Origin: Octopus vulgaris
Taxonomy: Eukaryota
NCBI GenBank assembly: GCA_951406725.2
Contig: OX597825.1
Location: forward strand, 16,616,001-16,680,000
Reading direction: 5' to 3'
Length of the DNA stretch: 64,000 bases
In this document: in pieces, positions 1 to 64,000 of the stretch
Layout of the letters: each line of letters starts with the position of its first letter
Numbering within the stretch: position 1 is the stretch's first letter
Made by a program: the position numbers and the translations under genes
Notes under the pieces: model-generated
Told to the model about the DNA's origin: nothing
The model's input: only the letters and a program-made list of their open reading frames with translations
Database searches by the model: none

Positions 1-72
1 ACCACCTTGTAAGAATTTTTTTTCATTGAAATTCTTTATTCTGTATTTCTACTCTACGATCTAAACTAAAGT

Positions 73-613
<541 letters not shown>

Positions 614-900
614 AAAGTTTGATTTTTTTTTGCAATATAATTTTTTCTTTACTCGTGTTTATCCATTTGTTTATTCTCACCTATATGCACTCGTTGTTGT
701 TGTTTTTTTTACATTTTCGTTGAATATAGAGCAAACAATATTTACCAAAGGATTTGCTGAGGTTAAAAACTACATTTTAAATACTGAATAGAAAGACTAT
801 TTCTTTTTTCGTATTGTCTTTCAAACACTTTCTTAAAATATAATTTTTTTCTCACCATTAGCTCCTTATCAAATAACGTTTTCTTATATTTCTGTTCTCT

Positions 901-1162
<262 letters not shown>

Positions 1163-1307
1163 TTTAACTTTATATACGTGCGTGCACACGTATACTTGCA
1201 GGTAGATACACGTTAATGATGTTTTAGATTTGACCTTAGTTTCGTATTCACCCGACCTGCCTGCTTCTGTTTATATGGCAGCACACACACACACACGCTT
1301 ATATGTG

Positions 1308-1341
<34 letters not shown>

Positions 1342-1462
1342 AATATAAATATATATATTTATATACACGTGCGTGAGTCATCTAAGAGACTCCATTTCAT
1401 TGCCTGCGCGAAACCGATTGGTAATATCAGTCGTGACGGATATATAATACTATATACAACGG

Positions 1463-1515
<53 letters not shown>

Positions 1516-1590
1516 AAACACATATTGATATCCATATCTATATAATGACATATATGTATTCATACACCGGCACATATGTATTAACGAAAG

Positions 1591-1591
<1 letters not shown>

Positions 1592-1650
<59 letters not shown>

Positions 1651-1651
1651 G

Positions 1652-1683
<32 letters not shown>

Positions 1684-1704
1684 CATCATCATCATCATCA
1701 TCAT
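1592..1704. repeat. (ATT)n/(ATC)n microsatellite abutting the 3' end of an R4/Dong-like element
   Basis: Directly visible; reads (TAA)n on the element (minus) strand. Confidence 0.95.
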
Positions 1705-2690
1705 TTAGTAGTCTTGTTTTTATCACGTGCTTTTACTGAACTACCGACCGCAGCTCTGTGTCCCTTGGGTATGTGCAGTTGTTTCTTTACGTAGGATGTG
1801 TGCTGTGCCTAGTAGAGCTATTTTTTGTATGTTATATATATTTGGTAGACCTAATGTTTTTGTTATGTATTTGTCTGAATATTTTTTGTTATTATAATTA
1901 ATGCTCCCACGCTGATTGGAATTGTTTCTGTTTTTAGACTCCCCATTTGTGTTAGCTCTATTACTAAGTCTTTAGATTTTGGAAGTTTCTCCATTTCGTT
2001 TAGAGAAATGTTGTCATCTGTTGGTATTGATTCATCGATTAGAAAGAATTTCTTTTCCTGATGATCCTTGGCAACTATAGCCGGTCTATTGGCCTTAAAT
2101 TCTCTATCTGTGTGATATCCCATAGTATGGTAGATTTCTCATTTTCTGTGATCTTTTCTGGTGTGTGCCTATACCATCTCTTTTCTGTTTGTTATTCCAT
2201 AGTGTTGGCATAGCTTCCAAGGGTTGTATATCCCAACTCTGTCGTGTCTGTGAATATATTCATTCTAAGGCAGGAGTGGGCAACCAGAGACAATATAGTT
2301 TATTAATTCTTGTCCATATTCTGCAGTTAGTTGTTACGTTTCTTTTCATTATATGCTTTTGGTAATTTCTGATGGGGAGGCTTTGATCTTGTACTGCAAT
2401 TAAAATTCCTTCATTCTCTGCTTTGAGTCCTGAGCTTCTCAGCCATTGTTGGGATTTTGCTTTGTCTACTTCTTTTGCGTTTAGTTTAGTCCAGTATTTG
2501 TCATGAAGGGGCTTTTCTTGCCATCGTTTTATCATGATCCGTTGCTGTTCCAGTTTTATTTTGGATTTCAGTTATTTTACAGCTTTTGTTGTTTCTTCTA
2601 TTTCTTTATAGTTGTTAAGGTATTATGACATCTTTTTTGTATTTGTGACCTTCCTTAAAGACTAAAAACAGTTATTTTTTGTTTTGTTCC
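1705..2690 (-). mobile_element. Decayed 3' part of an R4/Dong-like non-LTR retrotransposon (RT C-terminal region plus restriction-like endonuclease)
   Basis: ORF 2260-2535 gives W..KPLH.KY...SQQWL....LKAENEG.LIA.QDQSL.IRNY..HI...NCRI. ORF 1863-2123 gives NRPAIV (NRPDIV-like), IDESIPTDDNI, EMEKLPKSKDL and IPISVGAL. Continuation near 1790-1850 reads NIQKIALLGTAHILRK. These match RLE-type R4-clade C-termini. Frameshifts and stops present. Confidence 0.8.
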
Positions 2691-2737
2691 TGTTTTGTGG
2701 TTATTTTGTGACTTACCTTATTTTAATATACACACAC

Positions 2738-2792
<55 letters not shown>

Positions 2793-2823
<31 letters not shown>

Positions 2824-3029
2824 ATATACATGTATATGTGTGTCTGTGTTCTCCCCTCCCCATCGCTTGACAACCGATGTATTTACGCCCCTGTAACTTA
2901 GTGGTTTGGAAAAAGGATCCGATAGAAGTACAAGGTTTACAATGAATATTTCATGGGGGAGATTTTTGTTTGACTAAATGCTGTGCTCCAGCACGGCTGC
3001 AGTCAAATGACTGAAACAAATACAAGAAT
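2793..3029 (+). mobile_element. SINE family A, 3' half only (begins at its internal microsatellite)
   Basis: catcgcttgacaaccgatg...gtaacttagtggtttgg...gctccagcacggctgcagtcaaatgactgaaacaaatacaaga matches the 3' half of the 9544-9980 copy. Confidence 0.85.
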
Positions 3030-3509
3030 ATATATATATATGTGTGTGTGTGCGTGTGCATTTCTTTATATATGACACATCATGTATTGTCCATAAGGCT
3101 AAAAAAGCGAAAGGATCATCATCGTCATCGCGACGATCAATAGTACTATTATTGTCAATGTTTCGACAGGGACAAGAGCATGTTCGTTATAGAAAAAGGG
3201 ATGCATTCAAATAAGATATATATACTGAGAGAAGACGGTGACCATCATCTCATAGATTTAAGTTTAAAATCATGAATTTCTATACGCTCACAACATAAAA
3301 TCAAACATAGAGAAACATATAGACACATGAAGACCCCACCCTGCATATACGTACACAGTCACATACAAGCAGAAACACACATATACGTACGTATAGGCCT
3401 GTGTTGTATCAGACAGTTTTGTATATGTGTGTATATGCGTTTGTGAGTGCATCTATATAAACGCGTTATAAGATGTCTTATTCGCAATTCTCTTCTAACT
3501 ACTTGATTT

Positions 3510-3543
<34 letters not shown>

Positions 3544-3694
3544 AAATAATTTTACTCCATTACCTTGCATCGAAAAAAGAAGATTTTGAGTTGTTTCCAT
3601 ATCCAGAGGAAGGATGTGATATTTCTCTGAATTCTCAAGAATTGTTTCCTTACTTGGTATCTAGCGAAAAGCACTTAATCGTAAGTCTGTCTGC

Positions 3695-4047
<353 letters not shown>

Positions 4048-4337
4048 ATCTGTTTGATATTGATTTTCTCATCATAACATCTTTAAGAAATGATGGTAAA
4101 ATATAGGAATATTTATCTCATTGCTTTTCTTTCCTTTTTTGCTAATGTATGGGAGCATGGGGTCAGAAAAAATCACTTTATCAGGGTCAGAGTTTGAAGC
4201 AGTTTACTTGGGTCATATATAAAACTGTACTTAGTACAAAGGTAGTTAACTCGTCTGTTATTCGAGTTTCAGCTAAGCGAGTGTTTAATGCATTTAGTGT
4301 ATAATGCAAAATGCATTAGCAACTTATATTGCCAAAT

Positions 4338-4535
4338 ATGTGGTAAGAAGTTCGATTCTCAGGCACGTGGTTCAGAGATGAATCCCATCATGTGGACCCT
4401 TGGTCACGTTGGTCATGTGAACCCTTGGTCACGTGGACCCTTGGTCATGTGTTCCCTACAATAGCCTCAGGGTGACCAAAGCCCTATGAGTAGATCTAGT
4501 AGACGGAATCTGAAACACACCTTTCGAATGTGTGT
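4338..4535 (+). mobile_element. SINE family A, degenerate 5' half with an internal ~16-bp tandem triplication
   Basis: tgtggtaagaagttcg...atagcctcagggtgaccaaagccctatgagtagatctagtagacggaatctgaaa aligns to the family A head; gtg(g/a)acccttggtca repeated three times at 4392-4448. Confidence 0.7.
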
Positions 4536-4536
4536 G

Positions 4537-4580
<44 letters not shown>

Positions 4581-4656
4581 TATGCACATACACACACACA
4601 CACAGACATATATGTCATATACATATATGCATTATATATATGCACACACATATATA

Positions 4657-5112
4657 CAGGGTGCGTAAGTTATTTGAGGCCATACCATTTTGGGGTCATT
4701 GCAGCAATTTTTGCTAAATCTGTATAATCTTTGTTTCAAAAAATGATAATGGCAAACTCTCAGCTTACTTAAGAAATGAAGAGGCATGATGTTACTCTTA
4801 TTATATAGGCCAAGCATAGCGATTTTGAAATATCTCGATCTTTTAAAGTTGCCAGATCTTTCGTCTACACATTTTTTAAAGAGCTAGGAAGTTGGAAATG
4901 TATCACCACTGCCAAAACATACAAAACATTCTAAACGCTCTAAAATTATCAGAGCACTTGAATTTATCAAACAAATTCAACAGAGCATTGATTACAGTCC
5001 CAGAAAGTCAATGGGGTCAATTGCAAACGATCTCCATATGTCAGAAGGAACAGTTAGAAATGTTGTTCAGGAAGACATCAAATATGTCTTATATGATGAA
5101 GAAAGTTCAAAT
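4657..5112 (+). mobile_element. 5' fragment of a Tc1/mariner-superfamily transposon, maT (DD37D)-like N-terminus
   Basis: TA|CAGGGTGCG terminus at 4655-4665. From ATG 4749 a broken frame reads MANSQLT*EMKRHDV...KHSDFEISRSFKVARSFVY...GNVSPLPK..KHSKRSKIIR..EFIKQIQQSID.SPRKSMGSIANDLHMSEGTVRNVVQEDIKY (two HTH motifs). No catalytic domain or right TIR. Confidence 0.7.
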
Positions 5113-5119
5113 TGTCAGA

Positions 5120-5250
5120 AAAAGCAACTACCGAACACATTTTTTAAAGGCTTTTAGAGAAAATTTCCCAAGGCCTCACAGGTACTTCATCATCAACAAA
5201 TCATCTGTGAAGCCTTCCCCAATTTAAGATGAATCATAGGCTCTGTAATT
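5120..5250 (+). mobile_element. Possible Penelope-like element fragment (RT C-terminal/linker)
   Basis: FLKAFRENFPRPHRYF.IINKSSVK...PNLR*IIG resembles the PLE motif FL.L....FP..H....IFN...VK.SYS..PN...II. Confidence 0.5.
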
Positions 5251-5388
5251 TTGAAATTCTTAGTATTGCTTCGATGTTGAATTTTTTGATGAGAAATGCA
5301 TTAAATATATTATAATACTCCTTTCGGAGTGGTTTATATTGCAATGCTTTTGAATTGTCGAAACTATCCGATTTCACATCTTTAATCG

Positions 5389-5448
<60 letters not shown>

Positions 5449-5514
5449 GTATATATATATTCATACATATATATATGCATGTATATATGCATATATATGT
5501 ATAAACACACACAC

Positions 5515-5560
<46 letters not shown>

Positions 5561-5931
5561 ACGTCACATGGACGTCACACGCACACATACACACCCACCC
5601 ACGTGCACACGCACGCATATCATTAGAAATTTTAAAATTCACGTTGGAATGCTGGTTGTTACTCGAAGCAGCGACAGATTTACAGCTACTAAGGAAAATA
5701 GCAATAATAATAATAAATTTTCGACAGACCAAAATCGAACATGACCGTGTGTGTCTCTACGTCCTTGTAGTCAGACGAAGGATCGTGATTCGAAACCGCT
5801 CACTGAACAAAAGAGGTCACAACTAACCAGAACCACATCCCAGTTCGTAGGGTATATGAAGGCCAACCAATTCTGTACGTTGCTAAATGTCCAAATGCTG
5901 ATAATTGCTGAAACGTAATCTTAACTGCATT

Positions 5932-6331
5932 ACTCTTTACTCTTTTACTTGTTTCAGTCATTTGACTGAGGCCATGCTGGAGCACCGCCTTTTAGTCGAG
6001 CAAATCGACCCCAGGACTTATTCTTTGTAAGCCTAGTACTTATTCTGTCGGTCTCTTTTGCCGAACCGCTAAGTTACGGCGATGTAAACACACCAGCATC
6101 GGTTGTTAAGCGATGTTGGATGGACAAACACAGACACACAAACACACACATATATATATATACATATATACGACGGACTTCTTTCAGTTTCCGTCTACCA
6201 AATTCACTCACAAGGCTTTGGCCGGCCCGAGGCTATAGTAGAAGACACTTTGCCCAAGGTGCCACACAGTGGGACTGAACCTGGAACCATGTGGTTGGTA
6301 AGCAAGCTACTTACCACACAGCCACTCCTGC
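5932..6331 (-). mobile_element. SINE family A, near full length (tRNA-like head, internal microsatellite, GTAAAAGA tail)
   Basis: Reverse complement of the 9544-9980 copy; CTGCATT at 5925-5931 and 6328-6334 is a probable TSD overlapping the 5' end. Confidence 0.93.
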
Positions 6332-6534
6332 ATTCAATATTTTGTGATATCTGTTGAATAACAGGAAACGCATTTCTTTTAGCTACATAATAATTCTGAA
6401 ACACTGATGCTACATCGTTAAATTTTCATAGTTCTTAAATTGAATCTTCTTTTCATGTACTTCCACACAAATTTATAGAAGTTATTGATCGAACTAACAT
6501 CAATTCTAATTTCATTCGTTAAAAAGAGAACGTG

Positions 6535-6670
6535 TAATGTTGATTGTATTAATCTTAGCATAACACTGTACTTCTTAACAACCCGGGATGGATAGGAATC
6601 GAAATCAATGCCAAGAGTAGTTGAACTCTGAAATACGAAGCTCAGAACTAAATATCGTGCGATATTTATT
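6535..6670 (-). mobile_element. Highly degenerate SINE family B fragment
   Basis: Weak alignment to 36571-36781 (gatggat..gaaatcaat..ttgaactctgaa..gaactaaatatcg). Confidence 0.4.
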
Positions 6671-7524
6671 TTGCCAAAATCATGTCTAAATCTGATTGGA
6701 AATTGACGTTTAGTTCAATAGAGTATAGTTTACACATTTGTGATCAAACATACTTCAAACCAGAGAAAACGAATTAACAGAATTAATGCAGATCTCAATT
6801 ATAAATTATGTTCAAAGCCACAATCAAGTGATCGGTGACCTCCCTTATTGCCAAAATTATCAATTCCCCTTCATGGCCATATGTTAATATTCCAAAGAGC
6901 AATCCCCGAAGAATTGTTGCGACGACACCGATAAAATGGCTGCCTGTTATGTTTGACTGAACATTTACTCATAAATTATCCTATAGCAATATCTCAAAGA
7001 AATATCTAACTACAATTTGCATGTGCCACGACAGAAATACAGACTACATGTAGTCACTGTAATAGAAAACTACAGTCCCCTGTTTCAGCAAATTAACATT
7101 AAAAGCAACTCAGTGATAAGAACTAATTTTTCAATAATTCTCTTGAAGCTTATCTAAACTATTCTATCAGTTTAAAACAGCCTTCAAAAGCTCCTAATGT
7201 AATGCTAAGGCTATTAACATCTTTACATAGTCATGCTCGAATCGAACGGAACATGTCACAAAGAAAATAATTTAGTGAAGCTACAACTAATTCAATGAAG
7301 CAGTATGTTAATATTTCCAAATCTCTTAATCGGGTTGCATTGTTTAAATGTATTTTTACTCCCCCTCCTAAGCGGTATTAGTGTTACAGAGTCAAACTTT
7401 ATCGAGGTGACTCATTTCACCCTTGTATATTACTGCTTCTCATTTTGTCAAAACTAAAGATAAAAGGCAACATTGAAGCTAGCACTATTTGACTAATTCA
7501 GAACAGAGGGAGAGAGAGATGGGT

Positions 7525-7735
7525 GAACCTCTACTGAGTCGTTCGAAGTGTTCGAAACACCAGTTATATTCCCATCAAATCTATTTGTAACGTCTCAGAA
7601 GATGATAGATTAGTTAAGGTCTTCTGGCGTGCCTAGTCTCTAAAATGGGTGGGGTGATCACCTCAGGAATACCCTTGATCATAGCTCTGCTATGCAGAAA
7701 TTGTATGGACTCTAAAACATCAGTGCATCAACATG
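7525..7735 (+). repeat. Degenerate copy of interspersed repeat family D ((CAA)n-tailed retroposon 3' end)
   Basis: Shares motifs (aaatct..., gggtgatcac..ggaatacccttgatcatagctctgct..ctaaaaca) with 11050-11262 and the reverse complement of 17895-18125. Confidence 0.5.
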
Positions 7736-7859
7736 AACATTAATTCGAAGTCTGTACCATTTTAGCTAGCGAGCTACGTACCTCACGTAATGATGTTGTG
7801 CATATTTGTACAAGGACAAACATTAATAAGACAGGGTAGGGTCGATTGAATCTGTACCT

Positions 7860-7912
7860 TTATTATTATTATTATTATCATTATTATTATCATTATCATT
7901 ATTATTATAATT

Positions 7913-7947
<35 letters not shown>

Positions 7948-8093
7948 CATTATTATTATTATTGAGTGAGAGAGCAGTGCATGTCATCAAAGTGACACTG
8001 GGGTAAAATATACGAAGCCCAGTATACCCATCATGACTACCTGTCTAATAAGGGTACAGTAGGCACATGCATCAGAACCATATGTGTGGGGCA

Positions 8094-8171
<78 letters not shown>

Positions 8172-8186
8172 CATAATTATTATTAT
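7860..8186. repeat. (ATT)n/(ATC)n microsatellite split by a ~130-bp unique insert (7964-8093)
   Basis: TAA-type arrays on both sides of a non-repetitive segment. Confidence 0.92.
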
Positions 8187-9543
8187 CTACATTATTTCAC
8201 CGGTATAAATGAAGCACACGGCCGAAACGAAAACCAGAACGCTAGATATCAAGAGTGAATAAATGCTGTTATTCTACGCTTGAAAACAATATGTGCGAGT
8301 TTACAAAGTACAGTGTGTCTGCTATATTTTGGAAGTTTAGTCTCTTCTCGAACCTGTATAAACTAATTAAATAATCTCGGAACTCGAATCAGAAGACTTC
8401 GTCAACATTTTTATCTGATACACTTAGCTATTTCTCTGAAGGCAGTTATTAAAATTCTAAGGGAAGCTGAATGAAGTATTTTCCTCTTCATTTTTTCTTA
8501 TGCTGTTTAACGCTACATGTACTGTTGATGACTGGATGTTCGTGGTACTGTTTTGCTTATCTCTACAATCCAAAGAACTACACCAGTGAGAATAGATCTG
8601 CCTGGAAAGTCTATCGAAGCCAGATTAGAAGAAATGAGAATTGCTATCTGAAATCCTTGGGAACTGCACGATGGATATATAGTATCGGTGGAGGAATTGA
8701 TTAAGATATGATCAAAAGCAAACCAACTAGATACAGGAAAATGGAATAGCATAGAGTGCATTGACCAGGATTACATATTTCTCATCATAAACATTTCTAG
8801 CTGTTATTTAGCTACAAAAAATTTAGAATCCAAGTAAGCTCGACTAGAATTATGTAAACTAAATTAGTTCACTCAAGAACCGGAACTAAGATACGCTCTA
8901 CAGTGGTTGCGAGATTGCTTTTTGGTTTAGGACATTTGAAAACTATTCAACAAATAATTTCACTTTCGATGTGATCAGAGTTCAAATCCCGTCGTCGAAA
9001 TTAGTGTACACCAATCGGATATTGTGGTGAGTATAGTCAATATTACTTTCCCACAAAATGTTCCCCTTGTGTATATGTCAGCAACCAATATGAATTTCTG
9101 TGCCAAAAAGGGTGTTGTCGTCTTTACATAATAAAAAGCACAGCTGATTCTAAAATCTTTGATATGGTGATGTTAGTTCTGAATGTACAACTTATGTTGT
9201 AAATGATACAGAATTAAACATTTCAACATCTAATGAGTATTCTCTTGTGCACGAGACATCTGCAATTTCAGAATCAACAGATGCAGTGGATGGCCTGGAA
9301 TAGAATACTCCTGTAGTAACAGATGTCTTCATCTCAAAAACTTGCTCTTCCTCCACTGAGCCAACTGAGCCTACTCTGATGCTAAGCTCCTCTGTGACCG
9401 GATCTGAGTCATCCACTGTAAAATGCCCATTTTCTCTACTAATGAGATTGAAAGTTCGACTGTGATTTCTGAATCTCCTGGTCTTGAATCTGAGAGCAAT
9501 GAGATCGTATATGACTGAAGGTACTAAAAATATCAGCTATAAT

Positions 9544-9723
9544 AGGCGCAGGAGTGGCTGTGTGGTAAGTAGCTTGCTAACCAACCACATGGTTCCGGGT
9601 TCAGTCCCACTGCGTGGCACCTTGGGCAAGTGTCTTCTGCTATAGCCCCGGGTCGACCAATGCCTTGTGAGTGGATTTGGTAGACAGAAACTGAAAGAAG
9701 CCTGTCGTATATATGTATATATG

Positions 9724-9762
<39 letters not shown>

Positions 9763-9980
9763 TTGTGTGTCTGTGTTTGTCCCCCTAGCATTGCTTGACA
9801 ACCGATGCTGGTGTGTTTACGTCCCCGTCACTTAGCGGTTCGGCAAAAGAGACCGATAAAATAAGTACTGGACTTACAAAGAATAAGTCCCGGGGTCGAT
9901 TTGCTCGACTAAAGGCGGTGCTCCAGCATGGCCGCAGCCAAATGACTGAAACAAGTAAAAGAGTAAAAGAGTAAAAGAGT
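9544..9980 (+). mobile_element. SINE family A, full length, with TATAAT TSD
   Basis: Pol III A-box-like TGGCTGTGTGG and B-box-like GGTTCAGTCCC; internal (TA)n(TG)n; tail (GTAAAAGA)x3; TATAAT at 9538-9543 and 9980-9985; at least six similar copies in the window. Confidence 0.95.
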
Positions 9981-9997
9981 ATAATCTCCAAATCACA

Positions 9998-10968
9998 CCA
10001 TACCGACTTGCAAAATAGAATGGTACATTGGATGAAATATTCTTAGATATATTTAAAAAGAGAGGATGGTTCCGGATGGAACGCTTTTGATAAGAGGCTT
10101 GATCTCTGAGTAATGATTTACATCTGAACAGCAACAACAGCTGTACGGATAGTTATATTACTCTCTGATACCAATCAAATGACATTGACAAGCCAATGGT
10201 ATAGCCTTTATGTGACTATTCGTTTTGTTAGAAATAGCAACCAAATTTCCCCCAAGTCTCACTATGATGTCTTGAAGAGGAAGGATGCATAGAAAGACAA
10301 GTTCATCTCGGTTGACTGTCCATACCGACTTGCAAAATAGAATGGTACATTGGAAGAAATATTCTTAGATATATTTAAAAAGAGAGAGGATGGTTCCGGT
10401 TGGAACGCTTTTGATAAGAGGCCTGATCTCTGAGTAATGATTTACATCTGAACAGCAACAACAGTTGTACGGATAGTTATATTACTCTCTGATACCAATC
10501 GAATGACATTGACAAGCCAATGGTATAGCCTTTATGTGACTATTCGTTTTGTTAGAAATAGCAACCAAATTTCCCCCAAGTCTCACTATGATGTCTTGAA
10601 GAGGAAGGATGCATAGAAAGACAAGTTCATCTCGGTTGACTGTCCATACCGACTTGCAAAATAGAATGGTACATTGGAAGAAATATTCTTAGATATATTT
10701 AAAAAGAGAGAGGATGGTTCCGGTTGGAACGCTTTTGATAAGAGGCCTGATCTCTGAGTAATGATTTACATCTGAACAGCAACAACAGTTGTACGGATAG
10801 TTATATTACTCTCTGATACCAATCAAATGACATTGACAAGCCAATGGTATAGCCTTTATGTGACTATTCGTTTTGTTAGAAATAGCAACCAAATTTCCCC
10901 CAACTTTCACTATGATGTCTTGAAGAATAAGGATGTATAGAAAAGACAAGTTCATATCGGCTGACTGT
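9998..10968 (+). repeat. Tandem triplication of a 322-324 bp unit built from family D repeat fragments
   Basis: Unit starts CCATACCGACTTGCAAAATAGAATGG at 9998, 10320 and 10644; copies nearly identical. Confidence 0.97.
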
Positions 10969-11049
10969 TTTTTATCATAAGTTTACTCGTTTAGAGCTAA
11001 GCAGGGAGGCGAACAAAACGAACACTATTTTGTGGATGGGCTAAGAAAA

Positions 11050-11262
11050 GAAACCTCTATGCAGTTAGTTAACGTCATCGAAGATTTATCCTCATCGAAT
11101 CGTACCATATGGCAAAAAAGAAACGAAAAAAGAAAATAGTAAACATCGAATATTATAGTTTTAGACACACTATGCCAAAAACATAACAAAAAAAATATGG
11201 GATATTAATGTGCAGAATGCCTTTGATCATGACTATGCTTGTTCAGAAACCACTGTGTCTAA
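11050..11262 (+). repeat. Family D repeat copy whose tail runs into the (CAC/CAA)n array
   Basis: tagacacactatgcc...gggatattaatgtgcagaatgcctttgatcatgactatgcttgttcag...ctaaccacc; same motifs as the other family D copies. Confidence 0.6.
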
Positions 11263-11890
11263 CCACCACCATCACCACCACAACCACCACCACCGCCATC
11301 ACCACCACCACAACCACCAGGACTGTCACCACCGTCACCACCACCACAGCCACCACCACCACCCACCACACCACCAGCGCTACCACCACTACCACCACTA
11401 ACAAGACAACAACAACACCACCAACCAACACCACTAACAACAACAACACCACCACCACCACCCACCCGCCGCCGCCACCACTAACAACAACAACAACAAC
11501 CACCACCAACCACCACCGCCGCCACCACTAACAAGAACAACAACAACCACCACCAACCACCACCAACCACCACTAGCAACAACAACAGCCACCACCAACC
11601 ACCACCACCAACCCCCCGCCACCACCAACCACCACCACCACTACCACCACCAACAACCAACCACCACCACCACCAACAACAACAACCACCACCACCACCA
11701 CCACCACTACCACTACCACCACCACCACCACCACCACCACCACCACCACTAACAACAACAACCACCACCAACCACCACTAACAACAACAACAACCACCAC
11801 CAACCACCCCCGCCGCCACCACCACCACTACCACCACCACCACCACCACCACCACTAACAACAATGACAATAACAACAACAACAACAACA
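11262..11890. repeat. ~630-bp compound (CAC)n/(CAA)n/(CCG)n microsatellite
   Basis: Directly visible. Confidence 0.96.
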
Positions 11891-13375
11891 ATTAAACGGC
11901 ATACTGATCAATTAGAGCTTACCCGATTTAAATTGGGGCCCATGAGGACATTAACAATACGTTTAGGTGAAATAGCTATAAGTGCCAGAGATGCACCACC
12001 GGGGCCGTTGAATCGATTATGCTTCCGCCGTTACAAATTTATCAGCGAGTGCAAAGTTATGAATTCAATATATAATTTCGAAACACTAAAGTAACTTTCT
12101 AGTTTGGAAGAATAAAAAAAACATTAGCTGGAAACCTGTCAGACTTTTGTTTATATATTAAGATATACTCATCTGAATCTCATTTAATTCTTGCACATAG
12201 GTGTCGGATTATTACATTTACACAAGACAGCTGATATTGAAATTGTTGCCATGATTAATAAGAAGAAAAAGAAAATCCCGAACTAAAATCAATATTTGTA
12301 TATAAGAATAGGAAAAATATAACAGCCAAGATTTTTAAACTTTGTTAAGTCCTCAACTTTTCGTACACGAGAAGGTTATCAATGTGATGTGGTTTATAAT
12401 ATCCTTACTGAGAGACGTTCGTTCTCGTTGCTATACTGTATCATTAAACTAAGATGAAAAGAAGAGGAAGGAGAAGAAAATAAGAAAAAAATACGAAGAG
12501 GAGAAGAAATAGAAGAACTAAAAAAATAATAATAAAAAGCCTTGTTTCACTAAAACACTAAGTGGCTCTTTGAAAAGCGCTGTTAAAGGAAAGTAAGATT
12601 TGGTACACAAACATTACGAAAAGGCCAAGCTAAACAGAGAGATCAAAAGTATATTGTTCGATTAGTAGTAATTTTAGTCGTTATTTTTCATTGCTGAGAA
12701 GAAATCAATAAGGAAAAATGTATTAAAAGAGTTATAACTGCAGGCAAACGCATGCAACTGCATCACGAATCAAACAAGATAGTGAAGTAAAATACCAAAA
12801 GGATAAAACAGATTTCTATTAGAACATCAAAGATATATTTTTTTTCCTTTAATTTTTCTTTAATTTCAAATTCAGTTGATTTTATTTCTCTCTCACGTTA
12901 ATGTCGGACTGTAAAAAAATAAGATTCCTACTACTACTACGTTTAAGTTAGGACGTAATAATTGTCACTAGTTTATAATAACCTAAAAATCAACAGACCA
13001 ATGTAACTAACCACAAACAAAGAAAGCATTTATATTGAAGACAAATCAAGGGATCCGTTTAAGAGAAACAGAAGCCAACAAACTAAATATAATTAATAAA
13101 GATAAGTCATTATTTGCGCTGTTAATGGTGAGATCTGAAGCGATTAATTTTACATTTAGTTTTAATACGTTCCAGTACATTCGAATAAAAAATAAGTTAG
13201 TGACTGGTGTGTAGGTCACAGAAGAACAGTTTCTCACTTTTACGACGCAAATGCCTTCGCACCACATTCGGATCATTGGTGTAAGGGATTCTGGGACACC
13301 GGTGTTTCGATATATTATGTCTTCTCAGTAACAATTACATGAAAATTTGAGTCTAAACAAGAGCTGGCGGGACTG

Positions 13376-13777
13376 GAAATTGGCACAGCAAGATTGGAAC
13401 TTGGCACAGCGGGATAGGAACTTGGCACGCATGCGTTAGATCCGAGATCTAAACTCGGAACGCAAATAGTTTAAGAAACACACAGCAAAGAATCCTGTGC
13501 GCTGGTTCAGCACACAAGATTAGTACTTCCTTCATTGATCTCGTTAAGAATGAAACGCAATGTATTCGCTGGCCGGATTTGAAATCAAACTGCAAGAAAC
13601 CGAGTGGAAAAGTATTTAGGTTGTAGGGCAATGTCTGTGTGTGTGCGTATGTGAGTGAGTGTGTGTATTTGTGCGTGCGTATGTATGTGTGCGCTTGTGT
13701 GTGTGTATGAACAGCGCCATGATCATCCATCAAGGGCTCAAGACGGTTGCGGGATCTAACGCATGCGTGCCAACTTG
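13376..13777. mobile_element. Candidate MITE/foldback remnant with a perfect 22-bp inverted repeat
   Basis: TTGGCACGCATGCGTTAGATCC (13422-13443) / GGATCTAACGCATGCGTGCCAA (13752-13773); three ~21-bp tandem units GGAA(A/C)TTGGCAC at the left end. No TSD identified. Confidence 0.5.
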
Positions 13778-13780
13778 TAC

Positions 13781-13946
13781 TGGCCTTTGCCCTTCCATTG
13801 AATAATAGCAGCAGCGTGGAGAGGGAGGCCTCTATGTATCGGTGACGGTTGGTCTTCCATAAAAAACCTTCCCTGGACTTGTGCTTCGGAGACTAAATTT
13901 CTAGGTGCAATCCTATGGTCATTCGTGACCGAAGGAGTTCTTTACT
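13781..13946 (+). mobile_element. 3' portion of a further SINE-like repeat (Nin/Deu-domain-like body)
   Basis: tggtcttccata..ccttccctggacttgtgc..ctaggtgcaatcctatggtcattcgtgaccgaagg recalled as a SINE body/tail; ends at a (TA)n. Family assignment from memory only. Confidence 0.4.
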
Positions 13947-13947
13947 C

Positions 13948-14017
<70 letters not shown>

Positions 14018-14177
14018 GGACGTCCGTTGCAGTCTAGTCTGGATTTAACATTCTCTATCTTAGTCGTCCACGTTCATTTTTATCTTCGTTGATCCTAACT
14101 TAGAGAATGAGATGTGTTCTATTGTTTGTTTCAGGCATCATAGAGACTAGCGTGCAGTTCCTTGACTTCTCTTTTTA

Positions 14178-14355
14178 ATGGCGGTGCCCCAGCATGGCCA
14201 CAGCTCGTGAGCTGAAACTAGATAAAATAAAATAAAAAATAATATATACATATTACTCCACGGTGATGTAATAGAAGACACTTGCCCAAGGTGCTTCATG
14301 GTGGAAATGAACCTGAAACCATGTGGTTGGAAAACGAGTTACTTAAACATACAAC
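14178..14355. mobile_element. SINE fragments: family A-related tail (+, 14178-14240) and family A head (-, 14270-14355)
   Basis: ggcggtgccccagcatggccacagc..ctgaaactagataaaataaaa; atagaagacacttgcccaaggtgc..gaacctgaaaccatgtggttgg. Confidence 0.7.
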
Positions 14356-15068
14356 TATATCTACACCTTTCTATAAATAGCCAGCCCTAGATACTTCTGA
14401 TCATAAACCTATGTAATAATGACTGAAGTAATACTAAAATATTATTACACAGACGTTTTACTTTAAAAACGACGAATAATTATTCTTGTAGAGATGTGTT
14501 AATTCTTTCTGAGAGCAAATGCTCCAAATCCCGGGAGAATCGACGTTGGACCTCGCTAAGCTTACCCAAATGTATCTCCTTAATATGAAATATTCAGTGG
14601 TGTTCAAAGCTAAAATCACAAATGTTGGAGAGAACCGTATGTTTTAACGATATTTTAGCTTCGATGTAGAGTACACGTGTAGTTTGTGTCTGTAAACATT
14701 CAGCAAGTCACGATATGCTTTGGGAATGAACGGCATTTTAAATTGCTTCGATTTTCCCTTGTATTCCCACTTGATTCTCTTATATCATACATTAGAATAC
14801 AATGCTCTCTTTAAAGATTTGACCTGGAATAGTGAAACAGCGGGGGCTGTCTATCGTTTACTTCACCGGAGGTTATTCATGTGTTTTACATAAGAACTGG
14901 GATTTAGGTTTACTCAGTGCAATGCTGACAAATACACGCAGGTTTAATAGATACGACAAAACTATATATAGCAATGTAAGTAAATATTTTAGCATGTAAA
15001 AGCTTACTTATGTTTACTAGTGACATAACTCGCGGTACCATATATACAGTGTTTACTTTAGAACAAGT

Positions 15069-15234
15069 AGGCGTGGGAGTGGCTGTGTGGTAAGTAGCTT
15101 GCTTACCAACCACATGGTTCTGGGCTCAGTCCCACTGCGTGGCCCCTTGGGCAAGTGTCTTGTACTATAGCCTCGGGCCCACCAAAGCCTTGTGAGTGGA
15201 TTTGGTAGACGGAAAATGAAAGATGCCTGTCGTA

Positions 15235-15282
<48 letters not shown>

Positions 15283-15494
15283 TGTGTGTGTATATGTTTG
15301 TGTCTGTGTTTGCCCCCCCCCCAACATCGCTTGACAACCGATGCTGGTGTGTTTACGTGCCCGTAACTTAGCGGTTCGGCAAAAGAGACGATAGAATAAG
15401 TACTAGGCTTACAAAGTCCAGGGGTCGATTTGGTCGACTAAAGGCGGTGCTCCAGCATGGCCGCAGTCAAATGACTGAAAGAAGTAAAAGAGTA
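15069..15494 (+). mobile_element. SINE family A, full length
   Basis: Colinear with 9544-9980, with internal (TA)n(TG)n and a 6-bp deletion in acaaag(aataag)tcc. Confidence 0.95.
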
Positions 15495-16498
15495 ATGAAT
15501 AAATGCATTTTTATACACTGAACACTTTGTTTAAATCTTAAACAAATTAAAGCTGCAGGTCAATAATCGATATCGAAAGCTCATGTTTTGGTGTTATGAA
15601 AATGTCTCGGTATTCTACGACGCAGGTTTGTGCGAGTGGCATTTATGCTTCGGAGATGAGATTTGATTCGTTGAATATCAGTCAGATATTCTTTTAATTA
15701 AAAAATATACAAACTCTTCTCAGTTCACCCTGTATTTGTTCACATGAGCATTGATTAGGCTAATTTTATGAATCGTCACTAAATATTGATGTCTTTTGCA
15801 ATAATAAAAAAACATTTATAGCAGTGAGCTATAATTAACTAGTTGCTGTTTAAGTATAATTAATTGATAATTAAAATTCGAAACGGTTCGCACATTCAGT
15901 TGTTTAAGAATGACACTTTTCGTTCAAAATTTGTTGTAAGAAAAGGATTTTGTCGATGGAATTATACTTGTGAAGTTTATGAAAGTTAAGGGTAAATTTC
16001 TAAGAATATTTTCCTAGACCTGATGTAGAATAAAAGTTCATTTTGGTATAAAATAAACCAAGACATTCAATCAACCTTCAAAACACTCCCTCCCAAACGC
16101 AAGACTAAAGATAAATATATCAAAGCATGTATAACTGCGCTCTTCCATTGCATCTTCCTTCTCTGAATACAGTGTAGACTTTGTAGAAGTTGCAGAAGTC
16201 TACGGTAAAGTCTCTTCTGTGTAAGCAAGAAATAAAATATTCAAAGTACGTTTATCGATATGTCTTAATTACATGAGCTCTTTGTTATCCGCTTTTGAAA
16301 CATATGACAACATTTAAACAAATACGCCTTATGTAATGATGTATTTTCTCTGGATAGCTCTTTTGGGGTCTCAAACAAAAGCATCAGAAAAGAAACATTT
16401 CCATACCGATCTTACATACGTATAACAACAACATCATAATAGATATGGATAGTAGATATTAAGAAGGATTTCTTTTAATAATATTGTAACTATTAATA

Positions 16499-16712
16499 AG
16501 GCCGAGAACTGTGGAATCGTTAACATGCTGCGAAAAATGCTTAACCACATTCCGTCCATTTTTACGTTCCGTGTTCAAAAGCCACCGAGATCGACTTTGC
16601 ATTCCATCCTCTTGTGGTCGATAAAATAAGTACCATTCGAGTACTGAGGTCGATGTAATCAACATACCACACCCGCGGAACTGCTGGTCCTGCACTAAAA
16701 TATGGAATTAAT
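16499..16712 (+). mobile_element. SINE family B, degenerate
   Basis: gaatcgttaac..gaaaaatgcttaa..ttcaaaagccaccgagatcgactttgcattccatcct..gtcgataaaataagtacca..gtcgatgtaatcaac. Confidence 0.75.
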
Positions 16713-17005
16713 ATTGTAGTTGTTAATAGTGGTTATTGATAATTCGATGAATGATGGATTGCTAGAATTTGCGGATTGACTGGGTAAATTAGTGTTTAGT
16801 CGCCTATCTTAGGCTCTGCGTTCTAAATCGACTTTCCTTTTAAACTTTCTGGTGTACTTAAAACAAGTATTAGACGACCGTATATGTCGACTAAACTCGA
16901 TCAAAACATTTTCACATTTGAAAACTTGCGTCTGACTTTTATTCTTGAAGGTAACTTTCCGCCTTTTTGTCACTCATAGGTGTACACGTCTGTTTTGTTT
17001 AACGT

Positions 17006-17200
17006 TTACAACTGGATTGATGTTCTAGACACATCGCATGGGAGAATTATTACAATGTTCTTCATTTCTGTAAATAGCTGTTTCATTGTATGAGAGCTGC
17101 GTGTTTTGTACCTGCAACAAAATAGTGTATTGACCACCGAATTCATGCGTGATTCTCTGGTTTTAGTGGGTTTCAACAATTTATTTGGATACAATACATT
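17006..17200 (-). mobile_element. Possible very decayed pogo/Tigger DDE fragment
   Basis: SSHTMKQLFTEMKNIVIILPCDVSRTSIQL weakly resembles H.T..V...L........IP...T..LQP.D. Confidence 0.25.
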
Positions 17201-17894
17201 ATGTCACCTACAGTTTTACTGTGGTTTGCTCGAGTCTATTCTAAATGGGGCTCGTAATTCCTAAAGAACATTGTTTTCATGGCCAGCATACTAAATACGC
17301 ACTTTGCGAGATTTCTGAATTGCAAATAGTTCCATGGTTAAGATGCAACAAAGTTTCACGCTGTAGGATTTCTGAATAATTGACAATTATTGTTTCATTA
17401 GCAGTAATTAACTGAAACACTGTCAAGCATTTCGCACCCTTCTTAAATTTAATAGCACTCATAAAAGCTACTGAAGTCGATAAGGCACCAGATTACAAGT
17501 AAATGTGTCCACAGTTGGAGTCCTGCCAGAGTGCTGCACTTCCGTAACAAACAAGAAGCTATGCAATCCACCTATCTATAACCAGATACAATATGGTAGT
17601 AAAACAATTTAAACGCTAAGCAGACAGACACTATTAAATTGTTGAGTGTTTTATTGGATTAATATACCGGGTCATCGTGTTGTTGTTGTCGCTGGTGTTG
17701 TTGTTAAGCAACAAGACGGGTAAGGGTGATTAGGTGATGATCTAGGGCTTAGGGGCGGGAGACGCCAGACCTTGCAAAAAAACAACTTTGGTCGTCTTGT
17801 TGTAGTCAAGGGCTCTTCGTTGACGCCAGACACCACTGGGAGGTGGCACTCGAAGTCGCTGGAAATGGAGATCTCTAGGTTCAAATTCTTCAAC

Positions 17895-18125
17895 GGCTGT
17901 TGTTGTTGCTGATGTTGTTGCTTAGCCCTATTTCAGTTTTGAGCGAGCAGACATATGATCAAATCCATTCCAAACGTGATCATCACATACGATATTTTCA
18001 ACCATAGTTCCTCAAGGAATATATTATTGAAAGTGTCCATCTACATCTAAGAGAGTAAATTGAAATTTTAAGGGTATAAAACCTCTATTTCTTACAAGTA
18101 AACGTATCCCGTAGAAACCTATTCA
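17895..18125 (-). repeat. Family D repeat copy with (CAA)n tail
   Basis: gttgttgttg..ttagccct..gagcagacatatgatcaaatccattccaaacgtgatcatcac is the reverse complement of the family D 3' end. Confidence 0.6.
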
Positions 18126-18167
18126 TTGGTCATACCGACTAACTTCTAATATAGGAGATTGTTTAAT

Positions 18168-18885
18168 AACTAAAGTCCTTCGTTTCTTATGGAGCATACG
18201 TCACCGACAACATTTCTCTACTGTTATCGACTCTGGTCTATCTTTTCTGCATCTTTCTTGCAGCTTCTTTTTGCATTCTGTTGCATTGTGTTATATATTT
18301 TGGTGAAGGAAGGAATTCTCCTCTCAAGTCTTCGCTTTGAATAGCCATTGAAGCTTCTGTAATTTGCCTTTTTTTACCTCTGGGACGAGGTAGTCAATAT
18401 TAGCCTGGACTCTATCTTTTGACCTGTTCTGCACGGGAGTCGCCACCAGGGGATTGCGTATCACTTCAGGGTAACTGATGTATACAAACCACGAAGCTGC
18501 AACGTGGTCTGGACCCTGTGATATACTTGTGATAAACCGTTGCCTCACTCAGAAGAGTAAGATCTTCCTTGCGTCTTCTTTTCGTATTTTGTTGCATTGT
18601 ATCATATTTCGCTGAAGGAAGGCCTTCCCCTCCCAAGTCTTCGCTTTGAATAGCCATCGAGGCTTCTGTAATTTTGGTTTTTGTTTACCTCTGGGATGAG
18701 ATAGTCCATATTAGCCTGGACTCTATCAATTGAACTGTTCTGCACGGGAGTCGCCACCAGGATATTTCGAATCACTTGTCTACCGTTAAGGGTTACTGAG
18801 GTACACAAACCACGAAGCTGCAACGTGGTCTGGACCCTGTGGTATACTTGTGATAAACCGTTGCTTCACTCAGGAGAATAAAATC
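18168..18885 (-). mobile_element. Non-autonomous bipartite RTE-related element with a tandemly duplicated ~315-bp body
   Basis: Minus strand shows an RTE 5'UTR-like block (ACCACGTTGCAGCTTCGTGGTTTGTGTACCTCAGTAACCCT...CCTGGTGGCGACTCCCGTGCAGAACAG...GATAGAGTCCAGGCTAA) twice, then an RTE 3'-end-like GTTGTCGGTGACGTATGCTCC...GAAGGACTTTAG. The duplication (~18251-18560, ~18562-18880) is directly visible. Confidence 0.6.
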
Positions 18886-19504
18886 AACGATCGTCGAGTT
18901 TCGTTATAACTTCAGAAGTAGTAATCATTGATAGATGCTTCTGTGTAAACAGAAGGAAACACAAAGAAACCACGATGAAGCCACTAAGTATATTTATCAT
19001 ACTGAATGAGTCAAATAAAAGATTGATTGACGCAAACCGTCGCAAATATTATCGGAGACCGTCTTTTGTTTATGATGTTTTTTTCCTGAAAAGTCACTTA
19101 GACTTAAATGTGGACAGAAACACTGCAGTAAAAGCCCCAAGCTGACGCCATTACTATTGCAGAAATTCGTTTTGGCGGCCATCAGACGAGAGTTGACTGG
19201 ATAAGTTTAGAAGCAATTGAAAGAAACTAAGTCTGTTAGTCTAAATAAATATTAACAATTTAAAATGTGTAGGAATACACATTCTGCTATTTTATGCCTC
19301 GTTTCACTGATTCTTCTTAGCGATCTCTCTTAATATAAACATCCACAACCATCCCCCGCTCCATCATTGTCATGGCCGTCGTCGTCGTTGGTATTCGTCA
19401 TCACCACCATCGCCAACATTTAAGCAGCGATTTCTTTTACTTAGGCATTTTATATTACAGCTTTCTACAGTTGCTCTTGCAGTGGTTGCTGCCGATGCTA
19501 CTGT

Positions 19505-19544
<40 letters not shown>

Positions 19545-19758
19545 GCTGCTGCACATGCTCTTATCGTATTTACTGTATGAGGTAAAAAGTTTAAAACTAA
19601 ATGTCTACGTAGATAACAAATCTAAACAGAGGATATAAAGAAGAGACGAGAGTGGCAAGTTTATTTCGTTTGTTTGAACTTCATAAAATCAAACCACTGT
19701 TAGTTAACCACTAAAGCGTTTATCGATTTTCATTTGAGGGAACTTTTTTATGGTCTAG

Positions 19759-19799
<41 letters not shown>

Positions 19800-20279
19800 T
19801 ACAAATCGTTGTAGCCATTGTTATTCATGTTGCAGTTCTCGTTGGTTTTTATTGTTGTTGTGGTTGTGGTTGTTGTTGTGTTTTGTGGTTGTAGTAATGG
19901 TATATATGTTTTTTTTCTTCTACTTCTCTCTCTCTCTCTCTCTCGCTTGATTCCGTGCAAATTTCTAAATGCAATTTGTTTGTTACTGTCAAGAAAATGT
20001 TACGTTTTTGTCTTGTATACAATTGAACAATACATCAATTTGAAGTTTGTAATAATTTCTTGTGAAAATAAATCTAATATAGTGGTTCAAAACAAGAAAA
20101 CAATAATTGCGAAAGTAAAAAAATATTGCATGTGTGTGTGTGTGTGTGAGTGTGCATATATGTATATATATATATATATATATACTGGAATGTAGGTAAG
20201 AATGCATATAGTTACAGACATACATACATATATATGTAAGTATGTGTATTGGTCCATGTGTGTGTGTGTGTGTATACAT

Positions 20280-20325
<46 letters not shown>

Positions 20326-21100
20326 AGAAAAAAAACTTACTTGGAAATATGTATATATGTGTGTGTGTATGTATGTATGCAGGGATGTAGGGTCTGTATG
20401 TGTGAATACATACGTACCCTACCTATACATTCATACACACACACACACACACAGACAGACCAATTTATGAGTATCCTGGAGTATGCGTAAGACTGCAGTC
20501 GAATATCTTAAGGCAAATTCACAGACATAGACGGATACATATTAACCGACATATGTACATACACGCAAATGTAGTTCCGTATACATACCTATATTAGAAT
20601 CTTAAGATTTTGGGCATAATATCCATCTTCAGCCCACATATAAATACACTTAAATCTTATGTAATATATACGTGTATGTAATATATATGCATAATCTTAT
20701 GTAATAAATATGTATGTGTCCAACAATATATAGATACGTGCATATATAGATATCCATATTTAGTAGGACGTTACATATGTAATATGGTGAGATTAAAAAA
20801 ATCGATTAAACGAGATTATCATAATAATTATTTGATAAAGTTCCTTGTAGGGTTATCTCAATCTAAACACAAGGTTCAAGAGAGATACATTGGAATGTAT
20901 CAGCTGGTTAAAATGTTTGAATCATTTAGACAATGTAAAGTCGAGGACAATGTAGTTTCAGAAATTATCTGGTGAAGCTCGTAGATAACTTTCTCAGTGA
21001 GTAGACTTCCTCTCCGGCTGATAAATCTCAGTGTCATAGTTGGCAAGTATGTGTGTGTGTGTCTGTGCACAAATACATGCATAATGAATATCTATATAGG

Positions 21101-21132
<32 letters not shown>

Positions 21133-21230
21133 TGCACATATATATATATATACGTATATATATATATATATACGTACATATATATATACATATATATATG
21201 TATATATATACATAAACACATATATATATA

Positions 21231-21513
21231 TCACCGTGACCGACCAGGCTATCAGATGTCGCTGGTCACAATGCGCTTGGCATTGTTTTAGCCTTTAAAT
21301 GACGCCACCCCACTGGCTAAGCGAGCAGGCCAAACAGAAAGAGAAAGTTGTGGCGAAAGAGTACAGCAGGGATCGCCACCACCCTCTGTCGGAGCCTCGT
21401 GGAACTTTAGGTGTTTTCGCTCAATAAACACTCACAACGCCCGGTCTGGGAATCGAAACCGCTATCCTACAACCGGGAGTCCGCTGCCCTAACCACTGGG
21501 CCATTGCACCTCC
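21231..21513 (-). mobile_element. SINE family C (tRNA-derived head), near full length
   Basis: Minus strand GGAGGTGCAATGGCCCAGTGGTTAGGGCAGCGGACT...GGTTTCGATTCCCAGACCGG with A and B boxes; second copy at 42657-42947. Confidence 0.9.
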
Positions 21514-21532
21514 GCACACATACACACACATA

Positions 21533-21581
<49 letters not shown>

Positions 21582-22690
21582 GATTTAAAGTAACACACGA
21601 GTTGATATGTGTAATGAAAATAGGACAAGGTAGAAAATGCTAAAATAATTTTATCATGAAGAACATTTTAGTACCGGTTTCAGACTTTGTGACTTGTTTA
21701 AACCATCTTTTAGTTAAAGATCCTATATGGGGAGAGAAGTATAATCCATGTCATAGACCTCAATATATCACAGGTAAATATATTATCGATTATAGAAGGA
21801 TAAAATGCAAGATCAATCTTTACGATGGAAGGATTCACATTCTTACCGCTATTGCATCGATTTTAGTCATCTACTGATCTCTCGTAATATATGAAATCAA
21901 AGTCTAACATTGAAACAAAGTCACGTAGCGTAGGGGAAGTGTTGTAATCGATGAGATCATAGTGTTAGCTCCGAGTAGTGTTTTTTTTTAATGCAGACCG
22001 GATCGAAGACTTAATCTATAAACTGTATAATAATATAGGTAAGCTAGTGTGTAATGACAGATTTTTTTCATAATTATTATAAGAAAACAATGCATAAGTC
22101 TTGTAGTTTTAATCAACGCGGAGATAAATAATTTTCAAAGCTTAGATTATGCGCTTGAAATACAGATTATTTGCTTCAAGAACAGAAAATAAAAACTGTG
22201 TTGGACAACATATATTACTCACGAGAGAAAAACGACGGAAAATAATTCAAATGAAGAACAAATCTATCAAAGTATAAATTGATGAAAATACACGTGAGAT
22301 ACCGTCGAATGTTGTTTATACACACACACACACACACGACAAACACATACACACACACACGCACACACACATATATATGGATCAAAGTAGTTTGATTCAA
22401 ATTCGTTGGTACACCGAGTTCCAAGAGTGATGCTAATCTTCAGCAATTAGGAATTTGAATTTGAATTTCCCAATAGCCCAAGATTAGCATTACGCTTGAA
22501 ACTCGGAGTGTCAACGAAATAGAATAATTCACAAGTGTTAACAAAAAATACAACCTATACGTAAGGCCAAAGGGGAGTATATATATATATATATATATAT
22601 ATACACCATGTGTACTTCGTAAACACCAGTCGTTTTTTTCTCCATCTCCTGTTGCCCACTTTGGGATCTTTCTTCCTCTCTCTTCCTTCT

Positions 22691-22735
22691 TTATGTTTCC
22701 GACGAAGAGCTCCGCTCGAAACATCATACCTTCCT
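22691..22735 (+). ncRNA. Decayed minimal hammerhead ribozyme-like motif (Penelope type)
   Basis: CCGACGA-A-GAGC tcc GCTC-GAAAC-ATC; U4 substituted and stem I not convincing. Confidence 0.35.
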
Positions 22736-22818
22736 GCTTCCATATTTCCTGAGCGCCTATTAATAATAATACTGTAATTGTTCCACTGTTGTTGTTTTTT
22801 TGTTTTCCCGTTTGGATT

Positions 22819-22883
<65 letters not shown>

Positions 22884-23229
22884 AATAAGCATCAGGATAT
22901 CAAATAGTGATGCAGTACGACCATTTCAAGCGGCTCTATTTAATTGAGCAATGCAATCATTACATCAATTGAAATGCAGTGTCATCATCAGCTGCACATA
23001 TAAATAATTAGAATTTTAACCAGTTGGACACATTAATATATTTTTCTCGAATATTTTAACAGAGCAAGAAGATGGAAAAAATTCCTGTTATCACTATTGT
23101 AGCTAAGAATAGACTACACTTCCAAGAATCGTATGAAGCCCATTCGGGTCATACTTACAAAGAACTGTGATTCATTTCTAATTCATCAATCTCTTCATTA
23201 ACTAATAAATATAAGACTAACGGACCGTG

Positions 23230-24930
23230 TCTGTTTAGAAAAAAGGGCAAGGGTGAGTTGACAGCTCATGGTCATAAATATCGTCATACGTTTCCCTTTT
23301 CCTCAAGGAGGAAAGAGAACATTAGGAGTAGTCAATTGGATATAGACTAACTGTCTATAAAAGGAGGCTGGGTAGGGGAAGATTCTAAATCATGATGTTA
23401 ATTACCAATTAAAAGGACAAGATGCTAATAAAATCTAGGATATTAATACAGAGGAAATTTTATCTTGGGGCGCTATGGATGATTGTTTATAAACAATATT
23501 GTTATGTTGTATAAAAATATAATTTAAGATTTAAAAAAAGATATCATAACCAAAATAGGTAAAATGCGTGTATACACGAATTATAAATCTTAAAAAGAAA
23601 GATTACATTGAATAATATTCATTCATGTACATAATTAATTACTTATTACGTAGTTTTTATAAAGAATGCTCAGGGCATTTACTTATGGAATACTGGAAAG
23701 ATAAACATACTATCTACATATTAATTATAAGCCATGAATCAGAAAAAATTAGGATGTGTACAGATACACATACAAATTTATATATGTGCATACATGCACA
23801 CATACATATTACACATATATTTATACGTTTATATGGATATAGTATAACCATCTCACATAGATTTAAGTAACTGAAAAGTATCTATTTACGAACAAGAAAA
23901 ATAACAATTTATAAGGGATAAGAGGTTAATAGGTTATGTGCATATATGCACATATATACATACACTAATATTTATACGTTTATATGGATATAGTATAGCC
24001 ACCTCTCATAGATTTAAGTGGCTGAAACATATCTACTTAAGAACAGTAACAGGTTAATAGGTAAGGATATCAAAATAAGAAAAGAAAATAACAATAATTT
24101 ATAGAAAATATATAACCTACATTTAAAGAGACAGGGGATTCAAGTTTGAGGTGGGGAAGAGATAAAGGTAACTCGAAAAGAGGAGGTAGTAGGTATGCAC
24201 GTAGTGAGGGCAGTTAGAGGTATTCAGACAGAAGAGGTTTTATAAGTTGTAATGATTTTATAGTTTCTAGGGGGTATATAATTAATCAAAAGTCTTACTT
24301 ACATAATGTCATTACAAATATACATAATATGATGAGGAGGGTAGAACATCATAGAAAAGAAAAAAATAGTGTAATCACTAAAACTATGATGGAGTCCGAC
24401 TAACTAGGAAGGAGTTATCATGGGATAATAATTACATATAGCACATCACATAACATAATATATAGCTTATAATATATGCAATGAAATTTAATTCACCATA
24501 TAACATAATATCCCATGATTTTATTACATTTAATGCTAGAATGTAAGTTTATAACGGAGACGACCACAAAATTATTTTCCACCATCAAAGTTCAAGTGTG
24601 GCACCTATAATCATTAATTTCGAAAGGACTTAAATGTACGGGTGACGCTATGCACGCATGATACCCTTAGGTCTAATCTATTATTAATCAGATTGTTCTT
24701 CTCTCTATACTTGAAAATCTCATACGTTTCCACAGAACACAGCTCACACCCGTATCGACTATCTCTACAAGGCTGCGCTTTCCGTATTATATCCCATTTA
24801 AGACTACATTCGAATTCTATCCCGCTTTCCTTCAGTTCCCAAATCTTGCTAGATAAGGACGTACAATTGGTTTTAGGTATGAGTCTAAAAGATGAAAAAT
24901 GGTTATTGATACGTTTTTCATATTCATCGG

Positions 24931-24934
<4 letters not shown>
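23230..24934 (-). mobile_element. Penelope-like element 3' fragment: GIY-YIG endonuclease C-terminal part (24614-24934) plus probable long 3' UTR
   Basis: EKRINNHFSSFR...NCTSLSSKIWELK...KWDIIRKAQP...CELCSVETYEI...NNLINNRLDL..SCVH matches the PLE GIY-YIG pattern KR..NH..SF...T.LS..IW.LK...W.I...C.LC..E...N.LN...C.H. Truncated at a (TA)n. UTR extent is a guess; it contains an ~80-bp duplication (23815-23895, 23968-24046). Confidence 0.8.
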
Positions 24935-24998
<64 letters not shown>

Positions 24999-25109
24999 TT
25001 AACAGCTTCGGATATGATTGTACATTTATAAATTACGTTTTGGATTAAACTCTACAATTGCAGCCAGGAGCATTACTACTGTTAATGTTATTGATATTCC
25101 TATCATTGT

Positions 25110-25147
<38 letters not shown>

Positions 25148-25152
<5 letters not shown>

Positions 25153-26122
25153 AGAAATGTGAGTCCTCTCACACCAGTCGCACCCATGCATCCTCAAATC
25201 ATAACACTTCAGCCGCCGTTTTTCATGTTGGGCACGGTGCATTTGTCGCTTTTATCTTCACCTGGTCGTTGCCATACTCGTTTAATACCACCTGACCCAA
25301 ATGTAGTGATTTTAGCCTTGTCAGAAAAAAATAAATTTATTCTAAAACTCCTTCCCCTTACTTACATAGCTTTCGGTAAAAGAATGATGATTTGATTTAT
25401 GCCTGGTAGTGAGGAGAAGCTTCCTACGATGAATGCATCCATGACGATCACACTGGTTCAAACGTCGGTGACTATTTGGGCGATACACTTTTTCCACTAA
25501 TAGGAGACACTTCTTGGGCCAAAGATGAAGCGGAACGTCGCCTGTCGTCCATCATGCAACATTGGATGTGGAGAATATCAGGCACAGTTAAAATAGAGGG
25601 ACGACCTGGATGATATTATTGCTTAGCCGTCCAGTAGCCTTGTACTTCTGAATTACATTGGCAACTGTATTCATTTCCTAATTAACTTGTATCTTAAACT
25701 ATTCTTGTGCAAATTAAAAATAATTTCCTTCAAATATTCACATAATTCTTTTCCTTTTGGTGCTATTTTAATCACAATAAAAAAGATTTTCACCACGGTA
25801 CACAAATGAGAATTCCTGAAGCTACAATAACAATGACCGGTGCAAAAATGCCAGGAGAAATAATTTATTACAATTGAAATTATCAGCAATATCTAAATTT
25901 AGTAAAAAAAAGTGGATAAAATATTGAATATAGCAAATTTCCTTTAGGGTGTACATATACTTCATCCATATCTTTGAAAATGTTTATTGTTTTGTGTTCC
26001 AAATTTAAATAATGCTTGCATGTATAATATATTTTATTCAGTATAAATTTCCTTTGATTTCCTTGGATATTATGAGAATAATGCCAATTTTACTTAAATA
26101 TTTTAGGGGTGTACATACTTCT

Positions 26123-26126
<4 letters not shown>
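25148..26126 (-). mobile_element. 5' half of a decayed Tc1-like (DD34E) transposon with an IR/DR-type left end
   Basis: Minus strand reads PKGKELCEYLKEIIFNLHKNSLRYKLI (paired-like HTH) and FFSDKAKITTFGSGGIKRVWQRPGE...KCTVPNMKNGG*SVMI*GCM (first catalytic D region). Motif AGGG(G)TGTACATA..CTTC occurs at about 25946 and 26105 (inner and outer DR). Both ends lie in (TA)n. Confidence 0.8.
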
Positions 26127-26189
<63 letters not shown>

Positions 26190-26317
26190 GAGGAGCGATT
26201 TGCGTTGCATAAATAACATTCCAAGGATTTAAGATGAAAAACGGAAAAATTTATCCAATCATAACTGGTGCATATCTTTTCAAGTACCCGATTCTATCTG
26301 CAGCATTATCGTCACCG

Positions 26318-26363
26318 TCATCATCATCATCATCATCATCATCAACATCATCATCATCATCAA

Positions 26364-26435
<72 letters not shown>

Positions 26436-26443
26436 ACATCTTT

Positions 26444-26490
<47 letters not shown>

Positions 26491-26543
26491 TATCATCATC
26501 ATCATCATTTTTATCATTATCATTATTATCATCATTATTATTG

Positions 26544-26618
<75 letters not shown>
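26318..26618. repeat. (CAT)n grading into (TAT)n microsatellite
   Basis: Directly visible. Confidence 0.96.
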
Positions 26619-26619
<1 letters not shown>

Positions 26620-26780
26620 ATGAAAACTCACAGCTTATTTTGATGGGTATGATGGAACGTGTCAGCTGTCCACAGCCAGCAGACTAAGGTGATCCTTGTT
26701 TATTGGTCATGCTTCAAGAACCCTGCGAAAAATTCTTGCAGTTCTAAGCAATGCGGGTTTTTGTAGGTGCTCTACCATCA
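26619..26780 (-). mobile_element. Extreme 3' end of a second R4/Dong-like element abutting (TAA)n
   Basis: Minus strand MVEHLQKPALLRTARIFRRVLEA* (QK..LLGTA.ILR-type C-terminus), short 3' UTR, then (TAA)n. Confidence 0.7.
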
Positions 26781-26784
26781 CACT

Positions 26785-26885
26785 TGCACCAATGTGAAAC
26801 CTGACACTCTTTCGTCAAGATGATCTTCATCTGAATATCTTGTTTCAGAAAGAGATGCAATATCAACATTAAGACGCCATAGCTC
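26785..26885 (-). mobile_element. RTE-clade LINE AP-endonuclease N-terminal fragment
   Basis: ELWRLNVDIASLSETRYSDEDHLDERVSGFTL matches the RTE motif EL.RYN.DIAALSETR..DEG.L.E..GGYTF. Confidence 0.75.
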
Positions 26886-26944
26886 TGGACATGGTGCGAT
26901 TACCCGACCAGACATCGAAAACCAAATGTATGTAGTGCGACTGC

Positions 26945-27530
26945 CAAACGGTGTCCTGCCCCTACACGTTTCTCTATTTACTTTGCTGTATTGCTTTGGT
27001 ATGCTTTCAAGGACTGCAACAGAGGAATAATCGGAAACAGATTTCGGACATCTGGTCGAATTTTTAAATTTACCCGGTTTAACTGCAAAGCAAAGATTTT
27101 TTATATACTTGTTAGAGACTAACTTCATGCTAATAATGCTGATTCGTTGGCACACTCGGAGTGTGTTATACATTTATGGGCCTATTTTCCACTGCATGTG
27201 TACGTTTCAGACTCAATTAGTCTGGGGGAAAACCAAAGTAATGTTTACTCCCGTGCCAGGACAAACATATCCTGAAGCAAACATTTTTTCCGAATGAAAC
27301 CAAGTTAGAAGTCATTGACATCTTTGTTTACTTTGGAAGCACACTGTCAATAGATGGTAATCTTGATGCAGAGATATATTATCTAATAGAGAAGAGGAGT
27401 GTTGCATTTGGATAGCTCGAAAAGCGATTATGGGCGGATTGAGGTATCTTCTTGCAGAGGACCACTTATTCAAGGCGTCATATAAAAATGCTTGAGTGAT
27501 TTCATTAAAAGTGCCTCAGACATATCTTAG
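26945..27530 (+). mobile_element. RTE-clade (BovB-like) LINE reverse transcriptase fragment, decayed
   Basis: FSIYFAVLLWYAFKDCNRG...FRTSGRIFKFTRF..K...LVRD*LHANNAD.LAHSE (LFADD motif decayed)...ISLGKTKVMFTPVPGQTYPE...FVYFGSTLS..GNLDAEI...SVAFG*L..RLW...HIKMLE*FH..CLRHIL. Confidence 0.8.
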
Positions 27531-27539
27531 TGGTATCTT

Positions 27540-27658
27540 ACGTACTGGGTCGATGTAATCGACTTAATCCCTTTGTCTATGTTTGTCTATGTTTTGGTGA
27601 AATGTCTTACAACTGTAATATCTTCAAAAAAAATTTTATTGCTCTTTGGGCAATAAAG

Positions 27659-27662
<4 letters not shown>
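27540..27662 (+). mobile_element. 3' end of a family B-related SINE
   Basis: tactgggtcgatgtaatcgacttaatccctttgtct...tgggcaataaagaaata. Confidence 0.55.
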
Positions 27663-27718
<56 letters not shown>

Positions 27719-27884
27719 CTAAATTAGAGATAAAACCACTATTAGGCAAATCAAACAATGAAAAACATAAGCCAATACATAAAATTAATTAATTTATTTT
27801 ATTTTAAATATATATCAAAAATGTTAAAAGTTTAATAAAGGATAATGTGTGCGCATATATATATTATATATACATTATATATAC

Positions 27885-27937
<53 letters not shown>

Positions 27938-28730
27938 ATATAATATATATATATGCGCACACGCACACACATTACCTCAGATACACATACTAACACATTC
28001 GCTCTCATATATTGCATGAGTCACAAGGCTCTGTTCTATTTTCATTCAGTACATCAAGGTTTTCTTTCTATAATTTGTCAAGATTTACAGGCTCACAGAT
28101 TGGTCGCAAGATATCCAGGCCGTCCTAGCCACATCTTCAAGGTGGAGTGCTATTCGTGTGAATTGCTTCCTGAACTTAGGTGACCCACACATGAATGCTA
28201 TAAATGTTACTACCGGAATTTGAAGAGAAATTCAGAATTGTTCTTTTGAGTTCTTATTGGCCTTTGTGTGTTTGCTTTTTTGCGTAATGGTGTGTTCTAT
28301 GCATGCCTTTGATCCTTTACGCATAGAGAATTAGAAGTACGATGCAAGAACTTCCTTATAGGTATTAAACTAAGATGGCTTAGAAACCTTGATGATGGAT
28401 TTAGGAGCGTCTTTTTTTATAAAACAAACTGCAAGTAAATCACATGAAACTATGAACAAGAATAAAATCTAAAACAGTCATGAAAAAATGTAATGGTCTT
28501 TGAATATTTTAATAATATATGATTAAAAGAAAATGTACTCATTCATGAATCATATGTACCTATATATATATATATACATACATACATACGTACATATATA
28601 TATATGTACGTATGATTAATGTCGACGATAGTATAAATACACACACACACACATACACGTATACAAATATAAAGATATGGATGTATGAATATGACTATGG
28701 GGTATAAATATATGTATATATATATATATG

Positions 28731-28783
<53 letters not shown>

Positions 28784-31154
28784 GTATGTGTGTATATATA
28801 TATATATGTGTGTGTGTGTGTATATTTATATATATATATACGTATGTACTCACATGAAGATGGTGCATATGGGTGATAAATTGATCAAGAGAGAGAGAGA
28901 GAAAGAGAGTGTGAGTGAAGGAGACGCAGGGAAAAAATCGACGTATTAAGCATCTTACTGATAAAAAGCCATAAATTTGAATTTGCATATTTAATAGAAA
29001 GTTGTTCCGTTATTATTGCTTTAAAGAGAAAACTTTTCTGAAGTATAAGTAAATAACGTACAATTATATATTTATAAATGACAGTTTTATATTGGGAATG
29101 AATCAGAAGACTGACTCACGCAAAAGAACAGCGTGGCTGCCCTCTGAATGTTCGCAGTTTAATGCAGCATAGACCCGATAAATTGAAACGGCTATATATC
29201 ATTTGTGTTGTTTTGTGCGTATTATTAGATTAAATATGTGTAACACGTTATTGATGGTGAGCAGAGATAGGAATTTGGAATGCATATGGATTTTATTTTT
29301 TATTTCTACAGCCTTCTCTGAAATACTTCCTTATAGTAAGGAACGTTGGCTTACGAAGATATTATAATTCTCTCGTTCAGCATTTTATCATATTAGAAAA
29401 TCCGTTAATATCCAACCAAATGGGAAAAGTTATCGTGCAGTTTTGTTAATTTAGAAAACCATAGACACACCATTAACCTTCCGTGACCCTATTACGACTT
29501 GTATTTGGTTTATTATGCTTTTATTTTTCTTTTGGCTTGGAATGCTGATAGCTTTTTGCATGGTGATTTACTAATCTCCAGTGGTTGCATGCGTAATCAT
29601 TTATTTGTTTTTATTTATTCGTTTTGATAAATCTTTGTATCGAGTCCCTAATCACCAGAGTCATTCTACAGACAATTACTGAATTCCAGACTAAACTATT
29701 AGGGAATGAAGGATATAATTCGTAACGTTATCTCTTACGGACTTGATTAAAATGCCAATGAAAACTTATTTTTCAATGGAAATTACCAGAAAATGAGCGA
29801 ACTATCAATTATTTGGTAATTGAGCTCTGGAGAGATCGGGCAGTGGTAGCGATAATAACGATTTTAACTTTTTCTGTCGAGTGGAAATCATTTCCGGAAA
29901 CAAAGGCAACACGAATGGTATGCATGAACAATGAATATTTAACATACCGTAATATATATACTGCATTGTTTCAAACAGATATATCATTTCCCTACTTGAA
30001 AGTACTGGAAATCCTGCATTGAAGTCACATGCTAATGTGTTAAACAATTTTAAATGAATTCTGGAAATGTCTTTCTAAAGACGCCAAAGATACAATCTTT
30101 TCAGTGAGAAATCAATATTGACTCAATATCAAAACAGATTTAAAATGATCAATAGAAGAAATCTATTTCATCTTATTATCTAGGTATTACAGAGAAAGAA
30201 GATTGGGATTCACATAGACATTATTTTGGACACTGCGCACTGTTGGGAATATAAACTTTCCTAATTCTTGGCAAGAATAAAAGACTTGTATTTAATAAGT
30301 GAAGAGGAATATGATTCATTTGCCAAGATTTTTCTCAAGCTACCAGTGCGATTAAAATGATAACTTCTTGCTAGATTTCAAAACTTCCAGAAGCGAGAAT
30401 GCAACCAGAATACAAGTAGAAGAAAATGCATGTATTCATTACCATATTAATCTAGATTTATTATATTCTCCTTTTATCGATCCACATTATATATATAACA
30501 GGTTGTTCTTTATCAACATAGGTGCGGTCTGTCTCAAGTATAATTACATTATTCTGCCGTGTTCTATTTTTGCATTTCCAAAAATTATTATTCATTACAA
30601 GATCAATCCGTTCTAATACCTGCAAAAATTTGCAATGCATAGTTTATCGTCACGTGTTACATCAATAATCGGCTTCAGAATAATCTCTTTTTTCTTCTTT
30701 CATATTATTTACATTGCATTCTCAAACAATAACAACTTGGGCAATATGAGTTGAAAGAGTTGTTCAACACGCCAGCAAATGTTCTCTGCATTAGCTATTG
30801 TTCTTACAAGAGAAATATGAAAACGACTATTTTAAAACCTTGTATACATACAAATATAAACACATACTATACACATACACGTATATGCATGCATGTATGT
30901 ATGTACATAAAAAATTGTGGGTTTATTTACAAATACATATATATGCATATGAACTACATATAATCATGTGCTTGTATATGTGCACAAAACGTATATGAAT
31001 AAATGTGTATGTGAGTATATGTATGTGTGTGTTTAAGTATGTATAATATATTTACTTATCTATCAATCTAGCTTTCACCCTGTATATGTATGGTTATGTA
31101 TGTATGTAGACATATATTCTTTAGACACACACACACACACATACACGTACTCAT

Positions 31155-31196
<42 letters not shown>

Positions 31197-31971
31197 GTAA
31201 ATACATATGTGTGTGTATGTAGCGTGTGCACGCGTATGCACGTTTTTGTGTATCAGTGGTTTATATAGACAAAATAATAAAAAAATTCTAACTCTTTGCT
31301 AGAGTGGGGCATGGTACCCGATATATGATTGAAAGACTACACCAGGTGATGCTATTAAGTTAGCCATAGACTGGGCCTATACTGGCCGAAAACTGTCGAA
31401 GTTATTAAAGTTATTGTAAAAAATTGCTTGGTTATTTCGAAAATTATTTGACTAGAAATATATTCATACATTCATATATTTCACGGAATAATAGAACACA
31501 AAAGATTCATCAAGTAACAGAAATTACAAATTTGTCGTCAGACAAACGAGTAAAGTTTTAGATAACTAACCAACCAGTTCGCGAACCAACCAACAAAACG
31601 AGGCAATTTTTTAATTCTTGTCATATATTAAGCTAATTCGTTCATGAAAACTTCCTGTTCTTTGACGGTCATAAAACTCTGTGAAAGTAGCTGTAAATAA
31701 ATACGGTATTTGTTGCCATGTAAGACTCACCTTTTATTTATAAATGTCTCAAAATATTGCTCTGCGTATAATACCATCCTTTTTCGTGTAGAAGGCCGAG
31801 TTTGTAGGCTTGGGATCCATGTTAGCTTGGTAGCTGATCGAACTAACACAAAATATCCTCGCAAAAAATATGGGTTTTGTATTTTGTATAGTAATTCACT
31901 TGACCAAAATATGAACGACTATGCAGTTGATCTGAAGGATAATGAAGCTGAGATGCTCTCATAACGTATCC

Positions 31972-32251
31972 TATTCTTTTATTCTTTTACTTGTTTCAGT
32001 CATTAGCATGTGGCAATGCTAGTGCACCATCTTGAAGAATTTTTAGTCGAATTAATCGACCCTAGTACGTTTATTTATTTATTATATTTATTCATTTTTT
32101 TAATACCTGGTGCTTATTCTCTCGGTCTCTTCCCCAAACCGCTAGACTACGAGGACGTAAACATACCAATACCGGTTATCAAGTGGTGGTGGGGTAGAAG
32201 CACAGACACACAGGCTCACACACATGCACGCGTGCAAGCTCACACGCACAT

Positions 32252-32287
<36 letters not shown>

Positions 32288-32468
32288 ATATATATTAATA
32301 CATATACGATAGGCTTCGTTCAGTTTCCGACTACCAAATCCATCCACAAGGCTATGAACGGCTCGAGACTGTAGTAGAGGCACTCGCCCAAGGTCCCACT
32401 GCGTAGGACTTGACCTGGAACCATGTCGTTGGGAAGTAAGCCTCTTATCACACAACCATTCCTGCACG
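31972..32468 (-). mobile_element. SINE family A, older diverged full-length copy
   Basis: Tail ttcttttacttgtttcagtc, body, internal (CA)n and head ccaaggtcccactgcg..ggaaccatgtcgttgg..cacacaaccattcctgc. Confidence 0.85.
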
Positions 32469-33302
32469 TACACACACACACACATGATATACTTACGATT
32501 TCATATATTATTCTAAAACAGCACACAACATACATTTTCCTTGCAGAACTACTTTCAAGTCTCTTTAATTACTTACATGACGAAGCGCACTAAATTTGCA
32601 TTTTTCCAGAATACATTCTCATGAAGTAGAGGCGAGTGTTATGCGAGTGTGCGTCATATACACCGGTAAATATGGTGAACTTCTGTCAGTGGAGCCAAAA
32701 TAATTAAATGCCATCGTTTCATAAGAATGTCAGATAATTAGCAGTGAATCCTTCTTGAAAGGGGGAAGACGATACTTGTGACGTATCGGTTGTGTGAACG
32801 TCGTAAAGTTTATTCGGTCGCAGATTTAATGTAATACATTTTTCTCAAATAATCAACTATTAATTTGATGTTATATCAACAGGTATATATATATAGTATC
32901 TCTTGTAGTGACCACAGCGGCCCTTCATGGTTGAGATCAGCTGAGGTATGATGCAGATTATTTAGAGAGCAATGATGTGTTAATAGATTCGATTGTTTGT
33001 GTCAAATTTGATCTGGCTTGCTTCAAGTAATGTGTGAGATCACAAAAGTTAGAACAGGCTGAAGACTTTTGCGTATATAATACGAAGACAAATTCTTCAA
33101 ATAAATTAAGCCAGCCACTGAACATGAATTAATAAGAAGATTCTAAGAAGACATATGTTCGTCTAATCTTTTTTAGTGTTACTCGGCAAAAATAAGTGGA
33201 GATTATTTATCAAAATGAAATGGAATGAAATATAATTTTCCTCTACTAATAAATCATTTCTTTAATGAAAGCCAGGTGAACCTGTCACTTCATTATTTAG
33301 AA

Positions 33303-33316
33303 ATATATATATATAC

Positions 33317-33396
<80 letters not shown>

Positions 33397-33422
33397 TTAT
33401 ATATATATATATATACATATAT

Positions 33423-33458
<36 letters not shown>

Positions 33459-33700
33459 GTACATATATATATATATATATGTATATGTATATATGTATGT
33501 CTATATATATATGTATATATGTATATATATATATATATGTATATATGTATATATATATGTTCATATATGTATACATAATAGATATATGTTAATGTGTGTT
33601 TATAGATGTACAACACATATACGTATATGTGTATGTGTGTGCGTGTATTTATATATATATACACACGTACGTTTGTTTATATATGTTTATATATCTTAAT
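33303..33700. repeat. Degenerate (TA)n microsatellite
   Basis: Directly visible. Confidence 0.95.
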
Positions 33701-35566
33701 ATATACACATGCCTATATTTGTTCTTATTTGTCTATACTGTCTGAATCTAGTTTTGCAGCATCTTTCCACATGTATATTATTTCAACTAGTATTTAGTAG
33801 TCACAAATAAACGATACTGTTTTTGACCATATATGGTCGCCTCCGATCATGAATTAATGTTTAAAATGAGTCAATGATAGAATATCTCTGTGATTGCTTA
33901 GGCTGCTAGAAATAGCTGTCATATCCTAATCAAAATAGACGTTGTTTCGAAGCAGAAAAAAATGCCTAGTACAACAACGTACGAGGTGGCTGTGAGAGAA
34001 ACTTACCATGTATTAATGCCTGTATTTCTGGCTAAAGAAGAACCACAGTAATGCTAACAAAACCATATTCATTACCATACAATACCATTAAGTGGCATTG
34101 ATTTGCGGCTGTAATTATTTTACTTTAAGTCTATTTCAAGAGAACAGCTTTAATAGAGTCACCATTGATTAATGACACTGACTGCGGTTTGTTTTAGATA
34201 AAGCCGGATCGAGTAGTCATATATTACAAGGCATTCCATCCTACTATTTTGTCTCTGACACTGATCTGCATTATTCAACGAGTCTTTAATATTTTAAAAT
34301 AAATAGAGTACGATTTAGTGAAGAGTTGGCATTTACCTTTAGCAGATCGGGTGGCAGCATCGGGTTTATAAATGTGTAGATGTTTGCTCTCTGTTTCTGG
34401 GTAGGAAACTAGCATCCTGTAGAACTTAGCTTGGTCTGTATTTGAGTATAGCACGGTAATATAAGTAAGGAATCATTCAACTGAACACTGTAAATATACC
34501 AAGCATAATATATTGTTTGGGCACAATTACATGAGCTGTGTCATTAGTAATTATGGAATCAAATTGCCTGAATCAAATACTGGATGAGTATTTAGATACG
34601 AAGTAGAAATCTATAAACATACCGTCTGAGTATACAATGTTGGTGCCACCTTTAGTTGCATTTTCCTATGCGCCATATGATAATATTTAACACCAAATAG
34701 GCGCTAATCGATCTTGCTTTCTCTTTGCAGGAACAATGCACCCCAAACTATAGTATCCAGTAGTGTTTTTTTATTCAAAATTGACTGGGTGTTATAAGGA
34801 GATTTGCTAACTATTTCTGATATGCCACAGGTTCGCAAGCTACATTGACAATTTCTATCTTATATGTTAAGTCATAACTCTATGGGATTGGATTTCACAA
34901 TATTTCTTGTATTGTGTAGAAAAGCCGCATCTTTGTAAAAACAGAATTTGGATGTTGAAACGTTTATGCCATCCTCCAAAAACAACAGTGAAGTAAATAG
35001 GTGTAACTTTCTCGTGTCGAATTCGATTCTGAATTGGCGTATCTCTTTCTCGCAAAACTTCCAATATAATTTGGCTGATGGCAAATTAAATGTATGTGAA
35101 ATGTACTGACAAGGATCAAGCAAGTGAGCAATTTAGGTTTTAACGAGTGTTTAAGTCACAGATTTTGTCATATGTGAAACCAGTATATTTACCAGATTAG
35201 TTAAAACCAATAAACCTAGGACTGGAGGCAAAATGCGTTAGTCTTTTAGGCTTGCGTGTCTTTTTGCTTCCTTTCAGATGACAACAGAGACAATTAGATG
35301 ACGTGGTTCCACTTTATAATACTCAATAATTAGATATCCATAAGAGAAATGGATTTGTTGACTCATTTGAACGTCGGACAGATTACGTTGCGGTATGTGA
35401 TACAACTTTTTAAAAATCTGAATTCCATTGTTACAAAAGTCAGTTATGTCTTTAGCCGTTCTGGGGTCGAGAAGATAATGTGCAGAACAGGGGTTTGGAT
35501 TACTTACCGAAAATCGTTCCTCCAGATTTCATGAGCTGTATTTCTTTTAGAAACAATTACTGGGTC

Positions 35567-35755
35567 ATTGGTATAGTAGAGTCGGTAGAGCTTCGGATAA
35601 AATAACTTCTGAGTTCAAATTCTTCCTGTCAAGGTAAGTTTGTTTTTCATCCCACTGGAGTTGCTAAAATAAAGTGCCACTCAAGTACTAGTGTCGACTT
35701 AATTGATTACAACGTTCCTTTCATATTTCTGACCTTGCTACTTTGTTTGAAATCT
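35567..35755 (+). mobile_element. SINE family B, degenerate
   Basis: ttctgagttcaaattc..tttttcatcccactggagttgctaaaataaagtgcca..gtgtcgactt. Confidence 0.6.
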
Positions 35756-36570
35756 TAGTGAAACATAACAAAGAAAGAAGTGGATATTGGATTAGCTCTC
35801 GAAGGGGGCTAATAAAGCCGAAACATACCTGCAGCTGTATTCTCCTTGCGATCAACGATCGAATTTTCCCACAGGATAAATGGTATGTTTGTACATTCCT
35901 GAAGTAAAAGGATAGAAGCGTGTGAATCTATTGATGGAAAAAATACAAACGGCGGAATAACGCTAAGTGAACTTAGTTGATCGAGCTCTAAGCGATAACG
36001 TGGACACAGTATATTTAATGTATATATATGTGGAAACATGTATAATTCAAGTAGTTATGATATGATGGACGTGCTCGCACCACGTCTCTGTTGCAATAAT
36101 TATTTTAGACATAGAATATTACACTCAACATCAAGAAAAAATTAGCACTGTCACCCTTTAATTGTAACAGATGTACGTAATTTTAGTAACTATATATATG
36201 TATGCACTAAATATTACTAAAGACCCATAAATAACCAAGGAAATTACTCTCTGGCAACTAGCCGAATCTGTTATTCACGGTGTTCTATAATTGTCGCTAT
36301 GGTATTTAGTAGATATTTTATTATTTATTTTTTAATATTTATTGTTTTCTGTCATTGATTTTAGCTATGATTTGGCAGTTATTCAAAACCTCTACCAATC
36401 ACTATTATTTTAGTGACTGACAAATAATTTAATGACCTAGAAAGATTGAGAGCCGAAGTATATACCTGGGTATAAGTTGAGTCCGAAAAGCGGTAAGTAG
36501 ATTTTTGAGGATGAATCTTTACAAAACAGAATAAATAAAAAAAATGAGCCTCGCTAAGATAGCAGAAATG

Positions 36571-36781
36571 ATTCTTTCTAATAAAGGCACAAGGTTGGAA
36601 ATTTTGGGGGAGGGGACAAATCGATTTCATCAAACCCAGAGTTTTACTGGTACTTAATTTATCGACACCGAAAGGATAAAAGGCAAGTTGGCCTCAGCGG
36701 CACTTGAACCTAGAACGTAAAGACGGACGAAATGCCGCTAAGCATTTGCCCGGTGCGGTAACGATTCTGCCAGCTTGCCGC
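36571..36781 (-). mobile_element. SINE family B, near full length
   Basis: Minus strand GCGGCAAGCTGGCAGAATCGTTACCGCACCGGGCAAATGCTTAGCGGC...GGTTCAAGTGCCGCTGAGG..TTGCCTTTTATCCTTTCGGTGTCGATAAATTAAGTACCAG; tRNA-like head; homologous copies at 55631 and 59715. Confidence 0.88.
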
Positions 36782-37369
36782 TTTAAGATAGGAAAGATAT
36801 TAATCAGAATTGTATGTGGTCTTCCAGGTGCAGTATAACCTCACATACATACATACATACATATATATATATATATACGTACATAACATACATACACGCG
36901 CACATACATGCATACATACATACATACAAACATACATCAATCCATAGATACATATATACATACATAACATACATACATACATAAGATACATGCATACGTA
37001 CATACATACACGCACACATACATGCATACACACATACATTCATACACACATACATTCATACACACATACATTCATACAACCATACATACTTTTTTATATT
37101 GTTGTTGTTATTTCCGTTCAGAACAGGTTTGAAAGATTTAATAAACCGTTTATATTTTATCGTTCTTGCAACCTCACTTGTATCATGTAGTTTGTGGAAA
37201 GGAAAACTTAGAAAATTTTCTGACCACATGCTTGTATATGTTCATGCAATGGAATTTGGCGAACATTGGTGTTCCGGATTTGTTGTCTATGGACTCGTAA
37301 GCTTACTTTAGCTTACTTAAGAAGCAAATTGCGCGTAATTTTTTACAGCTGTTCAGTGATATTTTTAAC

Positions 37370-38437
37370 ATGGTGTGCAAAAACGAACATTTTCGCCGTA
37401 GTTTGCTTTTCATTTTATTTCCATGAAGACAAGAAAGCTGCTGGGGCTCTCAAAGACATATTTGAAGTTTATGGTCTTGATTGCTTAACAGAGCGCATTG
37501 TCAGAAATGGTTTAAAAAATTCAGTTCTGGAGATTTTTCACTCAAATATGAGTAACGTTCTGGTCGACCTACTGAAGTTGATGATAACCGAATCAAAACC
37601 ATAACTGAATCTGATTGTCATATAACTATGCGGGGGATTGCAGAGAAGTTAAATGTATCACACACACAACAATTGAAAAACACTTAAAATGTTTTGGACT
37701 CGTTAAGAAGCTCCCTATTTGGGTTCCATATAAATTGAAAGAGATTCTCTTAACACAACAACCTTTTATCTAAAACGAATCATCGCTGATGATGAAAAAG
37801 GGATTGTCTACAATAACATCAATCGAAAACGATAATGGTCCAAGCGTAAATGAACCAGCACACGTCACATTGAAAGCTGAATTGTATCAATAGAACGTCA
37901 TGCTGTCAGTTTGGTGGGATTACAAAGGTGTTATGTATTTTGAGCTGCTTTCAAGAAACCAAACGATGAATTCAGATGTTTACTGTAAACAACTAATGAA
38001 ACTGGAGAACGCAATCAAAGTAAAACGGCCATATTGGCAAATCGTAAATGAATCGTTTTCTACCATCACAACGCTAGACCCTACACGTCGTTGTTGACTT
38101 CTGAAAAATTATTGGAGCTTGGTTGGGAAGTGATGTCACATCCACCATACAACCCTGACCTTGTACCATCAGATTACCCTTTATTTCGAAATTTGTAAAA
38201 TTCTTTGAATGGTAAAACTTCAAATAATAATAATGACCAAAAATCGCACTTGCTCAGTTTTTGGCAGATAAGGACCAGAAGTTTTATGAGCGCGGAATCA
38301 TGACGTTAGCAGAAGATGGCAAAAGCTCATCAAACAAAATGGAACGTTTAAAATTGATTAACGTTCAATCCTTTCATGAAAAAGGAAAATGGCCTTTTTC
38401 ACACTAAAAGTCCGAAATTACTTACTTGCCAACCCAC
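37370..38437 (+). pseudogene. Decayed mariner (DD34D, mellifera-subfamily-like) transposase with right TIR
   Basis: From ATG 37370: MVCKNEHFR...KKAAGALKDIFEVYG...FSSGDFSL...RSGRPTEVDD, WVP, RIIADDEKGIVYNN, MLSVWWDYKGVMYFELL, HHNARP, HPPYNPDLVPSDY. Many stops and frameshifts. Right TIR CCGAAATTACTTACTTGCCAACCCAC|TA at 38412-38439. Left TIR not confidently found. Confidence 0.93.
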
Positions 38438-38439
38438 TA

Positions 38440-38481
<42 letters not shown>

Positions 38482-38992
38482 GAAGTAAGAAATACTTATC
38501 ATTGAGTCTTTGAGTCGGTACAGAGGATTCATAGCTGAGTAAATATGTGCGCGCATGTGTATGATTATGCATGTATATATACACGTGTGTTTGCATGCGT
38601 GTGCATTGGATCGTTAGCCCCTACAATTTTTTTCTCTCCTTGTTTCTTTTCTGTGTATCTTTCTGTCGTAGATCGTTAGGAAGGATCGTTAGGAAAGAGA
38701 GACGCAAAAATGAAAGACGAAAGCAAAGGGCCACTGATGAGGTCACAGAAGTGTGACAAAAAAACTCTAGCTGAAATAAAAATTAATATTATATAAAGCT
38801 GAAGCAAGTGAAAACCAAATATATAGTGCGTGCGTTTTCATTGGCTAAGCTGGCAACATGAGCAGCACATGACCAACACATGAATTCACATCAAGAATCT
38901 TGCAAAATGGATACTAACACACGCACACACCCACACGCACACCCACACTCACACACATACATACATACATACATACATACATACACTCATAC

Positions 38993-39051
<59 letters not shown>

Positions 39052-39211
39052 CATATATATATATATGTATATATATGTATGTATGTATTACGACGTTTAA
39101 ATTCTAGTTACGTCAGGATAGCTTCGTCTCAGTTAAAAAAGACTGTTAAGTGAAGCACAAACTGCCATAATTATTACTTTGAGTTATATAAAATGTCATG
39201 AAAATATAAAT

Positions 39212-39212
<1 letters not shown>

Positions 39213-39260
<48 letters not shown>

Positions 39261-39406
39261 TAATAATAACAATAATAATAATAACAATAATAATAATAAT
39301 AATATTAGTAATAATAATAATAATAACAATAATAATAATAACAATAATAATAATAACAATAATAATAATAATAATATTAGTAATAATAATAATAATAACA
39401 ATATTA

Positions 39407-39455
<49 letters not shown>

Positions 39456-39488
39456 TAGCAATGATAATTATGATAATAATAATGATAA
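39213..39488. repeat. (AAT)n microsatellite with recurring AAC and ATTAGT variant units
   Basis: Directly visible. Confidence 0.95.
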
Positions 39489-40315
39489 CATATATAGATG
39501 TGTATGTATATATATTTAATGATGTTTTATACATTCGCACACATACTCCCGCACGCACAAACGCAGATCCACACACATGGATTCAGATATTATAAATGCA
39601 ACCATTAAAATAAGCAAAAACGAAGTGAGCAAGTGTCTTGAACTTCAAAATGATGAAGTCTCGTAATGCTTCTTTCGAAAAATCTCCTTCGAAACGAAGT
39701 GATAGAATAAATACAAAAAGAAAACGAGAAGTAAAAAGACGCAAAACCAACGAAGATATTCCATGTTATAAAATTGACAATGTGTTAACAGTAACCTTAT
39801 CCTCGTCAATATGGTTAGGTGATTGTGAGAATTGAAACTGACAACACTCGGTAAAAGATATAAAAATGTAAGGGGAAAGAGAAAGTGAAAGTAATATCGT
39901 ACATGTAGAAGTTCATAGAAAACGATTGCTTAAGCTTCATTAGCAGAATTGTTTCCTGTGACACTACGTGCAAGCGAATACCTTTTATTGCTAATCGCTA
40001 CTTGATTCACATATTTCGACCGGGAGATTTCAAGTAGGAACAAAAGAAAGAAAGTAAAAAACAAAAACGAAAAAAAAATACAAAATACAAAAAAACAAAC
40101 GCACAAAACAATCAAATGACTGAACTGAACAAACGCAGGAAAAATCTGCATATACGCATGCGTACATATCATATGCATGTGCAAAACACACAAACGCATA
40201 CACAGGCTGCCATTAATATACACGTGCGAAGGCATATATAACTAAACACACTGACAAACACTCGAAACGGAAATACTCATCACATGCGCCTACTTACTCG
40301 AAACGAAAGCAATAG

Positions 40316-40317
<2 letters not shown>

Positions 40318-40382
<65 letters not shown>

Positions 40383-40383
40383 G

Positions 40384-40426
<43 letters not shown>

Positions 40427-40577
40427 ATGTGTGTGCATATGTATATACACGTATCTTTATGCTGTTTTTTATATTTACGTAAGTTATATGCATATGAAAC
40501 TTATACTAATAAAATAGTAAAGGCATATATATATATATATATACATATATATATCTTTACATACGTATATATATATG

Positions 40578-40609
<32 letters not shown>

Positions 40610-40897
40610 TATATCATTTATATGTATATATATATATATATATAAAACCATGTATATATATCCATCTATATATATATACACATATATGCACACGTATGTG
40701 TGTATATATATATGTACATATATATATATACATACATACATACATATGTGTGTATATATATACATATATAAATAGACATGAATAAACATATACACATGCA
40801 TATATATATATATACATACACATGTATATATATAAACATACACACACACACTCACACACACATACATATATGTATATATACACATATATATATACAC
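40318..40897. repeat. Degenerate (TA)n/(CA)n microsatellite field
   Basis: Directly visible. Confidence 0.93.
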
Positions 40898-41364
40898 AAA
40901 AGCGTTTCAATGTAAGTAATTTGTTTCTGAAGTAGACATCAAATTAACATCTGTCACGTAAAGCCTGTTGCATCGAAATTATCTGACCTACAGCAGATAA
41001 ATAATTAAACGTTATACACAGCGTTCGCAATTCCAATGAGATTTTATTGATGCAATCTTCCTCGGATATTTTTGTTTTTCAGATTCAACACCATTTATAT
41101 CAACCCTTCATCATTCCCCATCTCCTTGTTGCTCTGTCACCTTTACATGCAACTTCTTCAAAATTGAATTCATAAGATATCCGTATTTTATCTGTACCTG
41201 TCTGCCTCTCACTTTATTCATGATTTAATTATTCTCTATCTTTCTTCTCCGTATATATGCATTAGTATATGGCTACCTTTGAGATTCATGCATATGCGAG
41301 GATATACATGCAGTCAAGTACATACAGGTATGCTTTTATGCACGGAGGAAAAGTGAAACAATTA

Positions 41365-41391
41365 TATCTATCTATCTATCTATCTATCTAG

Positions 41392-41438
<47 letters not shown>

Positions 41439-41442
41439 ACTA

Positions 41443-41527
<85 letters not shown>

Positions 41528-41548
41528 TTGTCTATTTAACTATCTATC
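41365..41548. repeat. (TATC)n-(TC)n-(TATC)n microsatellite
   Basis: Directly visible. Confidence 0.96.
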
Positions 41549-41674
41549 TGTGTGTATATACAAATTTTGAATATTTATAATGTACTTAAATATAATGTTA
41601 CATGTTTATGCAAATTTGAGACACATCCATATATATTATTATGCCGACACACACACATTCGCACGCACGCACAC

Positions 41675-41715
<41 letters not shown>

Positions 41716-41896
41716 AACAAACACACACACACACACACAGAAAGTCACAAACATACTAACACATATACCTCTCCCATATACAATGGCCGTATCGAATTTT
41801 TAACGTATTCTATACCTTCGTATATCCCTCTCTGTTTCTCTCTCTCTCCCAGTCTGGATATATATATATACATATATACCTTCATGGATATGTACG

Positions 41897-41937
<41 letters not shown>

Positions 41938-42656
41938 GTACATGTATGTATATTGAGGCATATTCCTGTTTTTGTGCGTGCTTGTGTGCGCGCGGATGTG
42001 TGTGTGGTTGTGTAATTTATGGTTAACAAGATGAAATTTTCCCAACTTTCTTAAGGTTTCATACAACCATAGCAATTAAGTAGCGAACTTTCAGACTACG
42101 ATCTCTGATTAAAACAACGATTTCAGACGGGGCGATTCTCTGATTGGACAGCATAAATCTCTCATTGACGACACGATATCAATCACCACCTATTTACGTG
42201 GTTACTGCCTCAGATCATATAAGTGTAAGCAATATCCAGACGAGAAGACTTAAGCTATTACAAGTTCACATGAACTATGATCTCGCGATATCTCTTACTT
42301 TCACCGCCGCCAAACAATCTCGTGAGAATGCCAAACAATCTCGTGGTGGCTGTACTTACTATCGTAGATGAAGAATTTCAATCATGAATAATACTGTTCT
42401 GTTTGTAGTCTGAATATGTTAGTATACGCTCTCACATGGAGATAATATTATAAATTCTGAGAGCTGGTTCCTGTATGTTTTTGTTTTTGGTTTTTGCCAA
42501 TAACATTGCCTTGAGATGTTTTACGTTTGCAGCTACAAAAGCATATGTTTTTTTAAAAAATCATTCGCTCGTTAGAAGGTCCTTAGACTCCTGAAAATAT
42601 AAGAGCTGCTAGAATAGAATGAATAGAATATATACATATATATATGTATATATATA

Positions 42657-42947
42657 TCACGTGATCACGTGACCGACCAGACCATCAGATGTTGTTACAC
42701 ATCGCTGGTCACAATGCGTTCGCATTGTTTTAGCCTTCGAATGACGCCACCCCGCTGGCTAAGCCAGCAGGCCAACAGAAGAAAGAGTGGGAGAAAGAGT
42801 GGTGAAAGAGTACAGCAGGTATCGCCACCACCCCCTGCCGGAGCCTCGTGGAGTTTTTAGGTGTTTTCGCTCAATAAACACTCACAACGCCCGGTCTGGG
42901 AATCGAAACCGCGATCTTGCGACCGCGAGTCCGCTGCCCTAACCACT
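42657..42947 (-). mobile_element. SINE family C, second copy (first ~16 nt of head missing)
   Basis: Highly similar to 21231-21513; flanked by (TA)n on both sides. Confidence 0.9.
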
Positions 42948-42968
42948 ATATATATATACATACACACA

Positions 42969-43320
42969 CATATATAAACGGCAGTCTGTTCGGATGTCTG
43001 TTTGTTGCTGTCAAGTTGCCGTCTACTTCCGTTAATGAATCTTCGTGAAACTTTGCATACATGTTAAAGTAACATACTGTTTGTTACTAGGTCCATTGCA
43101 GTTTAATAAAAAAATCTATAATTGGACTATTACGGCCCCTAGAATAGGTCCAGATATAACCCGTCTAATTTCCTTTAATGGCCAAGGTGAAATAACCCTT
43201 CACTTTCTTTATTTCTCTCTATTGCCCACTAGTCATTTCTCCCGCCATTTATTAGAGAAGCAATAAATTTAGAGTGACAGGTTGCCAGTGGTTACGTTGT
43301 ACGTGTGCGTTCAACATTTC
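42969..43320 (+). mobile_element. Possible non-autonomous Helitron-like 5' segment
   Basis: atatataaacggcagtctgttcggatgtctgtttg...gaatcttcgtgaaactttgcatacatgtt resembles HINE/DINE-type 5' ends; no 3' hairpin-CTAG end located. Confidence 0.3.
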
Positions 43321-44074
43321 TTGGACTTTCTTACTAGACGTTATCAGACAAATTCAGTGATTTTACTATTAATCTAACCCATATCCTGAGTCACTATATA
43401 AATTTAATGACATTTCATTCATTTAAAACTTTTATCTAAAACAAATTTGAGTAAAATCTCCCTATGGGTTATGGAGACACCAATGCCACAACTTATTTGC
43501 AAATTTTACCATAAACGTCCTGTTTCAGTGGCAACCGGGCAAAATATGTCAAAACATTACATTTTATTTGGTATAAATGAAGGTGAGTATGTTTATTTCT
43601 TAGTATTTGAACTGTTAGGGCTATTTTCGTATTTCGCCCTGTATTTTCCTCAACAATGGATCCACTTATTTCGGTTAGCGACTTATTCACGAACATACCA
43701 TGAATGACGATCCCTTTCATGTCACTTCAGCCAATTGACAGGCGCTGTATGAAGAACTGTTCTGCTATTAGACAAATGATCTGTCATCACAAATGTCACA
43801 CCCTGTTAAACATGAAGGAACACATACTTAATTTATATTTATAGGTGTGCTAATGTTTTGTATCGATGTACTCTATGTAAGAACCAAACACTCAAGCACA
43901 CAGAAATTGCCATTTATCAATCAATAACATTGCAATCTGCAGTCCTTACAAAGTTTCCACGCTGTTTACATGTCGGAACATCGTCTTAATTTATATTGAA
44001 AGCTGTGTTGATATTTTCTTAAGATGTACATTTTACTTTTCTTTAACGGCAAACGGGAAACAATCTACTTAAAT

Positions 44075-44747
44075 GCGGTTGTCGTAAAGAATCCACTTTT
44101 CATCGCAAGTCACAATCCGGTCGAGAAACTGGTCGTTCTTGTTGCGTAAAAGAAGGGAAGACGACACTCCAAAACGGCGTTTTTTTTTGGTCGTCGTTCA
44201 ACTCGTGCGGAACCTATTCTCAAGTATTTGTTTGTTTTTCCAATCTCTTTCAAGTGGTTGGAAATTGTCGTAACCGTTACGTCTAATTCAGAAGCAAGCT
44301 CTCGAACAGTTGTGCGTGGATTGGCTTCGACTAAGGCTCTTAGTTGATCGTTGTCAACATCCGATGGCCGGCCACTACGCTTATCATGTTCAAGACTCTC
44401 GTCACCGCTACGGAATTTCTTGAACCACCATCGTGCTGTACGTTCATTAGTAGTTCTTGGGACAAACGCGTCGTTGGTATCGCGAGCTGTTTCAGCAGCT
44501 TTTCGGCCTAGATTGAACTGGAATAAGAAAATTGTGCGAATTTGCTTTTTGTCCATGTTGTATTCAACGTTCCGGAAAAAATGGCCTAATTATTCAAAAA
44601 GAAAAAGAGTAACACGCTTAGATAGAGCAAAAAAAACGGGCTTTAAAATGATATATACATCCAAAGTAATTTAATGAAAATTAATTTGAAAATACATAAT
44701 TAAAAACCAACATTAAAAATTCCGCAAGAAATTCCTTGACAACCTGA
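44075..44747 (-). pseudogene. 5' half of a cecropia-subfamily (Hsmar1-like) mariner with left TIR
   Basis: ORF 44110-44556 reads MDKKQIRTIFLFQFNLGRKAAETARD...ERTARWWFKKFRSGDESLE..KRSGRPSDVDNDQLRALVEANP.TT.RELASEL; after frameshift VPHELNDDQK.RRF..SSSLLLRNKNDQFLDRIVTCDEKWILYDNR. TIR TA|TCAGGTTGTCAAGGAATTTCTTGCGGAATTTT at 44749-44716. Truncated just after the first catalytic D. Confidence 0.93.
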
Positions 44748-45266
44748 TAGTATTTGAATTCAATGGATTTTGGCTGTCCTCTTCTCATTATATCACGTAA
44801 TATAAAGTCTAAAATCATTAAAAATCAAATACTTGAGTTTGTGTACTTTAAATATTTACTTTCAATGAATTCTAACAATCAACATAGATTAAAAATATAT
44901 TTCTTTTATTGCTTTCAGTCATTGAAATGTGATATTCTTCAAGCACCAACTTCAAGCGTTTTAGTTGATCGTATCGAATTTTAGTCTCTTATTCATTTTA
45001 TCGATTTCGATTTATGGAATCGCTCGGTTACATTTCATCATAAAACGCCGGAACTTTACATACAGCGGTAAATGTGAATTAAAAACCTAAGCACAGGAAC
45101 ACAGGCATATGGCAGGATTCTTTGGTGTTTTCGTCTAGTTTATTCCACTTTCAAAGTATTAACAAACAGAATTTTCCTCATTGAACAGTTGTCTTAGGTG
45201 TGGCCCAGTGGGATCGAGCCTGAATCTCCATATTATGTCTGCACCTAGAGTGGATAATATGAATAC

Positions 45267-45395
45267 AATCCGATTGTGCCGGAATGTCCGTTCTCGTTAT
45301 GGTATATATTGAACAACAAATGTCTGGGAGGGAGGCATCTAGTCATTGATCGGCTGATTCCGTTCTGTGTATCTACTGATTGATAGTTACATAAC
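45267..45395 (+). repeat. Dispersed ~125-bp direct repeat, copy 1
   Basis: Aligns with 47743-47867. Confidence 0.9.
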
Positions 45396-47300
45396 TATTA
45401 AATTAAATAGTGTGAGTAGCTGCCTCTGATATGGATGTGTGTGCGAGTGTGAATTAAAATTTGGATATATTTCCTTTCATAGATCTTTCTCTTGCATGTA
45501 TCAAAAACAGGAGGCAATGTAGCCCAATTTTATATTCCCTCACACATCATAAGTTAATGTAACTAAAGTTATGCTATGCCACTATCGCATGGTTTCACCT
45601 TACTTCGATCCAAAATTGGTTGTCATATCTCGTAATCATTAAAAAAAATGTATATTCTCATATAACCTCATTATATTCTTGTAAAATCTGACAGACATTT
45701 AGAATTAGTACAATTCTAAATGCCAACAAACTTTGTTGGAAACTGCAAATTTGGTGCACTAAAAAAAAACAAGAAATGTCCAAGCCTTTCTCCATTACGA
45801 CCCAATGTTGGCCATGATAACCCTACTGCACTCTCGAAAGACACGATCTCTCACATACATTTTCATCTCTCATATAAAGTAAAATTGAACTTCGAGCCCA
45901 CAAAATAAATCTTTTATACTTCATTATATTCGACGAATTCATTTTGTCTGAAAAGATTACATTAATCAATTTATGTTTCATGTTCCATGAATTTAGATTT
46001 TTTTTTATATTTGCTTCTAAATTCTTAAACTTATTCTATCTTACCTTGTATGATGGAAATTTCAGGCCTTCGTTCAAATCGAATAAACGTTGAATGAATG
46101 TTTGTATTTTTTCATCGACAGAAAGTTTTCTTGTTATTAAACATTCAATAATATTTGCATGAGAAGCTTTCTATTCATCTGTTTATATATGTATAACTTT
46201 TTTAAAACCCATCAATCAATCATTGAAAAATTCTAATATTAGATTTTAAAAGTCAATCCTTAAATCGTATCGCTTTTCAAATGAAAATATAAGGAAAACC
46301 ATGTTAGGAGATGATAAAATCTAATATATCAATCGATACGTTACACGTTGAGACTTTAGCATTTCATATTATATATTTTTAAATGTGATTTTACTTTTCT
46401 ACCAACGCACACGGGAAAAATGAAAATTGCAATAAAATAATTCCCAGCTTCGTGATATAAGCGTCATTCAAAGTAAATGTAACATCTTTCAATTTATAAA
46501 TAACATTTGCAGTGAAATGCATTTAATTGTGACAAGGTCTTAATATAGACGCTACAGAGTAAAACGTTCGACGCATGTCACTTGTTTCCTAGTAAAACGT
46601 GATGTGGGTCTTTATTAAATCGTCTTCTGGTTTTATACACAGTGTGTAATGAAATGCTGGGTTATAGAGTAGTACTTAAATGTTCCTTCATGAAGTGTGT
46701 TTAGGGCAAATCAAACGAAAAGTAGCCAAGCCTTTTGGAAGGTTCAAGGATTTCAGAAATAGCGAAGGAGAATTTAAAAATCCATTCCCTAATCCTGGGT
46801 GACATTAATGGTTGTACACACACAAAACACAAAACACACACAACACAAGTATTGAAATATTTCAAACTGAATCGTTGGGCATCGAAACAATACAACATCG
46901 TTCATCGCTGTTTAAATACGAAACGTTAACGCTACTCTTGTACTTAGCCGGTGAACTGTTAACTTACTTAAATTTAGGCCCTGAAATTGTTGGCTTTAAT
47001 GCTCTGATGTGACCTTGTTTTGTTTGGTTGAAAATTATTCTATTGAACATGTTGGTAGGCATCCCGGGTATAAGTGATTATTTAAAGGTGGTTAACTACG
47101 GGATTTTTTCCCTATTAGACACCAACAAAGTCTTTACTAATATCAAAGACAATAACAAACTCTACTAAAGATTCAAAGAGCGTATGGTTATCAATATAAC
47201 GTGAGAAGGCAGTTAATTGAAATTGTGAAGGTTGCTGGTCGTTTATTTTCTGTTATATGGAATTAGACTCCTGTTTGGTTTCGTAAGTTAATTAAGATAT

Positions 47301-47465
47301 AGGCGCAGGGGTGGCTATGTGGTAAGTTGCTTGCTAACCAACCGCATGGTTCCGGGTTCAGTCCCACTGCGTGCATCTTGGGCAAGTGTCTTCTGCTATA
47401 GCCTCGGGCCGACCAATGCCTTGTGAGTGGATTTGGTAGACGGAAACTGAAAGAAGCCTGTCGTA

Positions 47466-47505
<40 letters not shown>

Positions 47506-47682
47506 CGTGTGTATGTGTATGTGTGTGTGTATTTGTCCCCCTAGCATTGCTTAACAACCGATGCTGGTATGTTTACGTCCCCATCACTTAGCGGTTCGGC
47601 AAAAGATACCGATAGAATAAGTACTGGGCTTACAAAGAATAAGTCCCGGGGTAAAAGAGTAAAAGAGTAAAAGGGTAAGAGT
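47301..47682 (+). mobile_element. SINE family A with an internal 3' deletion but intact tail
   Basis: Colinear with 9544-9980 up to aagtcccggggt, then jumps directly to aaaagagtaaaagag. Confidence 0.93.
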
Positions 47683-47742
47683 TTTTTTATTCTAGTTTCT
47701 TGATATTAATTAGTTTATGAGTCACCAGAGGACTGAAATTCA

Positions 47743-47867
47743 AATCCGATTGTACCGGAATGTCCGTTCCCGTTATGGTATATATTGAACAACAAATGTG
47801 TGTGAGGCATCCCGTCATTGATTGACTGATTCCGTTCTGTGTATCTACTGATTCATAGTTACATAAC
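47743..47867 (+). repeat. Dispersed ~125-bp direct repeat, copy 2
   Basis: Aligns with 45267-45395. Confidence 0.9.
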
Positions 47868-50800
47868 AACTACAACAAGATGAATTTGAAGTCAATATCG
47901 AGTGGCATCTAACTGAAATACCTACGGCATACTCTTTACTATATTCAGACATTTAATGATTAAAGCATAAACGTCTATGGTAAAAGTATAAACGTCAGTG
48001 CTTAAAGCATAAACGTCACTATTTCAATGCCCGGTTAGTAAATATGTCAAACCAAATATATGATCTAGTGCGTGTCACGTCATCACTAATATGATAACCT
48101 TCTAGATACTTAACGGTTATAAGATCTTGTCAAAATTAGACGCTATCCTTCAGCCAATGAGTGTATAAACTAAACACATGCAGTATGTATCATTGGTAAT
48201 ATTACTTATAAATCAAACTGTAATTTCTTGCGAAGCGATGTTGCGCATCCGTAGATAAACTCTTTGTTCTTTGCATACATACCCCAGAACAGCGATTGTA
48301 TTTCTTTCCGAAGTGACTCGAAGAAACGATGCCGAGGAGCTTCAAACACAGCAGAATGTCGATATCCATCGTCCTCGCAAACTATGGGGTCAGTTGTTTC
48401 GACTAGTTCCAGGTATTCAGGGCCTTTTTTAACACTCGGTGTCATATAAGGATTTTCTTCCCAGATGCTATCACGCAGTTAATGAGCGCATAAACAAAAC
48501 GCGATCATTGAGACACCGACGTTGCTCACATCTATCCAGAAACACCGGAAGGTGCATATCGGTAATGTAATTACTAATCCTTGTTAGATCTTAATGGAAC
48601 CAACTCTCAGAATTGACGACAAAAGACTCTCACTTAAAATCGTTCCCTTAAACGCAAGGACTGCAAAGATCTAATCGATGGCAGTTAAATGAAAGCGACA
48701 TAAACACATTAGCAAAGAATATAGATTTATACGGATTACTTTGATGTTCATTCATCAGACACACCTGTGGCAATTTTGTGCTTCAAAGATTCTCTTCGCT
48801 TATTTGGAACTAACTTCTAAGTTTTTATTATTATTATTAGGTTACCAGCAAAGAACGTATGCGCCTTTTCTTTGAAGTTTTGTTTTCGAAGTTTCAAGAA
48901 TCCCGGAAAATTAAAATCAAGAGATTTTTATAGGGATATGTAAATGTCTCATCATTTTTTTTTTACTTACCCATATATCCTAATCTATCTCAATGGTTGT
49001 TATATAATTATATCAAATTTATTATTGGAAATAATATTTACAGAAAATAATTTGTTTTCATGTGCTTTACCTTGTATAATATAAATTGGATGTCATGAGC
49101 ATCTTCTATAATATAACTAGTGATATTGTCTTTGATTACCTGTGTGTTGTTTGAGGAGAATTATATGATTATATTTGTTTTGACCAAAAGATGAGATATA
49201 AGACTAACACAAGACAATTTCTATAAATATATTAAATCGAAGAAGTAGAGCATATGTAATTATTTCTAGAAACATACCCCAAATTTATATATTGTTTTAT
49301 CGTCTTGTGTTTTTTCTTGACTTGTTTCAGTCAACCTGAAAGAGTTTCGTCGAAGAAATCGACACCTGCATTTACGTTTCTGTAAGTCTTTCCATATCAC
49401 CCTTCCTTCCTACATTGACTCTTTCCCTGTTACTACATCACTCTTAATTCTCATCCATATTACTCCTATTACCAACACAACCCCCCACCCACAAAAACAA
49501 AGAAACAACAAAAACAGCAACCTCTCCAACATTTTATAAAGTCAGTAAGAACCAGTGAAAATCACTGTTTGGTGATTGCTAGCAAGCTGAAACTTCGAAA
49601 TTACAGTCAGCATTTTCCTTGCAAAAATGAATAAATCTGTACCTACTATACTTACTGAAAGTTAATTCAACATTAAATTGTTATATATAGCTTGGCATAG
49701 ACACAAACACACATATATACTGTGGAGTACCGGTATGTCAAAGGCATTCACAAACATTAAGCTGCATGTACAGCGAGTCTTGAATTTAATTAATTCAGGA
49801 TACTTCTCTGAAATATTAGACGTGTTTTGTGCTATGGAAACGAAGCAAAACGAAACAAATAGTATATAGTAGAATATATCTAAATGGGTAAAACTGACAC
49901 TTGTAAATTTAATGTTTGGATAACGCATCAATGACACAACACAGCATTTATTTAGCCATTATCATTCAGAGGAAACGCGTCGACAAATTAAACTAACATA
50001 TCTCAAAGTATTAAAGATCAAACTAAATTTTATGTCATTATAATTACATTCAAATTTTACTTCAATGTGGAGTATTTCAGAACATCGCTTTATGTCATAC
50101 CATCGCCATCCCACCCAATTTCCGTTTAATACTATCTTAATGTACATATGGCTGATAAACTATTTGACATAATAGAAATGACAAAATATAAACCAAACAC
50201 CATCACAGGTGATGTGATTGAATAAATTCATTTAACGTCAACATAAATCTTACAAAGTAAATTATCTGGTGTGTAGCTGATGGCTTTTGATCTACAGGCA
50301 TTATTTCACAATTTTATTGAAATATTCTAATAGTCTCGAGGACATTGACTACAATTATATTGACTGCTTTTCCCCTGTCTATAAGTGTTTGTTCAGGAAT
50401 TATATACAAAATAAACGCAGCCTTCGTGATAATATTTACTTCTTTCCATAATAAAATAAGATTTTCAAACACACTGCACACCTAGAGTACACAAAGGCAG
50501 TGTAGACATTTCTTTCCCTCACTTTGATTGAAAACAACCGTAGCAAAACAACATAACTGACATTATTAGCTTGGATATGATAAATAAAGAAACAATACGC
50601 ATGAAGTTAAGCAGGATTCCATTGTTGAATATGACTGATGAAAGCATTACTTTTTGTAACCCCATTCTAACAGTTTATTGTTAATAAGATAGTAATTCTT
50701 GACTTATTGACTTTGTTTCTGACAAGATATTTAGTCAAATATTTGATGGCTTCAAACAGTCATATTAGTAGATACCAATTCTTAACTAATCTACAGAAGG

Positions 50801-50940
50801 GATTTGCATATGATTTGATTTGGTACATATTCATATATATCCTATATATGAGAAAATTCAAACCCATGGGATTATTTTGCGCCATTGCTGGTATATTTCT
50901 ACAATATGTATTGAAGTATTGAGACATGAAAAGTTAAGTA

Positions 50941-51506
50941 TTGGGTTGTCCGGAAAGTTCATGCCGATTTATAGTAGCTTATCTTTCGACTGATTTTAGA
51001 ACGAGGTTGAGTCCATAAAACAGGATCTGACTACACCTCCATTTAGAGCACAGTTTAAGCTATCATTTCGTGGAAGAAGGTTTATGTTCCTATAACCTGT
51101 ATTAATTCTGTAACCCTTTAAAATGGAAGATAAGAAAGTTCATTTTCGGCACTTGATGCTTTGGGAACCAGACAAATATTGCTGCAGCTCGGCTGGGATG
51201 TGTTACCCCACCTTGCATATTCACCAGATATTGCTTCTTCGGATTTCCACTTATTCAGTTCTCTGCAAAATAGTCTTAATGGTGAAAATTTCAATTCCTT
51301 GGATGACGTAAAAAGATACCTTGATGAATTCTTTGCCACGAAACCACCTCAATTCTGGGAAGGGGGTATTTTCAAGTTAAAGGAAAGATAGAAACGCATT
51401 GTGCTACAAAATGGTTCATATTTGGTTGATTAAAAATGTAATGGCAAGTATTTATTGACATTTTTCTTTCCTTTAAAAATCGGCCCAAACTTTCCGGACA
51501 ACTCAA
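50941..51506 (+). mobile_element. Internally deleted mariner (566 bp) with both TIRs and TA TSDs
   Basis: TIRs TTGGGTTGTCCGGAAAGTTCATGCCGATTT / AAATCGGCCCAAACTTTCCGGACAACTCAA (26/30 match); TA at 50939-50940 and 51507-51508. N-terminus MEDKKVHFRHLMLWE is fused out of frame to the C-terminus GTRQILLQLGWDVLPHLAYSPDIASSDFHLF..LQNSL. Confidence 0.95.
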
Positions 51507-53260
51507 TATATACTAAATTAATAGTGCTGACTAAATGCAGATTAATTAAAATATTAAATTATTTTTCAAAATATATTTCTTGCCGGATGATTTCCAATAT
51601 AAAGATTTAACGTGTTAGAGCCTTTTCTGTGTCTTTCAATAGTATTATCCTATATCTAATTCTATGATCACGATTACAGAACGCCTTCATAAATATATAG
51701 ACGGGAACATTTAAGGATTAGACATAGAATATGAAATCATGAAGGATATATCAAGCGCTTCGTTATCTTTTAATGGTCTTAAGATAAATCATAACGTTTG
51801 TTTATAACAAAGCTTCCTGGGTTGCTTGTACTGCATGTTTCGTAATCCAACAGTTTTCAAGTTGGTGAATACTCAATAATAATTAAGTTTTAATTAAATA
51901 CATTCGTAAACTATAACTAAAATATAATAGTTTTATGTTCAATCAATGATGTAACGATACGCTTAGAACCAATTCCGCAATGTGATAACTTACATTTTTT
52001 ATTGAACCGGGATGGAAATTTAAATTTTTATGCATAATCTTAAAACATCATATTCTTATGTTTCTAAATTTGTAAGCAGCACTTCCAACAGAAGAATTAT
52101 AGAATATAGTTCAGAAAGGAAATAATAGTTCATTGATTGATTCCTTCCTTCCTTCCTTCCTTCCTCCCTCCCTCCCCCATTCATTCTGTGTTTTTTTTTT
52201 TTTGCTTTCCGCTCCCTCCATGCATCTAGTAAAATCTATTAATAAAAATAGAGTAAGAGTTATGCTGCTCTTATTTCAAGAATGTGATGCCGTTTCATTT
52301 CTGAAATTAAAATTTATTTGCGTCACTTGTGGAGATATAGAAAAGATATATTCGTTACATTCCCAATGCCTTTCCATTCCTTGATATATGAAGCATACAT
52401 GCGTACTCTAAAGAATTGATACGAATATGTCATGTTCTTTAACGAACATATAAATGTATTTCTTTACAGGTGGTGAACGGCTTAAAAAAATGAAAAAAAT
52501 GGTATGTAAAAAATAGTAACATCATAATTAAATTATTGAATTTGATAATTATTGTGTCGAATCAGAAAGAAAATATTTGCAGCTGTGTTAGGTGATAAAA
52601 ACTTTGCTGACATCCATTATATTTGATACAGATTGTATTTGCAATGTGCGCATAACCTGGTTGATTTCCTTTTCAGAAAACCTCGACTTATCTGGATTGT
52701 CACTGAGGCATTCACTCACAAGCTAAATGCATCAATTATTATTGGTAAAAATGGAAATTTATAAACTGGCTATAGAACTTGGAAGCACCGAAGCAGTTGT
52801 CCGTAATTATCCGTGATTTTTTAAATATATATTCATGTCAGCAGGGCAGCCTGTATTTATGTATATCTGCGTGTCGTGTACGTATGTGTGTATTACAAAC
52901 AGGTATGTATCTATGCATGTGAAATATGTAAGAAAAATATGCAAACTTCTAGAACTGACATAATGGAAGTTAAATTCAATACATTTCAGTTTATTTTCCT
53001 TTCCTTTTACAGCGTAAGTCTATCGCCTAAAGCTTGTAAGAAATAACGCTGGTATTGGCGGGATTCCCCTTCACAGTAAAAGTGAAAGTAAATGAATCAT
53101 TTAATGCTTGACTGACTAAAACTGCTTATGTTTACATGTCTCTGCACTAAGTCTGTGTTGCTCTCGTATATAAGAAAAGAATCATCTTCCCACTCATTCA
53201 AGGGGCCACTAACAGAGGGTCTTAGTAGTGAATAGTCATCATGGATGATAAATATCTTAT

Positions 53261-53428
53261 AGGCGCAGGAGTGGCTGTGTGGTAAGTAGCTTGATTACCA
53301 ACCACATGGTTCCGGGTTCAGTCCCACTGCATGGCATCTTGGGCAAGTGTCTTCTACTGTAGTATAGCCTCGGGCCGACCAAAATCTTGTGAATGGATTT
53401 GGTAGGCGGAAACTGGAAGAAGCCCGTC

Positions 53429-53516
<88 letters not shown>

Positions 53517-53692
53517 TTGTCACCCTAGCATTGCTTAACAACCGATGCAGGTGTTTATGTCCCCGTCACTTAGCGGTTCGACAAAAGAGATCGATAGAAT
53601 AAGTACTAGGCTTACAAAGAATAAGTCCTGGGGTCGATTTGCTCGACTAAAGGCGGTGCTCCAGCATGGCCGCATTCAAAGTAAAGAGAGTA
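53261..53692 (+). mobile_element. SINE family A, full length
   Basis: Colinear with 9544-9980; long internal (TA)n(TG)n. Confidence 0.95.
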
Positions 53693-54114
53693 TATATATA
53701 TACACATTTTGTTTGTATGGATATAGATGAAATTCATTAATTCCCATTTATATTTATCAATATCTTTACACACACTCATACGCATACACACATGCATACA
53801 CACAGGCACACACACAGATGCACACATACACATACACGCATATATTAGCCTGGTTCCATCTAATTTCCAATTACTAAGGGGACACTCGTGATGAATAGAT
53901 GCCTTCATTATACATATTAAAATGTACCTTTGGAGGTTTATGAATGTCTAATCGCCCCACGTAGTCGCACACACACACACACCAGCCTACACACACTACC
54001 ACCCTCCCACATACACCAGCCTACACACACACCCACCCTCCCACACACATCCATACACCCACCCACACACCCACCCACACTTATATATAGAAACCCCTAT
54101 GCCCGCACACACGC

Positions 54115-54162
<48 letters not shown>

Positions 54163-54290
54163 ACGGGGGATAAAATTAATTTCTTTTTGCCCGGGAATCT
54201 CTCTTTTTAAAGTAGAGGAAATACCTAAGGTTCTCTGGCTGCTATTTCTAATCTTCGGTATGTTGTAAAGCAAATCTTTGCTGAGCCCTA

Positions 54291-54348
<58 letters not shown>

Positions 54349-54364
54349 TGTATGTATAAATATA

Positions 54365-54401
<37 letters not shown>

Positions 54402-55384
54402 CATTGAAAATCAACAGGAGACTTAAGGCAATATGTTACTATACTCTGATGGATGATTTTAATGAAAAACAAAACACAAGAAAATGCAACTCTTAAGATG
54501 TAGACTGTGAAGAAAGTTCATCTATATATCTCAACTGACAAGTTATAACTCATTTAATCAGTCCATTTATGTAAGAGCTCTGAGAGAAAAAAAATGAACT
54601 GTTTATGTAAATTTATTGCAAGAATAGGTTTCTCTTGGGAATAAAATAGATCGATAACTTTTGAGAATTTTGTTGGAGAATATTTGAGAGCGATATAAAA
54701 AGAAAGTTTACTATGAAAGTGATCTCATTATAAGGTCAGACAATTTTTACAAAAGAAATAATCAGCGAATTCCATTTTTGACGTATTTAATATTTGGAAA
54801 CATCTAGATTGTATCTGGTATTTGTAATTGGATTATATAAGAAGCATAATAAATGAATTATATTCGGTTTTGTCTTCATTAGAATATTCTTGAGACACAC
54901 ACGTTGACCAAATTACTTTTTTGGTTTTATTTAATAAATTCAAGATTAGGAAAATATTTATATGTTGCATCTACCACATTGAATAATTACTGAAACAATG
55001 TAACGTGTTTCTGTCTGTTAACCGAGGGATTTACATTAAATCTTTCTATTTATAAACGAAACTAATTTTTCTGTCACTTTTGTTTTTGTCATTTGTACGT
55101 TTATGTTACAGCAAGATGTTGTTTAATTTAGATTATTCTGGCTATTAAAACATTATGCGGTTCAGAAAATCTTCTCTTTTTGGACATTTCTTTATAATAT
55201 ATTGCTGAATATTTGTTTTTTAACCTACGAACAAGGTCATACGCTTTGTGGTGATTAAACTATCGAATATATCAACTCTATTACATAAAGGCTACTTCAG
55301 ATACTCCCCTCCTACCGCCCCAGAATGACGGAGAGGTAAAGACGACCACATCAGGTCTTATACTCTGAACATGAAATGGATATA

Positions 55385-55600
55385 TGGCTTCGGGTTAAGT
55401 CTCGTTGCGCAGTAAGTACCTTCTAATGTAACCCCGGACCTACAATGCCTTATGAAGTAGGCGGAAACTAAATAGAAACCTGTCATATATATATATATAT
55501 ACATTCGTGTGTGTGTGTTTGTCGTACCACACTGCTTGACAACTAGTGCTGGCTTCTTTACCTTCATGTAATCTAGTGGTTCGGTATCAATGACCGAGAG
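55385..55600 (+). mobile_element. SINE family A, highly degenerate
   Basis: atggcttcgggtt..ccccggacc..aatgccttatgaag..ggaaacta..tatatata..gcttgacaactagtgctgg..ctagtggttcgg. Confidence 0.6.
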
Positions 55601-55630
55601 GATATCAGACTTTAAACAATTCTTAAGTTG

Positions 55631-55765
55631 ACTTAATTAATTAAACCCCAAAAGGATGAAAGGCAAAGTCGACCTCGGCGGAATTTGAACTCAGAACGTA
55701 ACGGCAGACGAAACACCGCTAAGAATTTCGCCTAGCGTGCTAATGCTTTTACCAGCTCGCCGCCT
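55631..55765 (-). mobile_element. SINE family B, 5' portion
   Basis: Minus strand AGGCGGCGAGCTGG...CTTAGCGGTGTTTCGTCTGCCGTTACGTTCTGAGTTCAAATTCCGCCGAGGTCGACTTTGCCTTTCATCCTTT. Confidence 0.88.
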
Positions 55766-56629
55766 ATCGGTGTATAGTATTACAACAATAGCGTGTAGCA
55801 TAGTAATGACATTTGTATTGTAGTGTTGTAACTATCTGCCTATGATATTTGCTATGATTTTGTATTTGCTCGATAGATTTTACATCCTCGCAAATATAGA
55901 TTTAGTTCTTTAGTTTGCTGTGGAAACTATAAAATTGGATAGAAGTGTTGTTTGAGAACCAAGATAAAAAGCAACACTTTTAGATAAATACAGTAGCGGA
56001 GTTTAAAAACATAGGTTGGAAAGTAGCGGCCTCATAGCCATATGTACTGTACTTTAGTATATCATATGGTACATGGCATTTATTACGCCGAGTTATTTCA
56101 CGTAAGTGACAACTGAAATAGGAAAAGTTTAGCTTATTCAGTACAATACGCATCAAACTGATAAGAAATGCGAAATAGTGTGGGAAAAATTTTATCCGTG
56201 TAAACTCCATGTTTGGAGTTTATACGGACAAAATGGTGTTTAGCGTACTACGAGACCTTTTTGTTATTATTCGAGTTCTTTAGCTCCATATTATTCAATA
56301 GAAAAGATGTAGGGCACATTGAAAACACTTTACTCTTTTCAAACCGTATATTTAGAATTGTATTATCCAACTCATCATTCTCTTCTCTTTTCAGACCGCA
56401 GAGAGTTTTGTGATGGAAATTCACTTCCTATTTCTAGTAAATAGAGCGATCAGCTACAGGCAGAAGCTTTTTTATTGTATCTTTGGAATAAATGTAGCGA
56501 TCGACCTGAAAAATAAAGAACACGCATGCACATAAAAGTGTGGAGTTTTGAGATTTGTGGTACTAGGTTAAATCGTTCGAGTAGTTGCCATGTGCAACAA
56601 GATAATCTAGATTAATAATGAGGTGAAAG

Positions 56630-56835
56630 CGCGTGAGAGAATGCGAGGGAGAGAGAGAGAGAGAAGGAGACAGAGAGAGTGAGAGAGAAAGAGAAAGTGA
56701 AAGTAAGAGGAAGGAGGGAGGTGGGTATGATGAGGTGGGGGTGAGAGAGAAGGAGAGAGATAAAGATACAGGCAAAAGACAAAGAGAGAAGTTTAGAAGG
56801 AAAGAGAGAAAGGGAGAGAAAGAGCGCGAAGACAA
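56630..56835. repeat. Purine-rich (GA)n-type low-complexity tract
   Basis: Directly visible. Confidence 0.85.
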
Positions 56836-57446
56836 AGTACAAAGGAACCGATAAAGATTTTACATTTTAAATAAGATATATTTTATCGATCTGGTGGAGA
56901 GTTTTCTTCCAGTTAAAGTCAAGAAGCCCATTAATCAGAACAGATGTAACAGCTTATGCCTAGAATTTGATAGCCATTAACTACTAAAATATAGTTTCAC
57001 TGTAAATAAAAGTGCAACTCTTTTTGAGACAGACTTGAAAATATGGTCTTAGAACATAGAAAACCATGAGTTTTATAACGCATATTGATATTGTTAGAAT
57101 TATTTATTTCTGATTAAGGCGTATGTTCATGTGAATATATGTACGCGTGTCTGATGGTGGATGCGATCCGGTTCTCTGAAAAAACAACTTTTGCGTTTTG
57201 GATATCAATAAAATTTAAAACAGTTTGTTATACTTTAATGGAATCTATGGTGAAAGAGTTAATTCTAGGAAATGCAGAATTCTGAGACACTGTCGGATAT
57301 TAACAATGGATATTTAATGAATGAAGTATGGATTAGGATAAAACGTGAGATCGTTTTATCCTAATCCATATGGCATAAAGAATTTCGTTAAATTAAAGTC
57401 TGTGTAACTTTAACCTTTTCATATGTATAAATATTTACATTTTTTT

Positions 57447-57932
57447 AAATACTGATAGGGCACAGAAAGTGCGTCAATAGCCAGCTGGAGGAGGTGTCCT
57501 CCAGGGACTACAAGCTACAGTAGCATTCACCCTTAAGGGTTAGCCACATTTAAGTGACAAATATACTTCACGATGTGTTGCAGCTACTGTTTATATCTCG
57601 TTCAGAGATTCATTATTGCTTGTTTACACTTTTTCAATATCAGTGACTTTTCGTCACTGGAAAAAGTATATATATATTTGCAAGGGGAATCCACTTTTCT
57701 TCGGCAATCAGTGATTGTCACACGCTGATGACGGGCCAATACCCAGAAACTCGAATCCGTGTGTATCGTGTCAGATTGAAGATGGGAAGAATGGCTTCCC
57801 TTTGCAAATACTGATAGGGCACAGAAAGTCTGTTATAGCCAGCTGGGGGAGGTGTCCTCATGGGGCTACAAGCTACAGTAGCATCCACCCTTAAGGGTTA
57901 GCAACATTTAAGTGACAGATATACTTCACGAT
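57447..57932 (+). mobile_element. Hammerhead-containing non-coding retroelement (retrozyme-like or non-autonomous Penelope-type): 359-nt unit plus 127-nt terminal redundancy
   Basis: Direct repeats 57447-57574 and 57806-57932 (about 11 differences by eye); probable TSD ACATTTTTTT (57437-57446) / ACATTTATTT (57933-57942); internal hammerhead; no ORF. Confidence 0.75.
57719..57763 (+). ncRNA. Type I hammerhead ribozyme
   Basis: Stem I CACACG (57719-57724) / CGTGTG (57758-57763); core CTGATGA (57725-57731); stem II cGGG-CCAATA-CCCa; GAAA (57746-57749); short near-palindromic stem III ACTCGA(A)T; cleavage triplet ATC, predicted cut after 57757. Confidence 0.82.
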
Positions 57933-58283
57933 ACATTTATTTTGTTTTCCATATATTTAATACACCGTATATATTGATCTAATTTGCTTATCCCTACATC
58001 TACCTCTATATCCCTACATCTACCTCTCTTGAGCACGTTTAAGTGTATTCTATACGAAGAATATTTGGATCTCATCTATGAACTATTTAAAAGTTCTCAT
58101 ATATAAAAATGAGGTTAATATTTCAAAATATATAATCACATTGGCAATCAATAACTCTCCAGACATCTTAACATTTAACTAGTTTTTAGTTAAAACGCCT
58201 CCAATAAATTTTAATACGTTACGGCTAATGGAAAACATTGCATTTTGCTGGTGAAAAGCATAATTGATTATATCATATTTACT

Positions 58284-58712
58284 GGATCTTTTCGGTTTGA
58301 ACGGCAGTTTTTTTCTAGCGGTGTCATATGAATGTGTCACCCATAATTATGACCCTAGTATCGATCTTTTGCATTTTAATCTGTTTTAGGGTTAGGGTTA
58401 GAGTTAGGGTTAGTTAGGGGTGAGGGAAGGGTATCCTTTTTTCAGAAATGTAAATAAACCCAATCTGTTTCTTAAACGAGGGACATATTCATACAGCACA
58501 GAATGTTTTCACCTCAATAGACGTCATTGATTGGTCGAAATTGCAGAAATTGAAAAAAAAACAACAACAAATATCTTACAAACTATAGAATTTTCTCAAT
58601 AAAGCCAAGAGAAAAAGATGTTTTATAAACACATTCTACCAGTATACGAAGTTTAAAAGTGTTTAGTTACGTGGAAATTATGTTAAAACTGCCGTTCAAA
58701 CCGAAAAGATCC
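58284..58712. mobile_element. 429-bp MITE, Merlin-like, containing TTAGGG repeats
   Basis: Perfect 28-bp TIRs GGATCTTTTCGGTTTGAACGGCAGTTTT (58284-58311 / 58685-58712); 8-bp TSD TATTTACT / TATTCACT (one mismatch); TTAGGG-type units at 58386-58420. Confidence 0.88.
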
Positions 58713-59167
58713 TATTCACTTGTTTCATAATTGATATCATTAATAATCCCACACGGCAACAGGGAAACAAGAACACGGAACAGGATTTTTGGAATAACGG
58801 TGAGGGTCTATAGCACATTTTAAGTAATAATTTTTTTGTTTTACGATTATTTGATTTAGCAAAATCTGTGTTAGAATCACGAACTTTAAAAGTATTAAGG
58901 AATGAACGACATTACTTGAATAAGATATTTGTTGAATCTGCATTTGCTATCGGAAAATAAAAATGTCGGCGTTTTAAGATCAGTCACAGCTGAATTCGAC
59001 TTTACTACCATAACAAAAGTTTGAAAGAAATGTTAACTTTGTAAAAGATAACTTTAGGCATATGTAGCAGTAGCGTCGGAAATATATAAGCAAAAGAGAT
59101 TATTTTGATGTTGGAAACTTGAGTCATATTTTACATCAGGATAATTCTTACAGGAAATATAGAGATA

Positions 59168-59300
59168 AGCGCAGCCGTGGCTGTGTATTAAGAAATTCAC
59201 TTCCTAACCACATAGTTCCGTGTCCAATGCGACTGCGTGGCACATTTGGGAAGTGCCTTGTGAGTGGATTTTATAGACGGAAACTGAGAGAAGCCCGTCG
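59168..59300 (+). mobile_element. SINE family A, 5' half ending in an expanded (TA)n/(CA)n microsatellite
   Basis: gcgcagccgtggctgtgt..ccacatagttccg..actgcgtggcac..gccttgtgagtggattttatagacggaaactgagagaagcccgtcg. Confidence 0.8.
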
Positions 59301-59307
59301 CGTGCAC

Positions 59308-59338
<31 letters not shown>

Positions 59339-59480
59339 CAAATATATAATTAAAATATGCACACGTGTATGTACACACACACACACAAACACACACACAC
59401 GCACACACACACAAACACACACATACACACACACACGCACACACACAAACACACACACACACACGAACGCACGCACACAA

Positions 59481-59535
<55 letters not shown>

Positions 59536-59714
59536 ATTGGATGGCCATATAGCGGTACATAAGCTGACTCAGGAAATCTCTAGTAAGGCTTTTTATTGAT
59601 GTAACCAGATTGACCCACAACGAGTCGAAACGTGTCATACCCATTAAATATTTTACTCATTCCATCTATTTCATTAATACTATTACCCCAACCACCACTA
59701 AGTTCCTGAGAAGA

Positions 59715-59921
59715 GACGGTGAGCTGGCAGAATCGGTAGCTCACCGGGCAAAATGCTTAGCATCATTTCGTCCATTTTCCCTCCTGAGTTGAAATTCCGC
59801 TGAGATCAACTTCATTCTTTCGAGATCGATAAATTAAGTACCAGTTGAGCACTGGAATCGATGTAATCGATTACTCCCACCTAACAAAATTGCTAGCTTT
59901 GTGTCAAAATTTGAAACAAAT
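59715..59921 (+). mobile_element. SINE family B, near full length
   Basis: gacggtgagctggcagaatcgg..aaatgcttag..gaaattccgctgagatcaac..gatcgataaattaagtaccagttgagcactgg..cgatgtaatcga. Confidence 0.85.
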
Positions 59922-60784
59922 ATGTGAAAAGAGGGAGTTAGGTAAGGAGGACGCGGTAAGGAACGGGAGGAGGAAAAACTGATCAAAAACTGGTCAAAGG
60001 GAAGCATAAATAAAAGAAAATCAACAGAATTGGAACTCATAAGATTAAACCTACGAGAGGAGAGAGGAAAGCAATTCTAATTCGGTTGTCTTCTCGTTTC
60101 TGCAATTCTGCCAACAACGTTCTCAATTTCCTATAAATATGAAAACTTTTCCGATTGCAATCATCCCACCCCGATCAGGTGACATTGAAATTTCACAGCA
60201 TAATATCTTAATACACTTAGAAAAAATTTTTTTTAAATATTATTGTTTAACCATAATACCAATGCTAAAAACATTGAAATGGTGTGATTAATGAAGAATA
60301 AAAACATCTTACTTATTAAATCACAAAATATCACAAATGCAGTTTTTTTTGTTATTATCGCACATACATACAACCACTAACGAAAAATATATATAAAAAT
60401 CGATGAGAAACGCCAATAAAAACAAAATGCTTTCCTTCTTACAAGCAAACCTATAATTGAAGCTAACAAAATTACATTATTACAATTTCAATATAAAATT
60501 CTTTCGCCGTAAAATTGTCCTCACTCTACAAATGTTTTATAGCAAATGCAACAAGAAAATAATATTTCTTTCCAGTTGTAGTTTACCATTCCCTTCCACT
60601 TAAACAATATTCTGATTTTTCTTTTCTTTATATATATATATATATTTTTTTTATCTTCATGTTATCGCTTACCAAAACCTTCAGTCAGTTATTCAGAACA
60701 TGGTAATGTAATTTCTATGAGTAAATATCTTCAATGTATATAGTTTAACAGTATTATCTTAATGTCTCCTAAAAATCATTAACA

Positions 60785-60893
60785 TCACACATGTACACAT
60801 ACACTTAGAAATATTCACACAAACACGCACACTCATATCCACACACTTCATGTATATATATATATATGCATGTATGGTACGTATGTATGCATG

Positions 60894-60942
<49 letters not shown>

Positions 60943-61030
60943 ATATGAATATATATATATATATGTATGTATGGTAAGTATGTATGTATGTATGTATGTA
61001 TGTATGTATGTATGTATGTATGTATGTATG

Positions 61031-61066
<36 letters not shown>

Positions 61067-61114
61067 ATATGAATATATATATATATATGTATGTATGGTA
61101 CGTATGTATGCATG

Positions 61115-61178
<64 letters not shown>

Positions 61179-61205
61179 TATATATATATATATATATATA
61201 TATGC
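60785..61205. repeat. Compound (TA)n/(TATG)n microsatellite with a duplicated higher-order block
   Basis: atgtatggtacgtatgtatgcatgtatg occurs at about 60870 and 61091. Confidence 0.9.
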
Positions 61206-63139
61206 ATAAACTGTATTGAAATGTTGGATTAAACATTGATTTCACACACGTACATAAACGTGTGCATGTGTGTGTATGTGTGTCTACATAGGTGTACGCA
61301 TGAGTGTATATGCACAATAAACAAACATGGACTCACACGTACACTCTCGTACACATAACCGAATGGACACCCCACACACACACGTGCGTGTGCATACACA
61401 CATACACACGAAACTGTATAATATTTAACAATTACCTTACGAAAACATAAAAATACACAGCTATCATTTGCAATGTATGCGAATGAAAATAAAAGTAAAG
61501 CCTCTGGCACAGAAGTTTACAGATCAATGCTGCAGATAGTTTGGACAAATAGAGTGATGAAAATAGAATCAATAACACACAGTTAGTTTTGCAAAGTTCA
61601 CTGCTGGGGGTTGGCGAAAGTGCTAGCTTTACTGACAGCACGATGTTAGGCAGCGGAAGTTGGTGTGTGGAACAAGGAAAACATTGCGAACGAATAAAGC
61701 GTATCAGAAATGGAAAAAGTCTGAGATTAAAATCAATCTGAAAGACTTAATATTTAGTCTGGAGCACGGATTAATATTGGTGGAATTCATAACTTGGTTA
61801 ATTCAATGTTGCACGGATAAACAGGTGGTAATGTAGACGCATAACAAAAACAAAAACGAAAACAAAAGCAAAAACAAACATAAATCAATAATGTCTGCTT
61901 TACATATACTAAGGAAGAATTTACTAAAACGCCTACTAACGTAGAACAATTCTACATCCTTTACCAACCAAGGCTTTTATTCGCAACGTATACTGGAACA
62001 TATAAATTACTAGTTGCTAGTTGATAAAGTTATATCACCACCTATATCGTTTGATGAAATTTCGATTAGTTCTATGGCATTAACGATTATTAAAATCGCT
62101 GCCTATTCAGCTTACAACGTTTCTGATTTCATCGACAATCTATTAATTATCATTAATTATCAGCAATAGCGAAGACGAGACGAGCCTAGCACAATAAATG
62201 TTTCCTTCTAACATTTCTTTCTTATTCACGTGTGGGTATGATTATTTCCTTCAAGTTTCTTACCACCTCTCACACTTTGGCACTTGCAGATATTTGGGAT
62301 ATATTTATCTTTCTTAAGTATTAGCCAAATATTTTTAAAGGGAAAGTCTAGATCTAGTTGATTCATACAAGTCCTCTTATATTACTGGTGGTAATTATTT
62401 AAAGAAAAATCAGCCCCCTCTGATTGAGATTTAACATATAATGCGAGTTATGATATGCGGTTCTTCTTCTGAAAGCATCGCATATAATATTGATTTCTCA
62501 TACTGTAAGAATGCCATAAATTATGCAGGAATATAATCTCTTTTAATGTTCAGGGAATGCTACTGGTATTAATTCTTTCGATGCAAAAGTAAAGAGAAAT
62601 GGTTTTCAGCCAGGAACACTCAGAATTTAAAAGGATTTAATGGAATACTACACGAGTTTTTGTTTGGTAAAATTTGGAAATTTTCTAAGTGTTGCTTTAT
62701 AAAGGGTGGCACTATTACGGAATCATGAGAAATAAAGCAAAATCTCATAAATATGCTTGAAAAAGAATCAATATTCTATAAAATCTAGTGTACTCGATAT
62801 TCCATTGGCTTAAATTTGTCAAACGTGTGGACTGATAACTTTTTTAGTTCATGGAATTTTGGAAACTGTATTATAAGGTCTCCCAAAGCATTCATACACA
62901 CACACACACATGACTGCTTCTAATACAAGTAGGTAGGTGTCCTTTAATGAGGAGCTGTAAGTGTAAGGAATGAAATGGTGTAGGATAAATTGCCACAAAA
63001 TTGAAAATTCTAGTTTGCATTTTCATCAATGAAAATAGAATGACCTAGAATTTCACTAATAATTTATAGTGCTTATTGTGCGAGAACCACTTATATGTGG
63101 CGTATGGAAACAATCACATGAAAATATTCTCACTTAAAG

Positions 63140-63298
63140 AAAGAATTCACACGTCTATTAATCTTGGCAAGTGGCTGAGCATTCCACAGACCCATTTACT
63201 TCTAACATAGCTTTCAGGGAGATTCAGCATGACACAGAATATGGCAAGGCTGGCCCTTTGAATTAATGGTAGAGTTCATTTTTGCAACCTGAGTGAAT
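63140..63298 (-). mobile_element. Fragment of a further (CORE-type) SINE family
   Basis: Minus strand cactcaggttgcaaaaatga..ttcaaagggccagccttg..gctgaatctccctga..ctgtggaatgctcagccacttg, recalled as a cephalopod SINE body; single copy in this window. Confidence 0.45.
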
Positions 63299-64000
63299 AT
63301 ATGATTTAAAAAAATTTCAAATGTTCACCCTGCCATCTTAGGTCTTTCTAGTACGACTCTAGTTTGTGTTGGTGTTATTCGAAGGATATATCTCGTATCT
63401 ATTTCGAGCAAGTCGAGCTACAAAAAGTGATGCAAGCGTTATTTGCTTAATAGTGGTGATTCATCTTTCCTATTTCAGTATTTGCCATGCAAAGCCACCA
63501 GTTTCAAATTGCTGTTTTTCTATTTTAGCGTACGAGTATTTCTTTAAGACTTGAAAACTAATGATAATTCAGAATAAATCATTTGACAAGGTGGGGGTCC
63601 TTGGGGGACTGACAGATTTAAGGACACACAATTATTTAAGGCTTTTATGATAATCCGACATGACCAGAGGAAAGGGAAACTGTGGTAAAAGGAAAATGCT
63701 TCTTTACTTTAACAAGTAGGAGGGTTAATCGCTATTTAAATTGTTTCAGTTAATCTTGATATATTAGAATGTGTTCCTGATCTGTTCTTTGCTATTCAAA
63801 AAAGAGAACATCTTAAGTTTTTCCTATTCCAAATATTTTAGCATTATCTCTTGAGAAAACTCAGTAAGGTTATAATGCTACGTCACAGCGATAAATAACT
63901 ACAACATTATTGATGTATTGATATCGACGTAGAGACCACCATTTTTTTTTCACACGAAGATTTGAAACTTAAAAATTAAAAGAAAAAATAATAAAAAACA

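Follow-up and report, generated by a model that had tools for sequence, protein, structure and literature searches.

The insertion at positions 57447-57932 of the 64-kb window (the whole stretch of octopus DNA that was analysed) appears to be an old, decayed and 5'-truncated fossil of a common repeat family without open reading frames, which by its sequence-level features is a non-LTR retrozyme. We propose that the copy was probably made by a Penelope-like (Neptune-type) reverse transcriptase/endonuclease that acted in trans on a unit-length RNA, likely a circular one.

The window copy and its family

An earlier note on this DNA had described an insertion of 486 bp without an open reading frame, of which the first 128 nt recur after 359 nt. 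This structure was confirmed: positions 57447-57574 are repeated at 57806-57932 with 91.4% identity over 128 nt, and the longest ATG-initiated reading frame that overlaps 57447-57932 comprises 51 amino acids. The following features were assigned:

57447-57932, plus strand: 5'-truncated single-arm insertion of about 1.36 units, whose 3' end is the short fixed end of the family (unit position 128)
57447-57805, plus strand: one 359-nt unit in arbitrary phase, with 287 of 352 aligned letters equal to a young 353-nt unit
57806-57932, plus strand: unit positions 1-128, second copy
57575-57621, plus strand: unit positions 129-175, in other copies an optional 'tail' end of 43-47 nt, only internal here
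57711-57769, plus strand: type I hammerhead with a distal extension of stem I, predicted cut after 57757
57436-57446, plus strand: possible target-site duplication, left copy, alone within chance
57932-57942, plus strand: possible target-site duplication, right copy, with one mismatch and its first base common to the element end, alone within chance

Neither a further copy of the 57447-57574 repeat nor a tRNA gene was found within the 64-kb window. The differences between the two overlapping segments of the insertion (7.9%) are private to one or the other, and each segment, when set against 67 other copies, differs by 4-5% from the closest of them, a pattern that would fit segments identical at insertion that decayed afterwards. 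The flanking repeat, which had been read as a target-site duplication, is present and spans 11 nt with one mismatch (57436-57446 / 57932-57942). Since 43 of 448 shuffled flank pairings, about one in ten, also gave at least 10 nt with one mismatch, the duplication at this locus is by itself not beyond chance. Target-site duplications hold at the level of the family, where exact ones of at least 8 nt that are not of low complexity were found at 10 of 56 loci versus 12 of 448 control pairings (Fisher p = 3e-5).

A genome search with the unit returned 4,635 first-look candidates, and the best 40 that were scored contained at least 115 matches at 80-100%, in agreement with the multicopy family that had been predicted. 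Tandem multimers, equally predicted, were recovered as well, among them one array with 8 and another with 4 full units of 352 nt, both of which still end at position 128; across the family, unit lengths range from 352 to 359 nt and arrays reach 9 units. A subfamily of 353-nt units came to light in a search with a trimer; it is very young, and its arrays are 0-1.4% different from one another. The best 40 matches scored for a 122-nt piece of the young unit were all identical to that piece. The family, or parts of it, is also contained in the sequencing runs X1-X16, under five organism codes (in small shares, seven runs compared), which suggests that it probably reaches related species.

To describe the insertions, two sets of loci were used. 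The first comprises 56 loci of older subfamilies, two of which, L055 and L056, have the appearance of a single locus that was duplicated, and the second comprises 52 loci selected because they contain the young subfamily or arrays, in which arms were counted if at least 95% like the young unit. Contrary to the circularly permuted ends that had been expected, 3' ends are fixed at two sites and only 5' ends scatter. For the older set, unit positions 121-140 or 161-180 account for the ends of 60 out of 79 segments, with the second of the searches behind this set favouring ends at 161-180; in the first 30 older loci alone, 32 of 44 segments end at 119-132 or 164-175. An inverted arm is present at 21 of the 56 older loci. 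Among the young arms, 73 of 79 end at 121-131 or 168-180, two sites about 45 nt apart, while their 5' ends are scattered. Two-armed loci combine one short and one tailed end in 31 of 35 cases, single-armed loci carry the short end, as does the window copy, in 12 of 16, and one locus has another layout. A (TA)n tract adjoins 76 of 86 3' ends. Penelope-like elements (PLEs) are marked by 5' truncation, partial tandems, an inverted 5' arm and a tail at one end, as described in 10.1101/2021.04.23.441226, and the insertions of the family show this Penelope-like architecture. With fixed 3' ends, one-tailed arms and a (TA)n target, the marks expected of mobilisation in trans by a Penelope-type enzyme are present.

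The hammerhead motif

Read from the letters of the window copy, stem I pairs 57719-57724 with 57758-57763, the core CTGATGA occupies 57725-57731, stem II 57732-57745 and GAAA 57746-57749, and the predicted cut follows 57757; these are the same stems, core and cut site (57757/57758) that had previously been assigned to a type I hammerhead inside the unit. No Rfam hammerhead match to the window copy was obtained, and a sister copy reached 11.6 bits (E = 5.6). Two positions set the window copy apart from its relatives, 57736 in the closing pair of stem II and 57755 in stem III and the palindromic loop, and because of these departures its hammerhead is predicted to be probably inactive. As the motif is both damaged and single, release of a monomer from this copy would not be expected.

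In 29 distinct copies, 90.7% of 580 cells of stems I (with the distal extension), II and III are paired. Two-sided changes occupy 14 cells, a value that none of 500 shuffles reached for these related copies; the number of pairs with a two-sided change, five, was matched in 63 of 500 shuffles and is thus not beyond chance. Six slid controls were all lower in pairing and in covariation score. In most older copies, the window copy included, C-A replaces the first pair of stem II (unpaired in 23 of 29). A young copy matches the whole model RF00163 (Rfam Hammerhead_1) with 32.2 bits and an E value of 6.9e-7, just missing the gathering score of 34, and the core and the palindrome are kept in 136 of the 155 sense-strand motifs with intact stem I at the 52 loci. 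Loop 3 is palindromic despite a two-sided change, and a palindromic loop 3 is expected of hammerheads that work as dimers, according to the account in PMC4209133.

Folding was compared with that of shuffled sequences. The window motif performed no better than these (z +0.6) and a young motif gave z -2.8, the minimum-energy fold differing from the catalytic fold in both motifs tested. For the unit, z was -4.4, and -6.4 and -6.9 when it was folded as a circle (40 shuffles), with a branched, highly paired structure. All units of the 352-nt subfamily (L091, L092, L014, L017, L023, L027 and L029) have a C at position 4 of the hammerhead core. The same C variant was seen in a hammerhead in the 3' UTR of a coding PLE (L159), and the PLE family with 781-aa frames has a core of the U3-A8 type.

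Other repeats were recorded in the course of this search. A second hammerhead repeat family (L074:1820-2240, minus strand, and loci L231-L242) is about 60% like the first and has 3,433 first-look candidates. Its loop 3 is a palindrome of 8 nt, its units recur about every 337-365 nt, and inverted arms occur. Within the window, loose hammerhead motifs at 37786 and 38734 were rejected, being without stems, and a pattern search found no canonical hammerhead core in the three near-identical 324-bp tandem copies (97% matches) at 9998-10968. Mariner transposase remnants (Pfam HTH_48) lie at 44113-44589 on the minus strand and at 37224-37601 on the plus strand.

Template and enzyme

The variation within and between young loci bears on the template. 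For 18 substitutions, all overlapping units of a given locus carry the change and the other sampled loci (52 in the set) lack it; 8 of the 18, at seven loci, are present in both inverted arms and must therefore already have been part of the template when the insertion was made. Variants that are shared fall into nested haplotypes, fixed array by array. Locus-private fixed variants and nested haplotypes together call for a bottleneck of one unit at every insertion, such as a circle would supply, and they favour one molecule that was copied repeatedly, likely a circle. Repeated copying of one template, as formerly proposed, is thereby supported, albeit not by the argument first used for it: the terminal redundancy of about 1.35 units at one locus, which had been taken as the footprint of a circle, does not alone show a circle.

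Substitutions present in several, though not all, of the units at a locus number 15, compared with 126 in single units and 71 fixed ones, a figure inflated by differences from the single reference unit. Haplotypes are mixed in L179 and L190, and the older 9-unit array L091 contains three recurrent variants; owing to these observations and the 15 partial substitutions, template switching or later exchange at the DNA level would appear to take place too. A supposed mutation hot spot at the ligation junction (position 309, with 3 of 145 single-unit changes) was dismissed, as four other positions also have three changes and the site is a CpG. No evident A-to-G excess, as A-to-I editing within arrays would produce, was found among the listed variants.

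Transcripts were sought in assembled contigs of sequencing runs that were only guessed to be RNA. Such contigs contain family sequence, and in runs X1 and X3 several of 67-158 nt equal the young unit without difference. The joint that goes back 353 nt is produced by genomic arrays and was also seen in X15, a run of unknown kind used for comparison; these contig matches therefore do not show transcription or a circle.

Open frames as long as 781 and about 980 aa occur in some of the many elements with reverse transcriptase and GIY-YIG domains that the genome harbors. The elements examined that we take, from linker motifs and not from a tree, to be of the Neptune type, those with 781-aa frames included, end in (TA)n too but have 3' ends and hammerheads of their own that differ from those of the family. 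In the 46, 60 and 22 PLE loci compared (partly overlapping), the unit was never found as the terminal repeat of a coding PLE. A tblastn search with four PLE proteins against 124 family loci (a redundant set) matched five distinct places; three of them were examined and proved to be neighbours or a fusion, the other two being L044 and L184. At L095, L084, L159, L169 and L093, (TA)n lies between the copy and a nearby PLE fragment, and at L022 about 250 nt of other sequence does so. L259, a candidate for a PLE that ends in a retrozyme, was discarded because the 3' UTR of the PLE resumes beyond the copy, which indicates that the copy inserted, with a deletion, into a TA tract inside the PLE. At L051:1501-2315, a tailed retrozyme arm is fused in inverted orientation to a 5'-truncated GIY-YIG fragment of the Neptune type, with 5 nt of microhomology and TA tracts at both sides; a template switch or a deletion could account for the fusion, and a two-template insertion is possible.

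The window itself contains a C-terminal GIY-YIG remnant (24617-25051, minus strand) beside a TA tract; the PLE family from which it comes is abundant, with 13,284 first-look candidates. The idea that the Penelope-like remnant of the window was the partner was not borne out, as this remnant and its relatives at 30 loci have no terminal sequence in common with the unit and no link to it beyond neighbouring copies. The earlier note had further set its reading apart from that of an ordinary PLE remnant with a coding element attached and fixed ends; the lack of an attached reading frame in the family's copies stands, but their 3' ends are fixed and not permuted. Further distinct hammerheads were noted in PLE-rich loci, at L139 near 27 (plus strand), L168 near 1608 (plus strand) and L107 near 4179 (minus strand) and in L116 and L132. 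Loci L151-L155 and L170 hold young PLE-like elements with open frames of 976-1,091 aa, in which the descriptor found no hammerhead; the two that were scanned gave no Pfam match.

Several other explanations were weighed against a circular template. With the same family and a Penelope-type enzyme, a linear multimeric transcript of an array could have served as template, with or without unequal crossing-over and with no circle at all. Local amplification is discussed for vertebrates in 10.64898/2026.07.22.740005. Predicted hammerheads are frequently poor cutters; in the octopus, possible source arrays of adequate length exist, and mosaic or recurrent variants occur in L091, L179, L187, L190 and L198. 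We nevertheless regard this explanation as unlikely, since the 18 locus-private fixed substitutions, which extend into the terminal partial unit and include 8 in both arms, would demand a one-unit bottleneck at each step. Such a bottleneck would be given if the enzyme jumped from end to end on one linear, hammerhead-cut monomer and thus mimicked a circle, and R2 enzymes are capable of end-to-end template jumps. Such jumps should produce stops and untemplated bases at the cut site, yet only 2 of 79 5' ends fall within 5 nt of it (2.5 expected), and all 151 passages through it are without indels. The absence of both an excess of 5' ends and indels argues against linear cut RNA, and we consider a jumping enzyme quite improbable.

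A further explanation, by which the insertions would be truncated pseudo-LTRs from an ordinary coding PLE, is suggested by the fixed 3' ends, tails, inversions and TA targeting, all of them PLE features, and by the L051 copy that is fused directly to a GIY-YIG fragment, and the genome searches scored the best 40-150 candidates. It is largely refuted, and to our mind very improbable, given that more unit, up to 9 turns of it without a reading frame, lies upstream of each 3' end, that the flanks of the family have no junction-adjacent upstream sequence in common, that both the 3' ends and the hammerheads of the coding PLEs examined are different, and that the motif is of the canonical type with a short stem II and not of the minimal PLE type described in PMC4209133. 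A DNA-level element or satellite, spread by Helitron-like rolling circles or extrachromosomal circles and bearing an incidental hammerhead, would through DNA rolling-circle copying also give tandem units and a one-unit bottleneck, but the hammerhead shows compensatory changes, and these, like the target-site duplications and the 5'-truncated insertions whose inverted arms are tailed at one end, point to target-primed reverse transcription, and we attach next to no probability to it.

For a Penelope-type enzyme copying a circular retrozyme RNA, the following course may be envisaged. A multimer locus would be transcribed, and the hammerheads would cut each unit, probably with two motifs assisting one another by pairing through their palindromic loop 3; by analogy with other retrozymes, a host ligase would then close the monomer. 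The enzyme would nick AT-rich DNA, mostly the (TA)n at which insertions are observed, and the fixed 3' ends would correspond to priming at two RNA sites that lie 170-220 nt downstream of the cut and are separated by about 45 nt. From each primer, synthesis would proceed along the circle, through anything from 0.1 to about 7 turns, until it stopped at random, leaving the one arm or the two back-to-back arms that are seen. Copies with fewer than two hammerheads, among them that of the window, would be dead ends. A bolder proposal, to which we give somewhat less than an even chance, is that the retrozyme is still active and that a Penelope-type enzyme primes one circle at two sites 45 nt apart and rolls round it from both, with no sequence common to the RNA and the pseudo-LTR of the partner element. 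If true, double priming on a circle would explain the tail and the tandem-inverted structure of Penelope-like elements.

Comparison with known systems

The family consists of short units within the 150-400 nt usual for non-LTR retrozymes, both tandem, as dimers to multimers, and dispersed, with a type I hammerhead in each unit, no coding capacity, no derivation from tRNA and target-site duplications of more than 4 bp. It shares units of about 350 nt in tandem, without reading frames and with a GC content below 50%, with the metazoan non-LTR retrozymes described from coral, mussel and axolotl (PMC7229834, PMC7761336). Further features common to the octopus family and the retrozymes as presented in PMC7229834 are the canonical type I hammerhead with a short palindromic helix III, a highly paired fold, target-site duplications of more than 4 bp and coexistence with PLEs. 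Circular RNA and cleavage were demonstrated there, whereas for the octopus family both are predicted; putative fixed priming sites, tails and two-armed insertions are present in octopus and are not among the features described in the consulted parts of that paper.

The vertebrate non-LTR retrozymes of 10.64898/2026.07.22.740005 likewise occur as dispersed monomers and multimers for which mobilisation by PLEs is proposed. A PLE origin is argued for them, and of 57 Xenopus families, 24 match known transposable elements, mostly PLE pseudo-LTRs, whereas no sequence link to a PLE was found for the octopus family. That study, in the sections available, samples no mollusc and does not analyse insertion anatomy; it reports that one of nine predicted Xenopus dimers was cleaved in vitro, which weighs against the view that the hammerheads are active.

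In its 5' truncation, inverted arm, one-end tail and microsatellite target, the family has the marks of PLE-mobilised elements. The autonomous EN+ PLEs carry a reading frame for reverse transcriptase and GIY-YIG upstream of the terminal repeat, and the family has none. With EN+ PLEs of the Neptune type (10.1101/2021.04.23.441226, PMC4209133) it shares 5' truncation, partial tandems, the inverted 5' arm, the tail at one end, microsatellite targeting and a type I hammerhead, but it differs from the elements described there in lacking a reverse transcriptase or GIY-YIG frame, in a tail of 43-47 nt instead of 30-40, in a hammerhead that is canonical and not minimal, and in the many whole turns per arm. 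The non-autonomous PLEs of Chlamys, such as MRC1 (10.1101/2021.04.23.441226), are also non-coding and arranged head to tail in multiple copies, and their insertions are made by a PLE. According to their description these elements are without hammerheads and have a 3' end like that of their partner; the octopus family is the opposite in both respects, with no likeness to a partner found.

The words 'octopus' and 'cephalopod' are absent from the main texts of PMC7229834 and PMC7761336, the octopus repeat annotation in PMC13282606 makes no mention of ribozymes in its available text, and the listings of the literature searched contain no description of a retrozyme, hammerhead or viroid-like family from octopus, cephalopod or squid. 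The family may be catalogued in Repbase or Dfam as a non-autonomous Penelope or an unknown repeat. Neither two fixed ends nor a test by variants in both arms is reported in the portions compared of the retrozyme and PLE literature (PMC7229834, PMC7761336, PMC4209133, 10.64898/2026.07.22.740005). Copying of circles by PLEs has been proposed before (PMC7229834, PMC7761336, PMC4209133), and the spread of animal retrozymes by circle and Penelope is a published hypothesis, based on co-occurrence and sequence likeness; the tail and the inverted arm of PLEs have been described and are unexplained. The value of the present family lies less in the window copy, which is only an old fossil, than in the young subfamily, whose two fixed start sites, arms of whole turns and private variants in both arms make both questions testable with a 353-nt RNA.

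Follow-up and report, generated by a model that had tools for sequence, protein, structure and literature searches.

A type I hammerhead motif without a paired stem II foot in a non-LTR retrozyme family of Octopus vulgaris

We find that the hairpin at positions 57675..57810 of the window, by which we mean the whole 64,000-nt stretch of Octopus vulgaris DNA analysed here, carries a type I hammerhead motif of the retrozyme/Penelope type, an assignment made in a first-pass annotation and supported by the letters of the core, the stems, tandem arrays and insertion ends. The family to which it belongs is a known kind of element with a variant hammerhead; non-LTR retrozymes are recognized by tandem units that measure 150-450 bp and each contain a type I hammerhead, and the family has such units. 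On balance we favor the reading in which the hairpin is the hammerhead of such a retrozyme, likely spread by a Penelope-like enzyme, and in which the copy in the window, with its single hammerhead, is likely inactive.

The terminal repeats of this copy are 91.4% identical, giving a period of 359 nt, and the family unit is 352-359 nt long and non-coding. None of the nine window frames of at least 150 aa overlaps the copy. Its features are as follows.

57436..57446, forward strand: candidate target-site duplication, 10/11 identical to 57932-57942; weak, as AT-rich controls reach at least 10 nt in 7% of pairings
57447..57932, forward strand: whole retrozyme copy, 486 nt, 1.36 units of the 359-nt period, one hammerhead; 5'-truncated, its 3' end being the family's 'short' end
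57447..57574, forward strand: terminal redundancy, first copy, 128 nt (unit +46 to +173 after the cut)
57575..57617, forward strand: 'tail' of ~43 nt between the fixed family 3' ends at +173 and +215-217; in this copy present only within the unit
57675..57810, forward strand: long hairpin with the hammerhead, from folding, exact stem complementarity and family pairing
57705..57715, forward strand: 5' strands of the helices beyond loop 1; 57705-57709 pair with 57774-57778 and, in the family register, 57711-57715 with 57765-57769
57716..57718, forward strand: internal loop 1, UGU, facing U57764
57719..57724, forward strand: stem I 5' strand, pairing with 57758-57763 and slipping by two in the closed fold described below
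57725..57731, forward strand: core box CUGAUGA (C3-A9), canonical here
57732..57745, forward strand: domain II, with C10.1 (57732) facing A11.1 (57745), three G-C pairs (57733-57735 with 57742-57744) and a hexaloop
57746..57757, forward strand: GAA box (57746-57748), stem III palindrome (57749-57756, broken by A57755) and predicted cut
57806..57932, forward strand: terminal redundancy, second copy, its 3' limit being the commonest family 3' end (+173)
57829..57868, forward strand: conserved segment of ~43 nt, the stretch best kept with a sister family at the same distance from the cut (88% over 43 nt); also at 57470-57510, and a putative enzyme-binding element

As RNA, the 136-nt hairpin folds at -51.9 kcal/mol compared to -33.2 ± 3.6 kcal/mol for 200 shuffled sequences, none of which was as stable (z -5.25). 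The arms drawn in the first-pass annotation (TGA/TCA, CAATC/GATTG, GGGAA/TTCCC and TATTTGCAA/TTGCAAATA) are exact reverse complements at the coordinates given there, stem I pairs 57719-57724 with 57758-57763, and the letters C57732, A57745, A57755 and C57757 are as they had been read. The internal loop had to be redrawn: instead of TTGT opposite TATCGTG, hairpins of the family form a GUGAU/AUCAY helix (pairing in 96.9% of cells) and leave UGU opposite U, and the TGA/TCA register, although possible in the window copy, is not that of the family, its middle pair falling in a gap in 34 of 71 aligned hairpins. The copy shows the CUGAUGA, GAAA and AUC boxes, three stems and an open-ended stem I, with cleavage predicted after C57757; the triplet is GUC in the family, and AUC, according to the title of PMC1636495, is lacking in most natural hammerheads.

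The tertiary contact in the type I hammerhead of Schistosoma mansoni is made by the U that immediately follows stem I, the pyrimidine that immediately precedes it and the 3' A of hexaloop 2 (PMC2632901). The octopus hairpin is alike in that U57764 and U57718 occupy the positions of these pyrimidines and the hexaloop, U[C/A]AAUA in the family, has A57741 as its 3' letter; the three residues are kept in 70, 69 and 70 of the 71 hairpins, respectively, and at the level of sequence the extended stem I with residues placed for a loop 1-loop 2 contact is borne out. It differs in a smaller internal loop (UGU/U) and in lacking the G10.1-C11.1 pair. The Rfam search proposed with the first annotation returned no match at the gathering score and no hammerhead among the 12 weak matches at E ≤ 10.

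The family is both arrayed and dispersed. A first look gave 4865 candidates in the 2.8-Gb genome; five partly overlapping motifs had 199, 327, 136, 58 and 39 exact matches whereas their reversed controls had none, and the family numbers at least several hundred copies. Partial copies are dispersed on many chromosomes, and tandem arrays of nine and five units, each unit 352 nt long, run without intervening sequence, their units being near-identical (1-5 differences); one array stands at G000:C2:14086399-14089549. Contigs of public runs guessed to be RNA carry the family and its unit-to-unit joins; as such joins are to be expected wherever arrays exist and were met in two large runs of unknown kind as well, they are uninformative on circles.

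The ends of the copies were mapped at 90 loci left after removal of overlapping ones, 30 of them chosen by likeness to the window copy, comprising 127 segments. The 3' ends fall in two windows 43 nt apart in 103 of these segments, 61 of them at +160 to +182 after the cut (mode 173) and 42 at +205 to +222, with 24 elsewhere. Inverted pairs (n=31) join a long to a short end in 16 cases, short to short in 3 and long to long in none, the remaining 12 having one other end. The 5' ends are scattered, only 7 of 127 lying at the base of the hairpin, where the first-pass annotation had the integrated copy begin; the AAATA on which it relied does start at 57447 and 57806, and yet, given the scatter, 57447 is a truncation point and not a programmed start. 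Target-site duplication was rejected as a rule of the family, since 9 of 59 single insertions have one of at least 10 nt, against 7% of controls, mostly within TA repeats. Penelope-like elements are known for a tail on one end and for inverted, 5'-truncated copies (10.1101/2021.04.23.441226), and reverse transcription of the anole Poseidon element has two internal starts, the tail being what lies between them (Frangieh et al. 2024, PMC11167929). As fixed 3' ends with inverted 5' pieces are a Penelope-like footprint, we assign the family to the non-LTR retrozymes.

Mobilization by a LINE, or spread as satellite DNA by recombination, could be argued from the young LINEs of this genome and from the near-identity of array units, yet we give it almost no credence: it leaves the two fixed internal 3' ends, the long/short inverted pairs and the partial copies on many chromosomes to be accounted for, and none of 59 printed 3' junctions has an A-tail, many running into TA repeats instead. 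Of two motifs taken from loose contig ends in the search for an autonomous partner neither had an exact match, and at three mismatches one led mainly to an unrelated LINE of ~5.9 kb. This young LINE, unrelated to the retrozyme, is arranged in tandem at L138-L140, and in L139 an intact frame of 1145 aa is present.

The copies might instead be isolated pLTRs of an autonomous Penelope-like element and not a self-standing non-autonomous unit, given their Penelope-type ends and the type I hammerheads that such elements bear in their pLTRs (PMC4209133). We regard this as very improbable, as the arrays of five and nine units have nothing between them and a coding extension was met at no family locus in the end mapping. 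In addition, among the 55 of 6136 endonuclease candidate loci that we examined by BLAST and covariance model, no autonomous Penelope-like element shares DNA homology with the unit, and local alignment of the unit 3' region with five candidate regions gave no partner (z ≤ 1.9). For Xenopus, in contrast to the absence of a homologous pLTR from our 55 loci, 21 PLE matches have been reported (10.64898/2026.07.22.740005).

Intact Penelope-like frames do occur in the genome, frames of 781 and 574 aa matching both the RT and the GIY-YIG domain, the RT just below the Pfam cut-off. One very young family (L092:2245-4587, L094 and L095 on G000:C16, C5 and C4), 98-99% identical between copies, has the 781-aa frame and an upstream frame of ~480 aa and ends in TA repeats; a pattern scan found no hammerhead in it. 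Another (L102:2082-4483, L104 and L113) has a type I hammerhead near its 3' end; the core reads CCGA in two copies and CUGA in one, and the foot of its stem II is U·U. A retrozyme fragment lies in L102, ~590 nt beyond the end of the Penelope-like element; it is absent from the relatives L104 and L113, which again speaks against a pLTR. C in place of U4 also marks small hammerhead repeats of L105, L106 and L113, so that this variant recurs in the genome.

How well the hammerhead itself is kept was judged on 71 of 83 distinct hairpins, the dropped ones being surplus units of arrays, near-duplicates, 5'-truncated rows or, in one case, a hairpin with an insertion; six subfamilies were defined by diagnostic letters. 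Stems I, II and III are paired in 94.6%, 95.8% and 93.7% of cells, and the fixed core positions are each kept in 66-70 of 71 hairpins, except position 4 (47 U, 22 C), where the two youngest subfamilies carry the change U4C (CCGAUGA). Conservation of the core across the family, suggested as a check in the first-pass annotation, was thus found, and so was its palindromic stem III, which reads ACUCGAGU in the family and, through a double change that retains the palindrome, ACCCGGGU in subfamily A, with one wobble in B. The covariation asked for by that annotation came out divided. Both-side changes occupy 69 cells compared to 21.8 in shuffles (16, 6 and 23 cells at three pairs of the helices beyond loop 1, and one pair of stem I), whereas counts by pair do not exceed shuffles (10 against 9.5 and 2 against 2.2), which points to few inherited events, namely the paired variants GACC/GGUC, CAACC/GGUUG, CAAUC/GAUUG and CAACU/AGUUG and the one stem I pair. 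Nearly private to the window copy are T57690, T57700, C57736 (in the hexaloop) and G57768.

It could be argued that the same Penelope-mobilized repeat carries its hammerhead as a decaying or very slow vestige, with C·A, C·U and U4C as tolerated losses and uncut multimers being copied without need of a circle. Core deviations (U4C, then C·U) do pile up towards the youngest subfamilies, D and E, whose internal divergence is 3.0% and 2.1% compared to 5-7% in the others, and between subfamilies the core region varies no less than the remainder of the hairpin (12 of 46 variable positions, against 23 of 164 in the 3' region). Moreover, anole Poseidon does not need its hammerhead for insertion in vitro (PMC11167929), and U4C considerably lowers activity in vitro, although it still works in vivo, where it is sufficient for a viroid (PMC3088659). 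Against a vestige, all 13 pairs of the active fold survive in the six subfamily majorities (three wobbles in A, one in B), C3, G5, A6, G8, A9, G12-A15.1, U16.1 and C17 are the majority letters in all six, with no fixed change from G5 onwards in this list, and the tertiary-contact residues are kept at 69-70 of 71. We therefore consider a vestige unlikely and retain the reading of a retrozyme with a variant hammerhead.

A search by covariance model identified a sister family (L232:1937-2490, G000:C13:22648436-22648989) of 360-364 nt, with 2830 first-look candidates, homologous to the family after the cut, with the best alignment at +69 to +109 and with ends grouped around +176 and +235. It has a U3-A8 core, a 1-bp stem III and an A-U pair at 10.1/11.1 in 29 of 30 rows.

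Two substitutions had been called damaging in the window copy, and they fare differently. A57755 is damage: nearly private (the position is G in 65 of 71 hairpins and in ~99% of contig depth in four public runs), it disrupts stem III at its second pair, makes the dimer stem weaker, the self-duplex dropping from -10.7 to -4.1 kcal/mol, and turns the triplet into AUC. C57732 opposite A57745, as far as the sequences tell, is the family-wide state and not damage. The 10.1-11.1 pair, usually G-C and highly conserved in hammerheads, is replaced throughout the family by C·A or, in the youngest subfamily, C·U: in the alignment 10.1 is C in 57 of 71 hairpins and 11.1 is A in 56 and U in 13. Counts made by eye agree, the first 100 of 199 motif matches having C in 89, U in 8 and A in 3, the first 100 of 327 matches to a second motif C in 89, U in 9 and G in 2, and two further motifs C in 46 of 58 and 33 of 39. 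Natural hammerheads with U·U at this position have been published, HHR_Amex2 of the axolotl among them (PMC7229834).

The account first given of the hairpin, which has stem II paired at its foot in the ancestor, takes both substitutions for damage and lets integration start from the hairpin base, is right about A57755 and could draw on the copies that do have U-A at 10.1/11.1 (U in 8 of 100, 8 of 58 and 5 of 39 rows) and on the A-U pair of the sister family, from which a much deeper ancestor may have been paired. As a whole it is hardly credible, since C is the majority in every subfamily, the G-C version has no exact motif match in the genome, the U copies are scattered over flank types at a level like that of other CpG sites, and the 5' ends are dispersed. 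A U-A subfamily, hinted at by small counts, was rejected on that same scatter and on the 46 of 58 with C. CpG retention was likewise dropped as proof of selection for C10.1: with only 5 of 21 CpGs kept in all six majorities and the 10.1 site scored lost in one small group, the test is uninformative.

What an unpaired foot might do is suggested by folding. The minimum-energy fold of the window hairpin is not that of a hammerhead, the active fold lying 5.4 kcal/mol above it: the strands of stem I are offset by two, and the core is engaged in pairs. The RNAalifold consensus of the alignment is this same closed fold, with G5-C17, A6-U16.1 and N7-G16.2 pairs and with C10.1-GG(G) paired to loop III; its 13 pairs form in 95.3% of cells and are kept in all six subfamily majorities, and a single change (N7 U to C) is specific to it. 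Folded as a circle, a real 352-nt array unit is closed and its active form costs +4.7 kcal/mol, whereas for two real array hairpins the double hammerhead is the free minimum at -125.9 kcal/mol; for a pair of window copies it lies 11.9 kcal/mol above the free minimum. When two units are joined in tandem, in cis, two closed units are favored over the double hammerhead by 2 kcal/mol, and the double hammerhead over two open monomers by 7.4 kcal/mol. When each of the 16 possible letter pairs is placed at 10.1/11.1, the cross-pairing of the closed fold is strong for just two, C·A (0.76) and C·U (0.87), which are those present in the expanded subfamilies; U·U is borderline (0.54). The closed fold is preferred to the open one in 26 of 29 intact hairpins with C·A or C·U compared to 1 of 3 with U-A. 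These values are for secondary structure only, in a folding model that ignores tertiary contacts, Mg2+ and co-transcriptional folding.

Based on these folds we suggest, with less than even confidence and as the least certain step of our scheme, that C10.1 acts as a latch that would leave a lone unit uncut until two units pair. Only tentatively do we extend this to the 8-nt palindrome as a two-way switch, in which a lone RNA or circle would be locked off through C10.1-GGG, two units would form stem III and both be switched on, and the 'broken' foot of stem II would be a selected trait. Dimer-only cleavage as regulation is an established idea (PMC4209133; PMC7761336), and in the open-access literature on octopus retrozymes or hammerheads and on a C-A mismatch in stem II we found no description of the family or of a latch, nor in the accessible parts of PMC2837043 and PMC3376415, although the supplements of PMC7229834 and PMC4209133 may list similar motifs. 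The sister family, with its A-U pair and a stem II predicted to be open (median 0.99), indicates that a latch is not general.

The closest relative in kind is Rtz_353 of the axolotl with its HHR_Amex2 (Cervera and de la Pena 2020, PMC7229834): both are repeats of ~350 nt with a type I hammerhead, in which helix III has 2 bp and a tetraloop and helix II is mismatched at its base. There the mismatch is U·U (PMC7229834), whereas in the octopus it is C·A or C·U; unlike HHR_Amex2, the octopus family keeps the tertiary-contact residues, and its youngest copies add U4C. HHR_Amex2 coexists with HHR_Amex1 (1-bp helix III), as the octopus family does with the sister family, and both axolotl hammerheads are weak alone and efficient as dimers (PMC7229834). 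As HHR_Amex2, with U·U at the base of helix II, cuts well only as a dimer, it provides a precedent for a latch. On the other side, 8 of 9 dimers from Xenopus did not cleave (10.64898/2026.07.22.740005).

Metazoan non-LTR retrozymes in general resemble this family: they are non-coding repeats, occur both in tandem and dispersed, and have a single type I hammerhead in each unit (PMC7229834; 10.64898/2026.07.22.740005), those of mussel measuring 350-390 bp (PMC7229834). A Penelope origin of retrozymes has been argued and Penelope-like elements proposed as their movers (Li, Clavereau and Pollet 2026, 10.64898/2026.07.22.740005). To this the octopus family adds a tally of the two fixed 3' ends and of inverted pieces; the main text of PMC7229834 contains none of the words 'tail', 'inverted' and 'truncated'. 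Anole Poseidon resembles it in having two internal reverse-transcription starts that bound a tail, AT-rich targets and an upstream hammerhead, and differs in being autonomous, with a minimal, protein-assisted hammerhead and a tail of 30-40 nt against ~43 nt here (PMC11167929).

We propose the following course of events. The tandem arrays and the dispersed 5'-truncated copies with two fixed 3' ends and inverted 5' pieces are observed. Read-through transcription of an array would yield multimeric RNA. A lone unit is predicted to adopt the closed fold, in which C10.1-GGG pairs with loop III and stem I is offset; where neighboring units pair through the 8-nt palindrome, stem II would be freed and a double hammerhead would cut after C17. 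By analogy with known retrozymes, monomers would then be ligated to circles, which the closed fold may protect. As in anole Poseidon, the enzyme would nick AT-rich DNA and reverse transcription would start inside the RNA at +173 or +216, pass the cut site for more than one unit and stop at random, here presumably after 486 nt. The copy has since diverged by ~5%, A57755 included.

For the window copy itself an effect of any kind is unlikely. With its single hammerhead it falls short of the two units by which Li et al. call a copy 'active', and monomer release in cis would be impossible anyway. A single rare letter, A57557/A57915, seen in 4 of 91 other copies, is common to its two terminal repeats, which when polarized otherwise have 4 and 7 separate changes, which fits one template and later decay, alike for a circle and for a tandem transcript. 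Elsewhere in the window an AT-rich inverted repeat of ~60 nt with weak miRNA-like Rfam scores lies 70 nt upstream of the element (57318-57380), and a short degenerate TTAGGG-like run (58386-58421) sits in a segment with flanking inverted repeats at ~58290 and ~58700. Two copies of a short interspersed repeat, which we take to be SINE-like, are found at 53259-53353 and 59165-59259 (74% identity), and a 159-aa frame on the reverse strand (44110-44589) is presumably the N-terminus of a mariner-type transposase.

The insertion ends of the family add genomic support for Penelope-type mobilization, and as Rfam and canonical descriptors miss hammerhead cores of this type, the number of such families is probably underestimated. 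Retrozymes have to excise themselves from multimers and yet survive as circles, which is usually explained by a weak helix III. The octopus family offers a specific second device by which monomers might stay uncut, and its natural variants, C·A, C·U and U-A, with or without U4C, are controls already present in the genome. If a latch does operate, then together with the sister family and the axolotl pair HHR_Amex1 and HHR_Amex2 it would point to a general rule in which monomers are kept uncut by either of two interchangeable devices.
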